Below, piece by piece: positions 1 to 64,000 of a stretch of 64,000 nucleotides of DNA. The stretch comes from an uncultured delta proteobacterium (GTDB lineage: Bacteria; Myxococcota_A; Polyangia; Polyangiales; B10-G4): the NCBI GenBank assembly GCA_963727445.1, contig CAVSGI010000009.1:512001-576000 (forward strand). Direction: 5' to 3'. A model generated the notes under the pieces. It was not told the origin of the DNA and did no database searches. It saw nothing but the letters and a program-made list of their open reading frames with translations. The position numbers were made by a program, and so were the translations under genes. Position 1 is the stretch's first letter; the number at the start of each line of letters is the position of its first letter.

Positions 1-878
1 CGGTCGCGCCGGAAGAGCTCCACTGCGGCGTCGATGGGTGCGAGCGGGTTGCGGAGCTCGTGACCCAGGAGCGCGAGGAACGCGTCCTTTCGCTTCTCCG
101 CGATCTCGAGCTCGGTGGACTTGCGGCGCAGTCGACCCTCGACCCGCTTGTAGCGCCCGATGTCGCGAGCGATGGTGCAGGCGCCGATCACGCCGCCATG
201 GCTGTCCGTGAGCGGGACGACGGAGATGGACACGTCGACCAGGTCGCCGTTTCGGTGTCTCCGCGTGGTGTCGAGATTCTCGATGCGCATCCCGCGACGA
301 ACCTGATCGAGGAGCTGCGCCTTTTCTCCCACTCGCTCCGGTGGAAGGATGATCGAGGTCGCGCCCCCCACCACGTCGCGCGCCTCGTAGCCATAGAGCG
401 AGCGCGCGCCCGCGTTCCAATGGGTGATGGTGCCGTCCAGGGTCTCGGCGACGATGGCGTCCGGGCTGGCGTCGACCATCGCCGCGAGGCGGGCGTGCTC
501 CATCTCCGCCTGCCCGCGTGCCTCGGCGTCGATCGCGGCGCGCAGCGTGCCGGTGACATCACTGACCACCATGGCCAAACCGCCGCCATCCGCCGGCGCG
601 ACCCAGCAGAGGAAGAAGCGCTCGTGCTTCAGGGAGAACCCCTCGAAGCGCAGCGGCGTGGCCGTGTCCCGGCCCTCCTGCATCCTCGCCTCGAAGATGG
701 TCCCTTGCCATTCGGGCAACAGACCCCAGATGGTGCAGCCTTGAATGTCGGGCTCCGAGTCGTCCAGCAGGATGCACGCCGCCTTGTTCGCGTAGGTGAC
801 GCGCCATTGCTGATCGAGAACGAGGTACGCGTCGGGAACCTCCTCGAGCAATCCGCCTAAGACGTGAGCATCACCCAC
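1..878 (-). CDS. PAS-PAS sensor histidine kinase (3' part runs off the window)
   Basis: Manual minus-strand translation from GTG 878, absent from the ORF track because it has no stop in the window: MGDAHVLGGLLEEVPDAYLVLDQQWRVTYANKAA (PAS), VDASPDAIVAETLDGTITHWNAGARSLYGY (PAS), H-box FLALLGHELRNPLAPI. Confidence 0.9.
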   Translation of the reverse strand, partial: MGDAHVLGGLLEEVPDAYLVLDQQWRVTYANKAACILLDDSEPDIQGCTIWGLLPEWQGTIFEARMQEGRDTATPLRFEGFSLKHERFFLCWVAPADGGGLAMVVSDVTGTLRAAIDAEARGQAEMEHARLAAMVDASPDAIVAETLDGTITHWNAGARSLYGYEARDVVGGATSIILPPERVGEKAQLLDQVRRGMRIENLDTTRRHRNGDLVDVSISVVPLTDSHGGVIGACTIARDIGRYKRVEGRLRRKSTELEIAEKRKDAFLALLGHELRNPLAPIDAAVELFRRD

Positions 879-918
879 CCCGGCTCCCGTAGTTGCGCGA
901 CGAGCGCCTGCAACCCCC

Positions 919-1638
919 TCACCCACGCCGTGGGACTCGGGTTGCGGCGTTGATCGGCAGCTCGGTGATCAACGGATCGATACGATCCTCTGCGCCCCGA
1001 ATGCACATGCGCATGTAGAGCTCACCCGTCCGCACTTGCGGGTGCTCGCCGCTCCCCTCGAGCTCCAGGGACGCGGGATGATCCATGGCGTCAGCGGGCT
1101 GCTGCGCCGCTCCCGCGAGGAAGCGACGCCCGAGCTCGTCCGAGTCCGGTGGATCGTCCTGCTCGCGCGCATAGGGCTCCTCCATGGATGGTGCCCCGGC
1201 GAAGAACGCCGAGTACTCCGAACGGCCCGCCAGCTCCTCCGCTTCGGGGCCCTCGGCCCAGTCGAGGGCGAGGGGTGCCGAGTGATCCTCCCCGTCCACA
1301 CGCCGGCCGAGCTTCGGGCTCCAGGTGCGCTCGCTTTCGGGGGGGAGAACGACGAACTCCTCCATGTCGATCACCGATTGCATCTTGGCCCGTGCCCACC
1401 AGGCGGCGTAGGACGCGAAAGAAGCCGCAGTCGGGTCGAAATATTTCGCGGCGAGGATCACGCCGAGAAGTCCGGCCTGGATCAGGTCGGCGACCTCGAC
1501 GCCAGGACGTTCGAGCTGCTCGGCCATGGCCACGATCCAGGGGCGGTGGCTGAGGAGCGTCTCGTCCGAGGACCGGACAGAGAGCGACGTTCGAGCTGAA
1601 TCCTGCTCGGTCGTCGCGCCTCGGACGTGTTCCAACAT
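919..1638 (-). CDS. Sigma-70 region-2-containing protein with no recognisable region 4
   Basis: DLIQAGLLGVILAAKYFDPTAASFASYAAWWARAKM matches sigma-70 region 2; the C-terminus is acidic and has no region-4 HTH; start taken at ATG 1638 (MLEHV) within ORF 919..1941. Confidence 0.7.
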   Translation of the reverse strand: MLEHVRGATTEQDSARTSLSVRSSDETLLSHRPWIVAMAEQLERPGVEVADLIQAGLLGVILAAKYFDPTAASFASYAAWWARAKMQSVIDMEEFVVLPPESERTWSPKLGRRVDGEDHSAPLALDWAEGPEAEELAGRSEYSAFFAGAPSMEEPYAREQDDPPDSDELGRRFLAGAAQQPADAMDHPASLELEGSGEHPQVRTGELYMRMCIRGAEDRIDPLITELPINAATRVPRRG

Positions 1639-1822
1639 GGCATCGCCTCTCGTGGGTTCGCATGACCCGTAGGCTCCACGGACGTTCGCACAAGCCCCAT
1701 CGAGGGTCAGGTGCGCGGGGCGATCCGCCCCGATCGTGACGAAGCGCCACTGTCGGTCAGGCACGACGGGGCATCCGACACGTGTTGCGAAGTAGGTATG
1801 CAACTTGCGAGCGCCCGCCGTC

Positions 1823-2630
1823 ATGACCCACGATGAAACCGAACAACTCCTCACCAGGAAGAAAGAGCGCGAGCTCCTCGGGCGTGCTGCCACGGGCGAA
1901 CAATCGGCCGTCAGGCAGGTCATAGACGATACGACGCCCATGGTTCGCGCAATCGCCAGACGCCTCGCGCGCAGCGCCGACCAGTTCGACGACCTGCTGC
2001 ACGAGGGGATGCTCGGGGTGCTCCATGCCCTGACCCGCTTCGAATCCCAGTCGGGAGACGCGGTTCACGACCTACGCGCGCTACTGGGTCCGCTATTATG
2101 TACAGCGTGCCGCCCGGCGCAGCCGGCGCATCACCACCTTGCCGCGTACGCGAAAGATGGTGAAGGCGCGGCACGGGGTGCGGCGCGTGCGAAAGGCGCT
2201 CGAACAGGCCCAGGGTGGCCCCGTCGCGGCCGAGGACATCGCCGAGGCTCTCGGGGTGAGCGTCGACGACGTGATCCACGTCGAGCAAGAGCGTGTGGGC
2301 ACCGACATCTCCCTCGATGGCGCGTCGCAGGGCGATGGCGCACCCATGGAGATGCGAAGCTCGCGCATGAATCCCGAAGACCTGGCCATCGAGAGGGGCA
2401 TGCGACGCGAGCAGCGCCTCGTGGCCAATCGTTGCATGAACGTGCTGAACCCGCGCGAGCGCTTCATCGTCGAGGAGCACATCCTCGGGCAGGACCGGCG
2501 CACCCTTCGCGAGATCGGCGCGGACCTCGGGATCTCGAGAGAGCGCGTCCGGCAGCTCGAGCAGCGCGCCCTGACGCGCATGCGCGAAGAGATGAGCGGA
2601 GTCCCCGTCCGCGCCCTCCTCGCCTCCTGA
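1823..2630 (+). CDS. RNA polymerase sigma-70 factor, RpoH/SigB-SigC-like (one frameshift near 2050)
   Basis: DDLLHEGMLGVLHALTRF, then after the shift RFTTYARYWVRYY (region 2); region 4 RERFIVEEHIL..RTLREIGADLGISRERVRQLEQRAL; joins ORFs 1805.. and 2139..2630. Confidence 0.88.
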
Positions 2631-2658
2631 CGGGGACGGTCTACACTTTTCAACTTTC
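2631..2658. repeat. Solo copy of the 28-bp RAYT-associated end repeat CGGGGACGGTCTACACTTTTCAACTTTC
   Basis: Identical to the repeat at 54256-54283; begins directly after the TGA of the sigma gene, between convergent genes. Confidence 0.95.
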
Positions 2659-2673
2659 GCCCTTCCCTTCCCC

Positions 2674-3987
2674 TCACCTCGTCGCGATGAGCCGGTCGAC
2701 CGCCTTGCTCAACAGCGTCAGGTCTGCGGGCTTGACGAAGAAGTGATTGGCGCCGAGCCGGCTCAGCACCCGCCAATCGCTCGCGCTTCCGATCCCCGTG
2801 AGGACGATGATGCCGACGTTGGGGTTGGCGCTTCGGAGTGCCGCAGTGAGCTCGAGACCGTTCACGCCGGGCATCTCGAGGTCGGTGATGACCACGTCGG
2901 GCGGACGCGCCTGAATGGCTCTGAGGGCGGAGCGGCCGTCCGAAGCCGTCTCCACCACCACGCCCGGGATCTCCTGCGACAAGACGTCGGCGACGACCCG
3001 CCGCATCGCCTCGTCGTCATCCACGACGAGCACGCGGGTCTCGACCCGGCGTTCGGGGCACGCGCCGACCTGGAGCAGCTCGGTGACGAGCTCGCCGGCG
3101 GACGCGTGTCTGCACTCCGGTGCCTTGTCGAGGGAGCGCAAGAGCGGTCGATCGAAAGCGACGGAGACGTGCTCGGCGGTGGAGCTCGGCCGTGGCGCGG
3201 GCCGCTGGATGTGCGCCGCGAGGAGCTTCTCGGTTGGCTCGTCGGGCTCGAGTAGAAAGGGCAGGCGACCCGTGATCAACTCGAAGGCCAGTACCGCGAA
3301 GGAGTAGACGTCCTGCCGCCACATCAGCGAGTCGTGCAGTTGCAGGCCGGCCGCTCTCTCGGGGGGCATGTAGGCTGGCGTACCGCGAATCTCGTTGCGG
3401 CGTAGTCGCCCCAGAGTGTCGGTGAGGCCCATGTCGGAGAGGAGCACGCGTCCGGACTCGCTGAGCAGGACGTTTTCCGCTTTCACGTCGCCGTGGATGC
3501 GGCCCGACGCGTGGATCGCGTCGAGACCCCGAGCGACACACTCCAGAATCGACAGGCGTTCGTCGAGGGTCAGCTCGGGCTCGAGCGAGGCATAGAGCCG
3601 GCGCTCGAGGGTCATTCCCGGAACGAGCTCCATCGCGAAGTAGGGCGCCCCGTGGTGCCGGCCGAAGGAGTGGATGGCCACCACGTTCGGGTGTGCGAGA
3701 GCCGCCATGGCGCGTGCTTCTTCGAGAAAGGACTCCTCGCTTCCGGGCAGGCGCAGGAGCTCCGGGTGAAGCAGCTTCAACGCGACCTGGCGATCGAGCT
3801 TGGTGTCGCGAGCAGCGAGCACCACGCCCATGCCGCCGATCCCGAGAACGCTGCGCACTTCGAACTCGTCGATGCGCGTTCCAGAGTGGGGGATCACCGG
3901 GTTTGGGACACCCGAGAGGACGTTCGAGCGCCCTCGGCTCGTTTCTCGCTCTTCTTCGATGTCGGAAGCCAGAGACTGGGACGTCAT
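2674..3987 (-). CDS. Ser/Thr protein kinase fused to a C-terminal response-regulator receiver domain
   Basis: LGIGGMGVV, VALK, IHGDVKAEN, DMG, GTPAYMPPE; receiver VLVVDDD..DVVITDLEMPGVNG..LTG..KP; SD AAGGA before ATG 3987. Confidence 0.92.
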   Translation of the reverse strand: MTSQSLASDIEEERETSRGRSNVLSGVPNPVIPHSGTRIDEFEVRSVLGIGGMGVVLAARDTKLDRQVALKLLHPELLRLPGSEESFLEEARAMAALAHPNVVAIHSFGRHHGAPYFAMELVPGMTLERRLYASLEPELTLDERLSILECVARGLDAIHASGRIHGDVKAENVLLSESGRVLLSDMGLTDTLGRLRRNEIRGTPAYMPPERAAGLQLHDSLMWRQDVYSFAVLAFELITGRLPFLLEPDEPTEKLLAAHIQRPAPRPSSTAEHVSVAFDRPLLRSLDKAPECRHASAGELVTELLQVGACPERRVETRVLVVDDDEAMRRVVADVLSQEIPGVVVETASDGRSALRAIQARPPDVVITDLEMPGVNGLELTAALRSANPNVGIIVLTGIGSASDWRVLSRLGANHFFVKPADLTLLSKAVDRLIATR

Positions 3988-4019
3988 GTGGATCCTTTCG
4001 GCACGATGGCGTCTCAGGG

Positions 4020-4035
4020 TGCGAAGCACGTGCCA
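4020..4035 (-). promoter_or_regulatory. Putative sigma-54 (-24/-12) promoter for the kinase-receiver gene
   Basis: Minus strand reads TGGCAC-GTGCT-TCGCA with correct GG-N10-GC spacing, ~33 nt upstream of ATG 3987 and divergent from a sigma-54 activator. Confidence 0.65.
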
Positions 4036-4133
4036 CCGTCTCAGGTGACGCGCGCGCGCCCCGCCGTGGCAATTCGCCACGAGAGTGGCTTTGTGCCGCG
4101 GGACCGAGGCACGTCCTTGGTAGGCTCGGGCCG

Positions 4134-5471
4134 ATGTCGTCCTCCCTTTCCGCTCCGGGCACCCGAATCCTCGAGTCCGCAGACGGGCCGACGTTGGTCC
4201 TCGGTCGCGCGCGGCTCAGCGTCGAAACCGGAATGGACGCCGGTGCGACGCTCGACGTCGACGCACTCTCGATCACGGTGGGGACCGACGCCGATGCCGA
4301 CCTGATCCTGACCGATCCGGCGGTCTCCAACCGCCACTTCGAGCTCGCGCGGACCGAGCATGGATGCCTGCTGCGCGATCTCGGGAGCACCAATGGAACC
4401 TTCGTCGATGGCCGCCGCGCGACCGGGGTGTACCTCGACAGGACCGCTCGGATCCGTGTTGGCGAGACCACGATCGTCTTCGAGAGCCTCGATGAGGACG
4501 TCGAGGTCCCGCTCGCGCGGCGCACCAATTTCGGCAAGCTCCTCGGTCACAGCCCGGCCATGCGCGCGGCTTTTGCAACGCTCCACAAAGCGGCGAAGAG
4601 CGACGTGACGGTGCTGATTCAGGGAGAGTCGGGTACGGGCAAGGAGCTGGCGGCGCGCGGTCTGCACGACGAGGGCCCGCGCAAGAACGGTCCCTATGTC
4701 GTCTTCGATGCCGGCACCGCCGCACCGACCCTGCTGGAGAGCCAGCTCTTCGGACACGAAAAAGGTGCGTTCACCGGGGCGACCACTGCGCGCGAGGGCG
4801 TCTTCGAAGCCGCGGACGGCGGCACGCTGGTCCTCGACGAGATCGGCGAGCTCCCGCTCGACCTTCAGCCAAAGCTCCTCCGTGCGCTCGAGACGCGCAC
4901 GGTCGTGCGACTCGGCTCGACCCGGAGCCGGCAGGTGGACGTGCGCCTCGTCGCCTCCACCAACCGAAACCTCCGCGCCGAAGTGGAGGCGGGTCGCTTT
5001 CGTCAGGATCTCTACTTCCGCCTCTCGGTGATCACCGTCCGGCTCCCGCCCCTCCGGGATCGGCGCGAGGAGCTACCGCGCTTGATTCGCCACTTTCTCG
5101 CGAACCTCGGCCGGAGCGACGCGCCGGAGCTCCCGCTCGCGACGATGCGCCTGCTCGAGAGCCACGATTGGCCGGGGAACGTGCGAGAGGTGCGCAATTT
5201 CGTCGAACGCTATCTCGCGCTGCCAGGCGCGAGCCCCGAGCAGCTCCTGCCTCGGGCCGACGTCGGGATGGAGGGCCCGGCGCTCGACGCTTCCGCGCTG
5301 GAGGTTCAGTTCCACGACGCCAAGCAACACTTCACCGATCGCTTCGAGCGCGCCTACCTCTCGCGGCTCTTGGAGAAGCACGGGGACAACATGTCGGAGG
5401 CGGCGCGCGTCAGCGGGCTGTCGCGACAGACCTGTTATCGGCTATTGCGCAAGCATGGGCTCCGCGGCTGA
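4134..5471 (+). CDS. FHA-domain sigma-54-dependent transcriptional activator (FHA-AAA+-Fis HTH)
   Basis: [53 protein letters not shown]-terminal [23 protein letters not shown]. Confidence 0.95.
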
Positions 5472-7160
5472 ATCCGATAGGCGCGTCGGCGGCTATCTCC
5501 TCGAGCGGCGCCTCGCCGTGGGCGGGATGGCGGAGATCTTCGAGGCGCGAAGAGACGATGGCGGCCCGCTGGTGGTGGTCAAGCTCCTGCTTCCTCAATA
5601 CGCGCGCGACGCGGAGATCGAGGAGATGCTCCGTCACGAGGCCGAGCTCCAGGAGCGCCTGAGTCACCCCGGGCTGGTCCGGGTCCTCGAGCACGGCGAA
5701 GACGACGGTCAGCCCTACCTCGTGATGGAGCGAGTCGACGGCGTGTCCCTCGCCGACCTCCTCGCCTATCCCGACGTCCCGCGCCTGCCGCGCGACGTGG
5801 CGCTCTTCGTGATCCGGCGCGTGCTCGAGGCGCTCGCGTACGTGCACGACGCGAAGGGCGCGGACGGTGCGCCGCTCGCCATCGTCCACCGCGACGTGAC
5901 GCCACAGAACATCTTGATCTCGCGCGACGGAGACGTGCGCCTCGGCGACTTCGGCATCGCCCGCTCTTCGCTCCGCGATGCGCGTACCCGCACCGGCGTC
6001 ATCAAGGGGAAGCTCCGCTACGTCGCCCCGGAGCAGGTGACGGGATCGGCGATCGACGCGCGCACCGACCTCTACAGCCTCGGCGTCGTCGCCTTCGAGC
6101 TGCTCACCGGCGAGCCGTATCTCGTCGGTGACTCGGAGATCGCGCTGCTCCGCGCGGCGGAGGATCCGACACCGCGCGCCTTGTCGGATCGACTCGAGGA
6201 CGTCGATCGAGGACCTCGACCGACTGCTCGGGCGCATGCTCTCTCGCTTCGCCGAGGAGCGTCCGGCCAGCGCGAAGGCGGTGCTTGGCGCGCTCGATTC
6301 GATCGCCAACGCGCACGATGACGCCGAGGCGAAGCGCGAGCTCGGGAGCCGGGTGGCGACGGTGGCGCGAGAGCGGGGGATCGTGCCGGGGCCGCAGAAG
6401 CAGGAGACGCCAGCCGAGGAGCCGACAGGGACCCGGGCGGCCTATCGGGTCCTCTTCGTCCTCGCCCTCGTCGCGATCGGCATCGGGACCGCGTTGGTGT
6501 TCTCGTCTGCGGAGGAAGAGACGCGAGAGCGCGAGGCGCTCGATGCGGGCGCGACGGGGCCGCAGACCCGAGAGGAAGAGGAGCCGGAGGGACCGAGCAC
6601 GACGGCGGACGCGCCGGCGGCCGCGACCGACGCGACGCCGGCCGAGGCGGTGGCCATCGAGGTGAGGGAGACGGCCTCGTCCCCGGCGCCCACCGAGGTT
6701 GCCCATCGCCCTTCGCGCTCGCCGGCGGAGGCGGAGGCGCCGCCCGAGGAGGCCACCGCCGCCGACCCGTCCAGCGACGCCCAGGCGCGCGCCGCCCTCG
6801 AGGGACGTCTCGCTGCCCTTCGCCGCGCGTTGCGAGCGCGCGGGGTGCGCGAGGAGGATTCTGGATGCACCCCTTCGAGGGCGCCTCGCTGCCGCAGAGC
6901 GCGCGCTCGTCGCGCAGGAGCTCGCCGACGCGGAGCGCGCCGTAGCCGACGCCGAGCAGGGCGCCGCCGCGGTGACCGTCGACGCGGATTTCGTCCGCCG
7001 AAAGATCGCGCGCGTCGACGCGGTCATCCGTCGCGCGCGGTCGCGCGGCACTGACACCACCCGCGTCCAGGCGCTGTCGGCGAGCGCGCTCTCAGACTTC
7101 ATGGCCGGCCGCCACACGTCCGCGAACGGACGCCTGAATCAGATCCTCGACTCGCTCTGA
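5455..7160 (+). CDS. Membrane Ser/Thr protein kinase (two frameshifts near 6200 and 6870)
   Basis: LAVGGMAEIF, VHRDVTPQN, DFGIA, KGKLRYVAPE in ORF 5455..6321; continues in 6128..7054 (TM VLFVLALVAIGIGTALVF) and 6699..7160. Confidence 0.85.
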
Positions 7161-7164
7161 CCCT

Positions 7165-8215
7165 TCAAGGCACGCAGGCGCCGCTCTCGGCGTCGCACGT
7201 CGGCCGTTCCGTCGGGCAGACGTTCGCGTCGCCGTAGAGCCGACAGTCGGGGATGCAGTAGCCGATGGCGGGATCGCAGATCAGGCCGCTGTCGCAAGTC
7301 GCGGCATCGCAGTTCGAAAGGACGCACGCGTCGGCGACGCACATCAGCCGCGGCATGCCAGGGCAGGTCAGGGTCGTCGGGTCCATGACGCCCGAGCCGC
7401 AAGGGGCGGTTGGGATCGAGGGGGGCGGCCCACATGGGAGGGTGAAGTCGCCGACGTACGGCTGGCTCTCTGCTTCGGCGGCGACCTGATCGAGGGCCGT
7501 GCCGTCGGCGTCGGTGACGCTGGATTCGATGCGAAGGCGGTAGGACAGCGTGACGCCGTCGTTGTCGAGGGGCGGAGGGTCGATTCTGTGCGACCACGCC
7601 GGTGGCGTCGAGGCGGATCGCGGCGGGCCGGCCACCGGGCTGGAAGGAGACCGCGCCTTCGGCGAAGAGGGTCGAGGGCTCGATGGGCTTGGAGAACATC
7701 ACCACCACGGTCGGCACCACGCAGCCCTGAGCGGTCTGGCCGTCGGCGGGGATCACCTCGCCGACGCGGGGCGGGAGCTGGCCGGGGCGGATGTTGAAGG
7801 GCACGCGGAGCGGATCGCTGTCGATGCCGAAGCGTGCGGCGAGCGCGCGCCCCTCGGCGATGGTGCCCACCCCCGACTCTCCGATGACGCGAACGTCGAG
7901 GGGCACGTCCGGGAGTGTGCCTCGTTCGAGGCGCACGAAGGGGAGGTGATCGACGACGGGAACGCTCACCACGAGCTCGAGGTCGCTCGCATCCGCGTCG
8001 GCGTTGGTCACCTGAACGCCGTCGTGCGAGCTCTCCTCTCCCGGGGCGTAGAGCCCGTCCGCGCTGTCGAAGACGTACACCACGGACTCGATGCGCTCCA
8101 CGATCTGCGACTCGCTGTTGATGTTCGGATCGGGAACGAGCTCGAGGTCCAGGGCCGGCTCGCTCGCACAGCCGGCGAGGAGGACGAGGACCAACTTCGG
8201 GAACGAGCGCGTCAT
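7165..8215 (-). CDS. Lipoprotein with Ig-like domain and Cys-rich C-terminus (frameshift near 7585)
   Basis: MTRSFPKLVLVLLAGC lipobox; PPRVGEVIPADG..VVMFSKPI Ig-like motif; C-terminal Cys-rich part lies in ORF 7165..7635. Confidence 0.7.
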
Positions 8216-8850
8216 GGCGGCGTGATCACCAGGTCGGGGCTCTGTCCCTGATCGCGCGTGAGGACGACGCCGGCCGCGATGCCGCCGCCCACCACGGCAG
8301 CGACCAGGGTCCACAGCCACCACTTCTGATACCAATGGGACTCGTGTGGGCGCGCAGGCGCGAGCTCCTGCCCGATATCGAAGGCGGCGGCTTCGACGCT
8401 CTCGGCGGTGGCGTCCTGCACGACCGCCTGCCGCGACGTCTCCCCGGCGCTGCCGACGACCTCGACCAGACGCACACGAACCATCACGGTCGTGCCGAGG
8501 CGCGCGAGGGAGAGCGCCGCCACCTGGTCGACGTGGAGATCGCGCCCCACCGCTCGGGCACAGTCGGGATCGTCATTGCACTCGCTCGGTCGACCTTCGA
8601 GTGCCCGCGAGACGTCGCCGCCCGCGGTGGCATCGAGCATCTCGCTGCGCGAGAGGCCGCGCGCGAGCGCCGCGGAGGCATCGGCATCGGCGAGGCTGGC
8701 CTCCGTGGCCCAGGTGGACGGAAGCACGGCGACCCGGGCGGTGGCCCGGGCCGAGCTGGCGTCACTCACGCGCTTGTCGCTGCCCGCGCACCCGCCGAAG
8801 AGGAGCGCGAGCAGCGAGAGGAGGAGGGAGGTTCGGCAGAGGACGCCCAT
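8212..8850 (-). CDS. Putative lipoprotein with C-terminal membrane segment
   Basis: LLFGGC lipobox; C-terminal WYQKWWLWTLVAAVVGGGIAAGVVL; 4-nt overlap with the next gene. Confidence 0.75.
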   Translation of the reverse strand: MGVLCRTSLLLSLLALLFGGCAGSDKRVSDASSARATARVAVLPSTWATEASLADADASAALARGLSRSEMLDATAGGDVSRALEGRPSECNDDPDCARAVGRDLHVDQVAALSLARLGTTVMVRVRLVEVVGSAGETSRQAVVQDATAESVEAAAFDIGQELAPARPHESHWYQKWWLWTLVAAVVGGGIAAGVVLTRDQGQSPDLVITPP

Positions 8851-8872
8851 GCGCTCGTCGATGGTACTCGTA

Positions 8873-9718
8873 TCACTCGCCGGGGCAGAGGAACTGCCAG
8901 CCGCAAACGCCGCTCGCCGAAGGCTCGCAGACGACCGAGGCGGAGGATCCGTCGCCGCACATCGGCAGCGCGCCTGGCTCCGGGCCGCAGTCCGCGGGCT
9001 CGCAGCTCGGGCAGAGGAACTGCCAGCCGCAGACGCCTCCGTCGTTCACGCAGGTGGTGATCGCGGTGGAGCCGTCGCTGCAGCGCGGCGCGGCGCCCGG
9101 AACGGGCCCGCAGTCCGCGTCGGTGCATTCGGCGGGTGGGCACTCGCGCCACGTGTAGCCGCAGACGCCCGCGGCGTTTCGCTCGCACGGTCCGGGACCG
9201 CCCCAGGATCCGTCGTCGCACATGTACGCGGGTGCGCCAGGCGCCGGTCCGCACTCCTCGGGGGTGCAGTCGCTGACCGGGCAGTCGCGAAACTCCCAAC
9301 GGCAGCCGTGGTCCGTGAGGAGGCAGCGTCCGGTGCTGCCGCCGACGGATCCGTCGTCGCACATGTACGTCGGCGACTCGGGCTCGGGCCCGCACGCCCC
9401 GGGGGTGCAGGTGAGGTCGTCACATCCGAGGAAGGGCGAAGGCGTCTCCGACGGACTGTCGAGGTGGACGGGCTCGCAATCGGTGCGAACGATGCACGCC
9501 GATTCGTCGAGGTCGCTGCAGGCGTCGGGCGCGGGACAGGTCATGTCCGCGGCGCAGGTCGCCCAGCCGTCGGGCACCGACGCGGAGTCGGAGAAGGTCC
9601 GGGTCTCCCCGGTGCGGAGGTTGATCGCGAGCACCCCGGCTGGCGTGGTGCTGCTGGTACAGGCCGCCGCCGAGAGGGCGACGAAAAGGAAGGCGGAAAG
9701 TCGGGTGTGAGTGGTCAT
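8873..9718 (-). CDS. Cys-rich repeat lipoprotein
   Basis: LSAAAC lipobox; four CGP.P....C.DGS....C......C.W....CP repeats; SD GAGGAG upstream. Confidence 0.8.
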   Translation of the reverse strand: MTTHTRLSAFLFVALSAAACTSSTTPAGVLAINLRTGETRTFSDSASVPDGWATCAADMTCPAPDACSDLDESACIVRTDCEPVHLDSPSETPSPFLGCDDLTCTPGACGPEPESPTYMCDDGSVGGSTGRCLLTDHGCRWEFRDCPVSDCTPEECGPAPGAPAYMCDDGSWGGPGPCERNAAGVCGYTWRECPPAECTDADCGPVPGAAPRCSDGSTAITTCVNDGGVCGWQFLCPSCEPADCGPEPGALPMCGDGSSASVVCEPSASGVCGWQFLCPGE

Positions 9719-9921
9719 GTCGAGTCTCCTCAGGTGGTTCGCATCGACCTTCGAGCAAGGGCGAGGCCACGAACGAACCGGCGGAGATCACGAGCGAAAT
9801 CTCGCCCTCGGCTTCGAGGTGTCACAGCGGTGGAACACGTGTGCCAGCGGAACGGACGTGCGCGTGGCGCACCTGTGGGGTCCGCGGCGTTCTATCGATG
9901 AGCGACCCGTCGGCGGGGCGC

Positions 9922-12174
9922 TCACTCGCCGGGCTGGCGCCCGTGGTCGGTGATCCGCTCGGGATGCGCGCGCATCTCGTCGAGATCGGTGCGCGGGATC
10001 GTCGAGTCCAAGAGCGGCCACATCGGCTTGACCGTGACCGTGCCGAGGTAGACGCGGTTGTCGCCGACGTCCTCGCCGGCGGTGACCGGCCAGCGCTCGC
10101 CGGTCGAGGGGTTGTAGACGCCGAGGAGCACGCGGTACTCGCCGGGCGGGTAGCCGGGGGGCACCTGCACCAGCACCCGGTTTTCGATGATGTCGCCCTC
10201 GCGCCAGCGATCGGCCGGGTACATCCAATCGCCGGGGATGTGATCGTAGCTGATCCGCGCGTCGTCGGATTCGATGTGGAGGAAGAAGTGGGTGTCGGCG
10301 CTCTTGGGGCCGGGGACGCGCCACCAGGTCGTGCAGAAGAACTCGTGCCGCTCGATGGTCTCGGTCTCCATCTCCGAGCCGAGGAGCTCGAGGTCGCCGC
10401 CGAAGGTCGCGGTCGTGCCGCCGATGTTCTCGGGCGGCGCGTCGAAGACCACTTCGCGCGGGATCTGGTCCCAGAGATCGCGCCGGCGGAAGAGCGAGAG
10501 GTAGTAGACGCTCGAGCGCGGCCAGGTGCGGACGTGCACGTACTTCTGCTTGAAGCGCTGGTCGTAGACCCCGAACTGATGCGGGTTGTGGGCGATGAAG
10601 GGCTCGAGGGAGCGCGGCGTGGGATCGCGTGCGTAGCGTTCGGAGACCGACGCGGCCGAGCCGCCGGGGATGTAGGTGGTGAGGATCGCCCACTCCGGAT
10701 TGCGCTCGTGGAAGTAGTCACGCATCTCCGCTTCCCACTCGGGCTTGAATCGATCGGCTTCGGTGGCCGCGAAGGCGTGCAGGCCGTAGCGCGCGCGGGC
10801 GTGGGCGATGGTGTAGTCGGTGAGACCGATGAAATCGAGGTAGCTCAGGTCCTGTGAGTGGTAGGGCGTCGAGCCCATGTCCTGGAAGGCGACGAGGCCG
10901 CCCGGGCGCTCGTGGCGGACGATGAACTTGCCCATGTCCGGGTGATAGGTCCCCGAAAGATCGCCCCGGCCGTTGAAGCCCGCCATGGACGTGTAGCTGT
11001 AGCCGAAGCTCGCGCCGGCGCCGCCGAGAGCGATGCCGGTGCAGACGACGGTCGCGGCGATGCGCGCCGTCTTGCGTTGCTTGAGCGCCGCGGTCGCGAC
11101 GGCCCAGAGGTTTCTGAGGCCGAAGCCGCCGAGCATCGCCAGGAAGGGAAGCGCCGGCAGGTAGAGGCGATACCAGCGCATCTCGTCGGCGCCGACCTTG
11201 ACGATGTAGGCCATGAAGCTCGCCGCGATCACCGCCATCACCGCCTTCTGCACGGTGTGGCGCCTGTCGATGAAGGCGAGGGGCGCGAGGAGCGCGAGGG
11301 CGCCGATGCCGTTGAAGGCGAGCATGTCGTAGAGCGTCCGGAGGCCGGTCTCGACGATCAGGAAGCTGCTGCTCGTCTTCACGTAGTAGGGGTTCGGCAA
11401 CAGGCCGCCGAAGTACAGGTAGCGGAAGAGGTGCACCGGCGCGGTGATCGCGAGCAGGCCCCCGATCCACAGGAGCGTCACCCGGTCGAGCTTCCTCGCT
11501 TTGATCGATCGCCACAGGACGGGGGCGCTCATGATGATGCCGATGAGGTGCACCTCGGGGCGCGTCAGGCAGCCGAGGCCGAGGACGATGCCGGCCCAAA
11601 GGGCGTACTTGTTGCTGCTCTTGCGCAGCGCTTCGAAGGTGAGAAAGAAGGCGAGGGTGGGGAGGAGCGTCCCGAGGGGACCTTCCATGCCGCTCGTCGC
11701 CCAGAGCGTCGCGGTGCTCGAGCACGAAAGCCAGATCGCCGCGTAGACGTGGCCGAGGCTCGCTTCGAGGCCGTAGGCGCGACGGTGGATCATGGCCATC
11801 AGCCAGAGCACCGTGGCGAGCATCAGCGTGCCGAGGATCTCGAAGACCTGGAAGAGGTCGAGACCGAGGGCCTCGAAGGGCAGGGCGACGAAGATCCACA
11901 AGAAGGTGGTCGAGCCCTCGACGCGCTCGCCGACGTTGAAGGTCAGCCCGTTGCCCAGGAGCAGGTTCTGGGCGTAGTGCCAGGTGATGTAGGCGTCGTC
12001 CTTGACGAAGTCGAGGTTGACCAGGATCGACAGGAGCAGGAAGAGCCAGGTGAAGGCGAGGGGCAGATAGAAGAGGAGCAGCTCGCGCTTCTTCTCGGGG
12101 TCTTGCCAGCGCTCGCGGAAGAACGCGCGCACCCGACCCGGTCGGCCACCCTTCTGCGCGGCCTCAGCGCTCAT
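9922..12174 (-). CDS. Polytopic GT-C-type glycosyltransferase (AftB-like motif) with extracytoplasmic C-terminal domain
   Basis: KDDAYITWHYAQNLLLGNGLTFNVGERVEGSTT, SGMEG, LTRPE, LLPNPYYVK, many TM helices; start ATG 12174, or fused to the upstream ORF (see findings). Confidence 0.82.
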   Translation of the reverse strand: MSAEAAQKGGRPGRVRAFFRERWQDPEKKRELLLFYLPLAFTWLFLLLSILVNLDFVKDDAYITWHYAQNLLLGNGLTFNVGERVEGSTTFLWIFVALPFEALGLDLFQVFEILGTLMLATVLWLMAMIHRRAYGLEASLGHVYAAIWLSCSSTATLWATSGMEGPLGTLLPTLAFFLTFEALRKSSNKYALWAGIVLGLGCLTRPEVHLIGIIMSAPVLWRSIKARKLDRVTLLWIGGLLAITAPVHLFRYLYFGGLLPNPYYVKTSSSFLIVETGLRTLYDMLAFNGIGALALLAPLAFIDRRHTVQKAVMAVIAASFMAYIVKVGADEMRWYRLYLPALPFLAMLGGFGLRNLWAVATAALKQRKTARIAATVVCTGIALGGAGASFGYSYTSMAGFNGRGDLSGTYHPDMGKFIVRHERPGGLVAFQDMGSTPYHSQDLSYLDFIGLTDYTIAHARARYGLHAFAATEADRFKPEWEAEMRDYFHERNPEWAILTTYIPGGSAASVSERYARDPTPRSLEPFIAHNPHQFGVYDQRFKQKYVHVRTWPRSSVYYLSLFRRRDLWDQIPREVVFDAPPENIGGTTATFGGDLELLGSEMETETIERHEFFCTTWWRVPGPKSADTHFFLHIESDDARISYDHIPGDWMYPADRWREGDIIENRVLVQVPPGYPPGEYRVLLGVYNPSTGERWPVTAGEDVGDNRVYLGTVTVKPMWPLLDSTIPRTDLDEMRAHPERITDHGRQPGE

Positions 12175-12985
12175 CGTCGTCCTCTTCGTCGTCGTCCTCT
12201 TCGTCGTCGTCCTCTTCGTCGTCGTCCTCTTCGTCGTCGTCCTCTTCGTCGTCGTTCTCTTCGTCGTCGTCCTCTTCGTCGTCTGTCTTCGAGCCGGTTT
12301 CCGTCGCCGCCTCACTCAGTGAGTTCGTTCCGGCGTCCTCCGGTCCCCCATCGCCGCTGGGGCCTGAGCCGTCGTCTTCAATCCTCTGCTTCGACGTGGC
12401 GAACCACCCCTTGCGGTTTCCGAGCAGTCTCAGCCCCACCGTCATCACCACCGAGATCAACAGGCCGAGGAGCCACCAGTCGAAGGGCTGGGCGAGGCTC
12501 ATGAACTTCTGGACCTTCATGTCGCTCGGCGCGATGGCGCGCGGGCTGCTGGTGCCGCTGTCGACGATGTCGAAGTAGCCAGCGTGGATGCGGTCGTCGG
12601 TGGTCGTGGCAACGCGGAAGCGGCCGCCTCGGCCGCGGTGATAGAGGCCGGTGTAGATCTCCATCCGCTGGGGATCGCAGACGGGGGAGTCCGGGATGGT
12701 GACGCGGAACTCGTGCGCGATGGTTCCGTCCTCGGCGACCTCGGGTGCTTCGTCCCGGACCATCCGGCAGGTGCTCTGCTGCGACTGGATGTGCAGGAAG
12801 ATGTGGACGTCGTCGGCGAGCGCCTCGTCCGTCCCGAAATACACAGTCACCGGCATCTCGTCGCCGACGGCCGCCTCGGCCGGGACCTCGAGCCCGTAGA
12901 AATGCGCTGAGTCTCCCACCTGGATGGCGTCATCGGCGTCGAGCCCTGCGGGCAGCACGAAGAGGAGTGCGAAGAGCGATGCCAT
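12164..12985 (-). CDS. Exported beta-sandwich domain + TM + acidic Asp/Glu tail
   Basis: Signal peptide MASLFALLFVLPAG; TM WWLLGLLISVVMTVGL; tail (DDEED)n. Confidence 0.7.
   Translation of the reverse strand: MASLFALLFVLPAGLDADDAIQVGDSAHFYGLEVPAEAAVGDEMPVTVYFGTDEALADDVHIFLHIQSQQSTCRMVRDEAPEVAEDGTIAHEFRVTIPDSPVCDPQRMEIYTGLYHRGRGGRFRVATTTDDRIHAGYFDIVDSGTSSPRAIAPSDMKVQKFMSLAQPFDWWLLGLLISVVMTVGLRLLGNRKGWFATSKQRIEDDGSGPSGDGGPEDAGTNSLSEAATETGSKTDDEEDDDEENDDEEDDDEEDDDEEDDDEEDDDEEDDDER
12174..12283. repeat. 15-bp coding tandem repeat (CCTCTTCGTCGTCGT)x~7 encoding DDEED
   Basis: Units start at 12181, 12196, 12211, 12226, 12241, 12256 (variant) and 12271 (partial). Confidence 0.9.
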
Positions 12986-13080
12986 CTGCGGGTGGCGCAC
13001 CTTAGCCAAAACGCGAAAACGTCGCCAGCCGGGGGAGGAAATCCCGCGGAGGGTCGCGGACGTAGTAGCATCTCCATCGC

Positions 13081-13753
13081 GTGCTGATCGGACATTTCGG
13101 TGCCGCGCTGGCTGGGAAAGCGGCCGCCCCCGAGCTCAGGGTCGGCACCTGCTTCCTCGCCTGCATGTGGGCGGACACGCTCTGGCCCCTGGGCCTCCTC
13201 GCCGGCGTGGAGCGCGCGCACATCGATCACCACGCGACCGTGGTCACGCCCCTCGCGCTCGATTACATGCCGTGGTCCCACAGCCTCTTGATGTCCGTCG
13301 TCTGGTCGCTCGCGTTCTTCGCCGGCGCGAAGGCGATGCGCCGAACGACGCGCGAGGCAGCGGTGCTCGGAGCGGTGGTGTTCAGCCATTTCGTGCTCGA
13401 CGTGATCACCCACCGCCCGGACATGCCCATCGCCTTCGGCGACTCCCCCCGTCTCGGCCTCGGTTTGTGGAACTCGTTGCCGGGCACCCTCGTCGTCGAG
13501 GTCGCCATCTTCGCGTTCGGCATCTTCGCGTACCTCCGCTCCACCAAGGCCCTCGATGCGCGGGGGCGCTTCGGGTTCTGGGCATTGGTCTTCCGTCTTT
13601 TCGCTCGTCTATCTCGGCAACGTCTTCGGCCCGAAGCCTCCCGAAGATCTCTCGCCGAACGTGCTGGCGCTCGGGACGCTGGGCCTGCTCGCCGTGGCCT
13701 ACGCTTGGGGCTTCTGGCTCGACCGGCATCGGGCGCCCGTCGCGCCTGCCTAG
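13081..13753 (+). CDS. Membrane-bound metal-dependent hydrolase, YdjM-like (frameshift near 13590)
   Basis: MLIGHF, PWSHSL, SHFVLDVITHRPDM; the true C-terminus VFSLVYLGNVFGPKPP..WLDRHR is in ORF 13556..13753, so the 909-aa ORF is an artefactual fusion. Confidence 0.8.
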
Positions 13754-13776
13754 CCACGCGGCGGTATCATCGCGGC

Positions 13777-15810
13777 ATGTGTCTCGCGCTGATGCTGGCG
13801 GTGGTCGCGGGTTGCTCGGGGGAGCCCGGGCCCGGCGACGCCGGCGCAGACGCCGATGCATCGGAAGACGGGAGCACGCCCACTCCCCAACAACCGTCGC
13901 CGCCCACATTGCCGACGCTCTCTCCCTGTCCAACGGGATGGGCCGAGGTCACGGGCGACCTCACGACCTGCGAGCCGTGGCCCGCATCCGCGCCGCCCGC
14001 TTGCACCGGCGCCGAGGTTCGCTTCGCCAGCCGCCCATCTTGTGAGCGCCTCGGCACGGCGTGCCCTTCGGATGGTGTACCCGTGGATGCGCCGACCGAC
14101 GCGCTTCACGTTCGAAGCGACGCTCCACCTGGAGGGGACGGCTCAGGCGCGGCGCCATTTTCCTCGATCGGTGAGGCGCTGGCGCTCGCCGCTGCCGGCA
14201 CGACGATCGCGATCGCCGCGGGGGAGTACGTCGAATCGCTCGATGTTCCGGCGGGCGTCACCCTCCTCGGGGCCTGCGTCGAGGGCACGGTCCTTCACGC
14301 GGACGAAACCCGGCTCGGCCACGGCGTGATCACCGCGACGGGCGCGGACATCGCCGTACATAACCTGACCGTTGGCGCGAGCGAGGAGGGCGGCCTCTGG
14401 ATCGTTGGCGCGGATCGCTCGATGCAGGTGAGCGACGTCTTGATCGACGGCGTGCGCATCGTGGGCGTCGAGGTGGAGAGTGGTGGCCACGTCGATGCCG
14501 AGCGTCTCGTGATCCGCGGTGTCCGACCCACGGCTTCCGGCGTGTTCGGGCGCGGCATCGGAATCGAGAGTGGATCGACGGCGACTGTCCGCAACCTCTG
14601 GGTCGAAGGGTGCACCGAGTTCGGCGTGGTTGCGTTGGGGGCGGGCTCGACCCTCTCGTTCGAGGACGGCGCCATCATCGGCACGGAGGCGACGGCGGCG
14701 GGAATGTCCGGCGCTGGGCTCGTCGCTCTCGACGGCGGCGCGATCGATGCCTCCCGCGTCGTGCTCGAGCGGAACACGGACGTCGGGGTGGCCGTATCGT
14801 CGGGAAGCATCGTGCTCCGCGACGCGCTGGTCCGCACCACGCGCCCCCGCCCGATGGCGCTCGATGAGGGCCGTGGGCTGCAGACCTCCGAGGGCCTCCT
14901 CGACCTGGCGCGGGTGACGATCGAAGACGTCTCGGACATCGGCGTGGTGGCCGAAGGCGATGCCGGCGAGCTCCGGATGATGGATGTCGCCATTCGCCGC
15001 GTTCGCTCGCGACAGAGCGACGGGGGCTTCGGGCGCGCCGTGAGCGTGCAAGACGGCGCCTCGGCGGAGCTTCAGCGCCTGCACGTGGCCGACACCCGCG
15101 AAAACGCCTTCCTGCTGGGGGGCTTCAGCCCCGTCACCGCGATGCTCGCCGACATCACCATCGTGCGCACCCAGGTCGACGAGGGGGTGGGAAACATCGG
15201 GCGGGGTATCACGGTGCAGACCGGCTCGACGGCGACACTCTCCCGGCTCCACATCGACGACGCCTACGAGTCGGGCATCGTCGTCACGGACGAGGGCTCG
15301 CACGCGGACATCACGGACCTGATCATCGAGAACGTCGAGTCGGCCTCGCGAGGCATCTTTCCCTCGGGCCGAGGCCTTCTGACCCAGCTGGGTGCGACGA
15401 CGCGCATCGCGCGCGCCCGCATCGAAAACGTCCGTGATGTCGGGATTCAGGCGATCGAGTCGGGGGCGCAGGTGACCGCCACTGACATCGTGACGCGAGG
15501 CGTGGTCGCGGCGGAGTGCGGGCCGGGCTTCTGTGCTCCCGGCGGCCAAGCCCTCGGGGCCTATGGCGGGGCAGCCATCGACATCTCGGTCTTCGATGCG
15601 AGCGACGCGATGCTCTGCGGCGTTCACGTGGCCGACCGGGGTACGGCGCACCTGCAACGAGGCGTGATCCAGCGGGCGGCGATCGGCGCGTGCGTCCAGT
15701 CGGACGCCCAGGACATCGGTGCGCTGATGGAGGACGTCCGCTATGTGGACAACGGAGTGAACCTTCAGGCCACCACCCTTCCGGTGCCGGAGCCCGCCGA
15801 CCCGCTTTGA
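13777..15810 (+). CDS. Lipoprotein with right-handed parallel beta-helix repeats (DUF1565-like start)
   Basis: MCLALMLAVVAGC lipobox; GGDGSGAAPFSSIGEAL..IAIAAGEY; repeated G.G(I/L)..V..G strands. Confidence 0.8.
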   Translation: MCLALMLAVVAGCSGEPGPGDAGADADASEDGSTPTPQQPSPPTLPTLSPCPTGWAEVTGDLTTCEPWPASAPPACTGAEVRFASRPSCERLGTACPSDGVPVDAPTDALHVRSDAPPGGDGSGAAPFSSIGEALALAAAGTTIAIAAGEYVESLDVPAGVTLLGACVEGTVLHADETRLGHGVITATGADIAVHNLTVGASEEGGLWIVGADRSMQVSDVLIDGVRIVGVEVESGGHVDAERLVIRGVRPTASGVFGRGIGIESGSTATVRNLWVEGCTEFGVVALGAGSTLSFEDGAIIGTEATAAGMSGAGLVALDGGAIDASRVVLERNTDVGVAVSSGSIVLRDALVRTTRPRPMALDEGRGLQTSEGLLDLARVTIEDVSDIGVVAEGDAGELRMMDVAIRRVRSRQSDGGFGRAVSVQDGASAELQRLHVADTRENAFLLGGFSPVTAMLADITIVRTQVDEGVGNIGRGITVQTGSTATLSRLHIDDAYESGIVVTDEGSHADITDLIIENVESASRGIFPSGRGLLTQLGATTRIARARIENVRDVGIQAIESGAQVTATDIVTRGVVAAECGPGFCAPGGQALGAYGGAAIDISVFDASDAMLCGVHVADRGTAHLQRGVIQRAAIGACVQSDAQDIGALMEDVRYVDNGVNLQATTLPVPEPADPL

Positions 15811-15865
15811 TTCAGCGGTCCCGCGGGGCTTGACGCTCGCCGTCGACGGGCCAAAAAACGGGGCC

Positions 15866-16348
15866 ATGACGATTTCCGTGGGTGACGAGCTTCCGGAGGG
15901 GACCTTCAAGGTCGTCGCCGAGGACGGGGTGAAGGACCTGACGACGGCCGAGGTCTTCGGCGGCAAGAAGGTGGTGCTCTTCGGTCTGCCGGGGGCGTTC
16001 ACCGGGACGTGCAGCAAGGTCCACCTCCCGGGATACGTGGAGAAGGCGGACGAGATCCGAGCCAAAGGCGTCGACGAGATCGTCTGCCTCGCGGTCAACG
16101 ACCCCTTCGTCATGCACGCCTGGGCGGAGGCGCAGGGGGCGACCGGCAAGATCACGATGCTCTCCGACTGGGACGCGCGCTTCACGCGGGCCCTCGGTCT
16201 CGACGTGGACATCGACGTCATCGGTCTGGGCAAGCGAACGAAGCGCTTCTCGGCCATCGTCGACGATGGGGTGGTGAGCAAGCTGGACGTCGAGCCGGGC
16301 CGCGGCGTCGTCGTGAGCGGCGCGGACGTCTGCATCAAGGCCCTCTGA
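15866..16348 (+). CDS. Peroxiredoxin (Prx5-like)
   Basis: KKVVLFGLPGAFTGTCSKVHLPG, AVNDPFVM, RTKRFSAIVDDG. Confidence 0.95.
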   Translation: MTISVGDELPEGTFKVVAEDGVKDLTTAEVFGGKKVVLFGLPGAFTGTCSKVHLPGYVEKADEIRAKGVDEIVCLAVNDPFVMHAWAEAQGATGKITMLSDWDARFTRALGLDVDIDVIGLGKRTKRFSAIVDDGVVSKLDVEPGRGVVVSGADVCIKAL

Positions 16349-16542
16349 GCCTCTGGGGAGGGGCCGCCCCCATCTCTGTCGAGATCCGGGCGATGTCACC
16401 CCTCAGGGGGGACGGCGAGGAGCGCGTACAAGCCGGGTTGATGGCGATGTCCCGGCGATCTCCACACAAAGCAACGCCGATCGCAGGTCCAGGCGCGATC
16501 GCGTAGCGTTCTTGCGTATCATCCTCCAGGTCGAAGGGGAGG

Positions 16543-19500
16543 GTGATGGCGAGTCGATGCACGAACTGGGCTGGCGTGGTCGCGACCATGCTGTGTCTCA
16601 CGGCGGGCAACCGCGCCGAGGCGCAGATCACCGACACGACCGATGACTCGGCCTCCGCGGGTGTGGTCTCGGCGCCAACGCCGTTGAGCACCGGGGTCAA
16701 CAGCGGGTTCCTCGGGATGATCGGCTCCGGTGTGTCCTTCGCATGGGATACCGACGTGAACGGAGCAACGATCCTCGACGTCACCGGCGGGGTCTGCACC
16801 GGGACCACCGACGCGGTGGTGATCTACGTCGACTCGGTTTCGGGCGGCTTCCCGGATACCTCCTCCTTCACCGACGACTCCGATCAGCTCCGCGCCGCGA
16901 TCTCGGCGGGTGGGACCACCGCCGGCGCCAACGCCTCGCCCCTCACCTTCGCCTCGGGCTTCGAGGCGGACTACGCCATCGCCTTCACCAATCCCTCGAC
17001 CGGTGGCGCGATGGCGCATTTCTACCAACTCGTCGGCGGCGGCGCGCACACGCACCTCCTGACGCTCACGGCCACCCAGGTCGGCGGCTCGGGGGTTTGC
17101 GGCGCGCTGCGGATCAGCGGCCTGACGCTGGTGCCCGGCCAGAGCTTCGACTGGTTCGCGACGCTGCTCAACGCAGACGACGCCTTTCGTTCGGACGAGT
17201 TCCAGGGCGCCTCGGTGCCCTCCGGGAACATCGGCGTCAACTCCTACGTGATGTCGAGCGGCGACTTCAACCGCTTCACCTCCATCGCGCCCGTCCTGAT
17301 CAACGAGGTCGACGCGGATCAGACCAGCATGGATACCATGGAGTTCATCGAGCTCCTGGGCCCGGCGAACACCCGGATGGATGGCCTGGTGGTCGTCGCC
17401 TACAACGGCAGCGGTGACGTCACCTACAACCTGACGCCGGCCAGCAGCGGCGTGGACCTCGACGGCGTGACCCTCGACGGCTCCGGCTACCTGGTGCTCG
17501 GCAACTCGGCCGTCAGCGGCGTCGACATCGTCTTCAACAACAACACGCTCCAGAACGGCGCGGACGCCGTGGCCCTCTATCTCGGCGACGGCAGCGACTT
17601 CCCTTCGGGCACCGCCGTCACCGCGACGAACCTGGTGGACGCCCTCGTCTACGACACGAGCGAGGCCGACGACTCGGGCCTGCTCTCGGTGTTGACGCCC
17701 TCCGGGCCTCAGGTGAACGAAGACGGGAGCCTCGGGAGCGAGACCCAGTCGAACCAGCGGTGCCCGAACGGGAGCGGCGACCCGCTCGACACCTCGGTCT
17801 TCGCGCAGAGCGATCCCAGCCCCGGCGCGGCGAACGTCTGCATCGTCTGCGGCGACGGGACCGCGGAGGGCAGCGAGGAGTGCGACGACGGCGCGGCCAA
17901 CGGGACCGCGACCTCGTGCTGCACCAGCACCTGCACCTACCGCGCGATGGGCAGCGTCTGCGGCGCGGCGGGGAGCGGCGGGTGCGATCTGGACGACACC
18001 TGCAACGCCACCGGCCTCTGCGTCTCGAACGTGGCGGCGTCAGGGACCATCTGTCGCCCGGCGGCCACCGCCTGTGACGTCGCGGAGACCTGCGACGGCG
18101 CCTCCGACGCCTGTCCGGTCAACGGGTTCGCGGCTTCCGGGACGGTTTGTCGTGTGTCCGGCGGGCTCTGCGACCCCGAGGAGACGTGCACCGGCAGCAG
18201 CGGGACGTGTCCGGGGGACACGCTTCTGGCCGCCGGGACGGTCTGTCGTCCGGCGGCGGACGTCTGCGATGCGGAGGAGACATGCTCCGGAAGCGACGCG
18301 ACCTGTCCGGCCGACAGCCTCGCGGCCTCCGGGACGGTCTGTCGCGCGGCGGCAGGGCTCTGCGACGCGGTCGAGACCTGCACCGGCGCGAGCGTCAGCT
18401 GTCCCGCCGACCTCCTCGTCCCGTCGGGCACCGAGTGCCGCGGGGCGGCCACGGTCTGCGACGTCGCCGAGGTGTGCACCGGCGGCAGTCCCTTCTGCCC
18501 TTCGGATGGCTTCGCGTCGTCGTCGACGGTGTGCCGTGCGTCGGCAGGGATGTGCGACGTGGCGGAGACGTGCACGGGCTCGAGCGCGGCGTGTCCTTCG
18601 GACGGCTTCGCGTCGTCGTCGATGGTGTGCCGTGCGTCGACGGGGATGTGCGACGTGGCGGAGACGTGCACGGGCTCGAGCGCGGCGTGTCCTTCGGACG
18701 GCTTCGCGTCGTCGTCGACGGTGTGCCGTGCGTCGGCGGGGATGTGCGACGCGGAAGAGACGTGCACGGGTTCGAGCGCGTCGTGTCCTTCGGACAGCTT
18801 CGCGTCGTCGTCGACGGTGTGCCGTGCGGCGGCAGGGATGTGCGACGTAGAGGAGACGTGTACGGGCTCGAGCGCGGCCTGTCCTTCGGACGGCTTCGCG
18901 TCGTCGTCGACGGTGTGTCGTGCCTCGGCGGGGATGTGCGACTTGGAAGAGACGTGCACGGGGTCGAGCGCGGCGTGCCCCTCCGACGGCTTTGCGTCGT
19001 CGTCGACGGTGTGCCGTGCGTCGGCGGGGATGTGCGACCTGGTGGAGACGTGCACGGGCTCGAGCGCGGCGTGCCCCTCCGACGCGGTCGCCACGTCGGG
19101 AACGGCTTGTCGGGCATCGGCCGGCGTCTGCGACATCGCAGAGACGTGCGACGGGTCGTCGGTGAGCTGCCCGTCGGATGGCTTCGTCGCCACGGGCACC
19201 GCGTGCCGCGCGTCGGCTGGTCCCTGCGACGTCGCCGAGGCGTGCACGGGTTCGAGCGCGGCCTGCCCCGCGGACGGCTTCGTCGCGGCGGGCATGACGT
19301 GTCGCGCCGCGACCGGGACGTGCGACGTCGCCGAGGCGTGCACGGGCGGGGGCGCGGCCTGTCCGGCGGATGCGCTGATGCCGGATGGCACCTCCTGCGC
19401 GGATTCGAGCTTCTGCAACGGCGCCGAGATGTGCTCCGGCGGGTCTTGCGCCGCGGGCACGCCCCCGAGTTGCGACGACTCGAACCTCTGCACGACGGAT

Positions 19501-20310
19501 ATGTGCGCCGATCCCGGTGGCTGCTCGAGCGTGGCGGTCGCCGGCTGCTGCAACGTGGACGACGACTGCGACGACTCGGACATCTGCACCACCGACGTCT
19601 GCAGCGGCCCGGGCGGTACCTGCAGCGCGAACCCGATCACCAACTGCTGCGTCGACGACGCGGACTGTGACGACGGAAACCTCTGCACCACCGACGCCTG
19701 CGATCTCACCACCAACCGCTGCATGCGGATGCCGGTGGCCGGCTGCTGCATGGCGGACGCCGACTGCGACGACACGAACCCGTGCACCGCCGACACCTGT
19801 GATGTCACCACCGGCTCCTGCACCAACGCCGACATCATGGGCTGCTGCGTCGCCGACGGCGATTGCGGCGACGGCAACACCTGCACCCTCGACACCTGCA
19901 GCATGGACATGACCTGCGCCAACGACGCCATCGCCGGCTGCTGCACGACCGACGCCGACTGTGACGACGGCGACGAGTGCACACTCGACAGCTGCGACAC
20001 CGCCACCGCGGGCTGCACGAACGACGCCATCATCGGCTGCGCGCGTGACGGTGGGGTGGCCGACGCGGGCGCAGACGCCGGGGACGCGGGCGACGCCGGC
20101 AGCGATGCAGGCGCCGATGCCGACGCTGGCAGTGATGCAGGCGGGGACGGCGCGATGGCCGACGCCGGTTTCGATGGCGGCGACGCGGGCACCATGCCCG
20201 AGGACGGGGGCTGCGGTTGCACCACGCCGGGCGGCTCGAGCGCGCCCTCCTGGTGGCTGTGTCTGCTCCTCGGTTGGGCCTTCTGGGGTCGCCGCCGTCG
20301 TCGTCGATGA
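16543..20310 (+). CDS. MYXO-CTERM cell-surface protein with lamin-tail-like domain, 14 disintegrin-like repeats and CDD.N.CT.D.C repeats
   Basis: VLINEVDAD..EFIEL (lamin-tail-like); CR...G.CD..E.C.G.S..CP.D x14; C-terminal GCGC..WWLCLLLGWAFWGRRRRRR sorting signal. Confidence 0.88.
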   Translation: MMASRCTNWAGVVATMLCLTAGNRAEAQITDTTDDSASAGVVSAPTPLSTGVNSGFLGMIGSGVSFAWDTDVNGATILDVTGGVCTGTTDAVVIYVDSVSGGFPDTSSFTDDSDQLRAAISAGGTTAGANASPLTFASGFEADYAIAFTNPSTGGAMAHFYQLVGGGAHTHLLTLTATQVGGSGVCGALRISGLTLVPGQSFDWFATLLNADDAFRSDEFQGASVPSGNIGVNSYVMSSGDFNRFTSIAPVLINEVDADQTSMDTMEFIELLGPANTRMDGLVVVAYNGSGDVTYNLTPASSGVDLDGVTLDGSGYLVLGNSAVSGVDIVFNNNTLQNGADAVALYLGDGSDFPSGTAVTATNLVDALVYDTSEADDSGLLSVLTPSGPQVNEDGSLGSETQSNQRCPNGSGDPLDTSVFAQSDPSPGAANVCIVCGDGTAEGSEECDDGAANGTATSCCTSTCTYRAMGSVCGAAGSGGCDLDDTCNATGLCVSNVAASGTICRPAATACDVAETCDGASDACPVNGFAASGTVCRVSGGLCDPEETCTGSSGTCPGDTLLAAGTVCRPAADVCDAEETCSGSDATCPADSLAASGTVCRAAAGLCDAVETCTGASVSCPADLLVPSGTECRGAATVCDVAEVCTGGSPFCPSDGFASSSTVCRASAGMCDVAETCTGSSAACPSDGFASSSMVCRASTGMCDVAETCTGSSAACPSDGFASSSTVCRASAGMCDAEETCTGSSASCPSDSFASSSTVCRAAAGMCDVEETCTGSSAACPSDGFASSSTVCRASAGMCDLEETCTGSSAACPSDGFASSSTVCRASAGMCDLVETCTGSSAACPSDAVATSGTACRASAGVCDIAETCDGSSVSCPSDGFVATGTACRASAGPCDVAEACTGSSAACPADGFVAAGMTCRAATGTCDVAEACTGGGAACPADALMPDGTSCADSSFCNGAEMCSGGSCAAGTPPSCDDSNLCTTDMCADPGGCSSVAVAGCCNVDDDCDDSDICTTDVCSGPGGTCSANPITNCCVDDADCDDGNLCTTDACDLTTNRCMRMPVAGCCMADADCDDTNPCTADTCDVTTGSCTNADIMGCCVADGDCGDGNTCTLDTCSMDMTCANDAIAGCCTTDADCDDGDECTLDSCDTATAGCTNDAIIGCARDGGVADAGADAGDAGDAGSDAGADADAGSDAGGDGAMADAGFDGGDAGTMPEDGGCGCTTPGGSSAPSWWLCLLLGWAFWGRRRRRR
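18043..19386 (+). repeat. 14 x 96-bp coding repeats (32-aa disintegrin-like units)
   Basis: GTICRP.. to ..ALMPD spans exactly 14x96 nt; the central six units are nearly identical. Confidence 0.9.
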
Positions 20311-20482
20311 TCCAGCGCTGGCGGGGCCGGCTCATTCCTCCGAGACGGATCCCTCGCGCTGTCTCCGAAAGAAGCGGAGCACTGCGATCTCGGCGTAGAC
20401 CGCCGTCTGTCCGGTGAGCGTATCCACGGGTTCGTCGAGCGCTTCGACGACTCCGGCGCTAGCGCGTCGGGGCCCAAACGCG

Positions 20483-20511
20483 AAAACGCCGCCAGCGAAA
20501 GCCGGCGGCGT
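20483..20511 (-). terminator. Putative intrinsic terminator
   Basis: Hairpin ACGCCGCC-AGCGAAAGCC-GGCGGCGT followed by TTTT on the minus strand, downstream of the 20538..21059 gene. Confidence 0.6.
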
Positions 20512-20537
20512 CTTGCGCGCGTCGAGTCCGACTCAGC

Positions 20538-21059
20538 TCAAGGTGTGCAAGCCGTCTCGCAGTCGCCCCGACCCGTGGCGTTGGGGCACTCGGCGGCGGC
20601 ATCGGTCGCCGCTGCGGTGAGGTGCGTGGAGAGGCACGTCGTGCAGTCCATGCTGCCCATGTCGTAGAAGCTGAGGCAGGCCGCCTCGTCGTTGAAACGA
20701 GTCGGCATCATCGCGTAGCCGCAGGCGGCCTCGTAACCAGTGCAGAACGCCATGGCCGCTGCCGAGGCGCTGCCGCCGTCACCGCCGCCGCCGTCACCGC
20801 CGCCGCCGTCACCGCCGCCGCCGTCACCGCCGCCGCCGTCACCGCCGCCGCCGTCACCGCCGCCGTCACCCATCGTGCCGGTGTCACCGCCCGTACCGGT
20901 GTCCATGGTGCCGGTGTCGCCGGTGCCGGTGTCGCCGCCACCGCCGGTGTCGGCCGTGCCGGTATCACCCGTGCTGGTGTCGCCGCCGCCGCCATCGTCA
21001 CCGCAGCCCGTGCCCATGACGAGGGCCGCTGAGAGGAAGAGGAAAGAAAGTGCTCGCAT
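20538..21059 (-). CDS. Small lipoprotein with GDTG/GDGGG low-complexity linker and Cys-rich C-terminal domain
   Basis: MRALSFLFLSAALVMGTGC lipobox; SD GGAGG upstream; 15-bp GDGGG repeats at ~20772-20870. Confidence 0.8.
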   Translation of the reverse strand: MRALSFLFLSAALVMGTGCGDDGGGGDTSTGDTGTADTGGGGDTGTGDTGTMDTGTGGDTGTMGDGGGDGGGGDGGGGDGGGGDGGGGDGGGGDGGSASAAAMAFCTGYEAACGYAMMPTRFNDEAACLSFYDMGSMDCTTCLSTHLTAAATDAAAECPNATGRGDCETACTP

Positions 21060-21144
21060 GTCTGGTGTCCTCCGTAGGTGACGCACCGTAACAATCAAGT
21101 CGCCGAGCGCTCAAGTATCGAACAATCTCGCGAGCCTGGCGATG

Positions 21145-22521
21145 TCACCGACTGCGGTCACGACCCAGAAGCGACGGTGCGGCCTCCACGTCGGCGAGGC
21201 CGAGGATGGTGCGGGCCACGTCGTAGATGGCGAGCCCGGCGACCTCGCCACGCGCCGGCGCGTCAGCCCCCGAAAGCACAAAGATTCCGTCCCAGTCGTG
21301 GTTGCATCCGTCGGGGCCCAGGTCCTCGCCTTGGGTGTGGATCCCGCCGAGCCCCACCCGGCCGCTGGACCGATAGGCGAGGTCACCAAAAAAGACCATG
21401 AGGTCCGGCGGCGTCCCGCGCGCCTGTCGAAACGATCGCTCCGGGCGATGCACCACCGCCCCGAGAGGCGATCCGTCGGGCCGCTCGAGCCCCGAGACGA
21501 GCTGGGTCAGCGCGCCTTTGGCGGCGTCCATCTCCTGTGGCGGAAGCACGCCTTTCGCCTCGCGCCCCGCCACGTTCAGGAAGATCCGCGCGTAGTAGCC
21601 CCCTTCGCCCCAGGCGCGCGTGCGGGACCAATCGACGAGCTCCGGCGTCAGCGCCACCGGCTCCGAAGGCGCCGACTTCAGGGTGAGCCACCCCTCGCGC
21701 CGAAGCACCTCGTTGATGGCGATGCCGCCCTCGAGGGGACGGGCGCCGTGATCGCTCACCACCATCACCGCGGTGTCGTCGCCCACGACCTCGAGGAGCT
21801 CACCCAGCTTCGCGTCCAAGAAGGCGTAGTAGCGGCGGCCCGCGCCGACCATCGGATGATCGGGATCGTGCCGCGGATGCGCCGGGTCGAGGTGCGGGTA
21901 GAACGCGTGATGGAAGCGGTCGGGCCCCATCTCGACCATCATCATGAAGTCGGGGGCGCGCGTCTCCCAGACGTGGCGCGCGATGGCGAAGTGCTGCTCG
22001 CCCATGGCGTACAGCTCTTCGACAATCCGCTCCGCCTCGTCGCTCCGGTAGTCGGCGACGTCCATCCGATAGGCACCGAAGCGCTCCTCGAGCTCGGCGG
22101 CCAGTGCCTTCGGGAACGTCCAATCGTCCTCGGCGCTCGGCGTCAGGAAGCACGACGCCATCACACCGCGCACGGGCGTCGGCGGGTAGGTGAGGGGAAC
22201 GAAGAGCGCGGCGACCTTCTTGCCCGCCTCCCCGAGGAGATCCCACACGCGCTTGACGCGGACGTCGGCCGAGGTCGGCAGCGCGAGCGCGTAGCTGCGC
22301 GGCCGCCGGTTGCGAAACCCGTAGAGCCCGAGCTCGCCGGGATCGCGCCCGCTCACCATGCAGGTCCACGCTGGCACGGTGATCGGTGGCACGCTGGAGC
22401 GGAGCGGCCCCCAGGTGCCGCGCGCGCGCAGCGCGCTCAGGTTCGGCATCGCGTCGGCGAAGCAATCGAAGGCGAGCGCGGGCGGAACGCAGTCGAGGCC
22501 GACCACCAGGACGCGCGTCAT
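21145..22521 (-). CDS. Alkaline phosphatase superfamily / nucleotide pyrophosphatase-phosphodiesterase
   Basis: VVGLDC, PPITVPAW, DRFHH, VVSDHG, DGCNH. Confidence 0.9.
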   Translation of the reverse strand: MTRVLVVGLDCVPPALAFDCFADAMPNLSALRARGTWGPLRSSVPPITVPAWTCMVSGRDPGELGLYGFRNRRPRSYALALPTSADVRVKRVWDLLGEAGKKVAALFVPLTYPPTPVRGVMASCFLTPSAEDDWTFPKALAAELEERFGAYRMDVADYRSDEAERIVEELYAMGEQHFAIARHVWETRAPDFMMMVEMGPDRFHHAFYPHLDPAHPRHDPDHPMVGAGRRYYAFLDAKLGELLEVVGDDTAVMVVSDHGARPLEGGIAINEVLRREGWLTLKSAPSEPVALTPELVDWSRTRAWGEGGYYARIFLNVAGREAKGVLPPQEMDAAKGALTQLVSGLERPDGSPLGAVVHRPERSFRQARGTPPDLMVFFGDLAYRSSGRVGLGGIHTQGEDLGPDGCNHDWDGIFVLSGADAPARGEVAGLAIYDVARTILGLADVEAAPSLLGRDRSR

Positions 22522-22561
22522 CGGCCTCGATGGAACACGGGCGTGGGCACGGCGGGGCGGA

Positions 22562-22834
22562 TCAGGCGCCCAGGTCTTCCTTGAGCTTCTTGAAGCGGGC
22601 CTTCAAATCCTGGCCCAGGTCCTTCAGCTCCTCGGTGGTGCGGCCGACGACGCGATCCGCTTCTTTTTGGAGGTCGTGGAGCTTCGGCTCGACCTCCTTC
22701 CACTCGTCCTTGGCGTCCATCGAGCCGAGGTGGACCTTCAACCGGATCTCGTCCGCCATCCGGTGGAGCTCGTCCAGCACGTCGTCCACCTGGGCCCGGA
22801 CCTTGTCGCCGCTCTTCTTGTCGTCTTCGCTCAT
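22562..22834 (-). CDS. Small coiled-coil hypothetical protein
   Basis: DEIRLKVHLGSMDAKDEW, typical codon usage, SD GGAG upstream. Confidence 0.8.
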   Translation of the reverse strand: MSEDDKKSGDKVRAQVDDVLDELHRMADEIRLKVHLGSMDAKDEWKEVEPKLHDLQKEADRVVGRTTEELKDLGQDLKARFKKLKEDLGA

Positions 22835-22845
22835 CTCGTCTCCCC

Positions 22846-23706
22846 TCAGTCGTACTTGTAGAAACCCTCGCCGCTCTTGCGACCCAGCTTACCGGCCCGA
22901 ACCATCTGGCGGAGCAGGGTCGGCGGCCTGAACTGCTCGCCGAGCTCCGCGTGCAGGTGCTCGAGGATGGCGAGCCGGACGTCGAGGCCCACCAGGTCGC
23001 CGAGCTTGAGCGGGCCCATCGGGTGGCGGTAGCCGAGCTCCATCGCGGTGTCGATGTCCTCCGGGCTGGCGACGCCCTCCTCGACCATGCGGATCGCCTC
23101 GGCGCCGAGCGCCACGCCCAGACGGCTGGTGGCGAAGCCCGGCCAGTCCTTGACGACGATCGCCGTCTTGCCGATGCGCTCCGCGAAGCCGCGCGCGCGC
23201 GCGATGGCGTCGTCGCTGGTGCGCAGGCCCCGGATGATCTCGAGGAGCTTCATCAGCGGCACCGGATTGAAGAAGTGCAGGCCGATCACGCGTCCCGGAT
23301 CCGCCACCGCGCCCGCGATCTCCGTGACGCTGAGCGACGAGGTGTTCGTTCCGAGGAGCGCGTGCGGCGGCGCGAGGCGATCGAGCTCTCGAAAGGTCTC
23401 GAGCTTGAGCTCCATCCGCTCGGGGATCGCTTCGACCACGAGATCCGCGCCTTCGGCGGCTTCGCCGAGGTCGGTGGTGGTGGAGATCCGCGCGAGCGCT
23501 TCGTCGCGGGCGCTCGCCTCGACCTTCCCCTTGTCGACCAGCTTGGCGAGGCTCTTTTCGACCTTGCTCCTGGCATCATCCAAGAAGCTCTCGGCCACAT
23601 CGCGGATCACGACCGTCATTCCGGCAGTCGCCGCGACCTGCGCGATGCCGTGACCCATGGTTCCCGCGCCGAGAACCGCGACGCGCTCGATCTCTTTTTC
23701 GCTCAT
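22846..23706 (-). CDS. 3-hydroxybutyryl/3-hydroxyacyl-CoA dehydrogenase
   Basis: VLGAGTMGHGIA, VVEAIPE, TNTSSL, GLHFFNPV, HPMGPL, GRKSGEGFY. Confidence 0.95.
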   Translation of the reverse strand: MSEKEIERVAVLGAGTMGHGIAQVAATAGMTVVIRDVAESFLDDARSKVEKSLAKLVDKGKVEASARDEALARISTTTDLGEAAEGADLVVEAIPERMELKLETFRELDRLAPPHALLGTNTSSLSVTEIAGAVADPGRVIGLHFFNPVPLMKLLEIIRGLRTSDDAIARARGFAERIGKTAIVVKDWPGFATSRLGVALGAEAIRMVEEGVASPEDIDTAMELGYRHPMGPLKLGDLVGLDVRLAILEHLHAELGEQFRPPTLLRQMVRAGKLGRKSGEGFYKYD

Positions 23707-23775
23707 CAGGCGCCCGGGGTATCACGCCGGGTCGGCGGCCTCAATCGAGAGCCGCCGACCGGGGATGGAGGCACC

Positions 23776-24969
23776 TCAGCGGCCGACGATCGTCAGGTTT
23801 CCGCAGCGCGCGGTGCGGTTTCCGTCGCGGATTGTCACCGCGCCGCCGCTGCTGTTGCGGGGCACCTGGGCGCGGACCTGTCCGTCCCGCGCCTGCGACA
23901 CGGCCGCGATGTTGCCGCCGATCATGACGGTGGCGCCGCGACCGAAGCCGGTTCCGCTGAGCGTGATGTAGCCGCCGCGCGGTGCCCGCTCGGTGTTCGC
24001 CCGGCAGGTGAGGGCCACCGTGCCGGTGCTGCCCTGTCGGGTGCCGCCCGCGTTCACGGTGACGGTCCCGGGAGAGCCCGCGCGCACGCCGCCCGTCACG
24101 GTCGTGGTCGGCCGGTTGGTCGGTGTGGTGGGCGTGCGAACGGCGGTGCTCGGGCCGCGCGTCGCATCGGTCGGCGTCTGAACACGCACGCCGGTGCTCG
24201 GCTGCCGCACGGTCGGCGGGGTGTTGGTGCGCACGCCGCCGCGGACCGTGGCGTTGGCGGTGCCGGGGGTCGCGGTGGTGCGGGTTCCGCCCTGCACGGT
24301 GACGGTGGGCCGGGCGGTGCCGGGAGTCGCGGTGGTGCGGGTGCTGCCCTGCACGGTGACGGTGCGCCGTGCGGTGCCGGGGGTCGCGGTGGTGCGGGTG
24401 CCGCCCTGCACGGTGACGGTGCTCGACGGTCGACCCTGCACGCGGACCGTACCGGTGTCACCGCCCTGCACGGTGGCGGTGCCTTGCGTCGTGCCTCCGC
24501 CCTGCACGGTCACGGTCTGAGTGCCGCCGCCCTGCACCACGGTTCGAGCGGTGGCGGCGGGCTGCACGCTCACCCTCACGTTCCCCGGCTGCCGGTAGAC
24601 CGGCGCCGGCTCGGTGCTGCGCGGCCGCCAGTAACCCGGGTGGTAGTGGAATCCGCCGTCGACCTGCACGACTGCCGGCGCGGTCCACACGTAGCCCGGC
24701 CGGGGCGTCTCCCAGTGCCCGTCCACCCAGACCCAGCTTCCACGCCAGACGTAGTGGCCGCCGACCCACACCGCGTTCGCGTTGGGCTGAGGCGGACGCA
24801 CGCTCACCGCGGCGTGCACGGCCGGGGGCGGCGACTCCACCTTCACGTAGGCGGGGTCCTGGTAATAGACCGTCGAAGCAGTGGCCGGGCAGTCGTAGTA
24901 GTAGCAGCCGGAGAGCCCCGTCAGGAGCACGGCCGAGAGCAAGAGGGTGGGGGTGATCTTCGAAATCAT
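23776..24969 (-). CDS. YXWGXW-repeat lipoprotein with Thr/Val-rich linker and IPT/TIG-like domain
   Basis: MISKITPTLLLSAVLLTGLSGC; WVGGHYVW..WVDGHW..YVW..GYW; TVTVQGG repeats; ITLSGTGFG..ATVMIGG. Confidence 0.8.
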   Translation of the reverse strand: MISKITPTLLLSAVLLTGLSGCYYYDCPATASTVYYQDPAYVKVESPPPAVHAAVSVRPPQPNANAVWVGGHYVWRGSWVWVDGHWETPRPGYVWTAPAVVQVDGGFHYHPGYWRPRSTEPAPVYRQPGNVRVSVQPAATARTVVQGGGTQTVTVQGGGTTQGTATVQGGDTGTVRVQGRPSSTVTVQGGTRTTATPGTARRTVTVQGSTRTTATPGTARPTVTVQGGTRTTATPGTANATVRGGVRTNTPPTVRQPSTGVRVQTPTDATRGPSTAVRTPTTPTNRPTTTVTGGVRAGSPGTVTVNAGGTRQGSTGTVALTCRANTERAPRGGYITLSGTGFGRGATVMIGGNIAAVSQARDGQVRAQVPRNSSGGAVTIRDGNRTARCGNLTIVGR

Positions 24970-25025
24970 CGGTTTTGCCCTTTCATGGGCTGATGTCCGT
25001 TCTACGGAGGCGGCGGGCCGGGTAT

Positions 25026-26198
25026 TCAGAGGCGCCGGAGCTCCTTGGGGATCTCGTAAGAAACTCGCAAGGTGCCGTCGCGGCCCAGGTGGAAGCAGGT
25101 CGTGAGGCGCATCCCCCATTCGGCCTGGTAGATGCCTGGATGGAGCACGAAGAGGTACCCGGGCTCGACCGGCCGCGTGTCGTGCATTTCGAGCCCATCG
25201 AGCTGGGTGCCTGGCGCGACCTGTCCATCCGGGGTCAGCCCGTGGCCGGCGCGATGAAGCACGCGATCCTTCGCACCGCCGCTGGCGAAGACGTCGCGCG
25301 TCTTGCGATCGACCTCGAAGCCGAGGAGCCGCCTGCCCGCTTCGGTCCGTGACGCCACCAGGGCGATCGCCTCGCGGATCGCGCTGGCCGTCAGCGCGTA
25401 CGCGTCCGCGAGCTCCGGCGGCACCTGTGTGCCGACGAAGGCGACCTGCCCGATCTCCGCGGCCGCGCCCCCTCCTGCGCGGCCCACCACGGTGATGGAG
25501 ACGAGGTCGCCTCGGCGGAGCGGCCAATCGGTGGCGTCCGTGGGGACATGAGTCGGGTCGCTGGTGTTCGGACCGCTCGCGACGCGCGCCGGCTGGACGA
25601 GGGTGAGGTCGTGCGCGGCGGCGAGCTCGTCGATGCGTGCGATCAACCGGCGCTCGGTGGGCGGCTGTCCATCGGCGATGGCGGAGGCGAGCCAGAGGAA
25701 GCTCGCCTCGAGGAGAGCGGCGAGCGCGTCGGCGCTCTCGTGATGACTGCGAAGCTCCTCGTCGGACCACCGCGCCATGAGCCGGCGCGTCAGCGCTTCG
25801 GAGGAGACCACGTGCGGGCCGTAGCTCTGGACCAGCGCGATCGTGCCCGCGTCCACGCGACCGAGATCCGCGTCGAGGCCCATCGGTGAATGCTCCATCG
25901 CGACGATTCCCCGGGCGGGCAGGGTGCGCTCGAGACCTCTGCGGAGCTCGGGCCAGCTGCGAAAGGCGAGGACCTCACCAGGCAGGCTCGGGAAGCGCTC
26001 CACCTCGGCGCGATGCGCGAGGAGCACGGGGATGCCGTCGGCGGGGATCCAGTAGAACCACCGGCGCCGGCACAGGGAGCGGTCGACCGAGAGCAGGCGC
26101 TCGGCGATCGGGTTCACGCCGCCCATGCTCACGAGGAGCCAGCCCGTGAGCTCTTCGTCGCGAAGCGCGAGCTGAACGTCGCCGAGCCGTTCGAGCAT
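25026..26198 (-). CDS. M24 (Xaa-Pro aminopeptidase)-like protein with degenerate metal ligands
   Basis: RRWFYWIPA, VDAGT, HRAGHGL, HPGIY fit the M24 fold; several expected acidic ligands are replaced. Confidence 0.8.
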   Translation of the reverse strand: MLERLGDVQLALRDEELTGWLLVSMGGVNPIAERLLSVDRSLCRRRWFYWIPADGIPVLLAHRAEVERFPSLPGEVLAFRSWPELRRGLERTLPARGIVAMEHSPMGLDADLGRVDAGTIALVQSYGPHVVSSEALTRRLMARWSDEELRSHHESADALAALLEASFLWLASAIADGQPPTERRLIARIDELAAAHDLTLVQPARVASGPNTSDPTHVPTDATDWPLRRGDLVSITVVGRAGGGAAAEIGQVAFVGTQVPPELADAYALTASAIREAIALVASRTEAGRRLLGFEVDRKTRDVFASGGAKDRVLHRAGHGLTPDGQVAPGTQLDGLEMHDTRPVEPGYLFVLHPGIYQAEWGMRLTTCFHLGRDGTLRVSYEIPKELRRL

Positions 26199-26258
26199 CG
26201 GCGAAAGCTAACGCCACCCTGGGCCGGAGGAAAGAACACTCGCGTCGAAGCCGACGCG

Positions 26259-27020
26259 TCAGCCGGCGTCGATGAGGCGACGGGCCTCGTGGGTCAGCGT
26301 CTGGACCTCTTCCTGGAGCGATGCGGCGAGCGCGCTCGCCCTTCGACGCGCGACCCGGCGGGGCTCCCCGACGGCGGCTCCGACGGGCGTTCGGCGACGG
26401 GCGGCGACACGACCGAGGTGCGACGCGAAGGACTCCTCGAAGTATTCGACGCCAGGCGGATAAGCAATCCCCATCGGGACAATCTCGACATCGAGGCCGC
26501 TCGTCGCGGCGAAGACCCCCGGCTTGAAGGGGCGGACCTCGTCGCCCGGGTAGGTGGTGCCCTCCGGAAAGACAGTGACCGTGTGCCCGTCCTTGAGCGC
26601 GCTCCGGATCTGCCGGATGGCGGAGGCGCCGCTCGACCGGCTCTCCCGGTCGACGAAGATCGTTCCCGTTCGTTGCGCGAGTCGTCCCGCCACCGGCCAG
26701 TCCGCGATGTCCCCACGGCTCAGGATCCGACCGCCGAAGAGCGCGGTGGCGACCAGGATGTCGACCGCGCTCCGGTGGCTCGAGACCACCAGCCGTCCCA
26801 CGGTCGCGACAGGAACGTCCCCTTCGGCCCGAAGATCGATCCCCATCAGGCGCAGCTGGGCGGCAGCCCATCGCTTCAGGTGGCGTTGGAAGAGCGCCTC
26901 CCTTTCATCCGGCGGCGTGAAACGCAGGATGATCTCGCAGCGCCCGAGCCTGGCCGCCGTGCTACCGGCGATCGCCAGGCCGCGTGCCGCGATGGTCGCC
27001 CTTTTCGAGATCGATGACAT
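26259..27020 (-). CDS. Lysophospholipid acyltransferase (PlsC family)
   Basis: SSHRSAVDI (HX4D), IFVDR, VFPEGT, FKPG. Confidence 0.92.
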   Translation of the reverse strand: MSSISKRATIAARGLAIAGSTAARLGRCEIILRFTPPDEREALFQRHLKRWAAAQLRLMGIDLRAEGDVPVATVGRLVVSSHRSAVDILVATALFGGRILSRGDIADWPVAGRLAQRTGTIFVDRESRSSGASAIRQIRSALKDGHTVTVFPEGTTYPGDEVRPFKPGVFAATSGLDVEIVPMGIAYPPGVEYFEESFASHLGRVAARRRTPVGAAVGEPRRVARRRASALAASLQEEVQTLTHEARRLIDAG

Positions 27021-27073
27021 GGCCTCGAACGCTCTGCCTACCGCTCCTGGGGATATGGTGGCAAGCTTGGGAC

Positions 27074-27643
27074 GTGGAGTCCGAGATCGCTCCCTGTTTC
27101 CTGGTTGCGGCGCCGTCTCTCACGTGCCCGTTCTTCAACCATACCGTGGTGCTCCTCGTCGATCACCGTGATGACGGCTCGCTCGGTTTCGTCATCAACA
27201 AGCCGGCGGACATCGAGCTGGGCTCGCTCCTCGATCAGATCGGCATCGACGTCGACGTGCCGAACTTCGGTGAGGAGCCAGTGATGCTCGGCGGGCCGGT
27301 CTCGCCGGAGACCGGTTGGGTCATCTTCGATCAGAAGACCGTCGCGCACCCGTCGGAGGGCGTGCTCTCCCTGACCCCGGAGCTGGGCGTCAGCGCGAAC
27401 CTCGAGGTGCTCGAGGAGATCGCGCGGGGCGACGGACCGGACAGCTATCTGATGATGCTCGGCTATGCTGGGTGGGGGCCTGGGCAGCTCGACCAGGAGA
27501 TCCGCGAAGGCAGCTGGATCGCTGTCGACCTCGACCCGAAGCTCGTCTTCCGAACGCCGGTCGAGGATCGCTGGTCTGCCGCCCTGGCCACGCTCGGGAT
27601 CGACCCCGCGCGCATGGCCGCCACCGTCGTCGCCGACGCCTGA
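27074..27643 (+). CDS. yqgE: YqgE/AlgH family protein
   Basis: FLVAAPSL..F..TVVLL, GFVINKP, GGPV, LGYAGWGPGQLDQEI..GSW; start uncertain (GTG 27074). Confidence 0.92.
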   Translation: MESEIAPCFLVAAPSLTCPFFNHTVVLLVDHRDDGSLGFVINKPADIELGSLLDQIGIDVDVPNFGEEPVMLGGPVSPETGWVIFDQKTVAHPSEGVLSLTPELGVSANLEVLEEIARGDGPDSYLMMLGYAGWGPGQLDQEIREGSWIAVDLDPKLVFRTPVEDRWSAALATLGIDPARMAATVVADA

Positions 27644-27651
27644 TCCGCTCT

Positions 27652-28857
27652 TCAGCCGAGCCCGAGCCCGAGCTCGTGACGGTACTGGTGCAGGAAGATG
27701 CCGAGCATTCGACAGGCGATGGTCGGCAGGATCAGGGCGACGCAGCTTCGGATGAGGCCCGGCAGGAAGGGAATCAGGATGGGCTTGGTCACCATGAAGA
27801 CCCCTGCCATCGTCGCCGAGTGAATGATCATCACCACGCCCACGGCGAGGGTGGTCAGGATGTAGGGACCGGGGACGCGCGTCATGATGAGCACGCCTGC
27901 CACCGGGTTGAGGGGGCCCAGGCATCCACCGGTGAGGCTCGCAACCATCACCGACGCGGGCATGTAGGCGAGCCCCAACAGAAGTAGAAGCCCGGTGATG
28001 GGGATGACCGCGGGGCTGTTGGCGCCGATGACATAGGCGCCGAGGATCGCCGGGACGAAGGGAACGGCGAGAGCGACGAAGAAGCGAAAGCTGGGGACGA
28101 GGAGGTCGAAGAGGTCGACGAACTCCCCGCCGCGCGGCAGCTCATCTTCTCCTTCGCCGCTGTCCTGGATGACGCGGAAGAAGAAGATCGCTTGCACGCC
28201 CAACCAGAGGAAGAAGCCGACGATCGGGATGATGCTGGCCAGGGTCGCCACCAGTACGACGCCGAGGAAGATCGCCGGTGCCGACTTCTGAAACGGATAG
28301 CTGAACGCGCCGAGCAGCCGGGGGAGGAGGGGGCGCAGCTCATCGCCCTCGTCCTCCTTCGGGGTGACGGGCGGATCGGTCGGGGCCGCCGCCGGCGCCA
28401 TGGACGGCGGGCGGGCCGAGTCGTATCGGGCCGTGTCGAGACCGACGGCGTCGAAGTCCGGCACTGGGAGGGACTCGATGGTCAGCGGATCTTCGGCGGC
28501 GAGCTCGAAGGCGGCGGGCGGCGAGGACGCGTGAGGCGTGAGGAAGCTGGGATCGGGCGGCGCGAGGATGGGCTCCATCGGTGCCGGGCCTGCCCCGGAG
28601 GGAGGCGACGACGCCGCGGGCGGACGCATGGACGGGACGACGCGCTTTTCGAGTCGAACCTGGGCGCCGATACTGCGTAGGTGGTTGAAGAAGCGCTCGG
28701 CGGTGTGCTCGTCGACGTTGCGCTTCACCACCACCGGCGCGCGACGAACGATCTTCTCGGCGGTGCGCGTGTCGATCCCGAAGACGCGCGCCAGCTCTCC
28801 CACCGGGTCGCCAGCACCAGCCTCGAAGCCGAGGACCCGAATGTCGAAGACCTCCAT
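27652..28857 (-). CDS. Membrane protein with Pro-rich linker and DUF4013-like TM region
   Basis: N-terminal APVVVKRNVD..AE domain, Pro-rich linker, GAFSYPF followed by several TM helices. Confidence 0.7.
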   Translation of the reverse strand: MEVFDIRVLGFEAGAGDPVGELARVFGIDTRTAEKIVRRAPVVVKRNVDEHTAERFFNHLRSIGAQVRLEKRVVPSMRPPAASSPPSGAGPAPMEPILAPPDPSFLTPHASSPPAAFELAAEDPLTIESLPVPDFDAVGLDTARYDSARPPSMAPAAAPTDPPVTPKEDEGDELRPLLPRLLGAFSYPFQKSAPAIFLGVVLVATLASIIPIVGFFLWLGVQAIFFFRVIQDSGEGEDELPRGGEFVDLFDLLVPSFRFFVALAVPFVPAILGAYVIGANSPAVIPITGLLLLLGLAYMPASVMVASLTGGCLGPLNPVAGVLIMTRVPGPYILTTLAVGVVMIIHSATMAGVFMVTKPILIPFLPGLIRSCVALILPTIACRMLGIFLHQYRHELGLGLG

Positions 28858-28901
28858 CCCCCTGTCGAGAGCCTACCCCACGACCCGGGTGGGGCGACAA
28901 G

Positions 28902-29267
28902 TCAGAGCTCGTAAACGCAGCGCGACGCGCAGGTCTCGTGCACGGTCACCGAGACCAGGCGCGCTGGCGACGGGACGTCGAGTCGCTCGGCGATGAAGCG
29001 CGCGAGGTTTTCGCTCGTCGGGTTCTCGAGGCCCTCGACCTCGTTGAGGTAGCGATGGTCGAGCAGCTCGTGGAGCGGCTTCCACGCGGCCGCGACGTCG
29101 GCGAAGTCCACGACCCAACCGAGCTTCGAATCGATGGGCCCTTCGACCCGCACCGTCACGCGGAAGCTGTGTCCGTGCAGTCGATGACACTTGTGATCCT
29201 CGGGGAGGTGAGGGAGGCGATGCGCTGCCTCGAAGCGCAGCTCCTTTTCGATGAAGGTCCGGCCCAT
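28902..29267 (-). CDS. queD: 6-carboxy-5,6,7,8-tetrahydropterin synthase
   Basis: FEAAHRLP..HKCHRLHGHS, DHRYLN..GLENPTSENLA, HET. Confidence 0.95.
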   Translation of the reverse strand: MGRTFIEKELRFEAAHRLPHLPEDHKCHRLHGHSFRVTVRVEGPIDSKLGWVVDFADVAAAWKPLHELLDHRYLNEVEGLENPTSENLARFIAERLDVPSPARLVSVTVHETCASRCVYEL

Positions 29268-29294
29268 CGCGGGCTGGTGTAGCATGGCCGGCCC

Positions 29295-29771
29295 ATGGAT
29301 GAAGCGTCTGCCCGCCCTCCGCGCCTCTCCTTCACCGAGATGAGCGAAATCCTGTTGCCGCAGCACGCCAACGCGCTCGGCACGGCCTTCGGCGGCGTCG
29401 TCCTGTCGTGGATCGACGTCTGCGGCGCCATCGCCGCCCAGCGCCACTGCGGCCGCGTCGCGGTCACCGCGGCCATCGACGACATGCAATTCCTGGCGCC
29501 TCTGCGGGTCGGTGACGTCGTCCGATTGACGGCCCGGGTCAACGCCGCCTTCCGCACTTCGCTCGAGGTCGAAGTGCGGGTCGAGCGCGAGGACATCGCG
29601 ACCCGGGCGCGGACCCTCTGCGCCGATGCCCTTCTGACTTTCGTCAATCGCGACGAGGAAGGCCGCCCGGTGCCGGCACCGCCCCTCGCGCCGGAGACGG
29701 AGGAGGAGCGGAAGCGCGTGGAAGCCGCACGCGAGAGACGCGCCGCGCGCCTCGCCAAAAAGCGCGCGTAG
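29295..29771 (+). CDS. Acyl-CoA thioesterase (hotdog fold, YciA-like)
   Basis: PQHANALGTAFGGVVLSWID, VTAAID, RTSLEV. Confidence 0.93.
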   Translation: MDEASARPPRLSFTEMSEILLPQHANALGTAFGGVVLSWIDVCGAIAAQRHCGRVAVTAAIDDMQFLAPLRVGDVVRLTARVNAAFRTSLEVEVRVEREDIATRARTLCADALLTFVNRDEEGRPVPAPPLAPETEEERKRVEAARERRAARLAKKRA

Positions 29772-29855
29772 GACGTGCCCGGTCGGCAGTGACGTCGACC
29801 CTGAATGGTCCCTGCGCTCGACGCGATTGCGGCGATCCGACGCTCGAATCCGACG

Positions 29856-30239
29856 TCACGGTGGCTCGAAGAAGTGGCGCCACGGCAGGAGCCCTGGTGG
29901 GATGCCGATCGCGCCGGTGTCGTCGTCGACCGGGAGATCGTGCACCTCGACGACGGCGTCGAGCGGGAGCGAACCGTAGAGGTGGGGAAAGTGCTCGCCG
30001 CTGGGCGTGGGCGGAACGCCCGGCTCGAAGCGGATGGCATCCGCGCCGAGGCGGTCCGCGCGGATGGAGAGCAGCACGAGATCGCGCTGGCCACCGTAGA
30101 AGCGGTTGGCGGTGGCGAGCCACTGGCGGTCGCCCGAGAGGTGGATGAAGCCCTCTTTGTCGAGTGAAGGGGTGCGGTAGACGCCTTCGGCCTGCGCGCG
30201 CGTCCACGCGTCACGCGTCGTGATGTGGAAGAGTCCCAC
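29856..30239 (-). CDS. DUF952 family protein
   Basis: SLDKEGFIHLS, ANRFY, FPHLYG. Confidence 0.9.
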   Translation of the reverse strand: MGLFHITTRDAWTRAQAEGVYRTPSLDKEGFIHLSGDRQWLATANRFYGGQRDLVLLSIRADRLGADAIRFEPGVPPTPSGEHFPHLYGSLPLDAVVEVHDLPVDDDTGAIGIPPGLLPWRHFFEPP

Positions 30240-30288
30240 GCGACGAGTCTGACACCGCTCGGCGGCGAGCGGTGACTGATGCGTCGGC

Positions 30289-31434
30289 TCAGTCGTCGAA
30301 GAAGGTGCTGATGGCCTTCGACAGGGCGCGGAGGGGCGAGCTCGTGTAGGGCGCGAGGAGATCCTCGTCCGGGTCCTCGCCCACGAAGGGCGCGGGGGCC
30401 GACAGAAGGATTTGCTGGGTATCTCCTGCGGGCGCGAACGCGGCGTAGCTCACCGGAGCCGCGGAACGCGACTGCGTCAGGGGCATGGGCGCGGTCGGCA
30501 CGAGCGGTACGGCGATATCGTTCGGCGCGACGCGCGAGAGCGGAATGACCGGCGCGGCGGTGCTCGCTTCCCGCTTGGGAAGCTGGAACTGCTGCGTCGG
30601 CTCGCGGCTCGGGATGTGGAGCACCTTCGCGAGCTTGGGTGCGGGTGCCGGCGCGACGCTGGCCAGCGATGCCCGTGGCGGCGGGGGCGCGACGCTCTTC
30701 TTCGGGGGCGGCGGAGGAGCGCTCTTCGCCCGCGCGGGGATCGGCGGCGGCGCGCTCTTGCGCTTCTTGGCGACGGAGGGAACGGGCGGCGGCACGCTCT
30801 TGCGCGCGGGCGGCGGCACGCTCTTGCGCGCGGGCGCAGCCTCGGAACGGCGCGCGACCTTTTTGCGAATGCCGCTCTTCTCGCCGGCGATCTGGCTCGC
30901 CGGGCTCTGGCTGGTCTGGCTCGCCACCTTCTTCGGCTTCGTCTTCGCCTTCTTCGCGCTCACACGCGCGCGGGCCAGCTTGCGCTGACGCTTCTCGCGC
31001 GCCGCGAGCTTGCGGTGCGTCTCGGCGACGACGAGCTCGGGCACCGGCACCTGCTCGGTGTGCTCCTCGACCTCGAAGGGATCCATCTCGATCGTGTCGT
31101 GCACCCCCTCGGTCGCGTTCTTGGGCGCCGGCGGCGCTTTCGACAGCAGAGCGCGGGCAGCCGAGGCGGGCGGCGGAAGACTGGCGCGGGGCGGAAGACT
31201 GGCGCGGGGCGGGGCGATGGGCCGCTTGGCCACGGAGCTGGTCGCGGGGCTCTTAAGCGTGCGCCGGGTCGGGGCAACCTGCTGCCGACTCTCCCGCGGG
31301 AGCCGCGGGGCGGCGGGGACCTTGGCGCTGGTGGCGGCAGCGGTCGGCCGTACGCGGACGTGGGAGGAGCGACCAGGGGAGGAGGTGAGCTTCGTCGGGG
31401 GCGGCGGCGTGTAGGCGGCGGCTCGGGAGGACAT
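30289..31434 (-). CDS. Pro/Ala/Lys-rich, likely disordered hypothetical protein
   Basis: Long ORF with coding-like codon usage; RASLPP, RKSVPPP and KSAPPP repeats. Confidence 0.65.
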   Translation of the reverse strand: MSSRAAAYTPPPPTKLTSSPGRSSHVRVRPTAAATSAKVPAAPRLPRESRQQVAPTRRTLKSPATSSVAKRPIAPPRASLPPRASLPPPASAARALLSKAPPAPKNATEGVHDTIEMDPFEVEEHTEQVPVPELVVAETHRKLAAREKRQRKLARARVSAKKAKTKPKKVASQTSQSPASQIAGEKSGIRKKVARRSEAAPARKSVPPPARKSVPPPVPSVAKKRKSAPPPIPARAKSAPPPPPKKSVAPPPPRASLASVAPAPAPKLAKVLHIPSREPTQQFQLPKREASTAAPVIPLSRVAPNDIAVPLVPTAPMPLTQSRSAAPVSYAAFAPAGDTQQILLSAPAPFVGEDPDEDLLAPYTSSPLRALSKAISTFFDD

Positions 31435-31566
31435 GGTGAGACGAGGAACTGCAAGGCCCAGGCCCAAAGAATCATCAATGATCTTCTCTCGGCTCCGGGT
31501 CCAAATGGAGCTCGGAGCGTTCCGGATTCCGCCTTCGGAGCAGCGTTGTCCCCCTCGCGTTACAGC

Positions 31567-32400
31567 TCAGCGAACCCAGAGGACGAGCTCGGTGACCGCG
31601 TAAGCGTCGTCGCTCGTGTCCTTCATGAAGCGGATCTCCAGGGGCCCGCTGGCCGGGGAGGCGAGGGTGACGTGGAATTCGCCCCCGGGACCGAGGGGCG
31701 TACACGCGCTGCCTCCCAAAGAGTCGTCGTCCCAGAGGACGTCCGGCTCGAAGTCGGGATCGAAGTCGTACATGGCCATGTTGTTCCCGGTCTCGCAGGT
31801 CCAGTCCTCGCCGATGAACGGGGGAGCGCCGCGCCCCCCGTCGCAGGGGCAGGCGTTGCCCGAGCCCTCCTGCACGTGCAGTCCGGCGCCCAGCGTGTAG
31901 ACGTGCTGGCGTGTCGTCGTCCCGGTGGTGATCGAGATCCCGTCGACGTAGACATCGTCGAGGGTCGCCATCGTTCCGAAGTAGGGCGCGAAAGCGTCGG
32001 GCGTGATCTGCTGGCGCCCGCGGGCGCGCCCCCAGACCTCCGTGTACTCGGCGACCGTCGTCACCGGCACCGACACCGTCTGGATGCCCTGCCGATAGAA
32101 AATGCAGCCGTCGATCTCCGTCGTGTAGTCGGCGCCGTCCGGGCACGTACCCATGCCGGGATTCATCTCGTAGACCATCACCCGATCCATGACCGGCGGC
32201 GCGGCGTCCAAGTCTGCGTCCGGCGTGCGCGCGTCGACGGCGGTCACGTCATTCGTCGCCACATCGGTCGCCGATCCATCCGCTCGCCCGTCCACCTCGA
32301 GCACCAGCCCGCAGCCCGAGGAGAGCACCAAGGCGAAGGTGAAGAGAGTGCGGAGGCGGGGGGACAACCTATGTGAATGGTACCGCGTTCCGGCGCCCAT
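31567..32400 (-). CDS. Lipoprotein with a domain resembling a sponge-expanded eukaryotic family
   Basis: LSSGC lipobox; YTEVWGR..TPDAF..YVDGISIT.G..RQHVYT..CPC..PPFIGEDWTCETG..LWD; true start probably downstream of 32400. Confidence 0.7.
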   Translation of the reverse strand: MGAGTRYHSHRLSPRLRTLFTFALVLSSGCGLVLEVDGRADGSATDVATNDVTAVDARTPDADLDAAPPVMDRVMVYEMNPGMGTCPDGADYTTEIDGCIFYRQGIQTVSVPVTTVAEYTEVWGRARGRQQITPDAFAPYFGTMATLDDVYVDGISITTGTTTRQHVYTLGAGLHVQEGSGNACPCDGGRGAPPFIGEDWTCETGNNMAMYDFDPDFEPDVLWDDDSLGGSACTPLGPGGEFHVTLASPASGPLEIRFMKDTSDDAYAVTELVLWVR

Positions 32401-34233
32401 TCAGAGTCCCGCCGTCGCCGCTGGCACCGGCAGCTCCGCCGAGTCGAGGTTGACGCCGTTGTTGCTGAAGCGAACCTCGTCCATGAGCCGCCCGACGTCG
32501 TAACCGGGCACCTGGACGTTCACGCCCACCGGGTTGTCGCTCACGAGCCCGTCGTGCAGGTCGAGCTCGCCGTCCACGGCGACCTGCGCGCCGACCAGCG
32601 CATTGCCGCTCAACTGGAAGCGCGTCGCCAGGAGGTGCCCGCCGAGGTATGCGCCCATCCCGATCCCCGTCGCCTCGCAATCCACGCCACAGCTTCGACC
32701 CAGCGTTCCCTCCACCAGGATCTCCTCGAGGGTCACGGTCGCGCCGGCGGCAGCGACGACCGCGACCTCGTGACTCCCCGCCACCTCGATGCGCCGGCCG
32801 GTGAAGGTGGCGTCGCGCTGGATCTGGAGCGCCCGACCGTAGACGCCGGTCGCGTCCGGCTGTGTGTCGCGCACGACCAGATCCTCGGCCGTCACGCTCG
32901 AGCCCTCGTCGGTCGCCAGCACGGCGGCCGTCCGTACACCCTCCAACCGCACCCGCGTGAGCACCGCGGTCGCGCCTTGCCCGATCTCGATGCCGTCGTG
33001 AACGGCGCCAGGCGCTTCGGCCCGAATGATGACGTCGGTCGCGTGCAACGTGCTCCCCGGATCCGCCGCGGCCATGGCGAAGGACCAGATCCGCCGGTGG
33101 CTGGTCCTCTCCAGCGTGATCTCGGAGCCATTGAAGGCGAGAAGGGCGCCGGAGAGCATGGTTGAGGACCTCGGTGAGCCCTCGATGGCCGCGTCACGAA
33201 GGGTGAGCACGCTGCCCAGCAGCGCCAACATCGTCCCATCGCCCACGACCGCCAGGCGCTCGAGGGTGGTGTTGCTGCCCGTGTTGCCGACGAAGACCTC
33301 CGGGTCGTCGCTGCGCGTCGCGACCACGATGTCGGCGAGCTCGATGGTGCCGGCAGAGCTCAGGGCGGTGTGCACCGCGCCGGTGCACGCCACCTCGTTG
33401 CCCATGAGCACGGCGGAAGGCGCCACGTAGAACGCGGTGCCGGCGACGTCGTGGAGCCTCAAGCGGCTGACTTGGGTCGTGCCTCCGGTCGTCGACAGGC
33501 CGGTTCCGCCGATGTCGTCGAAGACGACGCGATGGACCTCGAGGGTGCTCGCGATCGCGTTCAGCCCCGTCCCGGCGCTGGTGATGCGGAGGTTGTCCAC
33601 GATGGCGTGGGTGTTTTCGAAGCTGAGCGCGGGCTCGCGATCCGTGCCCGAAAGCACGACCTCGGCGCAGGCGCCGCGCAGCGAGACGTCGCGGTCGATC
33701 AGCGTCGCCTCGTAGGCGCCGGGGGCGATGGCGACGGCTCCACCATCCGGAGTCGCCGCGACGGCCTCGGCGAGTGTGCGAAACGGCGCGTCCTGGCTGC
33801 CGTCGCCTCCCGGGTCGGCGTCAGCGCGGAGAAAGACGACGGCGGTCTCGGGCACGTCGGTCGGCCACCCGTCGCTGGGGCATGCGGAGGTGACGCTCAC
33901 GCATCCATCGCCGCCGGGAAAGTGGGCCTCGGGCAAAGGGCAATCCTCGAGTCCCATCGGGTAGGGCTCGCAGATCGCCGGGCCGCCCTCGGAGGTCTCG
34001 CGCCAACCGGCCGGGCAGGGCGTCAGCTGCGGGGGCGCGGGCGCGGCGAGGGTGAAAGGGGCGGTTGCGTCGGCGTCGAGGGCGCTGTCGGCGGCACCAT
34101 CGCGGGCGTCGCGCCCTGTGTCCATCGGGCTCACGTCGTCCCCGCACGCCGAAAGCGAAAGGGCGAGCAGGATGAAAAGGGCCCCCACACCCTGCAGACT
34201 ACCTGGATGTGCGGTGAGAGATCTCCCAACCAC
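32401..34233 (-). CDS. Lipoprotein with right-handed beta-helix repeats (paralogue of 13777..15810)
   Basis: LALSLSAC lipobox (likely start GTG 34188); GGDGSQDAPFRTLAEA..IAPGAY; ends LMDEVRFSNNGVNL..LPVP. Confidence 0.8.
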   Translation of the reverse strand: MVGRSLTAHPGSLQGVGALFILLALSLSACGDDVSPMDTGRDARDGAADSALDADATAPFTLAAPAPPQLTPCPAGWRETSEGGPAICEPYPMGLEDCPLPEAHFPGGDGCVSVTSACPSDGWPTDVPETAVVFLRADADPGGDGSQDAPFRTLAEAVAATPDGGAVAIAPGAYEATLIDRDVSLRGACAEVVLSGTDREPALSFENTHAIVDNLRITSAGTGLNAIASTLEVHRVVFDDIGGTGLSTTGGTTQVSRLRLHDVAGTAFYVAPSAVLMGNEVACTGAVHTALSSAGTIELADIVVATRSDDPEVFVGNTGSNTTLERLAVVGDGTMLALLGSVLTLRDAAIEGSPRSSTMLSGALLAFNGSEITLERTSHRRIWSFAMAAADPGSTLHATDVIIRAEAPGAVHDGIEIGQGATAVLTRVRLEGVRTAAVLATDEGSSVTAEDLVVRDTQPDATGVYGRALQIQRDATFTGRRIEVAGSHEVAVVAAAGATVTLEEILVEGTLGRSCGVDCEATGIGMGAYLGGHLLATRFQLSGNALVGAQVAVDGELDLHDGLVSDNPVGVNVQVPGYDVGRLMDEVRFSNNGVNLDSAELPVPAATAGL

Positions 34234-34275
34234 GTCGACCCCGAAGTGCTATTCCGGCCGTTCTGGAGATACAGA

Positions 34276-35295
34276 ATGCGCGTACTTCCGGTCCTCTTGG
34301 CCTTCTTCGTCGCCGCTTGTAGCAATCCCACCGACACGCCGGCGCCTGATCCGGCGAGCGGCACCCTGTCGCACACCTTCCCCGGCTTCACGGTGATGGC
34401 CGGTCAGGAGATCGCCGACCAGTGCCAGAGCTGGACCGTCGGCAACGACCAGCCGATCTACGTGAGCCGCGTCAGCGAAGACAACGGAGGCGCCTTCCAT
34501 CACTCGAACTGGTTCGCGGTTCCGCCGAGCGCGTTCCGCGGGGAGGACGGAACCTGGACCTGTCGCGACCGCGGCTACGACGAAGCCGTCGCCGGCCTGG
34601 TGGGCGGCGTCTTCTTCGCGCAGTCGACCCAGGCGCTGGCGGAGGTGCAGCAGTTCGTGCCGGGGGCGGCGGTGTTGGTCCCCGCGAATTCGGTGATCGT
34701 CGGCGGTCTGCATCTGCTCAACGCGACGCCCTCTGCGGTGGACACGCAGATCCGCTTCGACATCGACACCATCCCCGAAGAAGAGGTCACCACCGTCCTT
34801 TCGGCGATGAGCTTTACCAACAACCACCTCGCCATCGCGCCACGCATCGAGTCACGCCATCGGATGGAGTGCGATCTCGACGAGACCTACCAGCGCGAGT
34901 TCGGCCACGGGCCCGACTTCGAGATCTACTACGTGCTCCCGCACTATCACGAGCTGGGCAACTACTTCCGTCTCGAGCTCGTCGGCGGTGAGCGAGACGG
35001 CGAGGTGCTCTACGAAGTCGATGCGGCGGTGGGCGACTGGCTCGGCAAGAGCTTCGATCCACCGATCGAGGTGACGGGCGCGACCGGGGTTCGCATGGTC
35101 TGTGGTTACGACAATCCCCGCGATGAAACCGTCGGTTACGGCATCGGTGACCAGGAGATGTGCGTCTTCCTCGCTTATACCAACAGCCCGCTGCGCTTCG
35201 GCGGGGTCAGCATGGACGCCGCCGACGCCGGTGACGTCGAGGGCATGCCCACCCGCGACTCGTCCTGTCAGCTCTTCTCGTCGCGTAGGCTCTGA
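34276..35295 (+). CDS. Lipoprotein, copper type II ascorbate-dependent monooxygenase (PHM/DBM)-like
   Basis: MRVLPVLLAFFVAAC; FHHSN, LHLLN, PHYH, QEMC copper-ligand pattern. Confidence 0.78.
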   Translation: MRVLPVLLAFFVAACSNPTDTPAPDPASGTLSHTFPGFTVMAGQEIADQCQSWTVGNDQPIYVSRVSEDNGGAFHHSNWFAVPPSAFRGEDGTWTCRDRGYDEAVAGLVGGVFFAQSTQALAEVQQFVPGAAVLVPANSVIVGGLHLLNATPSAVDTQIRFDIDTIPEEEVTTVLSAMSFTNNHLAIAPRIESRHRMECDLDETYQREFGHGPDFEIYYVLPHYHELGNYFRLELVGGERDGEVLYEVDAAVGDWLGKSFDPPIEVTGATGVRMVCGYDNPRDETVGYGIGDQEMCVFLAYTNSPLRFGGVSMDAADAGDVEGMPTRDSSCQLFSSRRL

Positions 35296-35336
35296 AAGCG
35301 CTCGAAACTCGCTCGGCGCCGGGTACGATCGGCGCG

Positions 35337-35822
35337 TTGAGCGACAAACGCGCCATCCTCGACGCCGTCCTCGCGAGCCTCGAAGCGGAGGTGGCGTCGC
35401 TCCTCGCTTCCGCCACCGCGACCTACGAAGGCGCGACTCACGAGGAAGCGAAGCCGGAAAACGACAAGGACACCCGCGCCCTCGAAGCGTCGTATCTGGC
35501 CCGCGGTCAGGCGAAGCGCGTCGAGGAGATGAACGAGACGATCACCCGTCTGCGCTTCATAGAGCTGCGCGAGTTCGGCCCGGACGACCCCATCGGGATC
35601 TCGGCGCTGGTGGACGTGGAGATCGATGGCGGGCGCGTGGAGCGGATGTTCCTCGTGCCGATCGGCGGCGGGCGGGAGGTCGAGGTCGGCGGCGCGAAGG
35701 TGCGGGTGGTGACCTCGGGCTCTCCGGTCGGCCGTCAGCTCCTCGGCAAGTACGAGGGGGACGACTTCGTGCTCACCATCGCCGGCAAGCGGCGCGAGTA
35801 CGTGGTCGAAGCGGTGCGCTGA
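35337..35822 (+). CDS. GreA/GreB-family elongation-factor-like protein
   Basis: ATHEEAKPENDKDTRALEASYLARGQ; C-terminal VVTSGSPVGRQLLGK. Confidence 0.85.
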   Translation: MSDKRAILDAVLASLEAEVASLLASATATYEGATHEEAKPENDKDTRALEASYLARGQAKRVEEMNETITRLRFIELREFGPDDPIGISALVDVEIDGGRVERMFLVPIGGGREVEVGGAKVRVVTSGSPVGRQLLGKYEGDDFVLTIAGKRREYVVEAVR

Positions 35823-35823
35823 G

Positions 35824-36528
35824 TCACGGCTGCGCGAGGGTCGCGAGGCGACGCGAGACGCCCTCGCGAATGATCGGCCCATGACCGGCACACAGCGTGC
35901 GGACCTCCGGGCCCTCGCGGAGGAAGGTCTTCACGGCGCGGTGGCAGGCCGCCACGTCGAGGCTGTACTCCGGCACCGCGAGCTTGAGGCTCACGCGGAA
36001 GCGTTGCACCGGAAAGCCCGCGAGGATCGCGTCGCCCGAGAAGAGTGAGCCGCTCGGCTCGTGGAGGATCAGCACCGAGCCTTCGGTGTGCCCGGCGACC
36101 TCGTGCGAGACGAATCCCCACTCGCCCTCGCTCTCCTCGAAGGACGCATCGACCTTCGAGAGCGCCGGGTAGCGATCCTCAATCATGCACAACAGGCCGT
36201 GCACGTGTGGCGCCCCGCGTCCGGCGAGGGGCGTGCGCGGGGCCGACTCTTCGAGGATCGCGGCGTCGTCGGGATGCGCCACCACCGGGCAGCGGAAGCG
36301 GTCCCTCAAGAAGGCCGCGTTGCCCGCGTGATCGGAGTGACGGTGGGTGAGCAGGATGGCCGTCAGGTCGCCCGGCTCGCGGACCCCGGCGCGCCGGAGA
36401 TCGGCGATTAGCCCGCGCCGCTCGGCGCGGTGACCGGTGTCGATCAGGAAGTGGCGGCCGCGTTCGTCGCAGAGCAGCCAGCTGTTCGCGATGCGTACCG
36501 AACGGAGTGCGTGGACGGAGAAGGTCAC
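35824..36528 (-). CDS. Metallo-beta-lactamase-fold hydrolase
   Basis: LIDTG, THRHSDHAG, GHTEGS, FSGD, GHG. Confidence 0.92.
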   Translation of the reverse strand: MTFSVHALRSVRIANSWLLCDERGRHFLIDTGHRAERRGLIADLRRAGVREPGDLTAILLTHRHSDHAGNAAFLRDRFRCPVVAHPDDAAILEESAPRTPLAGRGAPHVHGLLCMIEDRYPALSKVDASFEESEGEWGFVSHEVAGHTEGSVLILHEPSGSLFSGDAILAGFPVQRFRVSLKLAVPEYSLDVAACHRAVKTFLREGPEVRTLCAGHGPIIREGVSRRLATLAQP

Positions 36529-37370
36529 GGCGAGAGCATAGTCGAGGTATCGTTCGGCGGCTCTTGAAGGATTCGACCCGCAAGATTCTGATCGCCGTCG
36601 GCGTCGCGCTCCTGGTGGTGATCGTCACCTGCGGGGGCCTCGGCATCTTCGCCTACTGGAAGATGACCGCGTGCATCGCCGAGCTCGAAGAGCCGGTCGA
36701 GACGGTCGTCGCCGAGCTGCCGTGCCCGTCGGGGGGCCGCGTCGAGGTCGTCAATCTCCGCACGACCACCAACTGGCTCGAGGGTGTGTATCGAAACGAA
36801 GCCTTTCTCCGGTACCCGCCGATCGGTGCCGACGTGCCGGTGACCCTCGGGGGATTCCGCGATTTCCTTCCGGAGGCGCACACACCCGCCTATCGCATCG
36901 ACGGTGACGCGTCTGTCGACGGCTTCCAGGTCTACCTCGACCCGTCGGTGGTGCCCGCGGCCGGGGCTGATGCGCTCGAGGCGTGTTTGATCGGGCGAGC
37001 CGACGAGCTCATGACGGCGCTGCGGCTGGCCGACGCCCTCCACATTCCGCCCGACCCGTCGACGCCAACAGGTGTGGTGTATTGGCGCGCTTCCCGAGAG
37101 GACCTCGAGGTGACCTTCAGCGCGCCCACCGGAGAGACGATCGAGCTGAGCTCGCAGGGCAGTCTCGGGCTCCACGTTCCCGGCCGAGGCACGACCATCG
37201 GGGAGGTGACGCGGGGCGAAGACGGCACGCTCGAGGTCACCGTCGACTACAACCTCTACGCCTCCGGTCTCTCTACAACACCCGTGTCGAGCTTCCGCAC
37301 CGACACGGGCGAGACGCTGGAGCAGTGGTTTGGCGTGCCGCCCACCGTCGCGCCGGGCACGCCGCCCTGA
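36507..37370 (+). CDS. Membrane-anchored hypothetical protein
   Basis: TM ILIAVGVALLVVIVTCGGLGIF; true start probably near 36560. Confidence 0.6.
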   Translation: MRGRRRSRREHSRGIVRRLLKDSTRKILIAVGVALLVVIVTCGGLGIFAYWKMTACIAELEEPVETVVAELPCPSGGRVEVVNLRTTTNWLEGVYRNEAFLRYPPIGADVPVTLGGFRDFLPEAHTPAYRIDGDASVDGFQVYLDPSVVPAAGADALEACLIGRADELMTALRLADALHIPPDPSTPTGVVYWRASREDLEVTFSAPTGETIELSSQGSLGLHVPGRGTTIGEVTRGEDGTLEVTVDYNLYASGLSTTPVSSFRTDTGETLEQWFGVPPTVAPGTPP

Positions 37371-37376
37371 GCGACC

Positions 37377-37869
37377 TCAGAGCCGGCCGGCCTGGCGCAG
37401 CGCCATGCGGTAGCCGTTGCCGCGACGGTCGCGCGGGTAGTCCGCGAGGAACGCTTCCATCTGATCGAGCATCCGCGCTTCGTTGCCAAGAGCCCGATGC
37501 GCCTCGATCAGGCGCTGGCGCTCGGCCGCGCGCAAACCCTCCCGCTGATCGAGGGCCTGGACGATGCAAGCATCGGCGTCGGCCCCGGCCTCGCACCGGG
37601 CGACGGCGGCGGGAGGAGGCTCGGAGGGATCGAAAGTGGGGGCGGCCGTCGCGGTCTCGGTATCCGTCTCCGTGTCCGTGGCGGTCTCGGTCTCCGTGTC
37701 GGTATCCGTATCCGTCTCGGTCTCGGTCTCGGTCGCGGTCTCCGTCTCCGTCTCCTCCGTCCCCGAGAATCGTCGTCGTCTCCGTTCCGGACGTCTCCGT
37801 GGCGGGGCGTTCGTCGGAGCAGGCGCTCAGGCCGACGAGGGCCGCGGCGGTCAGCACCAGGCCACGCAT
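37377..37869 (-). CDS. Lipoprotein with TE/TD-repeat linker (frameshift near 37770)
   Basis: MRGLVLTAAALVGLSAC; removing one base gives ETETATETETETDTDT..APTFDPSEPP..RQAGRL* with TGA at 37377. Confidence 0.7.
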
Positions 37870-37871
37870 GC

Positions 37872-39179
37872 TCAGAGACCCGAGAGCTGCTGGCGGATGC
37901 GGCGGCGGTTCACGTGGCCCGTGCCGTGGAGCGCGCGCTCGTAATACTCGCGGGCCCGCGCGCGGTCGCGCCGAGCGAGCATGGCGTCACCATAGAGCTC
38001 GAGGGCTGCGCTGAGGTTTTCGTGCTGCTGAAGGAGGCGGTCGAGGAAGCCGACCGCCAGCACGTCGCGGTGCAGGCGCAGGGCGAGGCGCGCCGCGTCG
38101 AGCATCGGCCGCGGGTTGCCCTGCATCAAATCGGCGGCCTGGCGATAGGTGCGGAAGGCCTCCTCGTTCTGCGTCATCGCCTCGTAGAGCTTGGCCTTGG
38201 CCAAGACGGCGCCTGGGTGGTTCTCGACGAGCGCAAGTCCGCGGTCGAGCTCCGCCATGGCCGCTTCGTGCTCCCCGGCGGCGGTGAGGGCGCGCCCCAG
38301 GCCTACGTGAGCGTCCGCGTTCACACGCGATGCCTGGATCGCCGCTTCGTAGGCCGCGCGCGCGCCCGGGATGTCGTTCGTGGCGAGGAGCGCGTCGCCC
38401 AGCGCGATCTGCGCCTCGGCCCAGCCTGGGCGTCCTTCGGTCGCGCGCCGGAGGAAGGGAATGCCATCGCTGCCGCCGAGGGCGCGTCCCAGCTCGAAGG
38501 CGATCTCGGGATGACCCGCGTCAGGGCGTGGGCTCCCCGCTTCGAGCTCGCTCTTCTGATCGGCCGTACGCAGCGCCGAGACCGCGTCGTTTCGGCGATG
38601 GGCCGCGAAGTAGAGCCGGCCCAGGCCGAGGTGTGGCAGGGCGCTGTTCGGCTTCGCGCGCGCGGCGCGCTGGTAGGCGGACTCGGCGTCGCTCACCGCG
38701 TTGCGCAGGCGGTGGGCGTCGCCCAGGGCGAGGAGCGCCTCGAACTCTTCGGCGTTCATCGCGAGGGCGGCTTCGACCTCTTCGAAGGCGCGCGCGCTGC
38801 GGTTCCAGACGAGGAAGGCGCGCGCCTCGCAGACGTGGGCGAGGGGCGAGTCCTCGAAGCGGGCGAGGGGACGACACGCCGCGCGGGCGGGTCGGTACTC
38901 ACCTTCGGCGAAGGCCACCCGCGCGACGTCGAATACGCGCGAGGGATCGTCGCGGTCGAGGCGCGCCGCGGCTTGAAGCGCCCGCTTCGCCTCTCGGAAA
39001 TGACCCGCGCGAAGCAGCGCCAGCCCGTATCGGCTCTGCGCGTCCGCGTCCCGCCGATTCTGTCGCGCCCCGGCCGCGAGCCCTTCGAGGGCCTGCTCCT
39101 GTGCGGCGACCGGCAGAGCCACGGCCCAGAGGAGCGCCGCGATGATGATTCGGAATCCCACGTGTTTTTCCTCCCCCAC
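37872..39179 (-). CDS. Exported tetratricopeptide-repeat protein
   Basis: Signal peptide IIIAALLWAVALPVAA; multiple TPR motifs (ALLALGDA..AYQRA). Confidence 0.85.
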   Translation of the reverse strand: MGEEKHVGFRIIIAALLWAVALPVAAQEQALEGLAAGARQNRRDADAQSRYGLALLRAGHFREAKRALQAAARLDRDDPSRVFDVARVAFAEGEYRPARAACRPLARFEDSPLAHVCEARAFLVWNRSARAFEEVEAALAMNAEEFEALLALGDAHRLRNAVSDAESAYQRAARAKPNSALPHLGLGRLYFAAHRRNDAVSALRTADQKSELEAGSPRPDAGHPEIAFELGRALGGSDGIPFLRRATEGRPGWAEAQIALGDALLATNDIPGARAAYEAAIQASRVNADAHVGLGRALTAAGEHEAAMAELDRGLALVENHPGAVLAKAKLYEAMTQNEEAFRTYRQAADLMQGNPRPMLDAARLALRLHRDVLAVGFLDRLLQQHENLSAALELYGDAMLARRDRARAREYYERALHGTGHVNRRRIRQQLSGL

Positions 39180-39279
39180 AGGGCAGAGAGAGGGAGCCAG
39201 AGCCCCCCAGGGGCGCGAGTGGAGTGAGACGGCGCTCGCGCCCTTTTCTTCAGTTCTCCCACGGCTTTTACCGCCACCA

Positions 39280-39631
39280 GGGACCTGGTCAATGCAGGAG
39301 ATCGGCTCAGGCCCCCTTTGCGCTCGGTGGGCGGAGGGCGGCTGAACGTACTCACTGGGACCTGGTCAATGCAGGAGATCGGCTCAGGCCCCCTTTGCGC
39401 TCGGTGGGCGGAGGGCGGCTGAACGTACTCACTGGGACCTGGTCAATGCAGGAGATCGGCTCAGGCCCCCTTTGCGCTCGGTGGGCGGAGGGCGGCTGAA
39501 CGTACTCACTGGGACCTGGTCAATGCAGGAGAATCGGCTCAGGCCCCCTTTGCGCTCGGTGGGCGGAGGGCGGCTGAACGTACTCACCGGGACCTGGTCA
39601 ATGCAGGAGATCGGCTCAGGCCCCCTTTGCG
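39280..39631. repeat. Intergenic 77-bp tandem repeat, 4 full units plus a 43-bp partial unit
   Basis: Units start at 39280, 39357, 39434, 39511 (78 bp, extra A) and 39589 (partial); unit GGGACCTGGTCAATGCAGGAGATCGGCTCAGGCCCCCTTTGCGCTCGGTGGGCGGAGGGCGGCTGAACGTACTCACT. Confidence 0.97.
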
Positions 39632-39689
39632 TCGGGCGGCCCGAGCCGCTTTGACGTGGAAGGTGGGCAGTCGTAGCTTCCCGGCGCCC

Positions 39690-40472
39690 ATGACCAGCCG
39701 CCTTCTCACGGGCCTCTTCGCCCTCCTTCTCGCCATGCCCTCGTTGGGGTGCGGCGGCGAGAGCGCCAACCGCAACCTCTCCTACGGCGACAGCGCCGAG
39801 GCCGAGTACCAGGCGGCGTACGAGGACTACGAGGACGGCGACTGCCTCGACGCCGAGCCGGCGTTTCGCAAGGTGCGTCGCGAGTATCCCTACTCTCGCT
39901 ACGCCGCGCTCTCGGAGCTTCGCATCGCCGACTGCCTGCTCCAGGAGGACAAGGCCCCCGAAGCGATCGCCGCCTATCGCCGCTTCGTCCGCAATCGTCC
40001 TTCACACGCCGAGGTCCCCTACGCGCGCTTCAAGATCTCGGAGGCGTACTTCAAGCAGATCCCCGACGAATGGCTCCTCAGCCCCCCCGCCTACGAACGC
40101 GATCAGGGCGCGACGCGCGAGGCGCTTCGCCAGCTGCGGCGCTTCATCCTCGACTTCCCCGATGATGAGCGGGTCGAAGAGGCGAACGACATGGTGCGGC
40201 AATGCCTGGAGCTCCTGGCGCGCCACGAGCTCTACGTCGCCGACTTCTATCTGGAGCGCGGCCATCCCGAAGCGGCAGTCCTGCGCCTCGAGACGCTGGT
40301 CAACTCCTACGAGGGCAGCGGCATCGAGCCCGAGGCGATGCTCCTGCTGGGCCGCGTGCACCTGAACATGCAGAACCAGGACAAGGCGCGGGAGACCTTC
40401 GAGGAGCTCATCGATCGCTTCCCCGATTCCGGCCACGCCCAGCAGGCCCGGGCCTACCTGAGGGAGCTTTGA
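39690..40472 (+). CDS. bamD: Outer membrane protein assembly factor BamD
   Basis: Lipobox SLGC; YPYSRYA, HAEVPYA, RDQ..REAL..F...FP, LARHELYVADFY. Confidence 0.92.
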   Translation: MTSRLLTGLFALLLAMPSLGCGGESANRNLSYGDSAEAEYQAAYEDYEDGDCLDAEPAFRKVRREYPYSRYAALSELRIADCLLQEDKAPEAIAAYRRFVRNRPSHAEVPYARFKISEAYFKQIPDEWLLSPPAYERDQGATREALRQLRRFILDFPDDERVEEANDMVRQCLELLARHELYVADFYLERGHPEAAVLRLETLVNSYEGSGIEPEAMLLLGRVHLNMQNQDKARETFEELIDRFPDSGHAQQARAYLREL

Positions 40473-40562
40473 GGTCCGCGCTTTCGTTGGATCAATCCCG
40501 ATCCGCGAGTTAGGATTGCGGCCATTCATTCGCGGGGTGGCCAGCCACCCCGCTCACGCCTC

Positions 40563-41333
40563 ATGGACGATCGGACCAAGCAGATACTCTCCCTCGGGCG
40601 AGAGCACTACGAGAAGCGGGAATTCGACAAGGCGGAGCACTACCTCCGGCAGATCGTCGAACGAACCCTTCGCTACGCCGACGTCTTCAACATGCTGGGC
40701 GTCATCGCCCATGATCGCGGACGTTTCGAGGAGGCCCAGAGCTTCTTCGAGGAGTCGCTCTCGATCAATCCCAACTACACCGAGGCGGCGCTGAACCTCG
40801 CGGTCACCTACAACGATCTCGGTCGCTACGACGAGGCCAAGCGCATCTATCAGGCTGCGCTGAGCCGAGGCGAGGAGTCGGAGAACTCTCTCGACCCCTT
40901 CGTGAAGGGCAAGATCGCCAACCTCCACGCGGAGGTGGCCAAGGCCTATCAGGACGCGGGCCTGATTCGCGAGGCGATGCAGGAGCTCCACAAGGCGGTG
41001 CTCCTCTGCCCTCACTTCGCCGACCTTCGACTTCGTCTCGCGAATCTCTATCGTCAGAAGGGGGACATGGACGCGGCGCGCTTCGAGCTCGAAGAAGCGG
41101 TGAAGTCGCGCCCCGCCTACGTGCCCGCGCGCATCGCGCTCGGCGTGGTGCTCCTGGCGAAGGGCGACAAGGATGGCGCGCAGGTCCAGTGGGACGCGGC
41201 TCTCGAGCACGATCCCGAGAACAAGACCGCGCAGATGTATCTGAGGATGGCGAAGAATCCGCAGCCGTCGGAGCCGCCCCCGCCGGTAGACCCGGCGTCG
41301 GAAGACCTCAGCTCCTTGGACGAAGACGACTGA
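40563..41333 (+). CDS. Cytoplasmic TPR protein
   Basis: YADVFNMLGVI, INPNYTEAALNLAVTYNDLG TPR motifs. Confidence 0.88.
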   Translation: MDDRTKQILSLGREHYEKREFDKAEHYLRQIVERTLRYADVFNMLGVIAHDRGRFEEAQSFFEESLSINPNYTEAALNLAVTYNDLGRYDEAKRIYQAALSRGEESENSLDPFVKGKIANLHAEVAKAYQDAGLIREAMQELHKAVLLCPHFADLRLRLANLYRQKGDMDAARFELEEAVKSRPAYVPARIALGVVLLAKGDKDGAQVQWDAALEHDPENKTAQMYLRMAKNPQPSEPPPPVDPASEDLSSLDEDD

Positions 41334-41337
41334 GAAG

Positions 41338-41637
41338 ATGACGAGAGTTCGATTCGAACCGTCCGGCTACGAGCTGGACGTTCCCGCCGGCCGTCGCCTG
41401 GTCGACGTCACCGACGAGCACCCCCGCGCCGACGTGCCCTACAGCTGCCGCTCGGCGAGCTGCGGCACTTGCCGGGTCGAGGTGATCGAGGGCATGGAGG
41501 GGCTGTCGCAGCCCGACGACGACGAGCTCGACGTCCTCGACATCTTCGGCAACGAGGAAAACGTGCGCCTGTGCTGCCAGATCAGCCTGGAAAACGAGGT
41601 CCCGCGGCTGGTGCTGCGGGTCGTCGATCCGGACTGA
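41338..41637 (+). CDS. 2Fe-2S ferredoxin
   Basis: CRSASCGTC..RLCCQ. Confidence 0.92.
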   Translation: MTRVRFEPSGYELDVPAGRRLVDVTDEHPRADVPYSCRSASCGTCRVEVIEGMEGLSQPDDDELDVLDIFGNEENVRLCCQISLENEVPRLVLRVVDPD

Positions 41638-41733
41638 GCGGCGCGCCGAGCGCCCAGGCGCCGAGCGCCGCTCGAGGCCCGCTCAGCTGCACGCATGAGC
41701 AGCGCGGGTACGCGAGTGGCGGCCCCCCCCTGT

Positions 41734-41748
41734 GGGATGTAACATCCC
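41734..41748. promoter_or_regulatory. Perfect 7-1-7 palindrome GGGATGT-A-ACATCCC, candidate operator
   Basis: Lies 75 nt upstream of ATG 41824. Confidence 0.4.
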
Positions 41749-41823
41749 GGCCCGTTTTCCGTCCTCCGGGCTGGGACGCGTCCGTCCCCGTCCGCCCGAA
41801 CAACAAACCTTTCGGAAGGTTCG

Positions 41824-44800
41824 ATGAACCCCACGTCCGACATTCTCCGCGGCGAGCTCGAAAGGCTCTTCGAGCTCGACGACATGATGCGTCTCAGCAC
41901 CGACCTCCTCGGCTTCGATCCCGAGTCGGTCGGCAGCACGACCGGCAAGGGCGCCTTCGCGCGCGCGCTGGTCGATCACTGCGCAGGAGAGGACGCGCTC
42001 GAGGCCCTCGCCGACGCGATCATGATCTCGAAGGGCAGAGGTGCGTCGGACGGGATCTCGAAGGTGCTCGAGGGCGTCGACGGACCCGAGCTGTCACCGG
42101 GTACGGAGGTCGGCGGCTACCGCATCATGAAGAAGCTCGGCGCCGGAGCCATCGGCGTCGTCTACCTCGCCGACCGCAAGGGCGACGGAGACAACGGGGA
42201 GTCCCACGGACCGCGACGCGTCGCGATCAAGGTCATCAAGCGTACGCACACGCGTGACCGTGCGGCGGTCAGTCGCTACCTCACGGCGATGCGCGCGATG
42301 AAGAACATGCGCATCCCCGGCGTGGCGCAGGTCGCTGGTGTCGGCACCCTCGCCGATGGGCGTCCCTGGGTTGCGACCGAGTACGTCGAAGGGCAGAACC
42401 TCGCGGCCCGCATCTCCCGCATCGGCGCGATGCATTTCAACGAGGCGCGCGGCATCATCGTCAGCGTCCTGACTGCGCTTCGTGACCTTCATCAGAAGGG
42501 CATCGTTCACTCCGACGTGAAGAGCGAGAACGTCTTCCTCGTGCGTCCCGAGGGGCGGGACGGCTCGCGCGGCGAGCCGACCGGCGTCCTTGTCGACGGC
42601 GCCGTCGATCGGCTGATCGGGCGTGGAGCCGGGCTCCTCTCGGTCTCGGGAACGGCCAAGGCCCTGGACCCGCAGCTCGCGCGCGGCGAGAGCCCGAGCC
42701 CGCAGAGCGATCTCTACGCCGTGGGCGTGCTCCTCTACGAATTGGTGGCGGGCCGTCCGCCCTTCGAGGGCAAGAGCAGCATCGACGTGGTGGCAGCGCA
42801 CCTGACTCAGGAGCCCGAGCCGCCCTCGACCTACGCGCCCAAGGGCTGGGTGCTCGGGGCCCTCGACGAGGTCGCGCTCAAGGCGCTCGAAAAGGATCCG
42901 AAGGACCGCTTCCGCGACGCCGCCGAGTTCCTCGCTGCGGTCGAGACGGTCGCGAAGGCCAGCCGCGTGCCCCAGAAGAAGGCGGACCTCGACGAGGACG
43001 CGTTCTCGGCTGCGAAGGACAAGCTCCTCGCCGACCCGGCTGACGAGGATCTGGCCGTGAAGCTCGAGCGCGTCGCCGAGCCGGCGCACGCCTGGGAGAA
43101 GACGGCCGAGGCGCTCGCCGAGGCCGCGGAGAAGGCGGAGGACGCCGAGGTGAAGAAGGCGCTCTTCTTCCGCATCGCGCGCATTCAGGAGAACGAGCTC
43201 GAGGATCGCGAAGAGGCCGAGGAGGCCTACCGCTCGATCCTCGAGATCGACGACGAGGACGAGATCGCCTTCATCGGCATCGAGGAGCTCAAGCGCGCCG
43301 GACACGACGCAGAGGGGCTGGTCGAGGTGCTGCTCGAGAAGGCCGAGCGCGAAGAGGAGGCGAGCGCGCGTGCAGACGTGCTGCGCGAGATCGCGGGCCT
43401 CTACGAGGATCAGCTCGAGTCGGCCGACAACGCCTTCGTCGCCTAGGTGCAGGCGCTGGCGGACGATCCGCGCGACGAGCGCACCCAGCGCGAGGTGGCG
43501 CGCCTCGCCGGCAGCAGCGCCGAGAAGTGGAACGAGGCGATCAGCATCCTGAGCGAAAGCGCGCAGGACCCGGACGAGGACACCGACACGCCCGGGCTCT
43601 ACGTTCTGCTCGGCCGCTTCTACGGCGAGCAGGTGGCGCGGCCCGACTTCGCCATCCAGTGCTTCTCCAAGGCGCTCGAGCTCGACCCGAACAGCGATGA
43701 GGCCTACGACGGCACCGCGGCGCTCTACAAGCGCAGCCAGTCGTGGCAGGAGCTGGTCACGCTGCTCACCACCCGCGCCGACAAGGAGAAGAACCCAGCG
43801 CGCGCGCGTGATTTCCGCGCCGAGGCGGACGCGTCGTCTTCAAGAACATGGGCGACACCAAGGCGTCGGCTGCCGCGCTCTCGCAGATCCTGGAAGAGGA
43901 TCCCGCGCACCCCCTCGCCGCCGATCTGCTCGAAGAGATCTACGCCGAACAGAAGAACTGGAAGGACCTCGCGAAGCTCCTCGACACCCGCTCGCACAAC
44001 GAGAAGGGCGAGGCGAAGGTCGCGACCCTGGTGCGCATCGGTGAGCTCTTCGAGGATCGCCTCGACGACATCGAGAAGGCGCAGGTTCATTACGAGGCCG
44101 CCCTCGAGCACGATCCGAACGACCTCGAAGCCCTCAAGGGACTCGAGCGCATCTACGCGCGGACCGAGAAGTACAAGAAGCTCCTCGACGTGCTCGAGAA
44201 GCAGGTCGAGCACGTGGCGACGCCGCGGCAGCGCATCGCGCTCCTCGAGCGGATGGGCGGCATCCTGGAAGAGGAGTTCGTCGATCACGACCGCGCCATC
44301 GCGGCCTACGAGGCGGTGGTCGAGATCGAGCCGGGGCACGAGGGCGCGAACACCGCCCTGGCGCGCCTGTACCGTCAGGTGCAGCGCTTCGACGACCTGG
44401 CGATGACGCTGGATCGCCACGCCAAGTCCAGCACCGACGACGAGCGCAAGGTGCAGCTCCTGATCACCGCGGTGAAGGTCCTGATGCAGGACGTGGGTGC
44501 GCCCGAGCGCGCCCTCGGCATGGCCGAGCGCATCCTGGCGGTCGACCCGGAGCACAACGAGGCCTCGACCTGATGGCGCGCCTGCAGGCGCAGACCGGCG
44601 ACGCCGCCGCGGCCATCGACGCCACCGACCGTCTCGCCGAAGCCGAGAAGGACGGAGAGAAGAAGTGCGAGCTGTGGATCCGCGCGGGGCGCATGCTCGA
44701 GGACAAGGGCGACAACGACGGCGCCATCACCCGCTACAAGCGCGCTCTCGACGCACACCCCAAGTCGCCCGACGCCGCGGCGGCGCTGCGGAACCTCTAC

Positions 44801-47152
44801 ACGGGACGCGGCGACGCGCACGGCGCGGTCGAGCTGCTCGCGCGCGAGCTCGAAGTCACCGACGGCTCGGTCGCCAAGTCCAAGCTCTACGCGGAGATGG
44901 GCAACCTCTACGTCGAACGCATCGAAGACGACAAGAAGGCCCGCGAGGCCTACGAGAAGGCGCTCGAGCTCGACCCGACGTGTACGCCCGCGGCCTACGG
45001 TCTCGCCAAGATGGCCCATGCCGCGAAGAACTGGGCGGACGCCGCGAAGTACGCCGAGCCACTCCTCACGCGTGCTTCGGAGATGGAGCCAGCGGCGGCG
45101 CGCGAGCTCTGCGTCATGTGCGGCGACGCGCTCAGCGAGCTCGGGCAGTACGACAACGCGCAGCGGGCGTATCTGAACGCCAAGGCCTTCGCGCCGGACG
45201 ATCGAGAGGTCATGGAGCGTGTGGCCGACGTCACCTTCCGCGCGGGCGCCGCCGACGAGGCCGCCGAGCTCTACCGCGAGCTGAACAAGCGCTTCGGGCG
45301 CGAGCTCTCGGGCGGCGAGCGCGGCTTCATCCTGTACCGCCTCGGCGAGTCGTCGCGTCGCGCCGGCAACGGCAAGGAAGCGATCCTGGTGCTCAAGGAG
45401 GCGGCGGACCTCATGCCGGAGTCGCCGGATCCGCTCGACTCGTTGGCCAAGGTCTACGAGGACCAGGGCAACTGGGACAACGTCGTGCGCACGCACCGCC
45501 AGCGGATGGAGAACGCGGCGGACGACGAGCGCTTCGGCCTCTTGGTGAAGGTGGGCGACATCCTCCTCGAGAAGATGGGCGACCGCGCCAAGGCGTCGAA
45601 GAGCTACACCGCCGCGCTCGAGATCCACGCCGACGATCGCAACCTGCTCACCAAGCTCATGGGGCTCTACTCCGAGAGCAAGGATTGGTCGCGGCTGGTC
45701 GAGGTCATCCTGCGCATCTCGGAGCTGATCGACGACCCGAAGCAGCTGTCGAAGTACTACAACACCGCGGCCGCGATCTGCCATCAGGAGCTCGGGCGAC
45801 TGGACGAGGCCGCCGACTACTACGAGCAGGCGCTCGAGAACGACCCGTCCCTCGACAAGGCCTTCGAAGGGCTGGTGGACTGCTACGGCAAGAAGCTCGA
45901 GTGGACCGGTCTGGCCGACGCCTACAAGAAGCAGATCGAGCGTCGCGCCGCCGACGCGCCGGAGAAGCGCGCCGCGCTCTACGACGCGCTGGCCGAGGTT
46001 CTGCAGCACCGCCTCTCGGAGCCTTCCGAGGCCGTCGAGGCCTACGAGAAGGCGCAGGAGCTCGACCCGGACAACCGCGCCCGCGCCGAGAAGCTCGCGA
46101 GCATCTACGAGTCGGATCCGAAGCGGTATTTCTCGCGCGCCGTCCGCGCGCACTCGGTGATCCTCGCCAAGAGCCCGTATCGCGTGGAGAGCTATCAGGC
46201 GCTCAGAAAGCTCTACACCGACATGAAGAAGCCGGACGAGAGCTGGCTGGTCTGTCAGACGCTCACCGCGCTCAGCATGGCCGAGCCGGACGAGGCCGCA
46301 TTCTTCAAGAAGCATCGCCAGCGTTCGCCCGCGAACGCGCAGGAGTTCCTGAACGAGGAGATGTGGTTCAACAACCTCGTCCACGGCACCCAGGACCCTC
46401 TGCTCACGGGTATCTTCGCCGTCATCACCCCCGCGGTGATCAAGGCGCGGCAGCAGCCGCTCTCCGCCTTCAAGGTGGACGGTGGCGCGCGCGACCCCGA
46501 AAAGGACGACGCCGCCATGGCGCAGACGCTCCAGTGGGCGTCGACCGTGTCTCAGATCGCGCTACCGGAGCTCTACTATCGGCCGAGCGATCCCGGCGGG
46601 CTCAGCTTCCTCTTCACCGACCCGCCGGCGATCGGCCTCGGCAAGGGCGCCCTCGCCGGCGGTCCGAGTCAGGCGCTGGCCTTCGTCGCCGGTCGCCACC
46701 TCGCCTATTTCCGTCCCGGCTTCTACCTCCGACATCTGGTGCCCACGGGCAGCGGCCTGAGGGCCTGGCTCCTCGCCTCGATCCAGATGGTGCAGCCGCA
46801 GTTCCCGGTGCCGGCCAACCTGGGCGGGCCCACCAAGGAGGCGCTCGGCGCTCTCAAGGAACACCTCACCGGTCAGAAGAAGGACGAGCTCACCAGCCTG
46901 GTGAACAAGCTCCTCGCCGCCTCGCCCAGCCTCGACATGAAGAAGTGGGTCGCCGCGGTGGACATCACCGCCGACCGCCTCGGCTTCGTCCTGGCGAACA
47001 GCCTGGAGATCGCCCTCGCCATCGTGAAGGCCAGCCCCGAGGACTCCGCCGGCGTGAGCCAAAAGGACCGGCTCAAGGAGCTCTACCTCTACTCGATCAG
47101 CGAGGAGTACATGGGCCTGAGGCACAAGCTGGGCATCGCCATCGGCGATTAG
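41824..47152 (+). CDS. Giant (~1770 aa) protein: EAD-like N-terminus, degenerate Ser/Thr kinase domain and long TPR region; interrupted by TAG 43444-43446 and frameshifts near 43835 and 44570
   Basis: LGAGAIGVVY, VAIK, HSDVKSEN; contiguous TPR text across ORFs 41824.., 43447.., 43848.. and 44573..47152. Confidence 0.8.
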
Positions 47153-47283
47153 AGCCCGGGCCATCGGCGACTGACGCCCGGGCCATCCGCGATTGACAGT
47201 TGCGGACCCGGGGCCGCGTGCACACAAGTGGATCTTTCCAGGGGAGAATCCTCCCCGCTTCGCCGTAAGCCGAAACACTCGCA

Positions 47284-48276
47284 TTGCCGTCTACACCGAC
47301 CCCTCAATCCATCCGCAATCGCTGCACGCTGTATCGCCCGATCGACCGGGTCGCTGCACCGAGACCGAGATTGCGGGGGGCGCTCGAAGGGGTGGTGGCC
47401 GAGGTCGGCCCGGACGCAGCCGCCTCCGACGTTCAGGGGTTCACGCTGGTCGCCATCGGCCAGGGGTCGTGGCTGCGGCGCTTCCTGCCGGCGATCCGCG
47501 ACGCGCACATGGTGGTGGGACGGCACACGGAGTGCGAGCTCTCGCTCCAGGGAGACCCGACGGTCTCGCTGAGGCATCTGCTCCTGCGCGCCATTCGGCT
47601 CGAGGACGGCACGCCGGCGATGCGGGTGCTCGATCTGGAGACGCCGCTCGGATTCGGGATCGAAGATGGGACGCCGGTGCGATCCGTCGTCGTCACCGGG
47701 CCCTTCGCGATCGCGGTGGGCGATTGGGTGCTGGCCGGGGTTCCTCACGGCCCCCGTCCCCCAGCGGTGGAGGGAGGCGATGGGCCCTATCGGGTCCCGG
47801 CGCCGGAGCTGCACATGTCGCACGAGGTACCGCGTCGCGTCGCGGGCGACGTTCGCCGCTCGCACATCACGCTCCTGCCGGCGGCGTCGTCGCTGGTGGG
47901 AGCGCCGCGCCAGTGGGCGGTGCAGATGTTGACCCTTCGCCGAGGGCATCGCGAAGCGCAGGTCGGCATCACCCACGAGGCGCTCGAGCGCGGCATCCTC
48001 ATCGGGCGCTACGAGCGGTGCGTGACGGGGGGGCTTCGCGAGCTGCTCAGTCAGTCCATCTCGCGCGCGCACGCGCTGATCCTGCGCACCGAAGGCGAGG
48101 ATTGCATCTACGACCTCGCCTCCACGCAGGGGCTCTACATGGTCACCGATGGGCTCTTCGCCGGGTCGAACGGCGGCCGCATCAAGGGCGCCACTCTGCC
48201 GCGGCGCGGTGCGCGGATCCGCCTCGGGGTCGAGGACCCCGTGGAGCTCGTCTGGCCCGCCCAGCTCGACGCCTGA
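47284..48276 (+). CDS. FHA-domain-like protein
   Basis: VVGRHTEC..VSLRH and LIGRYERC..ISRAH..DLASTQG (two FHA-like motif sets); start uncertain. Confidence 0.7.
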   Translation: MPSTPTPQSIRNRCTLYRPIDRVAAPRPRLRGALEGVVAEVGPDAAASDVQGFTLVAIGQGSWLRRFLPAIRDAHMVVGRHTECELSLQGDPTVSLRHLLLRAIRLEDGTPAMRVLDLETPLGFGIEDGTPVRSVVVTGPFAIAVGDWVLAGVPHGPRPPAVEGGDGPYRVPAPELHMSHEVPRRVAGDVRRSHITLLPAASSLVGAPRQWAVQMLTLRRGHREAQVGITHEALERGILIGRYERCVTGGLRELLSQSISRAHALILRTEGEDCIYDLASTQGLYMVTDGLFAGSNGGRIKGATLPRRGARIRLGVEDPVELVWPAQLDA

Positions 48277-48329
48277 GCCTTTGAAGATCGCTGGCGCCAC
48301 TGCGTCCGACGCCCGCGAGGTATGTTGGG

Positions 48330-49631
48330 ATGATGGATGGACGCGCGCGGCTGGTGTGCTTGGTCGCTTCGGTTTTGGTCGGCTGCGGTGGTGATCCAAT
48401 GCGCAGGCCCGCTGGGGACGGCGCGGTGGACGCCGCTGGCGACAGCGGTGTAGGCGACGGAGAGGCGGGCGACGGGAGCGCGGATGGCGCGACGCCGGAT
48501 GCGGACGCGGCAGCAAGCGACGCCGAGTCGGCCGATGCGGGCGATGGGAGCATCGCCGACGCGGGGAGCGCCGACGGCATGGCCGCCGACACCGGGATGC
48601 CCCTCGACACGAGCCCAACGCGCTTCACGCTCCCATTCACCCCATACGACTTCGACGTCGACTCGAGCGGTCGCTTCGCCGTGGCGGGACGACAGCGTAT
48701 CGGTACCACGACCAACGTCGGCCTCACCTGCGGCGAGCCGCTTCGCACCGTGACCCTCGGCACCGAGAATCCCACCGGGGCGATGGTGCGGCGGAGCCGG
48801 ACCAGCGGGCGGACCTACATCGCGATCGAGGTCTTCGGAGCGGCGAGCCTTCGCGCATGGGTGATGGAGTCGACGAACGGGGACTGCGATCGGCCCCTGC
48901 TTCCGGCTCACACCTTCGATGCCGCGTGGGTGAGTGGGTCGTTTCAGGCGGAGGTCGTGCACGACCTGGACGTGACGGACGCGGGGTTGGCCTGGGTCCT
49001 CACCAGCTACGGGGACGAGGTGCGGCTCACGCGATTCGATGGCGTCGCGCGCGGTGAGTCGCGCGGCGTCAGCTGCTTTCCGTCCTTCGGGCCGGATGCG
49101 GTTCGGATGGCGCTCGACCCGGCGACGGGCGCGGGGGCGGTGGCGTGCGCCTCGTCGCTCAGCGGGATCGAGATCCGCCGCTTCGACGCGAGCGGCTGGA
49201 TGGGCACGGGGTTCGTCGCGCTCGCGGGCACCGACAGCATCTTTCCGCAGACACTCGAGATGTCGATCGACGATGCGGGCGTCGTCGCTCTTTCATGGCG
49301 TGGTTGGGGTATGCCTGTCACGACGGAGAGTCGGCACGTGACCACCATCGACGCGGCCGGTGCGGTGAACGACCTCGATCTCGGGGCGTCAGCGAGCGTC
49401 GGCGCGGCCGGGTACGAGGACTTCGTTCGCGATCGGCGCCTGCCCGCGGATTTCGTCCTGGTGGAGAGGGCGGCGCGGACGCTCAGTCGCTATTCGGCCG
49501 TGCCAGCGTTGGCCGGCAGCGGCACCGCGCCGCTCTACGTCTACTCGTCGCCGGTGCGGGCGGATGGGTACGGACGGGCTTACGCGTTCGACAGCATCGA
49601 GCTCACACGCTCCGACTTCACGCTGCCGTGA
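48330..49631 (+). CDS. Putative lipoprotein
   Basis: LVASVLVGC lipobox, DAG-rich linker, beta-rich domain. Confidence 0.7.
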   Translation: MMDGRARLVCLVASVLVGCGGDPMRRPAGDGAVDAAGDSGVGDGEAGDGSADGATPDADAAASDAESADAGDGSIADAGSADGMAADTGMPLDTSPTRFTLPFTPYDFDVDSSGRFAVAGRQRIGTTTNVGLTCGEPLRTVTLGTENPTGAMVRRSRTSGRTYIAIEVFGAASLRAWVMESTNGDCDRPLLPAHTFDAAWVSGSFQAEVVHDLDVTDAGLAWVLTSYGDEVRLTRFDGVARGESRGVSCFPSFGPDAVRMALDPATGAGAVACASSLSGIEIRRFDASGWMGTGFVALAGTDSIFPQTLEMSIDDAGVVALSWRGWGMPVTTESRHVTTIDAAGAVNDLDLGASASVGAAGYEDFVRDRRLPADFVLVERAARTLSRYSAVPALAGSGTAPLYVYSSPVRADGYGRAYAFDSIELTRSDFTLP

Positions 49632-51156
49632 GCGAGAGCTTCCAGCGCTTGCGCTTCGGGTCTCGGCCGACGACGCGAACCGTCACCGCGTCCCCGAGGC
49701 GCAGGAAGATCTTGCCGTCGGCTTCGCGGAGCGTGACCTGATCGCGGCCGATGGAGAGCTGCTGGTGCGCGGCTTCGCTCACGTGGGAGACGTAGGCCTT
49801 CACGTCGAGGGGTGGGTCGTCGATGAGGACGTACACCTTGCCGTGCGCGAGGCCGACCACGGTGCCCTCGCCCGAGAAGCCGTGCTCGAAGACGTCGTCG
49901 AGGACGAGCTCGTTCGCGCGCTCGTTGAGGGTGCGCTGTAGATCGCGAGAGCGGTTGGCGGAGCGGACGACCTCCTCCTGGACCGCGACGTTTTCTTTTT
50001 CGGGCTCGGGCGTGACGCCACCCAGCGCCTCCCAGAGCTCCTTGTGCAGATAGATGCCGACGATCTCGCGCATGGGCGCGCTGAAGCGCGCGTAGACATC
50101 GGCGCCGACGCCGTAGTGGATGCCGGGCTCGCTCCGATACGACGCGCGCCCGTTGACCATCACCGCCTGCCGGTGCACCGCGCGCGCGATACGCCCGAGG
50201 CGGCCTTCTTTCGGAAGGTCGTCGAGCCACTCCGCCATGGAGCTCGCGCGACGCGGATCCCACGCGTCTTTCGGGAGGCTCTGGACCTTTCGGAGCGCGG
50301 TGAGCAGACCCTTCAGGTCGGCCTCCTTGTCGCGCTCGGGTGGCGGATGGACGCGGAAGATGGGCTGCACCCGCGCGTCGCCGTGGTGCTTCTGCAGGAT
50401 GCGTGCGCCCTCGACGTTGCAGAGGAGCGAGAGCTGCTCGTTGTAGCGCTCGACCGGGTGCCGCACCGCTTCGCTGACGACGAAGCGCATCCCGTGGACG
50501 CCGACCTCGAGCTCGTGGCGGCGATAGCGCACCACGTCGCGCTCCCGTGCTTCGTGCATGCGCAACAGGCCGACGTCGCGGAGCGCCTCGAGGCTCGCAG
50601 GGACGCCCTCGGACAGCCCGGCAGCGTCGCCGTCGTCATAGAAGGATTGGACGCGATCGAAGGAGAGCTTGTGCCGGCTGTGGATTCGCGCGCGGACGAC
50701 GTCGGTCTCCACCACCTTGCCCCGGGCGTCGAGGCGGGTGCGGAAGACGGTGGAGCGGCGGTCGACCTCGGGGCCGAGGGAGACCAAGCCTTCGGAGAGC
50801 TCGCGGGGGAGCATGGGGACCATCGTCGTCGGCAGGTAATAGCTCGCGCCTCGGGCGAGGGCCTCGGCCCAGAGCGCCGAGCCCGGTCGCACGTAATAAG
50901 CCGCGTCGGCGAGGGCGTAGTGGACCAGATAGCCGTCGCCGTCGCGCTTCACCCAGGCCGCCTGATCGAGGTCCCTCGAGGATTGGTGGTCGATGGTCAC
51001 GAAGGGCAGTCCGGTCCAGTCCTCGAGCGTCGGGTCGTCGATGCCGGGGCGCTGTTGCCACTGCGCCGTCTCGTCGCGCACCGCGGGCGGGAACGTTTCC
51101 TCGATTCCCTCCTCGGCGAGCAGGGCCCGCATCTCGGATTCGGGGGTGGCGGCCAT
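49618..51156 (-). CDS. RNB-domain exoribonuclease (RNase II/R family)
   Basis: FVTIDHQSSRDLDQA, RGASYYLP, PMLP..LS, HYGVG..YARFSAPMR; C-terminal S1-like domain. Confidence 0.9.
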   Translation of the reverse strand: MAATPESEMRALLAEEGIEETFPPAVRDETAQWQQRPGIDDPTLEDWTGLPFVTIDHQSSRDLDQAAWVKRDGDGYLVHYALADAAYYVRPGSALWAEALARGASYYLPTTMVPMLPRELSEGLVSLGPEVDRRSTVFRTRLDARGKVVETDVVRARIHSRHKLSFDRVQSFYDDGDAAGLSEGVPASLEALRDVGLLRMHEARERDVVRYRRHELEVGVHGMRFVVSEAVRHPVERYNEQLSLLCNVEGARILQKHHGDARVQPIFRVHPPPERDKEADLKGLLTALRKVQSLPKDAWDPRRASSMAEWLDDLPKEGRLGRIARAVHRQAVMVNGRASYRSEPGIHYGVGADVYARFSAPMREIVGIYLHKELWEALGGVTPEPEKENVAVQEEVVRSANRSRDLQRTLNERANELVLDDVFEHGFSGEGTVVGLAHGKVYVLIDDPPLDVKAYVSHVSEAAHQQLSIGRDQVTLREADGKIFLRLGDAVTVRVVGRDPKRKRWKLSLTAA

Positions 51157-51238
51157 CGAGGCGCATTGTAGCGTCTCCGCCACGCTGGGCGGCGTTGGTC
51201 ATCGACAGGGCGCGCGGTCGGCGTTACGGTTTTACCGC

Positions 51239-52291
51239 GTGGCGAGCGCTTCAGAGTCAGCGGCGGCAGGGGTCGGCGACGGGCCGGAGACGACCGCCGA
51301 CGTCGAGGTCATGGACGCGGAGCTCCTCTTGCGTCTCTCCGGGCCGAACAGCGCGCATCTGAGGACGCTCGAAGGTGCGCTCGGGGTGAGCCTGGGCCTT
51401 CGGGGTCACACCATTCTGGTGCAGGGGCAGACCGACGCCGTCGACCAGGCGGTGCGGGTGCTCCTCGAGCTGGTCGATGTGCTGGGGCGCGGGAAGAACA
51501 TGTCCGGTGTGGAGATGGCGCGCGCGGCGCGGACGCTCCAGCGCTATCCGGAAGTGAAGCTGCGCGACCTCTTCGACGACGTGGTCCTGGTGGCGTCGCA
51601 GAAGAAGGCCATCGCTCCGAAGGGCATCGCGCAGCAGATCTACATCCAGGCGATTCGCGACTTCGACGTGGTCTTCGGCATCGGGCCGGCGGGTACCGGC
51701 AAGACTTACCTGGCGATGGCCATGGCCGTGCGCGCGCTTCAGTCGAAGCTGGTCAAGCGGATCATCCTGACGCGGCCGGCGGTCGAGGCCGGCGAGAAGC
51801 TGGGGTTCTTGCCGGGTGATCTCGCGGAGAAGGTGAATCCGTATCTCCGGCCGCTCTACGATGCGCTCCACGACATGATGGACATCGACAAGGCGCAGGC
51901 GTTGCTCGCCCGCGGCACCATCGAAGTCGCGCCGCTGGCGTTCATGCGCGGCCGGACGCTCAACGACAGCTTCGTGATCCTGGACGAAGCGCAGAACACC
52001 ACGCCGGACCAGATGAAGATGTTCTTGACGCGCCTCGGCTTCGAGTCGAAGGCGGTGATCACCGGCGACGCGACGCAGACCGATCTACCCGAAGGGCGGC
52101 GCAGCGGGTTGGCCGACGCGGCGAATCTCCTCGGAAAGATAGAGGGGATCCGCGTCTGTCACTTCACCGACGCCGACGTGGTGCGGCACCCCCTCGTGCA
52201 ACGCATCGTCCGGGCGTACGATGGGCGCGACGCCAGGCGCGAGGCGCAGCGTCAGGCCGAGGAAGAGGAGAGCGGGGGAGACGAGACGTGA
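51239..52291 (+). CDS. phoH: PhoH family ATPase
   Basis: GPAGTGKTYLA, LTRPAVEAGEKLGFLPGDL, MRGRTL, LDEAQN, VVRHPLV; start is 51239 or 51311. Confidence 0.95.
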   Translation: MASASESAAAGVGDGPETTADVEVMDAELLLRLSGPNSAHLRTLEGALGVSLGLRGHTILVQGQTDAVDQAVRVLLELVDVLGRGKNMSGVEMARAARTLQRYPEVKLRDLFDDVVLVASQKKAIAPKGIAQQIYIQAIRDFDVVFGIGPAGTGKTYLAMAMAVRALQSKLVKRIILTRPAVEAGEKLGFLPGDLAEKVNPYLRPLYDALHDMMDIDKAQALLARGTIEVAPLAFMRGRTLNDSFVILDEAQNTTPDQMKMFLTRLGFESKAVITGDATQTDLPEGRRSGLADAANLLGKIEGIRVCHFTDADVVRHPLVQRIVRAYDGRDARREAQRQAEEEESGGDET

Positions 52292-54255
52292 GCAACTCGA
52301 CCACGACTCGAACGCCGGGGGCGACGTCCCCAGCGGGATTCATCGCGAAGCGGATCAAGGCCGATCCGCGTATCGATCGCGATGAGATGGACGTGGTGGT
52401 GGCTGGTCAGGTGGTCGAGATCACCAAACGAGATGCGCTCCTGGTGGCGGTGCCCACCATCAGTCTGGCGCACGACGCGCTCGAGCCTTACGCGGAGCGG
52501 ATCGCCGAGGGGCGAGCGGGGCTGATCCTGGTCGGCGTTCCCCCGACCGGGTTTCTCGAGACGCTGCCCGAGCGTGCGGTGGTGGCGTTGGTCGACGGGA
52601 CCTTCGGCGACGACGCGCTCTACCTGACCTTTCAGGGGATGCTCGAGCGGGTGGAGATGCGCCTCACGGACGACCGCCGGCGGCGCACCCTCGATCGCTA
52701 TCGGTACGAGCTGGGCGAGCTCGTCGAGATCGCGCGCGCCTTGAGCCAGGAGCGCGACACGTCGCGCCTGCTGAACCTGATCCTCGAGAAGAGCCGATTC
52801 ATCACCGGTGCGGATGCCGGGAGCATCTACGTCCTGGAAGGGGACGATCCGGACTTCATGAATCGGAAGCTGCATTTCAAGCTTTCGCAGAACGAGTCGT
52901 GTGAGTTCGAGTCGAGCGAGTTCACCATGCCCGTGTCGACCCGGTCCATCGCGGGCGCGGCGGCGGTGACGCGTTCGCCGATCAACATCCCGGACGTCTA
53001 TCGGATCCCCGAGGAGACCCCGTACGGGTTCGACAAGAGCTTCGACGAGAAGGTCGGCTACCACACCAAGTCGATGATCACGCTGCCGATGATCTCGGCG
53101 GAAGACGACGTCATCGGGGTGATTCAGCTCATCAACAAGAAGAAGCACCCCGAGAAGCGACTGGTCGAGAAGGCCGACTTCGATGCGGAGGTCGTGGAGT
53201 TCGGCGAGCGCGAAGAGGAGCTCCTGCAGACGCTCGCCTCGCAGGCGGGCATCGCGCTCGAAAACGCGCTCCTCTACGAGGAGATCAACCGCATCTTCGA
53301 GGGGTTCGTGCGCGCGAGCGTGCAGGCGATCGAGCAGCGCGATCCCACGACGAGTGGTCACTCGCTCCGGGTGAGCGTGCTGTCGTGCCGGCTGGCCGAG
53401 ATCGTGGATACGGTCGATGCCGGGCTCTACGCGGACACCAGCTTCACGCGGCGGCAGATCAAGGAGCTCGAGTACGCCTCGCTCCTGCACGATTTCGGGA
53501 AGATCGGCGTGCGCGAGAAGGTGCTGGTGAAGGCGAAGAAGCTCTATCCGCACGAGCTGGCGGCGGTGCGGGCGCGATTCGACTACCTGCTGAAGGCGGG
53601 CGAGGTCGAGATGCTGCAGACGAAGATGCAGCTCGTGGCGTCGGGCGCGTCGAAGGAGGAGCTCGAGGCCGCGGAGATGGCCTACGAAAAGAAGCGAGGC
53701 GAGCTGCAGGGCGCGTATCAACTGGTGCTTCAGGCGAACGAGCCGACGGTGATGTCGGAGGGCGACTTCACGGCGGTGGGTGCGCTCGCCGAGCGGACCT
53801 ACGTGGGGCCGGATGGATGCAGCCATCCACTTCTGCACGACAACGAGGTGAAGTCGCTTCAGGTGACGAAGGGGTCGCTGAACGATCAGGAGATCGAGGA
53901 GATTCGATCACACGTGACGCACACCTTCGACTTCTTGTCGCGGATCCCGTGGGGCAAGACGATGCGTTTCGTGCCGCAGATCGCCGGCGCCCACCACGAA
54001 AAGCTCAACGGCAGCGGCTACCCGCGCGGCGTCAAAGCGGACGCGATCCCGCTCCAGTCGAAGATCATGACCATCGCAGACATCTTCGACGCCCTCACCG
54101 CGCGCGACCGCCCCTACAAGAAGGCCATGCCCGTCGAGCGCGCCCTCGCCATCCTCGGCTACGAAGTCAAAGACAACCACATCGACGCCGAGCTCGTCCG
54201 CCTCTTCACCGAAGCCAAAGTCTTCGAAGCCGTCCAAGACGACCTCTCCTACTAA
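52288..54255 (+). CDS. GAF + HD-GYP cyclic dinucleotide phosphodiesterase
   Basis: GAF GVIQLINK; RDPTTSGHS, LLHDFGKIG, HHEKLNGSGYP, IADIFDALT..RPYK. Confidence 0.93.
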   Translation: MSNSTTTRTPGATSPAGFIAKRIKADPRIDRDEMDVVVAGQVVEITKRDALLVAVPTISLAHDALEPYAERIAEGRAGLILVGVPPTGFLETLPERAVVALVDGTFGDDALYLTFQGMLERVEMRLTDDRRRRTLDRYRYELGELVEIARALSQERDTSRLLNLILEKSRFITGADAGSIYVLEGDDPDFMNRKLHFKLSQNESCEFESSEFTMPVSTRSIAGAAAVTRSPINIPDVYRIPEETPYGFDKSFDEKVGYHTKSMITLPMISAEDDVIGVIQLINKKKHPEKRLVEKADFDAEVVEFGEREEELLQTLASQAGIALENALLYEEINRIFEGFVRASVQAIEQRDPTTSGHSLRVSVLSCRLAEIVDTVDAGLYADTSFTRRQIKELEYASLLHDFGKIGVREKVLVKAKKLYPHELAAVRARFDYLLKAGEVEMLQTKMQLVASGASKEELEAAEMAYEKKRGELQGAYQLVLQANEPTVMSEGDFTAVGALAERTYVGPDGCSHPLLHDNEVKSLQVTKGSLNDQEIEEIRSHVTHTFDFLSRIPWGKTMRFVPQIAGAHHEKLNGSGYPRGVKADAIPLQSKIMTIADIFDALTARDRPYKKAMPVERALAILGYEVKDNHIDAELVRLFTEAKVFEAVQDDLSY

Positions 54256-54525
54256 CGGGGACGGTCTACACTTTTCAACTTTCTCCGCCGGTTTCGCGCC
54301 CTGCGATCGCGATCCACCGGGGACGGTCTACACTTTTCAACTTTCTCCGCCGGTTTCGCGGTCGCTGACACCCCGCGATAGTGCGCTCATCACCATTTCG
54401 ACGTGCTTCAATGCCTGAGCGATCGATCCACCGGGGACGGTCTACACTTTTCAACTTTCTCCGCCGGTTTCGCGGTCGCTGACACCCCGCGATCCACCGG
54501 GGACGGTCTACACTTTTCAACTTTC
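54256..54525. repeat. Left repeat array: 4 copies separated by duplicated fragments of the transposase 3' end
   Basis: 54318-54423 is identical to 54498-54603; all internal copies are preceded by GATCCAC. Confidence 0.92.
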
Positions 54526-55552
54526 TCCGCCGGTTTCGCGGTCGCTGACACCCCGCGATAGTGCGCTCATCACCATTTCGACGTGCTTCAATGCCTGAGC
54601 GATGGCGGCTTCGTTCCGGTTGAGCAGCGCCGAAGCGGCTGAGTCGCTGATTCCCAAGTGCGTGGCCATTTCACTGGCGTTTCGATTCAGGCCACGCGAC
54701 CACACGATGACCGCAACGCGACGAGCCGTGGTCAGAGTGCGCAAGCGGCTTCTGGATCTCATTGCGGCTTCATCGACCCCGAGGACGCGAGCCACGACGT
54801 GAACCACCGTTGCACAATCCATGGGCTCAGAGTTGCGACTCGGCAGCGAGGGGGGAGCAACCACCGGCACACGCATGAGCTGACCGTGGTCGTCCAAGTC
54901 GAAAACGGGCGGCGCGACTTGCACCGGGCCACCGGATTCGTGGCGGGCCTCTCGTTGTAGCCGGGGGATTCTGTCTCCCGCTGAGGGCATCGTTTCGAGG
55001 CTCTTCGCGGTGTCGGTTTACGAATTCGTCGAACGACTTCCTGCCGGAGGCACGACTGCTGAACCCCGACAGCTCCAGCCCGAGTTCGATGTGGAGCCAC
55101 GAAGGGGCGCCGGTCGGCTCGAGGTAGAGCCGGTGGGAGGTCCAGCTCGACTCCCGCGCCAACCTCACCACTCCGGCCCGCGGGGGGTTGTTGCTGACGT
55201 AGGACACCAGATAGCCAACAGCGTCGGCGCCACAGATGATGGTCGTGGGACGGCCCGCGAACAGAGGCCCACGGCGTTCCTGGCGCTTGTTCATCCACGT
55301 CGCGAAGCCGCCGTTGAGCGCCTTCATGAAGCCCTCGAGATCGAGCGTGCCAGCCATGGCCACCAAGTGGATGTGATTGCTCATCACGCCATAAGCGATG
55401 ATGCGCCAATCGGTGCGTGCCATGACAATGCCGAGCCGCCGGAGGTATTCGCCGCGTTCTGCCGCGCAGGTGATGCGGAAGCCCCCGTCGACGAAGCGAC
55501 AGACGATGTGGACGATGGAGCCTGGAGGTAGGAGTCGAGGTTGCCTGGGCAC
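54517..55552 (-). CDS. REP-associated tyrosine transposase (RAYT/IS200-like Y1) with C-terminal DnaA-C-like HTH; one frameshift near 54978
   Basis: MPRQPR..IVHIVCR, YGVMSNHIHL (HUH), N...RRGPLFAGR, YVSNNP.RAG (catalytic Tyr); C-terminal VARVLGV..MRSRSR..ARRVAV..EMATHLGISDSAAS in ORF 54517..54990. Confidence 0.88.
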
Positions 55553-55598
55553 GACCCCTTGTCGGCTGGTGAGCGGCGAAGTTGCGGACCTGAGCGAC

Positions 55599-55772
55599 GA
55601 AAGTTGAAAAGTGCAGACCGTCCCCGGTGGCGTGTCCCCGGTGGCGTGGTGAGTGGCGAAAGTTGAAAAGTGTAGACCGTCCCCGGTGGCGCCGTCCCCG
55701 GTGGCGCCCGGTCCCCGGTGGCGCCCGGTGGCGTGGTGAGTGGCGAAAGTTGAAAAGTGTAGACCGTCCCCG
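55599..55772. repeat. Right repeat array: 3 inverted 28-bp copies plus GTCCCCGGTGGCG stutters
   Basis: GAAAGTTGAAAAGTGTAGACCGTCCCCG x3; 13-mer at 55620, 55634, 55679, 55694 and 55711. Confidence 0.92.
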
Positions 55773-57290
55773 TTAGCGCATGATGGCTACTAGGGTGGCG
55801 GTGATGATGGCGATGAGGATGCTGGCGCCGGCGACGGCCAGCCAGTTGACTTTGGATTGGGGGCGCGTGGGGGGGATGGCTGCTTGGGGGTAGGAGAGCT
55901 CGCTCCAGTTCGGGCGGTTCATTTCGACGGTCCGGGCGGTCTCGATCTTGTCTTCTCGGGCGGGAGGGGTGGTGCGTTTGTCGGTGGTGCCGATGGCGTC
56001 TTCGAGGGTGGTGCCGGCGTCGCCGCCCGGGGAACCGTCGACCTCCTCCGGTAGGATGAGCGGCTTGGTGGGGCTGGCCTCGAGGTCCTGCGGCGCCTCG
56101 CCGCGAAGCGCCGCCATCGCGCGGCTCGGCGGCGGGCGTCGCCCTCCATCACTCGTCGGGTTCGTGTCCCGCTCCGAGATCGACACCGGCTCGAGCGCTC
56201 CAGGTGGCGGCGTCAGATCCATCGCCGTCCGCCGCATCGTCCGCTCGCCCTCCATCGGCTCGCTCGACCCCAGCTCCTCACTCAGCTCCACCGACACCTG
56301 CGTCGGCGCCGACTGAATCTCGTCCACGTCGTCGTACGCTTCCCGCCGCCGTCCCGACTCGGACGGCTGCCGGTGCCTCCGGCTCCCCTGACCCAGCACC
56401 TCGTCGATCGCATCGTCCAGGGTCTCGAAGACCACGCCCCCCGCGAACGGCTCGAGCGCCAGTCCCAGGGTGCGAATCGACGGGTAGCGGTCGTCCGGAT
56501 TCGGCGCCATCGCCTTCAGCACCACCTCTTCGAGCTTCTCCGGCACGTCGATGTTGATCACCGTCGGCGGTCGCGGATCCGTGTTGGTGATCTTGAAGAA
56601 GAGGTCGGGTAGCGAATCTCCGTCGAAGGGCAACTCGCGCGTCAGCCCTTCGTAGAGCATCACCCCCACCGAGTACACGTCCGCCCGCTGGTCTACCGTG
56701 CTCGAATCGGCGATCTGCTCCGGCGCCATGTAGTACGGACTCCCGAGGAACGTCCCCGCGCCCGTCAGCTTTCCGGTGGCATCCGGATCGCGCAGCTTCG
56801 AGATCCCGAAGTCGAGCACCTTCGCCCCGCCGGCGCGCCCGCGCCTCGGCAGGCACAAGAAGATGTTGTCCGGCTTGAGGTCGCGATGCACCACACCACG
56901 TTCGTGCGCCGCGAACACACCGCGCAACGCCGGCATCAACGTCTGCACCAGATCCTTCGGGCTCGGCGCCCCGCGGTCGAGATACTCCCGGAGCGACTCC
57001 CCGCGTAGCAGCTCCAGCACGAGGTAGAGCGACTCCTCGTACCGCCCCGCGTCGTAGATCTCCACCACGTTCGGATGGTCCACCGCGTTCGCCGCCCGCG
57101 CCTCGCGCAGGAATCGCGACGCCACCGTCGGATTCTCCGCCAGCTGCGGGTAGAGCCACTTCAATGCGACCCGCTTGCCGATCAGCTCGTGAGTCGCTTC
57201 GAAGACGACTCCGGCCGCACCCTTGCCGAGCTGCCGCTCCAGTCGATACTTCTCGGCGATGACCTCTCCGGGCTCGGGGACATCACTCAC
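55773..57290 (-). CDS. Membrane Ser/Thr protein kinase
   Basis: LGKGAAGVVF, VALK, VHRDLKPDN, LDFGISK, GSPYYMAPE; C-terminal TM; start taken at GTG 57290. Confidence 0.92.
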   Translation of the reverse strand: MSDVPEPGEVIAEKYRLERQLGKGAAGVVFEATHELIGKRVALKWLYPQLAENPTVASRFLREARAANAVDHPNVVEIYDAGRYEESLYLVLELLRGESLREYLDRGAPSPKDLVQTLMPALRGVFAAHERGVVHRDLKPDNIFLCLPRRGRAGGAKVLDFGISKLRDPDATGKLTGAGTFLGSPYYMAPEQIADSSTVDQRADVYSVGVMLYEGLTRELPFDGDSLPDLFFKITNTDPRPPTVINIDVPEKLEEVVLKAMAPNPDDRYPSIRTLGLALEPFAGGVVFETLDDAIDEVLGQGSRRHRQPSESGRRREAYDDVDEIQSAPTQVSVELSEELGSSEPMEGERTMRRTAMDLTPPPGALEPVSISERDTNPTSDGGRRPPPSRAMAALRGEAPQDLEASPTKPLILPEEVDGSPGGDAGTTLEDAIGTTDKRTTPPAREDKIETARTVEMNRPNWSELSYPQAAIPPTRPQSKVNWLAVAGASILIAIITATLVAIMR

Positions 57291-57344
57291 GTCTAAAGAG
57301 TATCCCCAGCGATGCTCACCGAGAAGGGTGTATGGTTCCCCCGG

Positions 57345-58250
57345 ATGGACGACCGCATCCACGATGGCGTTCTCGATCTCGTCGGCCGAACCCCCCTGGT
57401 GCGCCTCTGCAAGCTCTCACCCGAGGGCGGCGCCGAGGTCTGCGCCAAGCTGGAGTCCGCAAATCCGGCTGGCAGCGTCAAAGACCGCCCGGCCCTCTCG
57501 ATGGTCCTGGCGGCCGAGGCCGCGGGCGAGCTCGCCGACGGCGCGACCATCGTCGAGGCCACCAGCGGCAACACCGGCATCAGTCTCGCCATGATCTCCG
57601 CCGTTCGCGGCTATCGTTGCATCCTCGTCATGCCCGAGGACATGAGCCTCGCCCGCCGCGAGATCCTCCGCCTCTATGGGGCTGAAGTGGTCTTGACCCC
57701 GGCCGAGGAGGGAATGGCGGGCGCCGTCGACCGCGCCGAGGAGATCCGCAGCGCCGAAGGCGCATGGATGACGCGCCAGTTCGAAAATCCAGCCAACCCC
57801 GAGATCCACGCGATCACCACCGCTGAAGAGATCTGGCGCGCGACCGGCGGTTCCCTCCACGCTTTCGTCGCGGGTGTCGGCACTGGCGGCACCCTCACCG
57901 GCGTCGGCCGCGTCCTCAAGGAGCGAAACCCCGACATTCGCATCTACGCCGTGGAGCCACGCGCGAGCGCCGTGCTTTCCGGAGGTAGGCCCGGACTGCA
58001 CGGGATCCAGGGCCTGGGGGCGGGCTTCGTCCCGGAAGTGCTCGACCGGGCGCTGATCGACGAGGTCCTGACCGTCACCGATCTGGCCGCGGAACGCTCC
58101 ATGCGTCGCCTCGCGCGCGAAGAAGGCCTCCTCGTGGGGCCCTCCGCGGGCGCCAACGTCCACGCTGCCATCGAGGTCGCCGACGCGCTCGAAAAGGGCC
58201 AGCGCGTCGTCACCATCCTGTGCGACACCGGCGAGCGCTACCTCTGCTGA
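57345..58250 (+). CDS. cysK: Cysteine synthase A
   Basis: KLESANPAGSVKDR, EATSGNTG, GVGTGGT, HGIQGLGAGF, DTGERY. Confidence 0.95.
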   Translation: MDDRIHDGVLDLVGRTPLVRLCKLSPEGGAEVCAKLESANPAGSVKDRPALSMVLAAEAAGELADGATIVEATSGNTGISLAMISAVRGYRCILVMPEDMSLARREILRLYGAEVVLTPAEEGMAGAVDRAEEIRSAEGAWMTRQFENPANPEIHAITTAEEIWRATGGSLHAFVAGVGTGGTLTGVGRVLKERNPDIRIYAVEPRASAVLSGGRPGLHGIQGLGAGFVPEVLDRALIDEVLTVTDLAAERSMRRLAREEGLLVGPSAGANVHAAIEVADALEKGQRVVTILCDTGERYLC

Positions 58251-58365
58251 AACCCCCCGCACCTTTCGAGACGGGTCCTCATGTAGGCAAAAGTAGGTGC
58301 AAGCCCTTGGCCGCCCTGCCTTCACCATTCCAAAACGGCCCCCGTCCTGGTACCTCAGTACGACG

Positions 58366-59058
58366 ATGAAGCGGGCTTTCCTTCGCCATATCGCGCTGTC
58401 CGCCGTCCTGTTCTGCGCCATCCCCGTCGGCCTGCTCGCCTCACTGCCGAGCACGGCCGAGGGCCAGTGCATCGACGAGGCGATCCGGGACGAGCTCAAC
58501 GCCCGCCGTCGTTACCGCGGCGTACAGGAGCGGCTCTTCCAGAAAGCCGGCCGGCACGAGCTGAGCGTGATGGGCGGCGTCTATTCCGCCGACCTGCTCT
58601 CCTCTAGCTATCTGCTGCAAGGCGCCTACACGTTCCACGTCACTGAAGAGCTCGGCCTCGAAGCCAGCTTCGCCTGGAGCCAGGCCGACTCGAAGATCGT
58701 TCGCATCATCGAGAACGCCACCGGTGTCGAGCTCATCCGCGAGCAGGCAGACGTCTTCATCTATCAGGCGCACATTCTGTGGTCGATCGCGTATGGAAAG
58801 GTCCGGTGGTTCGGTAGCTCGATCTCGCGCTTCGATTTCTACCTGGCCCTCGGTGGCGGCGTCACGGACAACCAGACGGCGCGCGGCCTGACCTTCAGTG
58901 GCGGCATCGGGTTCAAGTTCTTCGCCGGCGAGTGGTTCGCCTTCCGCATCGACGTGCGCGACCAGGTGCTGCAGCAGGAGGTCCTCGGCGAGTCCACGAT
59001 CACCAACAACATCGCGGCCACCCTCGGGTTGTCAGCGTTCATCCCGTGGTGGAACTGA
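58366..59058 (+). CDS. Myxobacterial outer-membrane beta-barrel protein (GltA/GltH-like family)
   Basis: Signal peptide; VQERLFQKAGRHEL, WSIAYGK..FDFYL..GGG, amphipathic strands. Confidence 0.8.
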   Translation: MKRAFLRHIALSAVLFCAIPVGLLASLPSTAEGQCIDEAIRDELNARRRYRGVQERLFQKAGRHELSVMGGVYSADLLSSSYLLQGAYTFHVTEELGLEASFAWSQADSKIVRIIENATGVELIREQADVFIYQAHILWSIAYGKVRWFGSSISRFDFYLALGGGVTDNQTARGLTFSGGIGFKFFAGEWFAFRIDVRDQVLQQEVLGESTITNNIAATLGLSAFIPWWN

Positions 59059-59079
59059 AGAACGAAGGGTAGGCAGGCC

Positions 59080-59910
59080 ATGCAACACCGGCTTCGAGCG
59101 CTCGTCGCAGTCTTTCTCGCCCTCTTCTTCGTGGTCCTCGCTGCGTCGGATGCGAGCGCGCAGCGCCGCCGTCGACGCCGTCGCCGGCCGCCCCAGGAAA
59201 CGCAGCAGACCGAACAGGAGACCCCCGACGCGGGCCAGAGCAGCGCGGAAGGCGCCGCCGAAGGGCAGGTCGCCGGCGACGGCGATGGCGAGGGCGAAGC
59301 CGAGCTGCCTCCCGCCGAGTTCGAAGGCGGTGACGCCGCGGACGAGACTGAAGGCGCTGCCGCATCGGCGAACGAGTCGGGTGAAGGCGGCGCTGGCGCG
59401 GTCTACGAGGAAGAGGAGGAAGGCCCCGACCTCGGCCCGATCCGCGAGGAGTTCACCGCCATCATGGACGAGCTGGTACAGGTACGGAGCCGCGTCGCGG
59501 TCCTCGGCCGCCAGCTCTTCCGCACGCGGATGCGCGTGGTCGTCCAGAACCGCGCCGGCGACGACCAGACCCTCGCCAAGCTGGTCCTCAAGCTGGATGG
59601 CGCGCCCATCTTCCAGGGCGAGGGCCGCGAGGTTCCGGAGGACGGCGCCCAGGTCTTCGATGGATTCGCCGCGCCCGGCCCCCACGTGATGACCGTCGAG
59701 GTCGAGCAGCGCGCCCGCGCCGACGACGACTATCGCTACGAGCTCCGCGACACCTATCGCTTCCAGGTCATCCGCGACCGGCTCATCGAAGTGGAGATCG
59801 TCCTCGACGACGACTCCGACATCGCGGAGGACTTCGCCGACGACGAGGAAGGCGAGTTCGACGTCCGCACGCGCATGCGGGTCGCGACGAGGGCGCTGGG
59901 CGACGACTGA
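59080..59910 (+). CDS. Exported protein typical of Glt-paralogue clusters
   Basis: Signal peptide, acidic linker, coiled coil, LDGAPIF..FDG..PGPH domain. Confidence 0.7.
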   Translation: MQHRLRALVAVFLALFFVVLAASDASAQRRRRRRRRPPQETQQTEQETPDAGQSSAEGAAEGQVAGDGDGEGEAELPPAEFEGGDAADETEGAAASANESGEGGAGAVYEEEEEGPDLGPIREEFTAIMDELVQVRSRVAVLGRQLFRTRMRVVVQNRAGDDQTLAKLVLKLDGAPIFQGEGREVPEDGAQVFDGFAAPGPHVMTVEVEQRARADDDYRYELRDTYRFQVIRDRLIEVEIVLDDDSDIAEDFADDEEGEFDVRTRMRVATRALGDD

Positions 59911-61983
59911 TGCTCCGGGGCGCGCTCACCATCCTCCTCTGTCTCGCGGCCGCCGCTCCGGCCTGGGCGCAGGACGGCGATCTCCCGCCGCCCGAGTTCG
60001 GTGGGAGCGATCGTGAGGCGGCCGGCGAAGATGCCGGCGAGAGCGCCGCGTCCAACGATGAAAGCGACGTCACCCCCCTTCAGACCTATCTCACCGCCCT
60101 CGCCGATCGCCGCCTGCTCTCGGAGGAGACCGGCTCGGTGGAGCGCCTGCGCGAGCTGGTGCGCACCGGCGAGGACCTGTACCTGAACGAGCGCTATGGC
60201 GAGGCCGCCCTCAACCTCTTCGAGGTCGCGGAGAGCCCGCAGTTCGCCGACTTCGTCGACCTCGACGAGTTCCGCGGCGCCGAGTTCATGCTGGCGCGCA
60301 GCCTCGAGCAGCTCGGCGCGCTCCGCACCGCGTCGCGCTATCTCGAGAAGATCATCGAGCGCGGCCCCGACGACGTCTACTTCGGCCCGGCGATGCGCAA
60401 GTACGTCGACGTCGCCCTGGCCAGCGGAAACATCGCGGCCGCGATTGAGCGTCTCGACGATCTCGGCGCCGGTGACATGGACATCACCGACGACAACGAG
60501 AACGAGATCTTCTACCTGCGTGGCCGCGAGCGGTACACCGAGGGCGACTTCGGCCCGGCCGAGGAGTTCTTCTCCGAGATCACCCGGCGGAGCCGCTGGT
60601 ACGCCGCGGCCCAGTATCTGCGCGGCGTGATGGCCGCCCGGCAGGGCGACCTCGAGACCGCAGAGAACCACTTCTGCACCATCGCCGAGCAGGGTGACGA
60701 CGACCGCTTCACCTTCTACGTCGACGACCGCTACTTCGAGGTGAAGGACCTCGCCCGCCTCGCCCTCGGCCGCGTCGCCCACGAGGGCCTGCGCTCGGAC
60801 GACGCCTTCTACTACTACTTCCAGGTCCCCGCCGACTCCGAGCACGTCGCCGAGGCCCTCTTCGAGGCCGCCTACTCCATGTACGAAGGCAACGACATGG
60901 AGACCGCGATCGACCTCCTCGACCAGCTCGAGGCGCGCTTCCCCCAGTCGGCCTGGGTCGACGAAGCGTCCCTGCTCCGCGGCTACGTCCACCTCGGCCG
61001 CTGCGAGTTCGAAGAGGCGAGTCAGCTCTTTCAGCGCTTCGCGACGCGCTTTCAGCCCATCGTCGAAGAGATCGATTCGATCCTCGAGAGCCCCGCGCGT
61101 CAGGAGGGCCTCTACGAGGAGCTCCTCGCCGAAGAGGACGCGCCGCCGCCGACCGAGGGTGAGGAGCTGGACACCACCACCCGCGGTCTGCTTCTCGCGA
61201 TGCTCCGCGTCGACCCGCAGTTCTACCGCCTGCATTCCGACGTCCGCACCCTCGACGCCGAAGCGGCGCGCGCGGGTCGCCTCTCCAACGACGTGCGCGC
61301 GATGCTCGGCCGAGTGCAGGGCGAGGACGCCCCGGTCGCGGCCGCCGAGCTCGACGACGGCTATGACGAGATCGGCGAGGTGCGCCGCGAGGTCGACGAC
61401 GCCAAGGCGGTGCTCCGCAGCCTGACGGCGCAGGTCGACGCGATGCGCGCCGCCGGCGCCAGCCGCGATCAGCATCGCGCCTCTGAACGAACAGCTCACG
61501 GCCCTCGGCAATCGCATCGGTGAGCTCGAGCAGCGCTTCCGCCACACCGCCGCCGAGCTCCGCGAGCCCACGTCGGTCGCCGGCGGCGAGGGCGAAGGCG
61601 AGCTCGAGTCGCTCCTCCGCCACGACATCGCCAGCGCGCGCCGCCTCCCCTCGCGCGTCGCAGCTGCGCGCGCGCACATGATCGACGCGGCCAACGACGC
61701 CGCGCTCCACGGCCTCAGGCAGCTCCGTGGTCGGGTCGGCGGCGAGCTCCGGCGCGCGCGAATCGGTCGCATCGACGCGGTCATGGGCAGCAAGCGCCGC
61801 GTCGAGATCCAGATCGAGAGCCTCGCGGCCGGTCGCTTCCCGCCGGAGCTCCTGGACCCGCTCCGCATCCAGGGGCTGCTTCGAGACGACGAAGAGTATT
61901 GGCCTTTCGAAGGGGAGCTCTGGGAAGACGAGTTCGACGAGACCGATCCCATCGACGAGCTCCTCGACGAGGAGGAGGAGTGA
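59910..61983 (+). CDS. GltC-like exported TPR protein (frameshift near 61470)
   Basis: TPRs; C-terminal EEYWPFEGELWEDE motif in ORF 61678..61983. Confidence 0.75.
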
Positions 61984-61985
61984 GG

Positions 61986-64000
61986 ATGATCCGCGCGGTC
62001 GTCCTCGCGCTCCTCGCGAGCGCTTCGATCAGCGGCGTGGCGTCGGCGCAGCGGCCCGACCGCAACATGAGCCGTTTTCAGGAGGCGACCGAGGAACGGC
62101 AGATCGCCGCGCCCGGCGGCGGCGACGACTCCGTTGACGAAACCACCACTACCTCCGTCAGCGGCTCGCCCGAGAACATGGAGGACGCGCTTTACCTCCG
62201 CGAGCGCGCCGACAACCTCGGCGAGGCGGCTCGCGCCTTCGAAGACGAGCAGCTGCAGCAGCTCCTCCACTCGCGCGAGCAGCTGGTGGTGGCGCGCCGC
62301 ACCGAGGCCATCCGCCTCCTCGAGGAGTTCATCTCCGAGGAGCCGGAGGAGGCCATCGAGATGCCCGACGCGCTCTTGCGTCTCGCGGAGCTCAAGCTGG
62401 GAGCTCGCCCGCGCGAACTACATCGAGACCTTCGGCGCCTGGCAGCAGGTCCCCGAGGCGAACCGCGGCCCTCAGCCCCACCCGGACTACGGCGAAGCGG
62501 TCGCCGCTCTACGACCGCATCCTCGAGCATCACCGCGACTTCGATCGCTACGACCTGGTCCTCTACATGAAGGCCTACGCCTTCGTGGAGAAGGGCGAGA
62601 TGGACAACGCCCTCGTCCTGTACCGGCGCATCCTCGCCGAGTTCCCCCAGAGCCGCTTCGTCCCGGACGCGCACTTCGCCCTCGCCGAGAGCCAGTTCGG
62701 CGGCGCCTACGACTACGCAGCTGCCCTCGAGGAATACGAGAACGTCCTTCGCTACGAGGACAGCGGCCTCTACGACGTCGCCCTCTTCAAGAGCGCGTGG
62801 TGCCTCTGGCGTCTGAACCGCAGCCAGGAGGCCGCGCAGCGCTTCCGCATGGTGCTGGACCTCGGCCAGAACCGTCAGAACCTCACGGCGCAGCAGCGGC
62901 GCCGCCTCGAAGAGCTGCAGGACGAAGCCCTCAGCTACCTCATCCAGGTCTTCACCGAGGACGAGAGCAACTCCGCCCAGGACGTCTTCGATTTCCTCGA
63001 GGAGATCGGCGGCGAGCGCTACGCGCACCGCGTCCTCAGGCGTTTGTCCGAAACGTATGTCGGTCAGGCGCGCTACGAGAGTGGGATCGAGGCCTACGAG
63101 CTGCTCCTCGAGATGGACCCCATGTCGCCCGACGCGCCCAAGTACCAGCGTGAGATCGCCGCCGCCTATGCGTCGATGGGCCAGGACCAGAAGACCGTGG
63201 AGGCGCTCGAGACGCTCGCCTCCACCTACGGTCGCGGCAGCGCGTGGGCGCGCAACCAGGCCGACCCCGAGCTGGTGCGCAGCGCCCAGGCCCTGACCGA
63301 GCGCGCAGATCCGACGCCAGGCCTTGATGGCTGGCACGAGGTAGGCCAGCGGGAGAACCAGAACCCACGTCTCGAGCAGGCCGCGGCGCTCTACGAGATC
63401 TATCTCGAACACTTCCCGCGACTCCGAGAAGGCCTACCAGATCAACTTCTACATCGGCGAGATCCTACTTCCACCGCCTCGAGCGATTCCCCGAGGCCGG
63501 CGACGCGTACCTGGCGGCGGCACGCCTCAACCCCCAGGGCGAGCTCACCCGCGACGCGCTCTACAACGCCATCGGCGCGTTCGAGCGCGTTCGTGAGAAC
63601 GAGCTCCAGCACTGTGGGCGCGGCGGAAGCGGCAACGCGCGCCGCAACCAGCCGGAGCAAGCGGCCGAAGAGTGACGAAGGCGGCGAGGGTGACGAGAGC
63701 GAGGGAGAGTCCGCCGCGTCGAGCCCGAGGAACGGCGCCCGCTGCGGCGAGAGCGCAAACGACCGCAAGTTCAGCTCGGCCATCAGCTCTACGTCGAGCT
63801 CTTCCCCAACGACCCGGACCTGCCCGAGATCCTCTTCCGTCAGGGCAGGCTCTACTACGACCGCGGCATCTACGACCCCGCCATCCGTCTCTTGGGCCAG
63901 CTCCTCGACCGCTTCCCCAACAGCGACTACGCGGAGCCGGCGGGCGAGCTCATCCTCGACTGCTTCAATCGCGCCGACGACTACCAGAACATCGAGACCT
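61986..64000 (+). CDS. GltD/AgmU-like large periplasmic TPR protein (several frameshifts; runs off the window)
   Basis: Signal peptide MIRAVVLALL; across shifts near 62400 and 62505: YDRILEHHRDFDRYDLVLYMKAY..FPQSRFVPDAHFALAE..ALFKSAWC; more shifts after 63300. Confidence 0.75.

What the first reader, a model, noticed from the sequence alone, without database searches (positions are those of the whole stretch)
2628..2676. Solo repeat 52 kb away; all three outer junctions abut a host stop codon
Seen: TGA|CGGGGACGG at 2630/2631 (sigma gene), TAA|CGGGGACGG at 54255/54256 (HD-GYP gene) and, on the minus strand, TAA|CGGGGACGG at 55773/55772 (kinase). Internal copies are preceded by CCAC instead. 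Both loci lie between convergent genes. The solo copy continues CTTTCGCC like the right-end copies. Inference: the repeat is mobilised in trans and either targets T(A/G)A, or element-driven deletions trim flanking DNA until stopped by selection at the stop codon.
Basis: partly seen in the sequence, partly recalled or inferred. Interest (0 to 1): 0.75.

Follow-up and report, generated by a model that had tools for sequence, protein, structure and literature searches.

The report
Transposase repeats creep up to stops
A short repeat belonging to a little-studied bacterial transposase sits right against the stop codons of many host genes, likely because repeated cutting at the repeat deletes neighbouring DNA until a gene blocks further loss, and the nearby genes carry a strand-specific shift in silent letters that is likely a scar of the same cutting.

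Summary
Confirmed, and genome-wide. The repeat is the terminal inverted repeat (TIR) of a TIRYT-type Y1 transposase: 177 copies at 56 loci. Of 92 outer junctions, 21 lie exactly one base after a called stop (random expectation 0.2%); 13 of those stops are TAA, which ends only 3% of genes here.

T(A/G)A targeting is not supported. Recent copies carry TAA/TGA in their own ~8-nt leader, and TIR-free copies of a repeat they entered have no TRA at the break. Trimming is supported: older loci keep a median 42 intergenic bases against 330 for young ones, promoter sides are also shorter, and 7 loci lost one side of the repeat they entered. An A/T-A/T-C preference before GGGG probably fixes the exact register.

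Near-stop pile-up recurs in six other genomes, but exact abutment does not. Flanking genes carry a strand-specific synonymous shift, which this scan already noted on this window (e1-8275535, e1-8275544); I found it in five of six other genomes. REPs supplying stop codons is in print. No empty site in a close relative was available, so "young" and "old" are inferred.

The parts
2139..2630 (+). 3' part of a sigma-70 gene (regions 3-4). Region 2 lies in another frame at 1805-2140, so the gene is split near 2100-2140 (real break or assembly indel).
2628..2630 (+). TGA stop of the sigma gene, one base before the GGGG of the solo repeat
2631..2657 (+). Solo TIR copy (C plus the 26-nt core, exact match to the commonest form); does not fold on its own
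2658..2673 (.). 16 nt of residual intergenic DNA; no partner TIR
2674..4080 (-). Convergent Ser/Thr kinase plus response-regulator gene; stop at 2674-2676
52288..54255 (+). GAF + HD-GYP-type gene. It ends at the same Tyr as 11 homologs, 10 of which use TGA; here TAA. Third codon positions: G in 1 of the last 30 codons, against 75 of 120 at codons -250 to -130.
54256..54524 (+). Left TIR array: copies at 54256, 54318, 54432, 54498, with duplicated inner flanks
54517..54990 (-). C-terminal part of the transposase with a DnaA-C-like HTH (E 1.1e-5, below the Pfam cut-off), in a different frame from the Y1 domain
54827..55552 (-). Y1 (HUH) transposase domain, Pfam Y1_Tnp above cut-off; frame break near residue 195 relative to an intact 334-aa homolog in G001
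55600..55772 (-). Right TIR array: full copies starting at 55626, 55685 and 55772, plus short flank+GGGGAC stubs (e.g. 55692-55700, 55709-55717)
55773..57362 (-). Convergent Ser/Thr kinase gene, TAA at 55775-55773. G at third position in 3 of the last 30 codons, against 80 of 120 at codons -250 to -130.
53400..57300 (.). Mirror-image two-zone G/C skew around the element: on the strand reading into the TIR, G-poor within about 250 nt and G-rich beyond

Best explanation
The repeat is the end repeat of a TIRYT-type Y1 transposase, and its outer edge likely reaches host stop codons after insertion, because inferred recurrent nicking at the repeat deletes or duplicates the adjacent DNA and selection would keep only the losses that spare a gene. 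Shown: (a) the pile-up at stops; (b) short flanks at loci with unique spacers and long flanks at loci that share a spacer; (c) two recurring breakpoints, just after GGGGA(C) and about 7-13 nt outside the GGGG; (d) an element-borne leader containing TAA or TGA in recent copies; (e) one-sided loss of a host repeat beside the element; (f) A/T at -2 and -3 even where no stop is involved; (g) the strand-specific synonymous shift. Inferred: that the Y1 protein makes the nicks; that shared-spacer loci are younger; that the A/T-A/T-C preference makes stop-N-GGGG the tightest tolerated overlap, which would admit TAA best, TGA less and TAG not at all; that TAA arises both from fusion to the leader's TAA and from local G loss; and that the synonymous shift comes from single-strand exposure and re-synthesis around the nick.
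For: Pile-up: 21 of 92 junctions at d=1, against 2, 2, 3 and 1 at d=0, 2, 3 and 4; null 0.0017. At old loci 18 of 21 TRA flanks are gene stops, against 10.8% expected if any non-coding TRA were a target. Young versus old: d=1 in 3 of 38 versus 18 of 54 (Fisher p 0.005); within -20..30 nt in 7 of 38 versus 36 of 54 (p 6e-6); residual intergenic DNA at paired loci, median 330 (n 19) versus 42.5 (n 18), p 3e-4. Promoter-facing sides are shorter too, median 72 (n 14) versus 273 (n 12), p 0.0013 (lists, test), which a stop-codon target would not predict. Twelve of 19 young loci and 0 of 37 others lie in pieces of another long repeat. In 7 of the 12 it survives on one side only, and in 6 of those 7 the bare side is 7-92 nt from a stop. 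Homology to TIR-free copies ends 5-12 nt before GGGG at the closest junctions. Breakpoints after GGGGA(C) at 14 locus sides in 12 loci; duplicated flank of 7-13 nt in 48 of 69 events; the same stubs occur in G005 (10 loci), G078 (4) and G031 (2). Overshoot: 3 ORFs run into the TIR and end at a TAC-to-TAA/TAG variant inside it; in the second family 10 of 44 junctions end at TIR-internal stops. Old junctions not at d=1: A/T at -2 in 32 of 36, at -3 in 26 of 36, G at -2 in 0 of 36. Synonymous shift: negative at 46 of 47 old junctions; follows the TIR strand in sense and antisense genes alike; control gene ends within about 0.04.
Against: No filled/empty pair from close strains: the nearest genome has 78% nucleotide identity and lacks this TIR. 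'Young' rests on a shared spacer. Within that group, spacer identity did not correlate with residual flank (rho 0.18, p 0.44) or with the distal shift (two loci were also oriented wrongly in that listing). The young group may simply prefer long, hairpin-rich spacers. The one-sided losses could have happened during insertion, not afterwards; two of the seven rest on matches of about 30 nt, and the host repeat varies in length. Exact d=1 is particular to this family: 0-1 cases in each of six other genomes. The short-range G loss is absent in 4 of those 6 and the long-range G gain is absent in G031, although all six pile up near stops, so the shift is not required for trimming. The cognate gene in this window has a frame break. 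No biochemistry of a TIRYT was found in the papers read.
Confidence: 0.66

Rival explanations
1. Insertion is directed to hairpins or gene ends and replaces the target DNA in one step, as described for IS1272, so the short flanks arise at insertion and not by later erosion.
For: Twelve of 19 young loci lie in a long, partly palindromic repeat. Two-sided cases show both loss and duplication of target, best-match gaps -64, +10, +66, +37 and -51 nt. An inverted-repeat-replacing mode without target duplication is reported for IS1272 (PMC5678879, abstract).
Against: It does not explain why unique-spacer loci are tighter on promoter-facing sides as well, the stacks of flank+GGGGAC stubs that need repeated events at one site, or the stronger synonymous shift at those loci.
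Confidence: 0.16
2. The element recognises T(A/G)A and inserts one base after it, so stop codons are hit as ordinary targets.
For: 46 of 92 outer junctions have TAA or TGA at -4..-2, and no TAG occurs at d=1.
Against: The TRA of young copies lies in the leader, and the aligned TIR-free targets show none at the break. Only 3 of 36 old non-d=1 junctions have TRA. Only 10.8% of such targets should be stops, against 18 of 21 seen. Related families show no TRA consensus.
Confidence: 0.05
3. Insertion is unbiased, and selection at the RNA level (termination or 3' protection) retains the copies just behind stops; ordinary bacterial deletion bias does the rest, with no role for the transposase after insertion.
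For: REPs generally lie within 20 bp of convergent 3' ends and are proposed to act as RNA elements (PMC3733652 section 15). Paired TIRs could form an RNA hairpin.
Against: A solo TIR does not fold (z 0.16, -0.75 and 1.36), yet 4 of 11 single-copy loci are at d=1. Breakpoints fall at fixed TIR positions. The synonymous shift follows the TIR strand and not transcription.
Confidence: 0.1
4. Assembly or gene-calling artefact.
For: Frame breaks in the sigma and transposase genes suggest indel errors in this assembly. Gene ends are my own calls.
Against: The HD-GYP stop position is confirmed by 11 homologs. A second, skew-blind caller again gives 21 junctions at d=1 (of 95). The shift falls mainly on third codon positions and recurs in other genomes. 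Contigs of run X1 hold the same TIR with similar spacers.
Confidence: 0.03

Closest known systems
TIRtrons / TIRYT (Di Nocera, De Gregorio, Rocco 2013, PMC3733652; passages and section 15 read) = TnpA-Y1 subclass 2.1 (Quentin et al. 2018, PMC6006769; abstract and passages read)
   Same: Y1 gene with a DnaA-C-like HTH tail, flanked by GGGG-starting inverted repeats that also occur genome-wide as singles, dimers and clusters.
   Different: The motif is GGGGACGG, one base off GGGGWSAS. The passages read give no target, breakpoint, flank-erosion or flank-mutation data for TIRs; a search of PMC6006769 for 'stop codon' found no occurrence.
REP/REPIN-RAYT systems (PMC3733652; bioRxiv 10.1101/2021.07.10.451892, PMC8266576 and PMC5581495, passages read)
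   Same: Doublets with a variable spacer. REPs lie within 20 bp of convergent 3' ends, and GTAG termini often supply the TAG stop. [quoted passage not shown]
   Different: No hairpin and no GTAG here. The stop lies outside the conserved core and is TAA/TGA. E. coli TnpA-REP cuts at CT, whereas the breakpoints inferred here are after GGGGA(C) and 7-13 nt outside.
TA-targeting bacterial MITEs such as RUP (PMC2229807, passages read)
   Same: Short non-autonomous inverted-repeat elements in intergenic DNA.
   Different: Those use an IS630-type transposase and a TA target. Here there is no fixed target duplication and the partner is a HUH/Y1 protein.
IS1272 inverted-repeat-replacing transposition (PMC5678879, abstract read)
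   Same: Insertion into palindromic targets without a fixed duplication; tandem duplications of an end.
   Different: A different element, reported as a single replacement step. No flank mutation footprint is mentioned in the abstract.
Meiotic break hotspots (PMC7615360, abstract and passages read); a functional analogy only
   Same: Recurrent sequence-directed cuts leave strand-asymmetric substitutions over 1-2 kb, plus short deletions and duplications.
   Different: Eukaryotic SPO11 double-strand breaks with unrelated proteins. Here only standing base composition was measured, not new mutations.

Membership tests
TIRYT / TnpA-Y1 subclass 2.1 | Y1 core with HUH and catalytic Tyr | tested here: met
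   Pfam Y1_Tnp 26.4 bits against a cut-off of 23. HIH and Y-x-x-N-N-P are visible in the translation; the motif labels are recalled.
TIRYT / TnpA-Y1 subclass 2.1 | C-terminal HTH (Bac_DnaA_C type) on the same protein | tested here: inconclusive
   Bac_DnaA_C E 1.1e-5 but below cut-off, and in a second frame. The G001 homolog joins both parts in one 334-aa ORF.
TIRYT / TnpA-Y1 subclass 2.1 | Gene flanked by terminal inverted repeats instead of REP hairpins | tested here: met
   Four copies left and three right, inverted; no stable fold. Similar GGGG-starting TIRs flank 20 of 29 homolog loci.
TIRYT / TnpA-Y1 subclass 2.1 | GGGGWSAS motif (found in most, not all, described TIRs) | tested here: inconclusive
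   GGGGACGG matches 7 of 8 positions.
TIRYT / TnpA-Y1 subclass 2.1 | TIR repeated genome-wide as singles, dimers, groups | tested here: met
   177 copies at 56 loci.
TIRYT / TnpA-Y1 subclass 2.1 | Placement in subclass 2.1 by phylogeny or the authors' profiles | not tested
   No tree with reference members was built.
Classical REP/RAYT (groups 2.2, 2.5) | Palindromic REP with GTAG at its foot | tested here: not met
   No GTAG in the 26-nt core; fold z-scores 0.16, -0.75 and 1.36.
Classical REP/RAYT (groups 2.2, 2.5) | Cleavage and strand transfer at CT by the cognate protein | not testable with these tools
   Needs biochemistry.
TA-targeting MITEs / fixed-target IS200-IS605 elements | Fixed target or target duplication, precise insertion | tested here: not met
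   Five two-sided insertions in a host repeat show best-match gaps of -64, +10, +66, +37 and -51 nt and no common target. The mapping is blurred by the target's internal symmetry.

The most novel reading that the evidence does not exclude
TIRYT end repeats are standing, sequence-programmed nick hotspots in bacterial chromosomes. Each copy keeps cutting its own flank for as long as it stays: it eats intergenic DNA up to the nearest essential signal, hands its own stop codon to host genes, and rewrites the silent sites of neighbouring genes on one strand out to about 5 kb. The spectrum is set by the host's repair machinery: two-zone in G000 and G005, short-range only in G031, long-range only in G189, G111 and G057. 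This would explain why REP-like repeats hug gene ends without needing an RNA function.
Probability: 0.45. Interest if true: 0.8.

Novelty: new variant of a known kind. Interest (0 to 1): 0.6.

Why it matters
Why REP-type repeats crowd gene 3' ends, and what their vertically kept transposases do once the repeats are in place, are open questions. The usual reading is an RNA function. These data point to a DNA-level ratchet (cut, lose flank, stop at the gene) and give testable cut positions for a transposase class for which I found no biochemistry (one 'TIRYT' search, 2 papers listed). If the flank shift is mutational, a selfish repeat acts as a local, strand-specific mutator of host genes, which bears on codon-usage and skew analyses.

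Tried and rejected
(1) Empty site in relatives. The TIR was found in 0 of 40 related genomes, and no syntenic sigma/kinase pair in 5 genomes. Run X1 (share 0.05) held only short contigs, none bridging 2631. No RNA holder listed. (2) search for related loci on genome contigs gave no confirmed relative. (3) Replichore skew as cause of the flank shift: rejected. Plus and minus genes differ by a few hundredths in 100-kb bins, and both sides of a locus mirror each other. (4) Gene-end or convergent-gene effect: rejected, with 5342 gene ends, 2292 convergent ends and 146 TAA genes far from TIRs all within about 0.04. (5) G-to-A bias alone as the source of TAA: insufficient. Lys/Glu/Gln A-ending rises from 0.19 to about 0.45, which by my logit scaling predicts about 12% TAA; 11 of 18 were seen (p 1e-6). 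(6) Age gradient within the young group: not significant. (7) Three smaller GGGGAC families (F3-F5, 4-12 junctions per motif) were too small or too far from genes to judge. (8) Hairpin in the solo TIR: none. (9) Rfam on three other Y1 loci: no match. (10) Two further TIR genomes (G192, G067) were located but their flanks were not analysed. Rows left out: one tail-to-tail locus has no outer junction; two 6-mismatch hits were dropped; three overlapping windows were dropped. In other genomes only part of the listed loci was fetched (40 regions of G111 holding 95 of 165 counted copies; 20 regions each of G078, G031, G005, G189, G057). Literature searches that found no description of TIR flank erosion or flank skew. 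Supplements were not read and the library lacks most subscription papers.

Full report
1. Observation. The three junctions, the CCAC before inner copies, the convergent gene pairs and the CTTTCGCC continuation are all in the sequence as stated. The solo copy occupies 2631-2657 and leaves 16 nt before the stop of the opposing kinase/response-regulator gene. The repeat is not local: a 26-nt core occurs 177 times at 56 loci in the 9.47-Mb genome. The 52-kb distance and the shared continuation (46 of 177 copies) therefore carry little information.

2. Identity. The arrays at 54256-54524 and 55600-55772 bracket a Y1 transposase domain and, in a second frame, a DnaA-C-like HTH. A same-genus homolog joins both in 334 aa. 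This matches TIRYT/TIRtrons (PMC3733652, passages and section 15) and subclass 2.1 (PMC6006769, abstract and passages). Twenty of 29 homolog loci have their own GGGG-starting TIRs. The genome holds four Y1 genes, one with a second TIR family of 68 copies.

3. I called genes with a codon model (7682 genes; among 5973 strong calls TGA 4815, TAG 975, TAA 183) and measured the distance d from each outer GGGG back to the nearest stop. Of 92 junctions, 21 are at d=1, with 2, 2, 3 and 1 at d=0, 2, 3 and 4. The null is 0.0017. The 21 stops are 13 TAA, 8 TGA and no TAG. A second caller blind to G/C at third positions again gave 21, of 95. The refutation criterion is not met: the enrichment is real. For the HD-GYP gene, 11 homologs end at the same tyrosine and 10 of them with TGA, so the window's TAA is at the host's own stop position with a different middle letter.

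4. Target or trimming. Nineteen loci share a 41-46 nt spacer; I treat them as young, which is an inference. Their junctions have TRA in 25 of 38 cases but only 3 are stops. At the other loci, 21 of 54 have TRA and 18 of these are stops, against 10.8% expected for a TRA target. Twelve young loci, and none of the 37 others, lie in pieces of another long repeat whose TIR-free copies serve as internal empty sites. Homology to them ends 5-12 nt before GGGG at the closest junctions, the aligned targets show no TRA at the break, and the five two-sided cases show gains or losses of tens of bases. The TAA/TGA of young copies thus travels with the element. In seven loci the host repeat survives on one side only; in six of these the bare side lies 7-92 nt from a stop. 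Two of the seven rest on matches of about 30 nt, and loss at the time of insertion cannot be excluded. Residual intergenic DNA has a median of 330 nt at young and 42.5 nt at old paired loci. Promoter-facing sides are also shorter at old loci, 72 versus 273 nt. Against this reading, no gradient appears within the young group, and no close strain was available.

5. Breakpoints. Many loci carry short duplications of flank plus GGGGA(C). The jump-off falls at TIR position 5-6 at 14 locus sides in 12 loci, and the duplicated flank is 7-13 nt in 48 of 69 events. The same stubs occur in G005, G078 and G031 but not in G189, G057 or G111. I infer two cut or strand-transfer positions, one inside the TIR and one about 10 nt outside. 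The outer one would explain how a moving copy takes a short leader with it, including a stop if the donor abutted one. By established HUH chemistry the cut leaves a 5'-phosphotyrosine and a free 3'-OH (PMC8266576, passages). That this protein makes these cuts is untested.

6. Why one base, and why TAA. At the 36 old junctions not at d=1, position -1 is C in 24, -2 is A/T in 32 and never G, and -3 is A/T in 26. A stop overlapping this A/T-A/T-C fits as TAA-N best, TGA-N less, and TAG-N not at all. Local G loss adds to it but alone predicts only about 12% TAA. Where the repeat offers its own stop, ORFs run into it: three here through TAC-to-TAA/TAG variants, and 10 of 44 in the second family. 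In six other genomes of the order, 15 of 36, 27 of 57, 20 of 38, 20 of 44, 37 of 95 and 20 of 49 junctions lie within 30 nt of a stop or inside the ORF (null in G000 4.2%). Each family has its own register (-1, 0, -15, -16, -18), and d=1 occurs at most once per genome. Only part of each genome's loci was fetched.

7. Flank shift. On the strand reading into the TIR, fourfold-degenerate sites are C 0.79 / G 0.14 in the last 100 nt (control 0.51 / 0.36), cross baseline near 300 nt and are G-rich out to about 5 kb. The shift follows the TIR strand in sense and antisense genes. It is negative at 46 of 47 old junctions, weaker at young ones, mild at codon positions 1-2 and absent from control gene ends. 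With bootstrap intervals: G000 -0.26 near and +0.08 far; G005 -0.35 and +0.06; G031 -0.20 and none; G189 +0.10 to +0.14; G111 up to +0.10; G057 up to +0.06; G078 about +0.03 and marginal. So there are two separable components that differ by lineage. I measured this before looking at earlier notes; the scan had already reported it on this window (e1-8275535, e1-8275544). Those notes are not independent support. The single-strand-exposure explanation is inference, by analogy with break-associated asymmetry at meiotic hotspots (PMC7615360, abstract and passages).

8. Comparison with what is known. REPs lying within 20 bp of convergent 3' ends, and supplying stop codons, are described (PMC3733652 section 15). 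Local effects on mutation rate are listed as a proposed REP function (10.1101/2021.07.10.451892, passages). I did not find erosion to the stop, the leader, the breakpoints or the flank shift described for TIRs (supplements not read). Other papers seen: PMC2229807, PMC5581495 and 10.1101/2024.07.17.603846 (passages) and PMC5678879 (abstract). Word searches of the scan's notes for stop-codon erosion returned nothing; several notes file similar repeats in other genomes as TIRYT ends.

9. Verdict. A real feature of a known but barely studied element class. Novelty: new variant of a known kind. Interest 0.6. The boldest reading, standing nick hotspots that erode and recode their surroundings, has probability 0.45 and would merit 0.8.

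Noticed in passing
G000:C10:487559-488613 (L004) and 22 other loci: A second TIR family (68 copies, 23 loci) with its own intact-looking TIRYT. Ten of 44 host ORFs run into its internal stops; the flank shift is weaker (-0.13 near, +0.03 far).
   Followed up: yes
G000:C20:404400-405050; also C21 ~302500, C27 ~176200, C15 ~110200 and ~225700, C10 ~11600: A 300-650 nt GC-rich, partly palindromic intergenic repeat with no Y1 gene seen beside it. It is the preferred landing place of the young TIR doublets (12 of 19 loci). Its own mobiliser is unknown.
   Followed up: partly
G000:C21:302560-302592: A TIR-free copy of that repeat has about 30 foreign bases at the insertion hot spot, including a GGCTAAC like the element's leader; possibly an excision scar.
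   Followed up: no
G000:C21:405643-407849: Two TIR groups face inward around about 2.1 kb with no Y1 hit listed there; both outer ends abut TAA stops. Possible cargo or replaced transposase.
   Followed up: no
G000 unidirectional loci: The TIR-bearing strand is also G-poor for about 100 nt on the 3' side (-0.20, only 111 sites), so the short-range shift may be centred on the TIR and not one-sided.
   Followed up: partly
G000:C8:197390 minus side: Atypical junction: at d=1 with the young leader, but strongly G-rich throughout (+0.18, +0.39, +0.37), with no short-range reversal.
   Followed up: no
G111 loci (L065-L104): This family carries a conserved leader of about 14 nt outside GGGG, and its junction distances start at about 14-17 nt, consistent with erosion to the leader's edge.
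   Followed up: partly
window 1805-2630 and 54517-55552: Both the sigma gene and the transposase are split by a frame change; assembly indels are possible.
   Followed up: partly
window 919-1941 (-): A divergent second sigma-70 region-2 ORF sits head to head with the sigma gene.
   Followed up: no
G000, nine loci such as C9:580614-581068: A separate palindromic GGGGAC-core repeat family (23 copies) and a further small family resembling the G002 TIR; cognate Y1 genes not assigned (L001 and L002 are candidates).
   Followed up: partly
window 20776-20859 and 24057-24419: Short tandem periodicities (15 nt; 57 nt) seen in the motif search, probably coding repeats.
   Followed up: no

What the first reader, a model, noticed from the sequence alone, without database searches (positions are those of the whole stretch)
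53400..57300. Mirror-image, two-zone synonymous-site skew in host genes centred on the RAYT element: possible element-directed local mutagenesis
Seen, from hand counts of fourfold-degenerate codons on the sense strand (both genes read toward the element). HD-GYP gene: 54061-54255 has 29/31 C-ending and 1 G-ending, plus unusual GAA/AAA/CAA codons, whereas 53521-53820 has 39/58 G-ending and 14 C-ending. Kinase on the opposite strand: 55773-55982 has 32/41 C-ending, 4 A and 4 G, whereas 56223-56399 has 30/34 G-ending and 2 C. Both sides switch about 280-350 bp from the outer repeat. Two unrelated proteins on opposite strands show the same profile, so it tracks distance from the element rather than protein or replichore. 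The last ten fourfold codons before the solo repeat at 2631 are also all C/A-ending. Inference: repeated RAYT nicking at the repeats followed by strand-specific re-synthesis or ssDNA damage has rewritten neighbouring DNA. I know of no description of such a footprint for REP/RAYT systems.
Basis: partly seen in the sequence, partly recalled or inferred. Interest (0 to 1): 0.9.

Follow-up and report, generated by a model that had tools for sequence, protein, structure and literature searches.

The report
Strand-specific recoding halo beside REP repeats
Genes next to a family of mobile repeats in this bacterium have had the silent letters of their nearest 300 bases switched almost wholly to C on one DNA strand, with a weaker opposite shift further out, which looks like a lasting scar of DNA processing at the repeat ends.

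Summary
Across all 90 outward-facing ends of this 28-nt repeat (173 copies, 53 clusters), genes reading toward a repeat drop from the genome's G/(G+C) of 0.43 at fourfold sites to 0.11-0.20 within 180 bp, rise to 0.51 at 0.4-1.3 kb and return to 0.43 by 3 kb. Genes reading away show the mirror image, so both zones follow the DNA strand, not the mRNA. Repeat-free gene ends are flat. Orthologues without a repeat lack the pattern in both directions of comparison. The site is not a replichore boundary. The near zone recurs at other repeat families in this genome and in another genome.

A toy model shows that deamination alone cannot give the G-to-C replacement.

This scan has noted similar halos on other genomes (e1-7818133, e1-7113204, e1-5166659, e1-7601954). 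Six searches of the held library, and the passages read in three REP/RAYT papers, showed no description.

The parts
52288..54255 (+). HD-GYP/GAF signalling gene reading toward the element; its TAA stop abuts the outer repeat
   Evidence: ORF; Pfam HD_5, GAF, HD; full-length orthologues ending in a similar ...Y* tail in other genomes
52288..54059 (+). far zone, left: sense (repeat-oriented) strand G-rich at fourfold sites (184 G of 292 G+C)
   Evidence: orthologues in 4 other families are less G-rich at the same aligned sites
54060..54255 (+). near zone, left: almost pure C at fourfold sites (1 G of 30 G+C); change point 196 bp from the repeat
54256..54540 (+). left repeat array: 4 identical copies (starts 54256, 54318, 54432, 54498), unit extended to 43 nt; 5' ends face outward; outer copy preceded by CTAA
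54308..54603 (+). exact 116-nt duplication (54308-54423 and 54488-54603) carrying a repeat copy plus the 3' end of the HTH ORF
54517..54990 (-). ORF with a DnaA-C-terminal-like helix-turn-helix; corresponds to the C-terminal part of the single-frame 327-aa paralogue
54827..55552 (-). RAYT-like Y1/HUH transposase ORF (HIH motif; Tyr in a YVSNN stretch); homology to the paralogue ends near residue 180, and the rest of the frame looks non-coding
   Evidence: Pfam Y1_Tnp 26.4 bits, cut-off 23; NCBIfam REP_Tyr_transpos 25.3 bits, below cut-off 80
55599..55772 (-). right repeat array: 3 copies (55599 with 1 mismatch, 55658, 55745) with stuttered partial copies between them; outer copy preceded by CTAA on its own strand
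55773..56091 (-). near zone, right: kinase 3' end, 7 G of 57 G+C fourfold sites; change point 319 bp from the repeat
56092..57362 (-). far zone, right: kinase body, 163 G of 223 G+C fourfold sites before the change point
   Evidence: the same-genus orthologue is uniform at about 0.4-0.5
55773..57362 (-). Ser/Thr protein kinase gene reading toward the element; its TAA stop abuts the outer repeat
   Evidence: Pfam Pkinase; ORF
2631..2658 (+). solo copy of the same repeat directly after the stop of gene 2139-2630; milder near zone (9 G vs 25 C in 180 bp; last 12 fourfold codons end in C or A)

Best explanation
The window holds a RAYT-like HUH/Y1 transposase gene bracketed by inverted arrays of a 28-nt repeat: a REPtron-like master locus of a family with 173 copies. 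Around the outward-facing (5') ends of these arrays, genome-wide, the DNA carries a two-zone, strand-specific compositional halo. For about 180-700 bp (median 280), the strand that reads toward the repeat has lost G and T and gained C and some A. From there to about 3 kb the same strand is enriched in G. The most likely cause is a long-running, element-anchored asymmetry in DNA breakage, single-strand exposure and resynthesis. In this model the repeat end is nicked on its own strand, probably by the RAYT enzyme, which in other species cleaves single-stranded REP DNA at CT 5' and 3' of the REP and stays bound to the 5' phosphate. The adjoining stretch of that strand is removed and refilled over a damaged single-stranded template. 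Misinsertions (C and A on the refilled strand) are then fixed wherever they are synonymous or tolerated. Shown here: the halo, its strand-following, its tie to repeat presence, and its dependence on end type. Inferred: nicking in vivo, the gap, the lesion and polymerase, the order of events, and any cause of the opposite far zone.
For: Stack over 90 outer copies with bootstrap over loci. Toward genes, sense G/(G+C): 0.11 [0.07-0.17], 0.20, 0.20, 0.32, 0.37, 0.43, 0.49 in 60-bp steps; then 0.51 (421-1300 bp), 0.46 (1.3-3 kb) and 0.43 beyond. Away genes: 0.69 [0.59-0.81], 0.61, 0.64, 0.54; then 0.34-0.39 to 4 kb and 0.42 beyond 6 kb. Genome baseline is 0.428.

The away genes are real: ABC ATPase, ferrochelatase and DUF2330 by Pfam, and a regulator that I read by eye as TetR-like.

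Of 51 evaluable flanks, 47 are negative near (Wilcoxon 4e-9) and 39 positive far (7e-6); near and far strengths correlate (rho -0.36, p 0.01); the far zone is two-sided in 9 of 15 clusters.

Twofold sites shift the same way. In the first 60 and next 60 bp of toward genes, purine-ending codons are 0.41 and 0.34 A (genome 0.158) and pyrimidine-ending codons 0.05 and 0.08 T (genome 0.168). Away genes show 0.36 T.

The flanked genes are core genes, with domains running to their ends (RlmL, CysS, MaeB, HemN, GGDEF), and amino-acid identity in the near zone is no lower than elsewhere.

Orthologue tests: the G001 kinase is uniform. HD-GYP in 4 families, and CysS, MaeB and HemN in G005, have no zone. 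Reciprocally, 13 G005 repeat-abutted ORFs gave 11 G000 hits, of which I kept 8 as good orthologues. The 7 whose G000 orthologue has no repeat show 0.26-0.67 in G000 against 0.05-0.24 in G005. The one site with repeats in both genomes (RlmL) has the zone in both.

Replication of the near zone: G005's own repeat family, 30 flanks pooled, 0.25 in the first 180 bp then 0.42-0.51, with 27 of 30 below 0.40. G000 family F2, toward genes 0.18-0.36 within 300 bp; family F4 in both orientations.

End specificity: 10 ends of the TTGA|T type have no halo, against 80 others (p 0.0006), often within the same doublets.

Published biochemistry of TnpA-REP (CT cleavage, Tyr-5'P link, free 3'OH): passages read in PMC8266576.
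Against: There is no direct evidence of nicking or single-strandedness.

The near zone does not grow with copy number (rho 0.10, p 0.49; single copies -0.30), as a pre-existing target would also predict.

In family F2, genes reading away show no clear effect (0.35-0.51).

A toy rate model shows that raising only G>A and T>C by the factor that fits twofold sites (about 3.7) predicts fourfold G/(G+C) of about 0.35 and A of 0.11-0.14. Observed values are 0.11-0.20 and A 0.05. So a direct G-to-C exchange, or a selection-like force favouring C, is needed.

The opposite far zone has no worked-out cause and is absent in F2.

The G001 orthologues of CysS, MaeB and HemN are mildly C-enriched over their last 100 codons (6/45, 11/45 and 4/24 G) with no repeat found there.

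The RAYT gene here is split into two frames and scores far below NCBIfam's RAYT cut-off.

Gene calls are my own crude ORF caller.
Confidence: 0.45

Rival explanations
1. Still an element-linked mutational footprint, but independent of RAYT. The long inverted doublets form hairpins or cruciforms that stall replication or are cut by host hairpin nucleases. Recurrent two-sided break repair (resection, 3' tails, resynthesis) then leaves the halo.
For: A single 28-nt unit does not fold on its own (z about 0), and most clusters are inverted pairs able to form 28-bp stems. The far zone is two-sided in 9 of 15 clusters and grows weakly with cluster size (rho 0.28, p 0.049). Its polarity (G-rich on the strand ending 3' at the repeat) and its kb scale fit 3' tails left by end resection (inference from established recombination biochemistry, recalled).
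Against: Ends of the TTGA|T type lack the halo while the other end of the same doublet has it, which a symmetric hairpin process does not predict. Single copies show a near zone as strong as clusters. The solo copy in the window shows it only on its 5' side. No oriented Chi-like motif stood out at 27 zone boundaries. The near-zone polarity is not explained.
Confidence: 0.2
2. Target-site preference: the repeats insert, as single-strand transposition products, only where the target strand is already C-rich and G-poor, so the skew precedes the repeat.
For: The near zone is as strong at single copies as at large clusters. Repeat copies sit after a short YTRA-like motif, directly after stop codons in 22 genes, which shows site selectivity. 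G001 orthologues of three flanked genes are mildly C-enriched at their ends with no repeat found. RlmL carries repeats of two different families at the same site in two genomes.
Against: Such zones essentially do not exist unoccupied: 2 G or fewer in the last 45 sites occurs in 0 of 5235 repeat-free genes against 4 of 41 repeat-adjacent ones, and runs such as 1 G of 49-53 cannot arise by chance at p = 0.43. Repeat-free gene ends are flat. In 7 of 7 usable reciprocal pairs the genome without a repeat lacks the zone. It gives no reason for the opposite far zone, or for its link to near-zone strength.
Confidence: 0.12
3. Selection on strand composition. A C-rich, G-poor transcript or DNA strand running into the repeat is favoured, for example as a Rho-loading (rut-like) region that stops transcription before the hairpins, or to keep the repeat hairpin free of competing pairing.
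For: The shifts at fourfold and twofold sites fit a simple base-weight picture: G disfavoured about 3-4 fold and C favoured about 2-4 fold. This fits better than transitions alone. C-rich, G-poor RNA is the accepted signature of Rho loading sites (established knowledge, recalled). In family F2 only genes reading toward the repeat show the effect.
Against: In families F1 and F4 the skew is equally present, on the same DNA strand, in the 5' coding parts of genes that read away from the repeat, where the sense transcript has the opposite composition. A rut inside a translated region is normally masked. Orthologous gene ends without repeats need no such zone. There is no rationale for the G-rich far zone or for the exempt TTGA|T ends.
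Confidence: 0.1
4. The profile is a replichore boundary, a foreign recombination tract, or an ordinary property of these genes.
For: Cumulative GC skew within the 64-kb window peaks at 55-56 kb. The two genes converge on the element.
Against: Along the 939-kb contig, 20-kb skews are within about +/-0.04 and do not change sign lastingly at the site: +0.021, -0.011, +0.022, +0.021 around it. The same pattern occurs at dozens of dispersed repeat loci. Near-zone amino-acid identity to orthologues is normal. Orthologues lack the profile.
Confidence: 0.02

Closest known systems
REPIN-RAYT systems / REPtrons (TnpA-REP with REP/BIME repeats; E. coli, Pseudomonas, Stenotrophomonas)
   Same: A low-copy HUH/Y1 transposase-like gene flanked by inverted copies of a repeat that is dispersed in high copy between genes, mostly as inverted doublets and tandemly grown clusters. 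The unit carries GTAG on its complement. Tandem clusters that include flanking sequence are described for Pseudomonas (PMC3116915, passage read).
   Different: The single unit is not a palindrome. The protein is only a distant relative: 25 bits against NCBIfam's cut-off of 80, and no PDB sequence match. It carries, in the paralogue, a DnaA-C-like HTH tail. No flank recoding halo was seen in the passages I read of PMC3116915, bioRxiv 2021.07.10.451892 and PMC8266576, nor in six library searches.
Replication-linked strand asymmetry (GC/AT skew of leading vs lagging strands)
   Same: One strand becomes G+T-rich and its partner A+C-rich, most visibly at synonymous sites, with a sign change at a defined point. 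Asymmetric cytosine deamination is the usual explanation (abstract of PMC2031905 seen in the listing).
   Different: Here the scale is 0.3-3 kb, not a replichore. There are two sign changes per flank, mirrored on both sides of each of dozens of repeat clusters. The local strength reaches about 95% C, and the contig-scale skew is weak and unrelated.
Strand asymmetry of animal mitochondrial DNA (AC-rich L strand, GT-rich H strand)
   Same: An extreme A/C versus G/T bias at third codon positions, set by which strand is exposed during strand-displacement synthesis (abstract of PMC1794132 seen in the listing). It is the nearest analogue in strength and in base pattern.
   Different: That is a whole-genome property of a small replicon. 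Here it is a short halo anchored on a mobile repeat in a 9.5-Mb chromosome, with an opposite second zone.
Break-associated, strand-coordinated clustered mutation (kataegis; break-proximal mutagenesis in bacteria)
   Different: Those are somatic or experimental events seen as mutation clusters. Here it is an evolutionary steady state filtered by selection on proteins, and no break has been shown.
Rho-dependent terminator rut regions
   Same: C-rich, G-poor sequence over roughly 100-300 nt at gene ends (recalled).
   Different: The skew follows the DNA strand even in genes transcribed the other way, and lies inside translated sequence.

Membership tests
REPtron / REPIN-RAYT system | Encodes a Y1 (HUH) tyrosine transposase of the RAYT type | tested here: inconclusive
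   Pfam Y1_Tnp 26.4 bits, above its cut-off of 23. NCBIfam REP_Tyr_transpos only 25.3 bits against a cut-off of 80. phmmer against PDB sequences: 0 matches at E<=0.01. An HIH motif and a Tyr in a YVSNN stretch are visible and align with the paralogue.
REPtron / REPIN-RAYT system | Transposase gene bracketed by its cognate repeats in inverted orientation | tested here: met
   4 copies on + at 54256-54525 and 3 on - at 55599-55772 around the gene; outer arms 97% complementary over 35 nt. The paralogue on contig 10 is likewise bracketed by family F2.
REPtron / REPIN-RAYT system | Low-copy transposase, high-copy dispersed repeat lying outside genes | tested here: met
   2 protein matches in the genome. 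173 copies at 3 or fewer mismatches in 53 clusters; 174 at 2 or fewer mismatches to a 23-nt core. Clusters lie between my called genes except one that holds a gene and one with a 13-nt overlap.
REPtron / REPIN-RAYT system | Each REP is a short imperfect palindrome preceded by GTAG | tested here: not met
   A unit with flanks folds no better than shuffles on either strand (z 0.06 and 0.26). GTAG is present on the complement, but inside what would be the stem of a doublet hairpin.
REPtron / REPIN-RAYT system | Repeats organised as inverted doublets (REPINs) and ordered clusters | tested here: met
   The typical layout is ++--. 34 clusters that start + and end -, and lie at least 20 kb from contig ends, were used. 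Tandem growth includes flank ends.
REPtron / REPIN-RAYT system | Enzyme cleaves single-stranded repeat DNA at a CT/CA next to the repeat | not testable with these tools
   Known for E. coli, Stenotrophomonas and Marinomonas enzymes (PMC8266576, passages). Here only the junction motif is seen: CTAA at 26 ends, CTGA at 6 and TTGA at 12 of 90 outer ends.
Replication origin/terminus skew switch | Lasting, chromosome-scale sign change of GC skew at the site | tested here: not met
   20-kb skews along the 939-kb contig stay within about +/-0.04 and are positive on both sides of the locus.
Rho-dependent terminator (rut) | C-rich, G-poor composition of the transcript that is to be terminated | tested here: not met
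   Genes reading away carry the skew on their template strand: sense G fraction 0.69, 0.61 and 0.64 in the first 180 bp. It is met only for toward genes.
Horizontally acquired or recombined gene end | Near-zone sequence more diverged from orthologues than the rest of the gene | tested here: not met
   Amino-acid identity in the last 100 codons against the rest: HD-GYP 0.70-0.90 vs 0.59-0.81; CysS 0.72-0.77 vs 0.70-0.89; MaeB 0.60-0.93 vs 0.72-0.85.

The most novel reading that the evidence does not exclude
REP/RAYT-type repeat arrays are fixed chromosomal sites of recurrent, strand-specific DNA cutting and resynthesis. They act as local mutators on their host, continuously recoding about 300 bp, and more weakly up to 3 kb, of neighbouring genes. 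The halo would then be a readable in-genome record of where, on which strand and how far a domesticated HUH transposase acts. It would be a new class of element-directed mutational landscape in bacteria.
Probability: 0.4. Interest if true: 0.9.

Novelty: categorically new. Interest (0 to 1): 0.85.

Why it matters
What REP/RAYT systems do in the cell, and why they persist for very long times, is an open question. A strong, strand-resolved footprint in flanking host genes would be the first evidence from sequence alone that these elements act on chromosomal DNA in vivo, and it gives polarity, reach and end specificity that experiments can test. It also matters in practice. Codon usage, GC-skew and selection analyses of genes next to such repeats are biased, and gene ends, including stop codons (TAA in 11 of 22 abutting genes against 3.3% genome-wide), are being rewritten. 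The pattern could also be used to find active repeat families and their working ends in any genome.

Tried and rejected
Replichore or terminus explanation: rejected.

General C-enrichment of gene 3' ends: rejected.

Wrong-strand gene calls as the source of the 'away' signal: rejected after inspecting nine cases, the five on which the signal rests having clear protein N-termini on the away strand, three of them with Pfam matches.

Foreign allele or recombination tract: rejected.

CT dinucleotide at -4/-3 as the discriminator of halo-bearing ends: not supported. Ends with CCAA, GAAA, GATT and others also have the halo, and only TTGA|T ends lack it.

Oriented Chi-like motif at 27 zone boundaries: nothing convincing. 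The best 7-mer occurs in 9 of 27 boundaries against 12 of 162 controls, and the foreground composition is biased.

Parsimony polarisation of changes with G001 and G005 (544 sites of 3 genes): uninformative, because synonymous sites are saturated. It mirrors composition only: far zone, G000 branch, 80 C>G vs 14 G>C.

3'-side flanks of single-orientation clusters (16 flanks): confounded by degenerate inverted partners.

Non-coding flank composition: only a weak C>G and A excess, diluted by composite elements.

A/T at fourfold sites: noisy.

Pure-deamination model: rejected quantitatively.

Sequencing runs: one DNA contig run holding 0.05 of the words and no RNA holder listed. I did not lay it, so there is no read-level evidence on nicks, variants or expression.

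PDB sequence search with the RAYT: no match.

Testing E. coli or Pseudomonas REPs was not attempted. I searched only the held library; REP papers in subscription journals, and supplements, were not seen.

Full report
**1. What is there**

The window is contig 9, 512,001-576,000, of a 9.47-Mb, 27-contig genome with 66-70% G+C. Another note of this scan on the same genome speaks of soil myxobacteria (e1-7685828); I did not test this.

Two genes converge at 54.2-55.8 kb: a GAF/HD-GYP gene (52288-54255, +) and a Ser/Thr kinase gene (55773-57362, -). Between them lies a RAYT-like gene, 54827-55552 on the minus strand. It scores 26.4 bits on Pfam Y1_Tnp (cut-off 23) but only 25.3 bits on NCBIfam's RAYT model (cut-off 80), and phmmer against PDB chain sequences found nothing at E<=0.01.

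The gene is bracketed by four + copies and three - copies of a 28-nt repeat whose 5' ends face outward. Both flanking genes end in TAA inside the CTAA that precedes the outer copies. A single unit is not a hairpin; stems form only between + and - copies.

**2.

With my own ORF-based gene caller (5867 genes), fourfold sites genome-wide are C>G: 720,556 C against 540,056 G, with a median gene skew of -0.15. So both the pure-C gene ends and the G-rich gene bodies are unusual.

In a single-change-point scan, the kinase ranks 3rd and HD-GYP 25th of 5693 genes. Eighteen of the top 60 genes lie within 48 bp of a repeat copy and show the same 'G-rich body, C-only end'.

**3. It is a property of the repeat family**

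The genome has 173 copies (3 or fewer mismatches) in 53 clusters, typically laid out ++--. I stacked the 90 outward-facing ends, with bootstrap over loci.

| Distance from repeat | Toward genes, sense G/(G+C) | Away genes, sense G/(G+C) |
|---|---|---|
| 1-60 bp | 0.11 | 0.69 |
| 61-120 bp | 0.20 | 0.61 |
| 121-180 bp | 0.20 | 0.64 |
| 181-240 bp | 0.32 | 0.54 |
| 241-300 bp | 0.37 | 0.41 |
| 301-360 bp | 0.43 | 0.39 |
| 361-420 bp | 0.49 | 0.40 |
| 421-1300 bp | 0.50-0.51 | 0.34-0.39 |
| 1.3-3 kb | 0.46 | 0.37-0.38 |
| 3-4 kb | 0.43 | 0.38 |
| 4-6 kb | 0.43 | 0.40 |
| beyond 6 kb | 0.43 | 0.42 |

The genome baseline is 0.428. Both zones therefore follow the DNA strand, not the sense strand.

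- The away genes that carry the near-zone signal are real (ABC ATPase, ferrochelatase and DUF2330 by Pfam; a regulator that I read by eye as TetR-like).
- Of 51 flanks with enough sites, 47 deviate negatively near and 39 positively far.
- In 27 flanks with a strong split, the boundary lies 177-706 bp out, median 280.
- Twofold sites agree. On the repeat-oriented strand in the first 60 bp, A rises to 0.41 in purine-ending codons (genome 0.158) and T falls to 0.05 in pyrimidine-ending codons (genome 0.168). Away genes show T at 0.36.
- In short, the strand reading toward the repeat loses G and T and gains C and A.

**4. Controls**

- Repeat-free genes are flat toward their stops, at 0.41-0.44.
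- Extreme ends are almost confined to repeat neighbours: 10 of 42 against 12 of 5506 for 2 G or fewer in the last 30 sites, and 4 of 41 against 0 of 5235 in the last 45.
- The non-repeat cases are mostly genes that are C-rich throughout, and two are followed by a second repeat family.
- Contig-scale GC skew is weak and does not switch at the locus.

**5. Orthologues**

The repeat was found in 1 of 41 genomes searched, G000 alone. G001, of the same genus, is 86% complete in 590 contigs, so an unassembled repeat cannot be excluded.

- The G001 kinase orthologue (67% identity) is uniform at about 0.4-0.5.
- HD-GYP orthologues in four other families have neither the C end nor the G body.
- CysS, MaeB and HemN, all repeat-flanked in G000, have no zone in G005 and only a mild C excess in G001.
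- Near-zone amino-acid identity is normal, so these are not foreign gene ends.
- RlmL in G005 ends in TAA directly followed by a different repeat (46 copies in that genome) and has the same C end.
- Thirty G005 flanks pooled give 0.25 in the first 180 bp and 0.42-0.51 beyond.
- Reciprocal test: 13 G005 repeat-abutted ORFs gave 11 G000 hits. I dropped three for low identity or long C-terminal extension, keeping 8. The 7 whose G000 orthologue has no repeat show 0.26-0.67 in G000 against 0.05-0.24 in G005.

**6. More internal replication and an exception**

- G000 has further repeat families that share the GGGGACG head.
- F2 has 64 copies and is cognate to the second RAYT paralogue. It shows the near zone in toward genes (0.18-0.36 within 300 bp) but no far zone, and no clear effect in away genes.
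- F4 shows the near zone in both orientations. F3 has too few sites.
- Within F1, the 10 ends of the TTGA|T type have no halo, against 80 others (p 0.0006), often while the other end of the same doublet has it.
- Near-zone strength does not depend on copy number. The far zone depends on it weakly.

**7. Mechanism**

The strand-following, the end specificity, the reciprocal tie to repeat presence and the near-absence of unoccupied zones point to a DNA-level process anchored at the repeat end.

Published enzymology fits a nick on the repeat strand with a blocked 5' end and a free 3'OH on the flank. TnpA-REP cleaves ssDNA at CT or CA, both 5' and 3' of the REP, and forms a Tyr-5'P link (passages of PMC8266576). 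Removal and refilling of the flank strand over an exposed template would give the near-zone polarity.

Simple deamination is not enough, however. In a toy model, the factor that fits twofold sites (about 3.7) gives only about 0.35 at fourfold sites and too much A. A direct G-to-C exchange is needed, for example C or A insertion opposite abasic sites or a polymerase insertion bias, or else a selection-like force.

The opposite far zone is unexplained. Its polarity and scale would fit 3' single-strand tails after resection of breaks, but that is inference. The rivals (hairpin-driven breakage, target preference, selection for a C-rich strand) are weighed in their own sections.

**8. Prior knowledge**

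Six full-text searches and the passages read in PMC3116915, bioRxiv 2021.07.10.451892 and PMC8266576 showed no description of recoded flanks. Subscription journals and supplements were not seen.

This scan has noted comparable halos on other genomes (e1-7818133, e1-7113204, e1-5166659; e1-7601954 with the opposite polarity), all with the cause left open. I did not check those.

**9. Verdict**

The element-linked mutational reading is the best supported, but it is unproven and its chemistry is unknown.

Noticed in passing
window 54517-55552 (-); L077 324-1307: The RAYT-like gene is split into two overlapping frames. The catalytic part aligns to residues 12-186 of a single-frame 327-aa paralogue on contig 10. 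The second ORF aligns to residues 223-280 of that paralogue, a DnaA-C-terminal-like helix-turn-helix. This is a frameshift somewhere in 54792-55012: a pseudogene, a sequencing error or programmed.
   Followed up: partly
window 54308-54423 and 54488-54603: An exact 116-nt duplication carries one repeat copy together with the 3' end of the HTH ORF, so the array has grown by tandem duplication that includes flanking sequence.
   Followed up: partly
window 55626-55745; many G000 clusters, e.g. contig 10 near 1,052,915: Stuttered partial copies sit at the 5' ends of repeats: the last 6-10 nt of the flank plus the first 8-9 nt of the repeat, repeated two or three times. They look like scars of repeated cutting and rejoining at that junction.
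   Followed up: no
G000 genome-wide; window 54253-54255 and 55773-55775: Genes whose stop abuts a co-oriented repeat use TAA in 11 of 22 cases, TGA in 11 and TAG in 0. Across all called genes TAA is 3.3%, TGA 79% and TAG 17.7%. This is either a YTRA insertion target or G-to-A pressure on stop codons.
   Followed up: partly
G000 contigs 2, 3, 10 and others: At least three more repeat families share the GGGGACG head: F2 with 64 copies, F3 with 29 and F4 with 25. F2 brackets the second RAYT paralogue at contig 10, 487,559-488,613.
   Followed up: partly
G000 outer repeat ends preceded by TTGA and starting with T (10 ends): These ends, usually one side of a doublet with a conserved ~44-nt spacer, show no halo and sometimes a positive skew. 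4 of the 12 TTGA-preceded outer ends share upstream sequence, so the mobile unit may extend further on that side.
   Followed up: partly
G000 contig 9 at 168,748, 292,196 and 305,618; contig 10 at 416,239 and 985,744: Five further weak matches to the RAYT profile (22-52 bits, all below cut-off). Two give identical scores 13 kb apart, possibly IS200-like copies.
   Followed up: no
G001 contigs C533 and C88: In the same-genus genome, the orthologues of two repeat-flanked genes (HD-GYP and RlmL) are cut by contig ends, at residues 290 and 478. So its assembly cannot show whether repeats lie behind them.
   Followed up: no
window 57312-61523 (+): The four + strand genes to the right of the kinase are unusually C-skewed at fourfold sites (-0.53, -0.26, -0.42, -0.43 against a genome median of -0.15). 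This fits the far zone extending over genes that read away from the element.
   Followed up: partly
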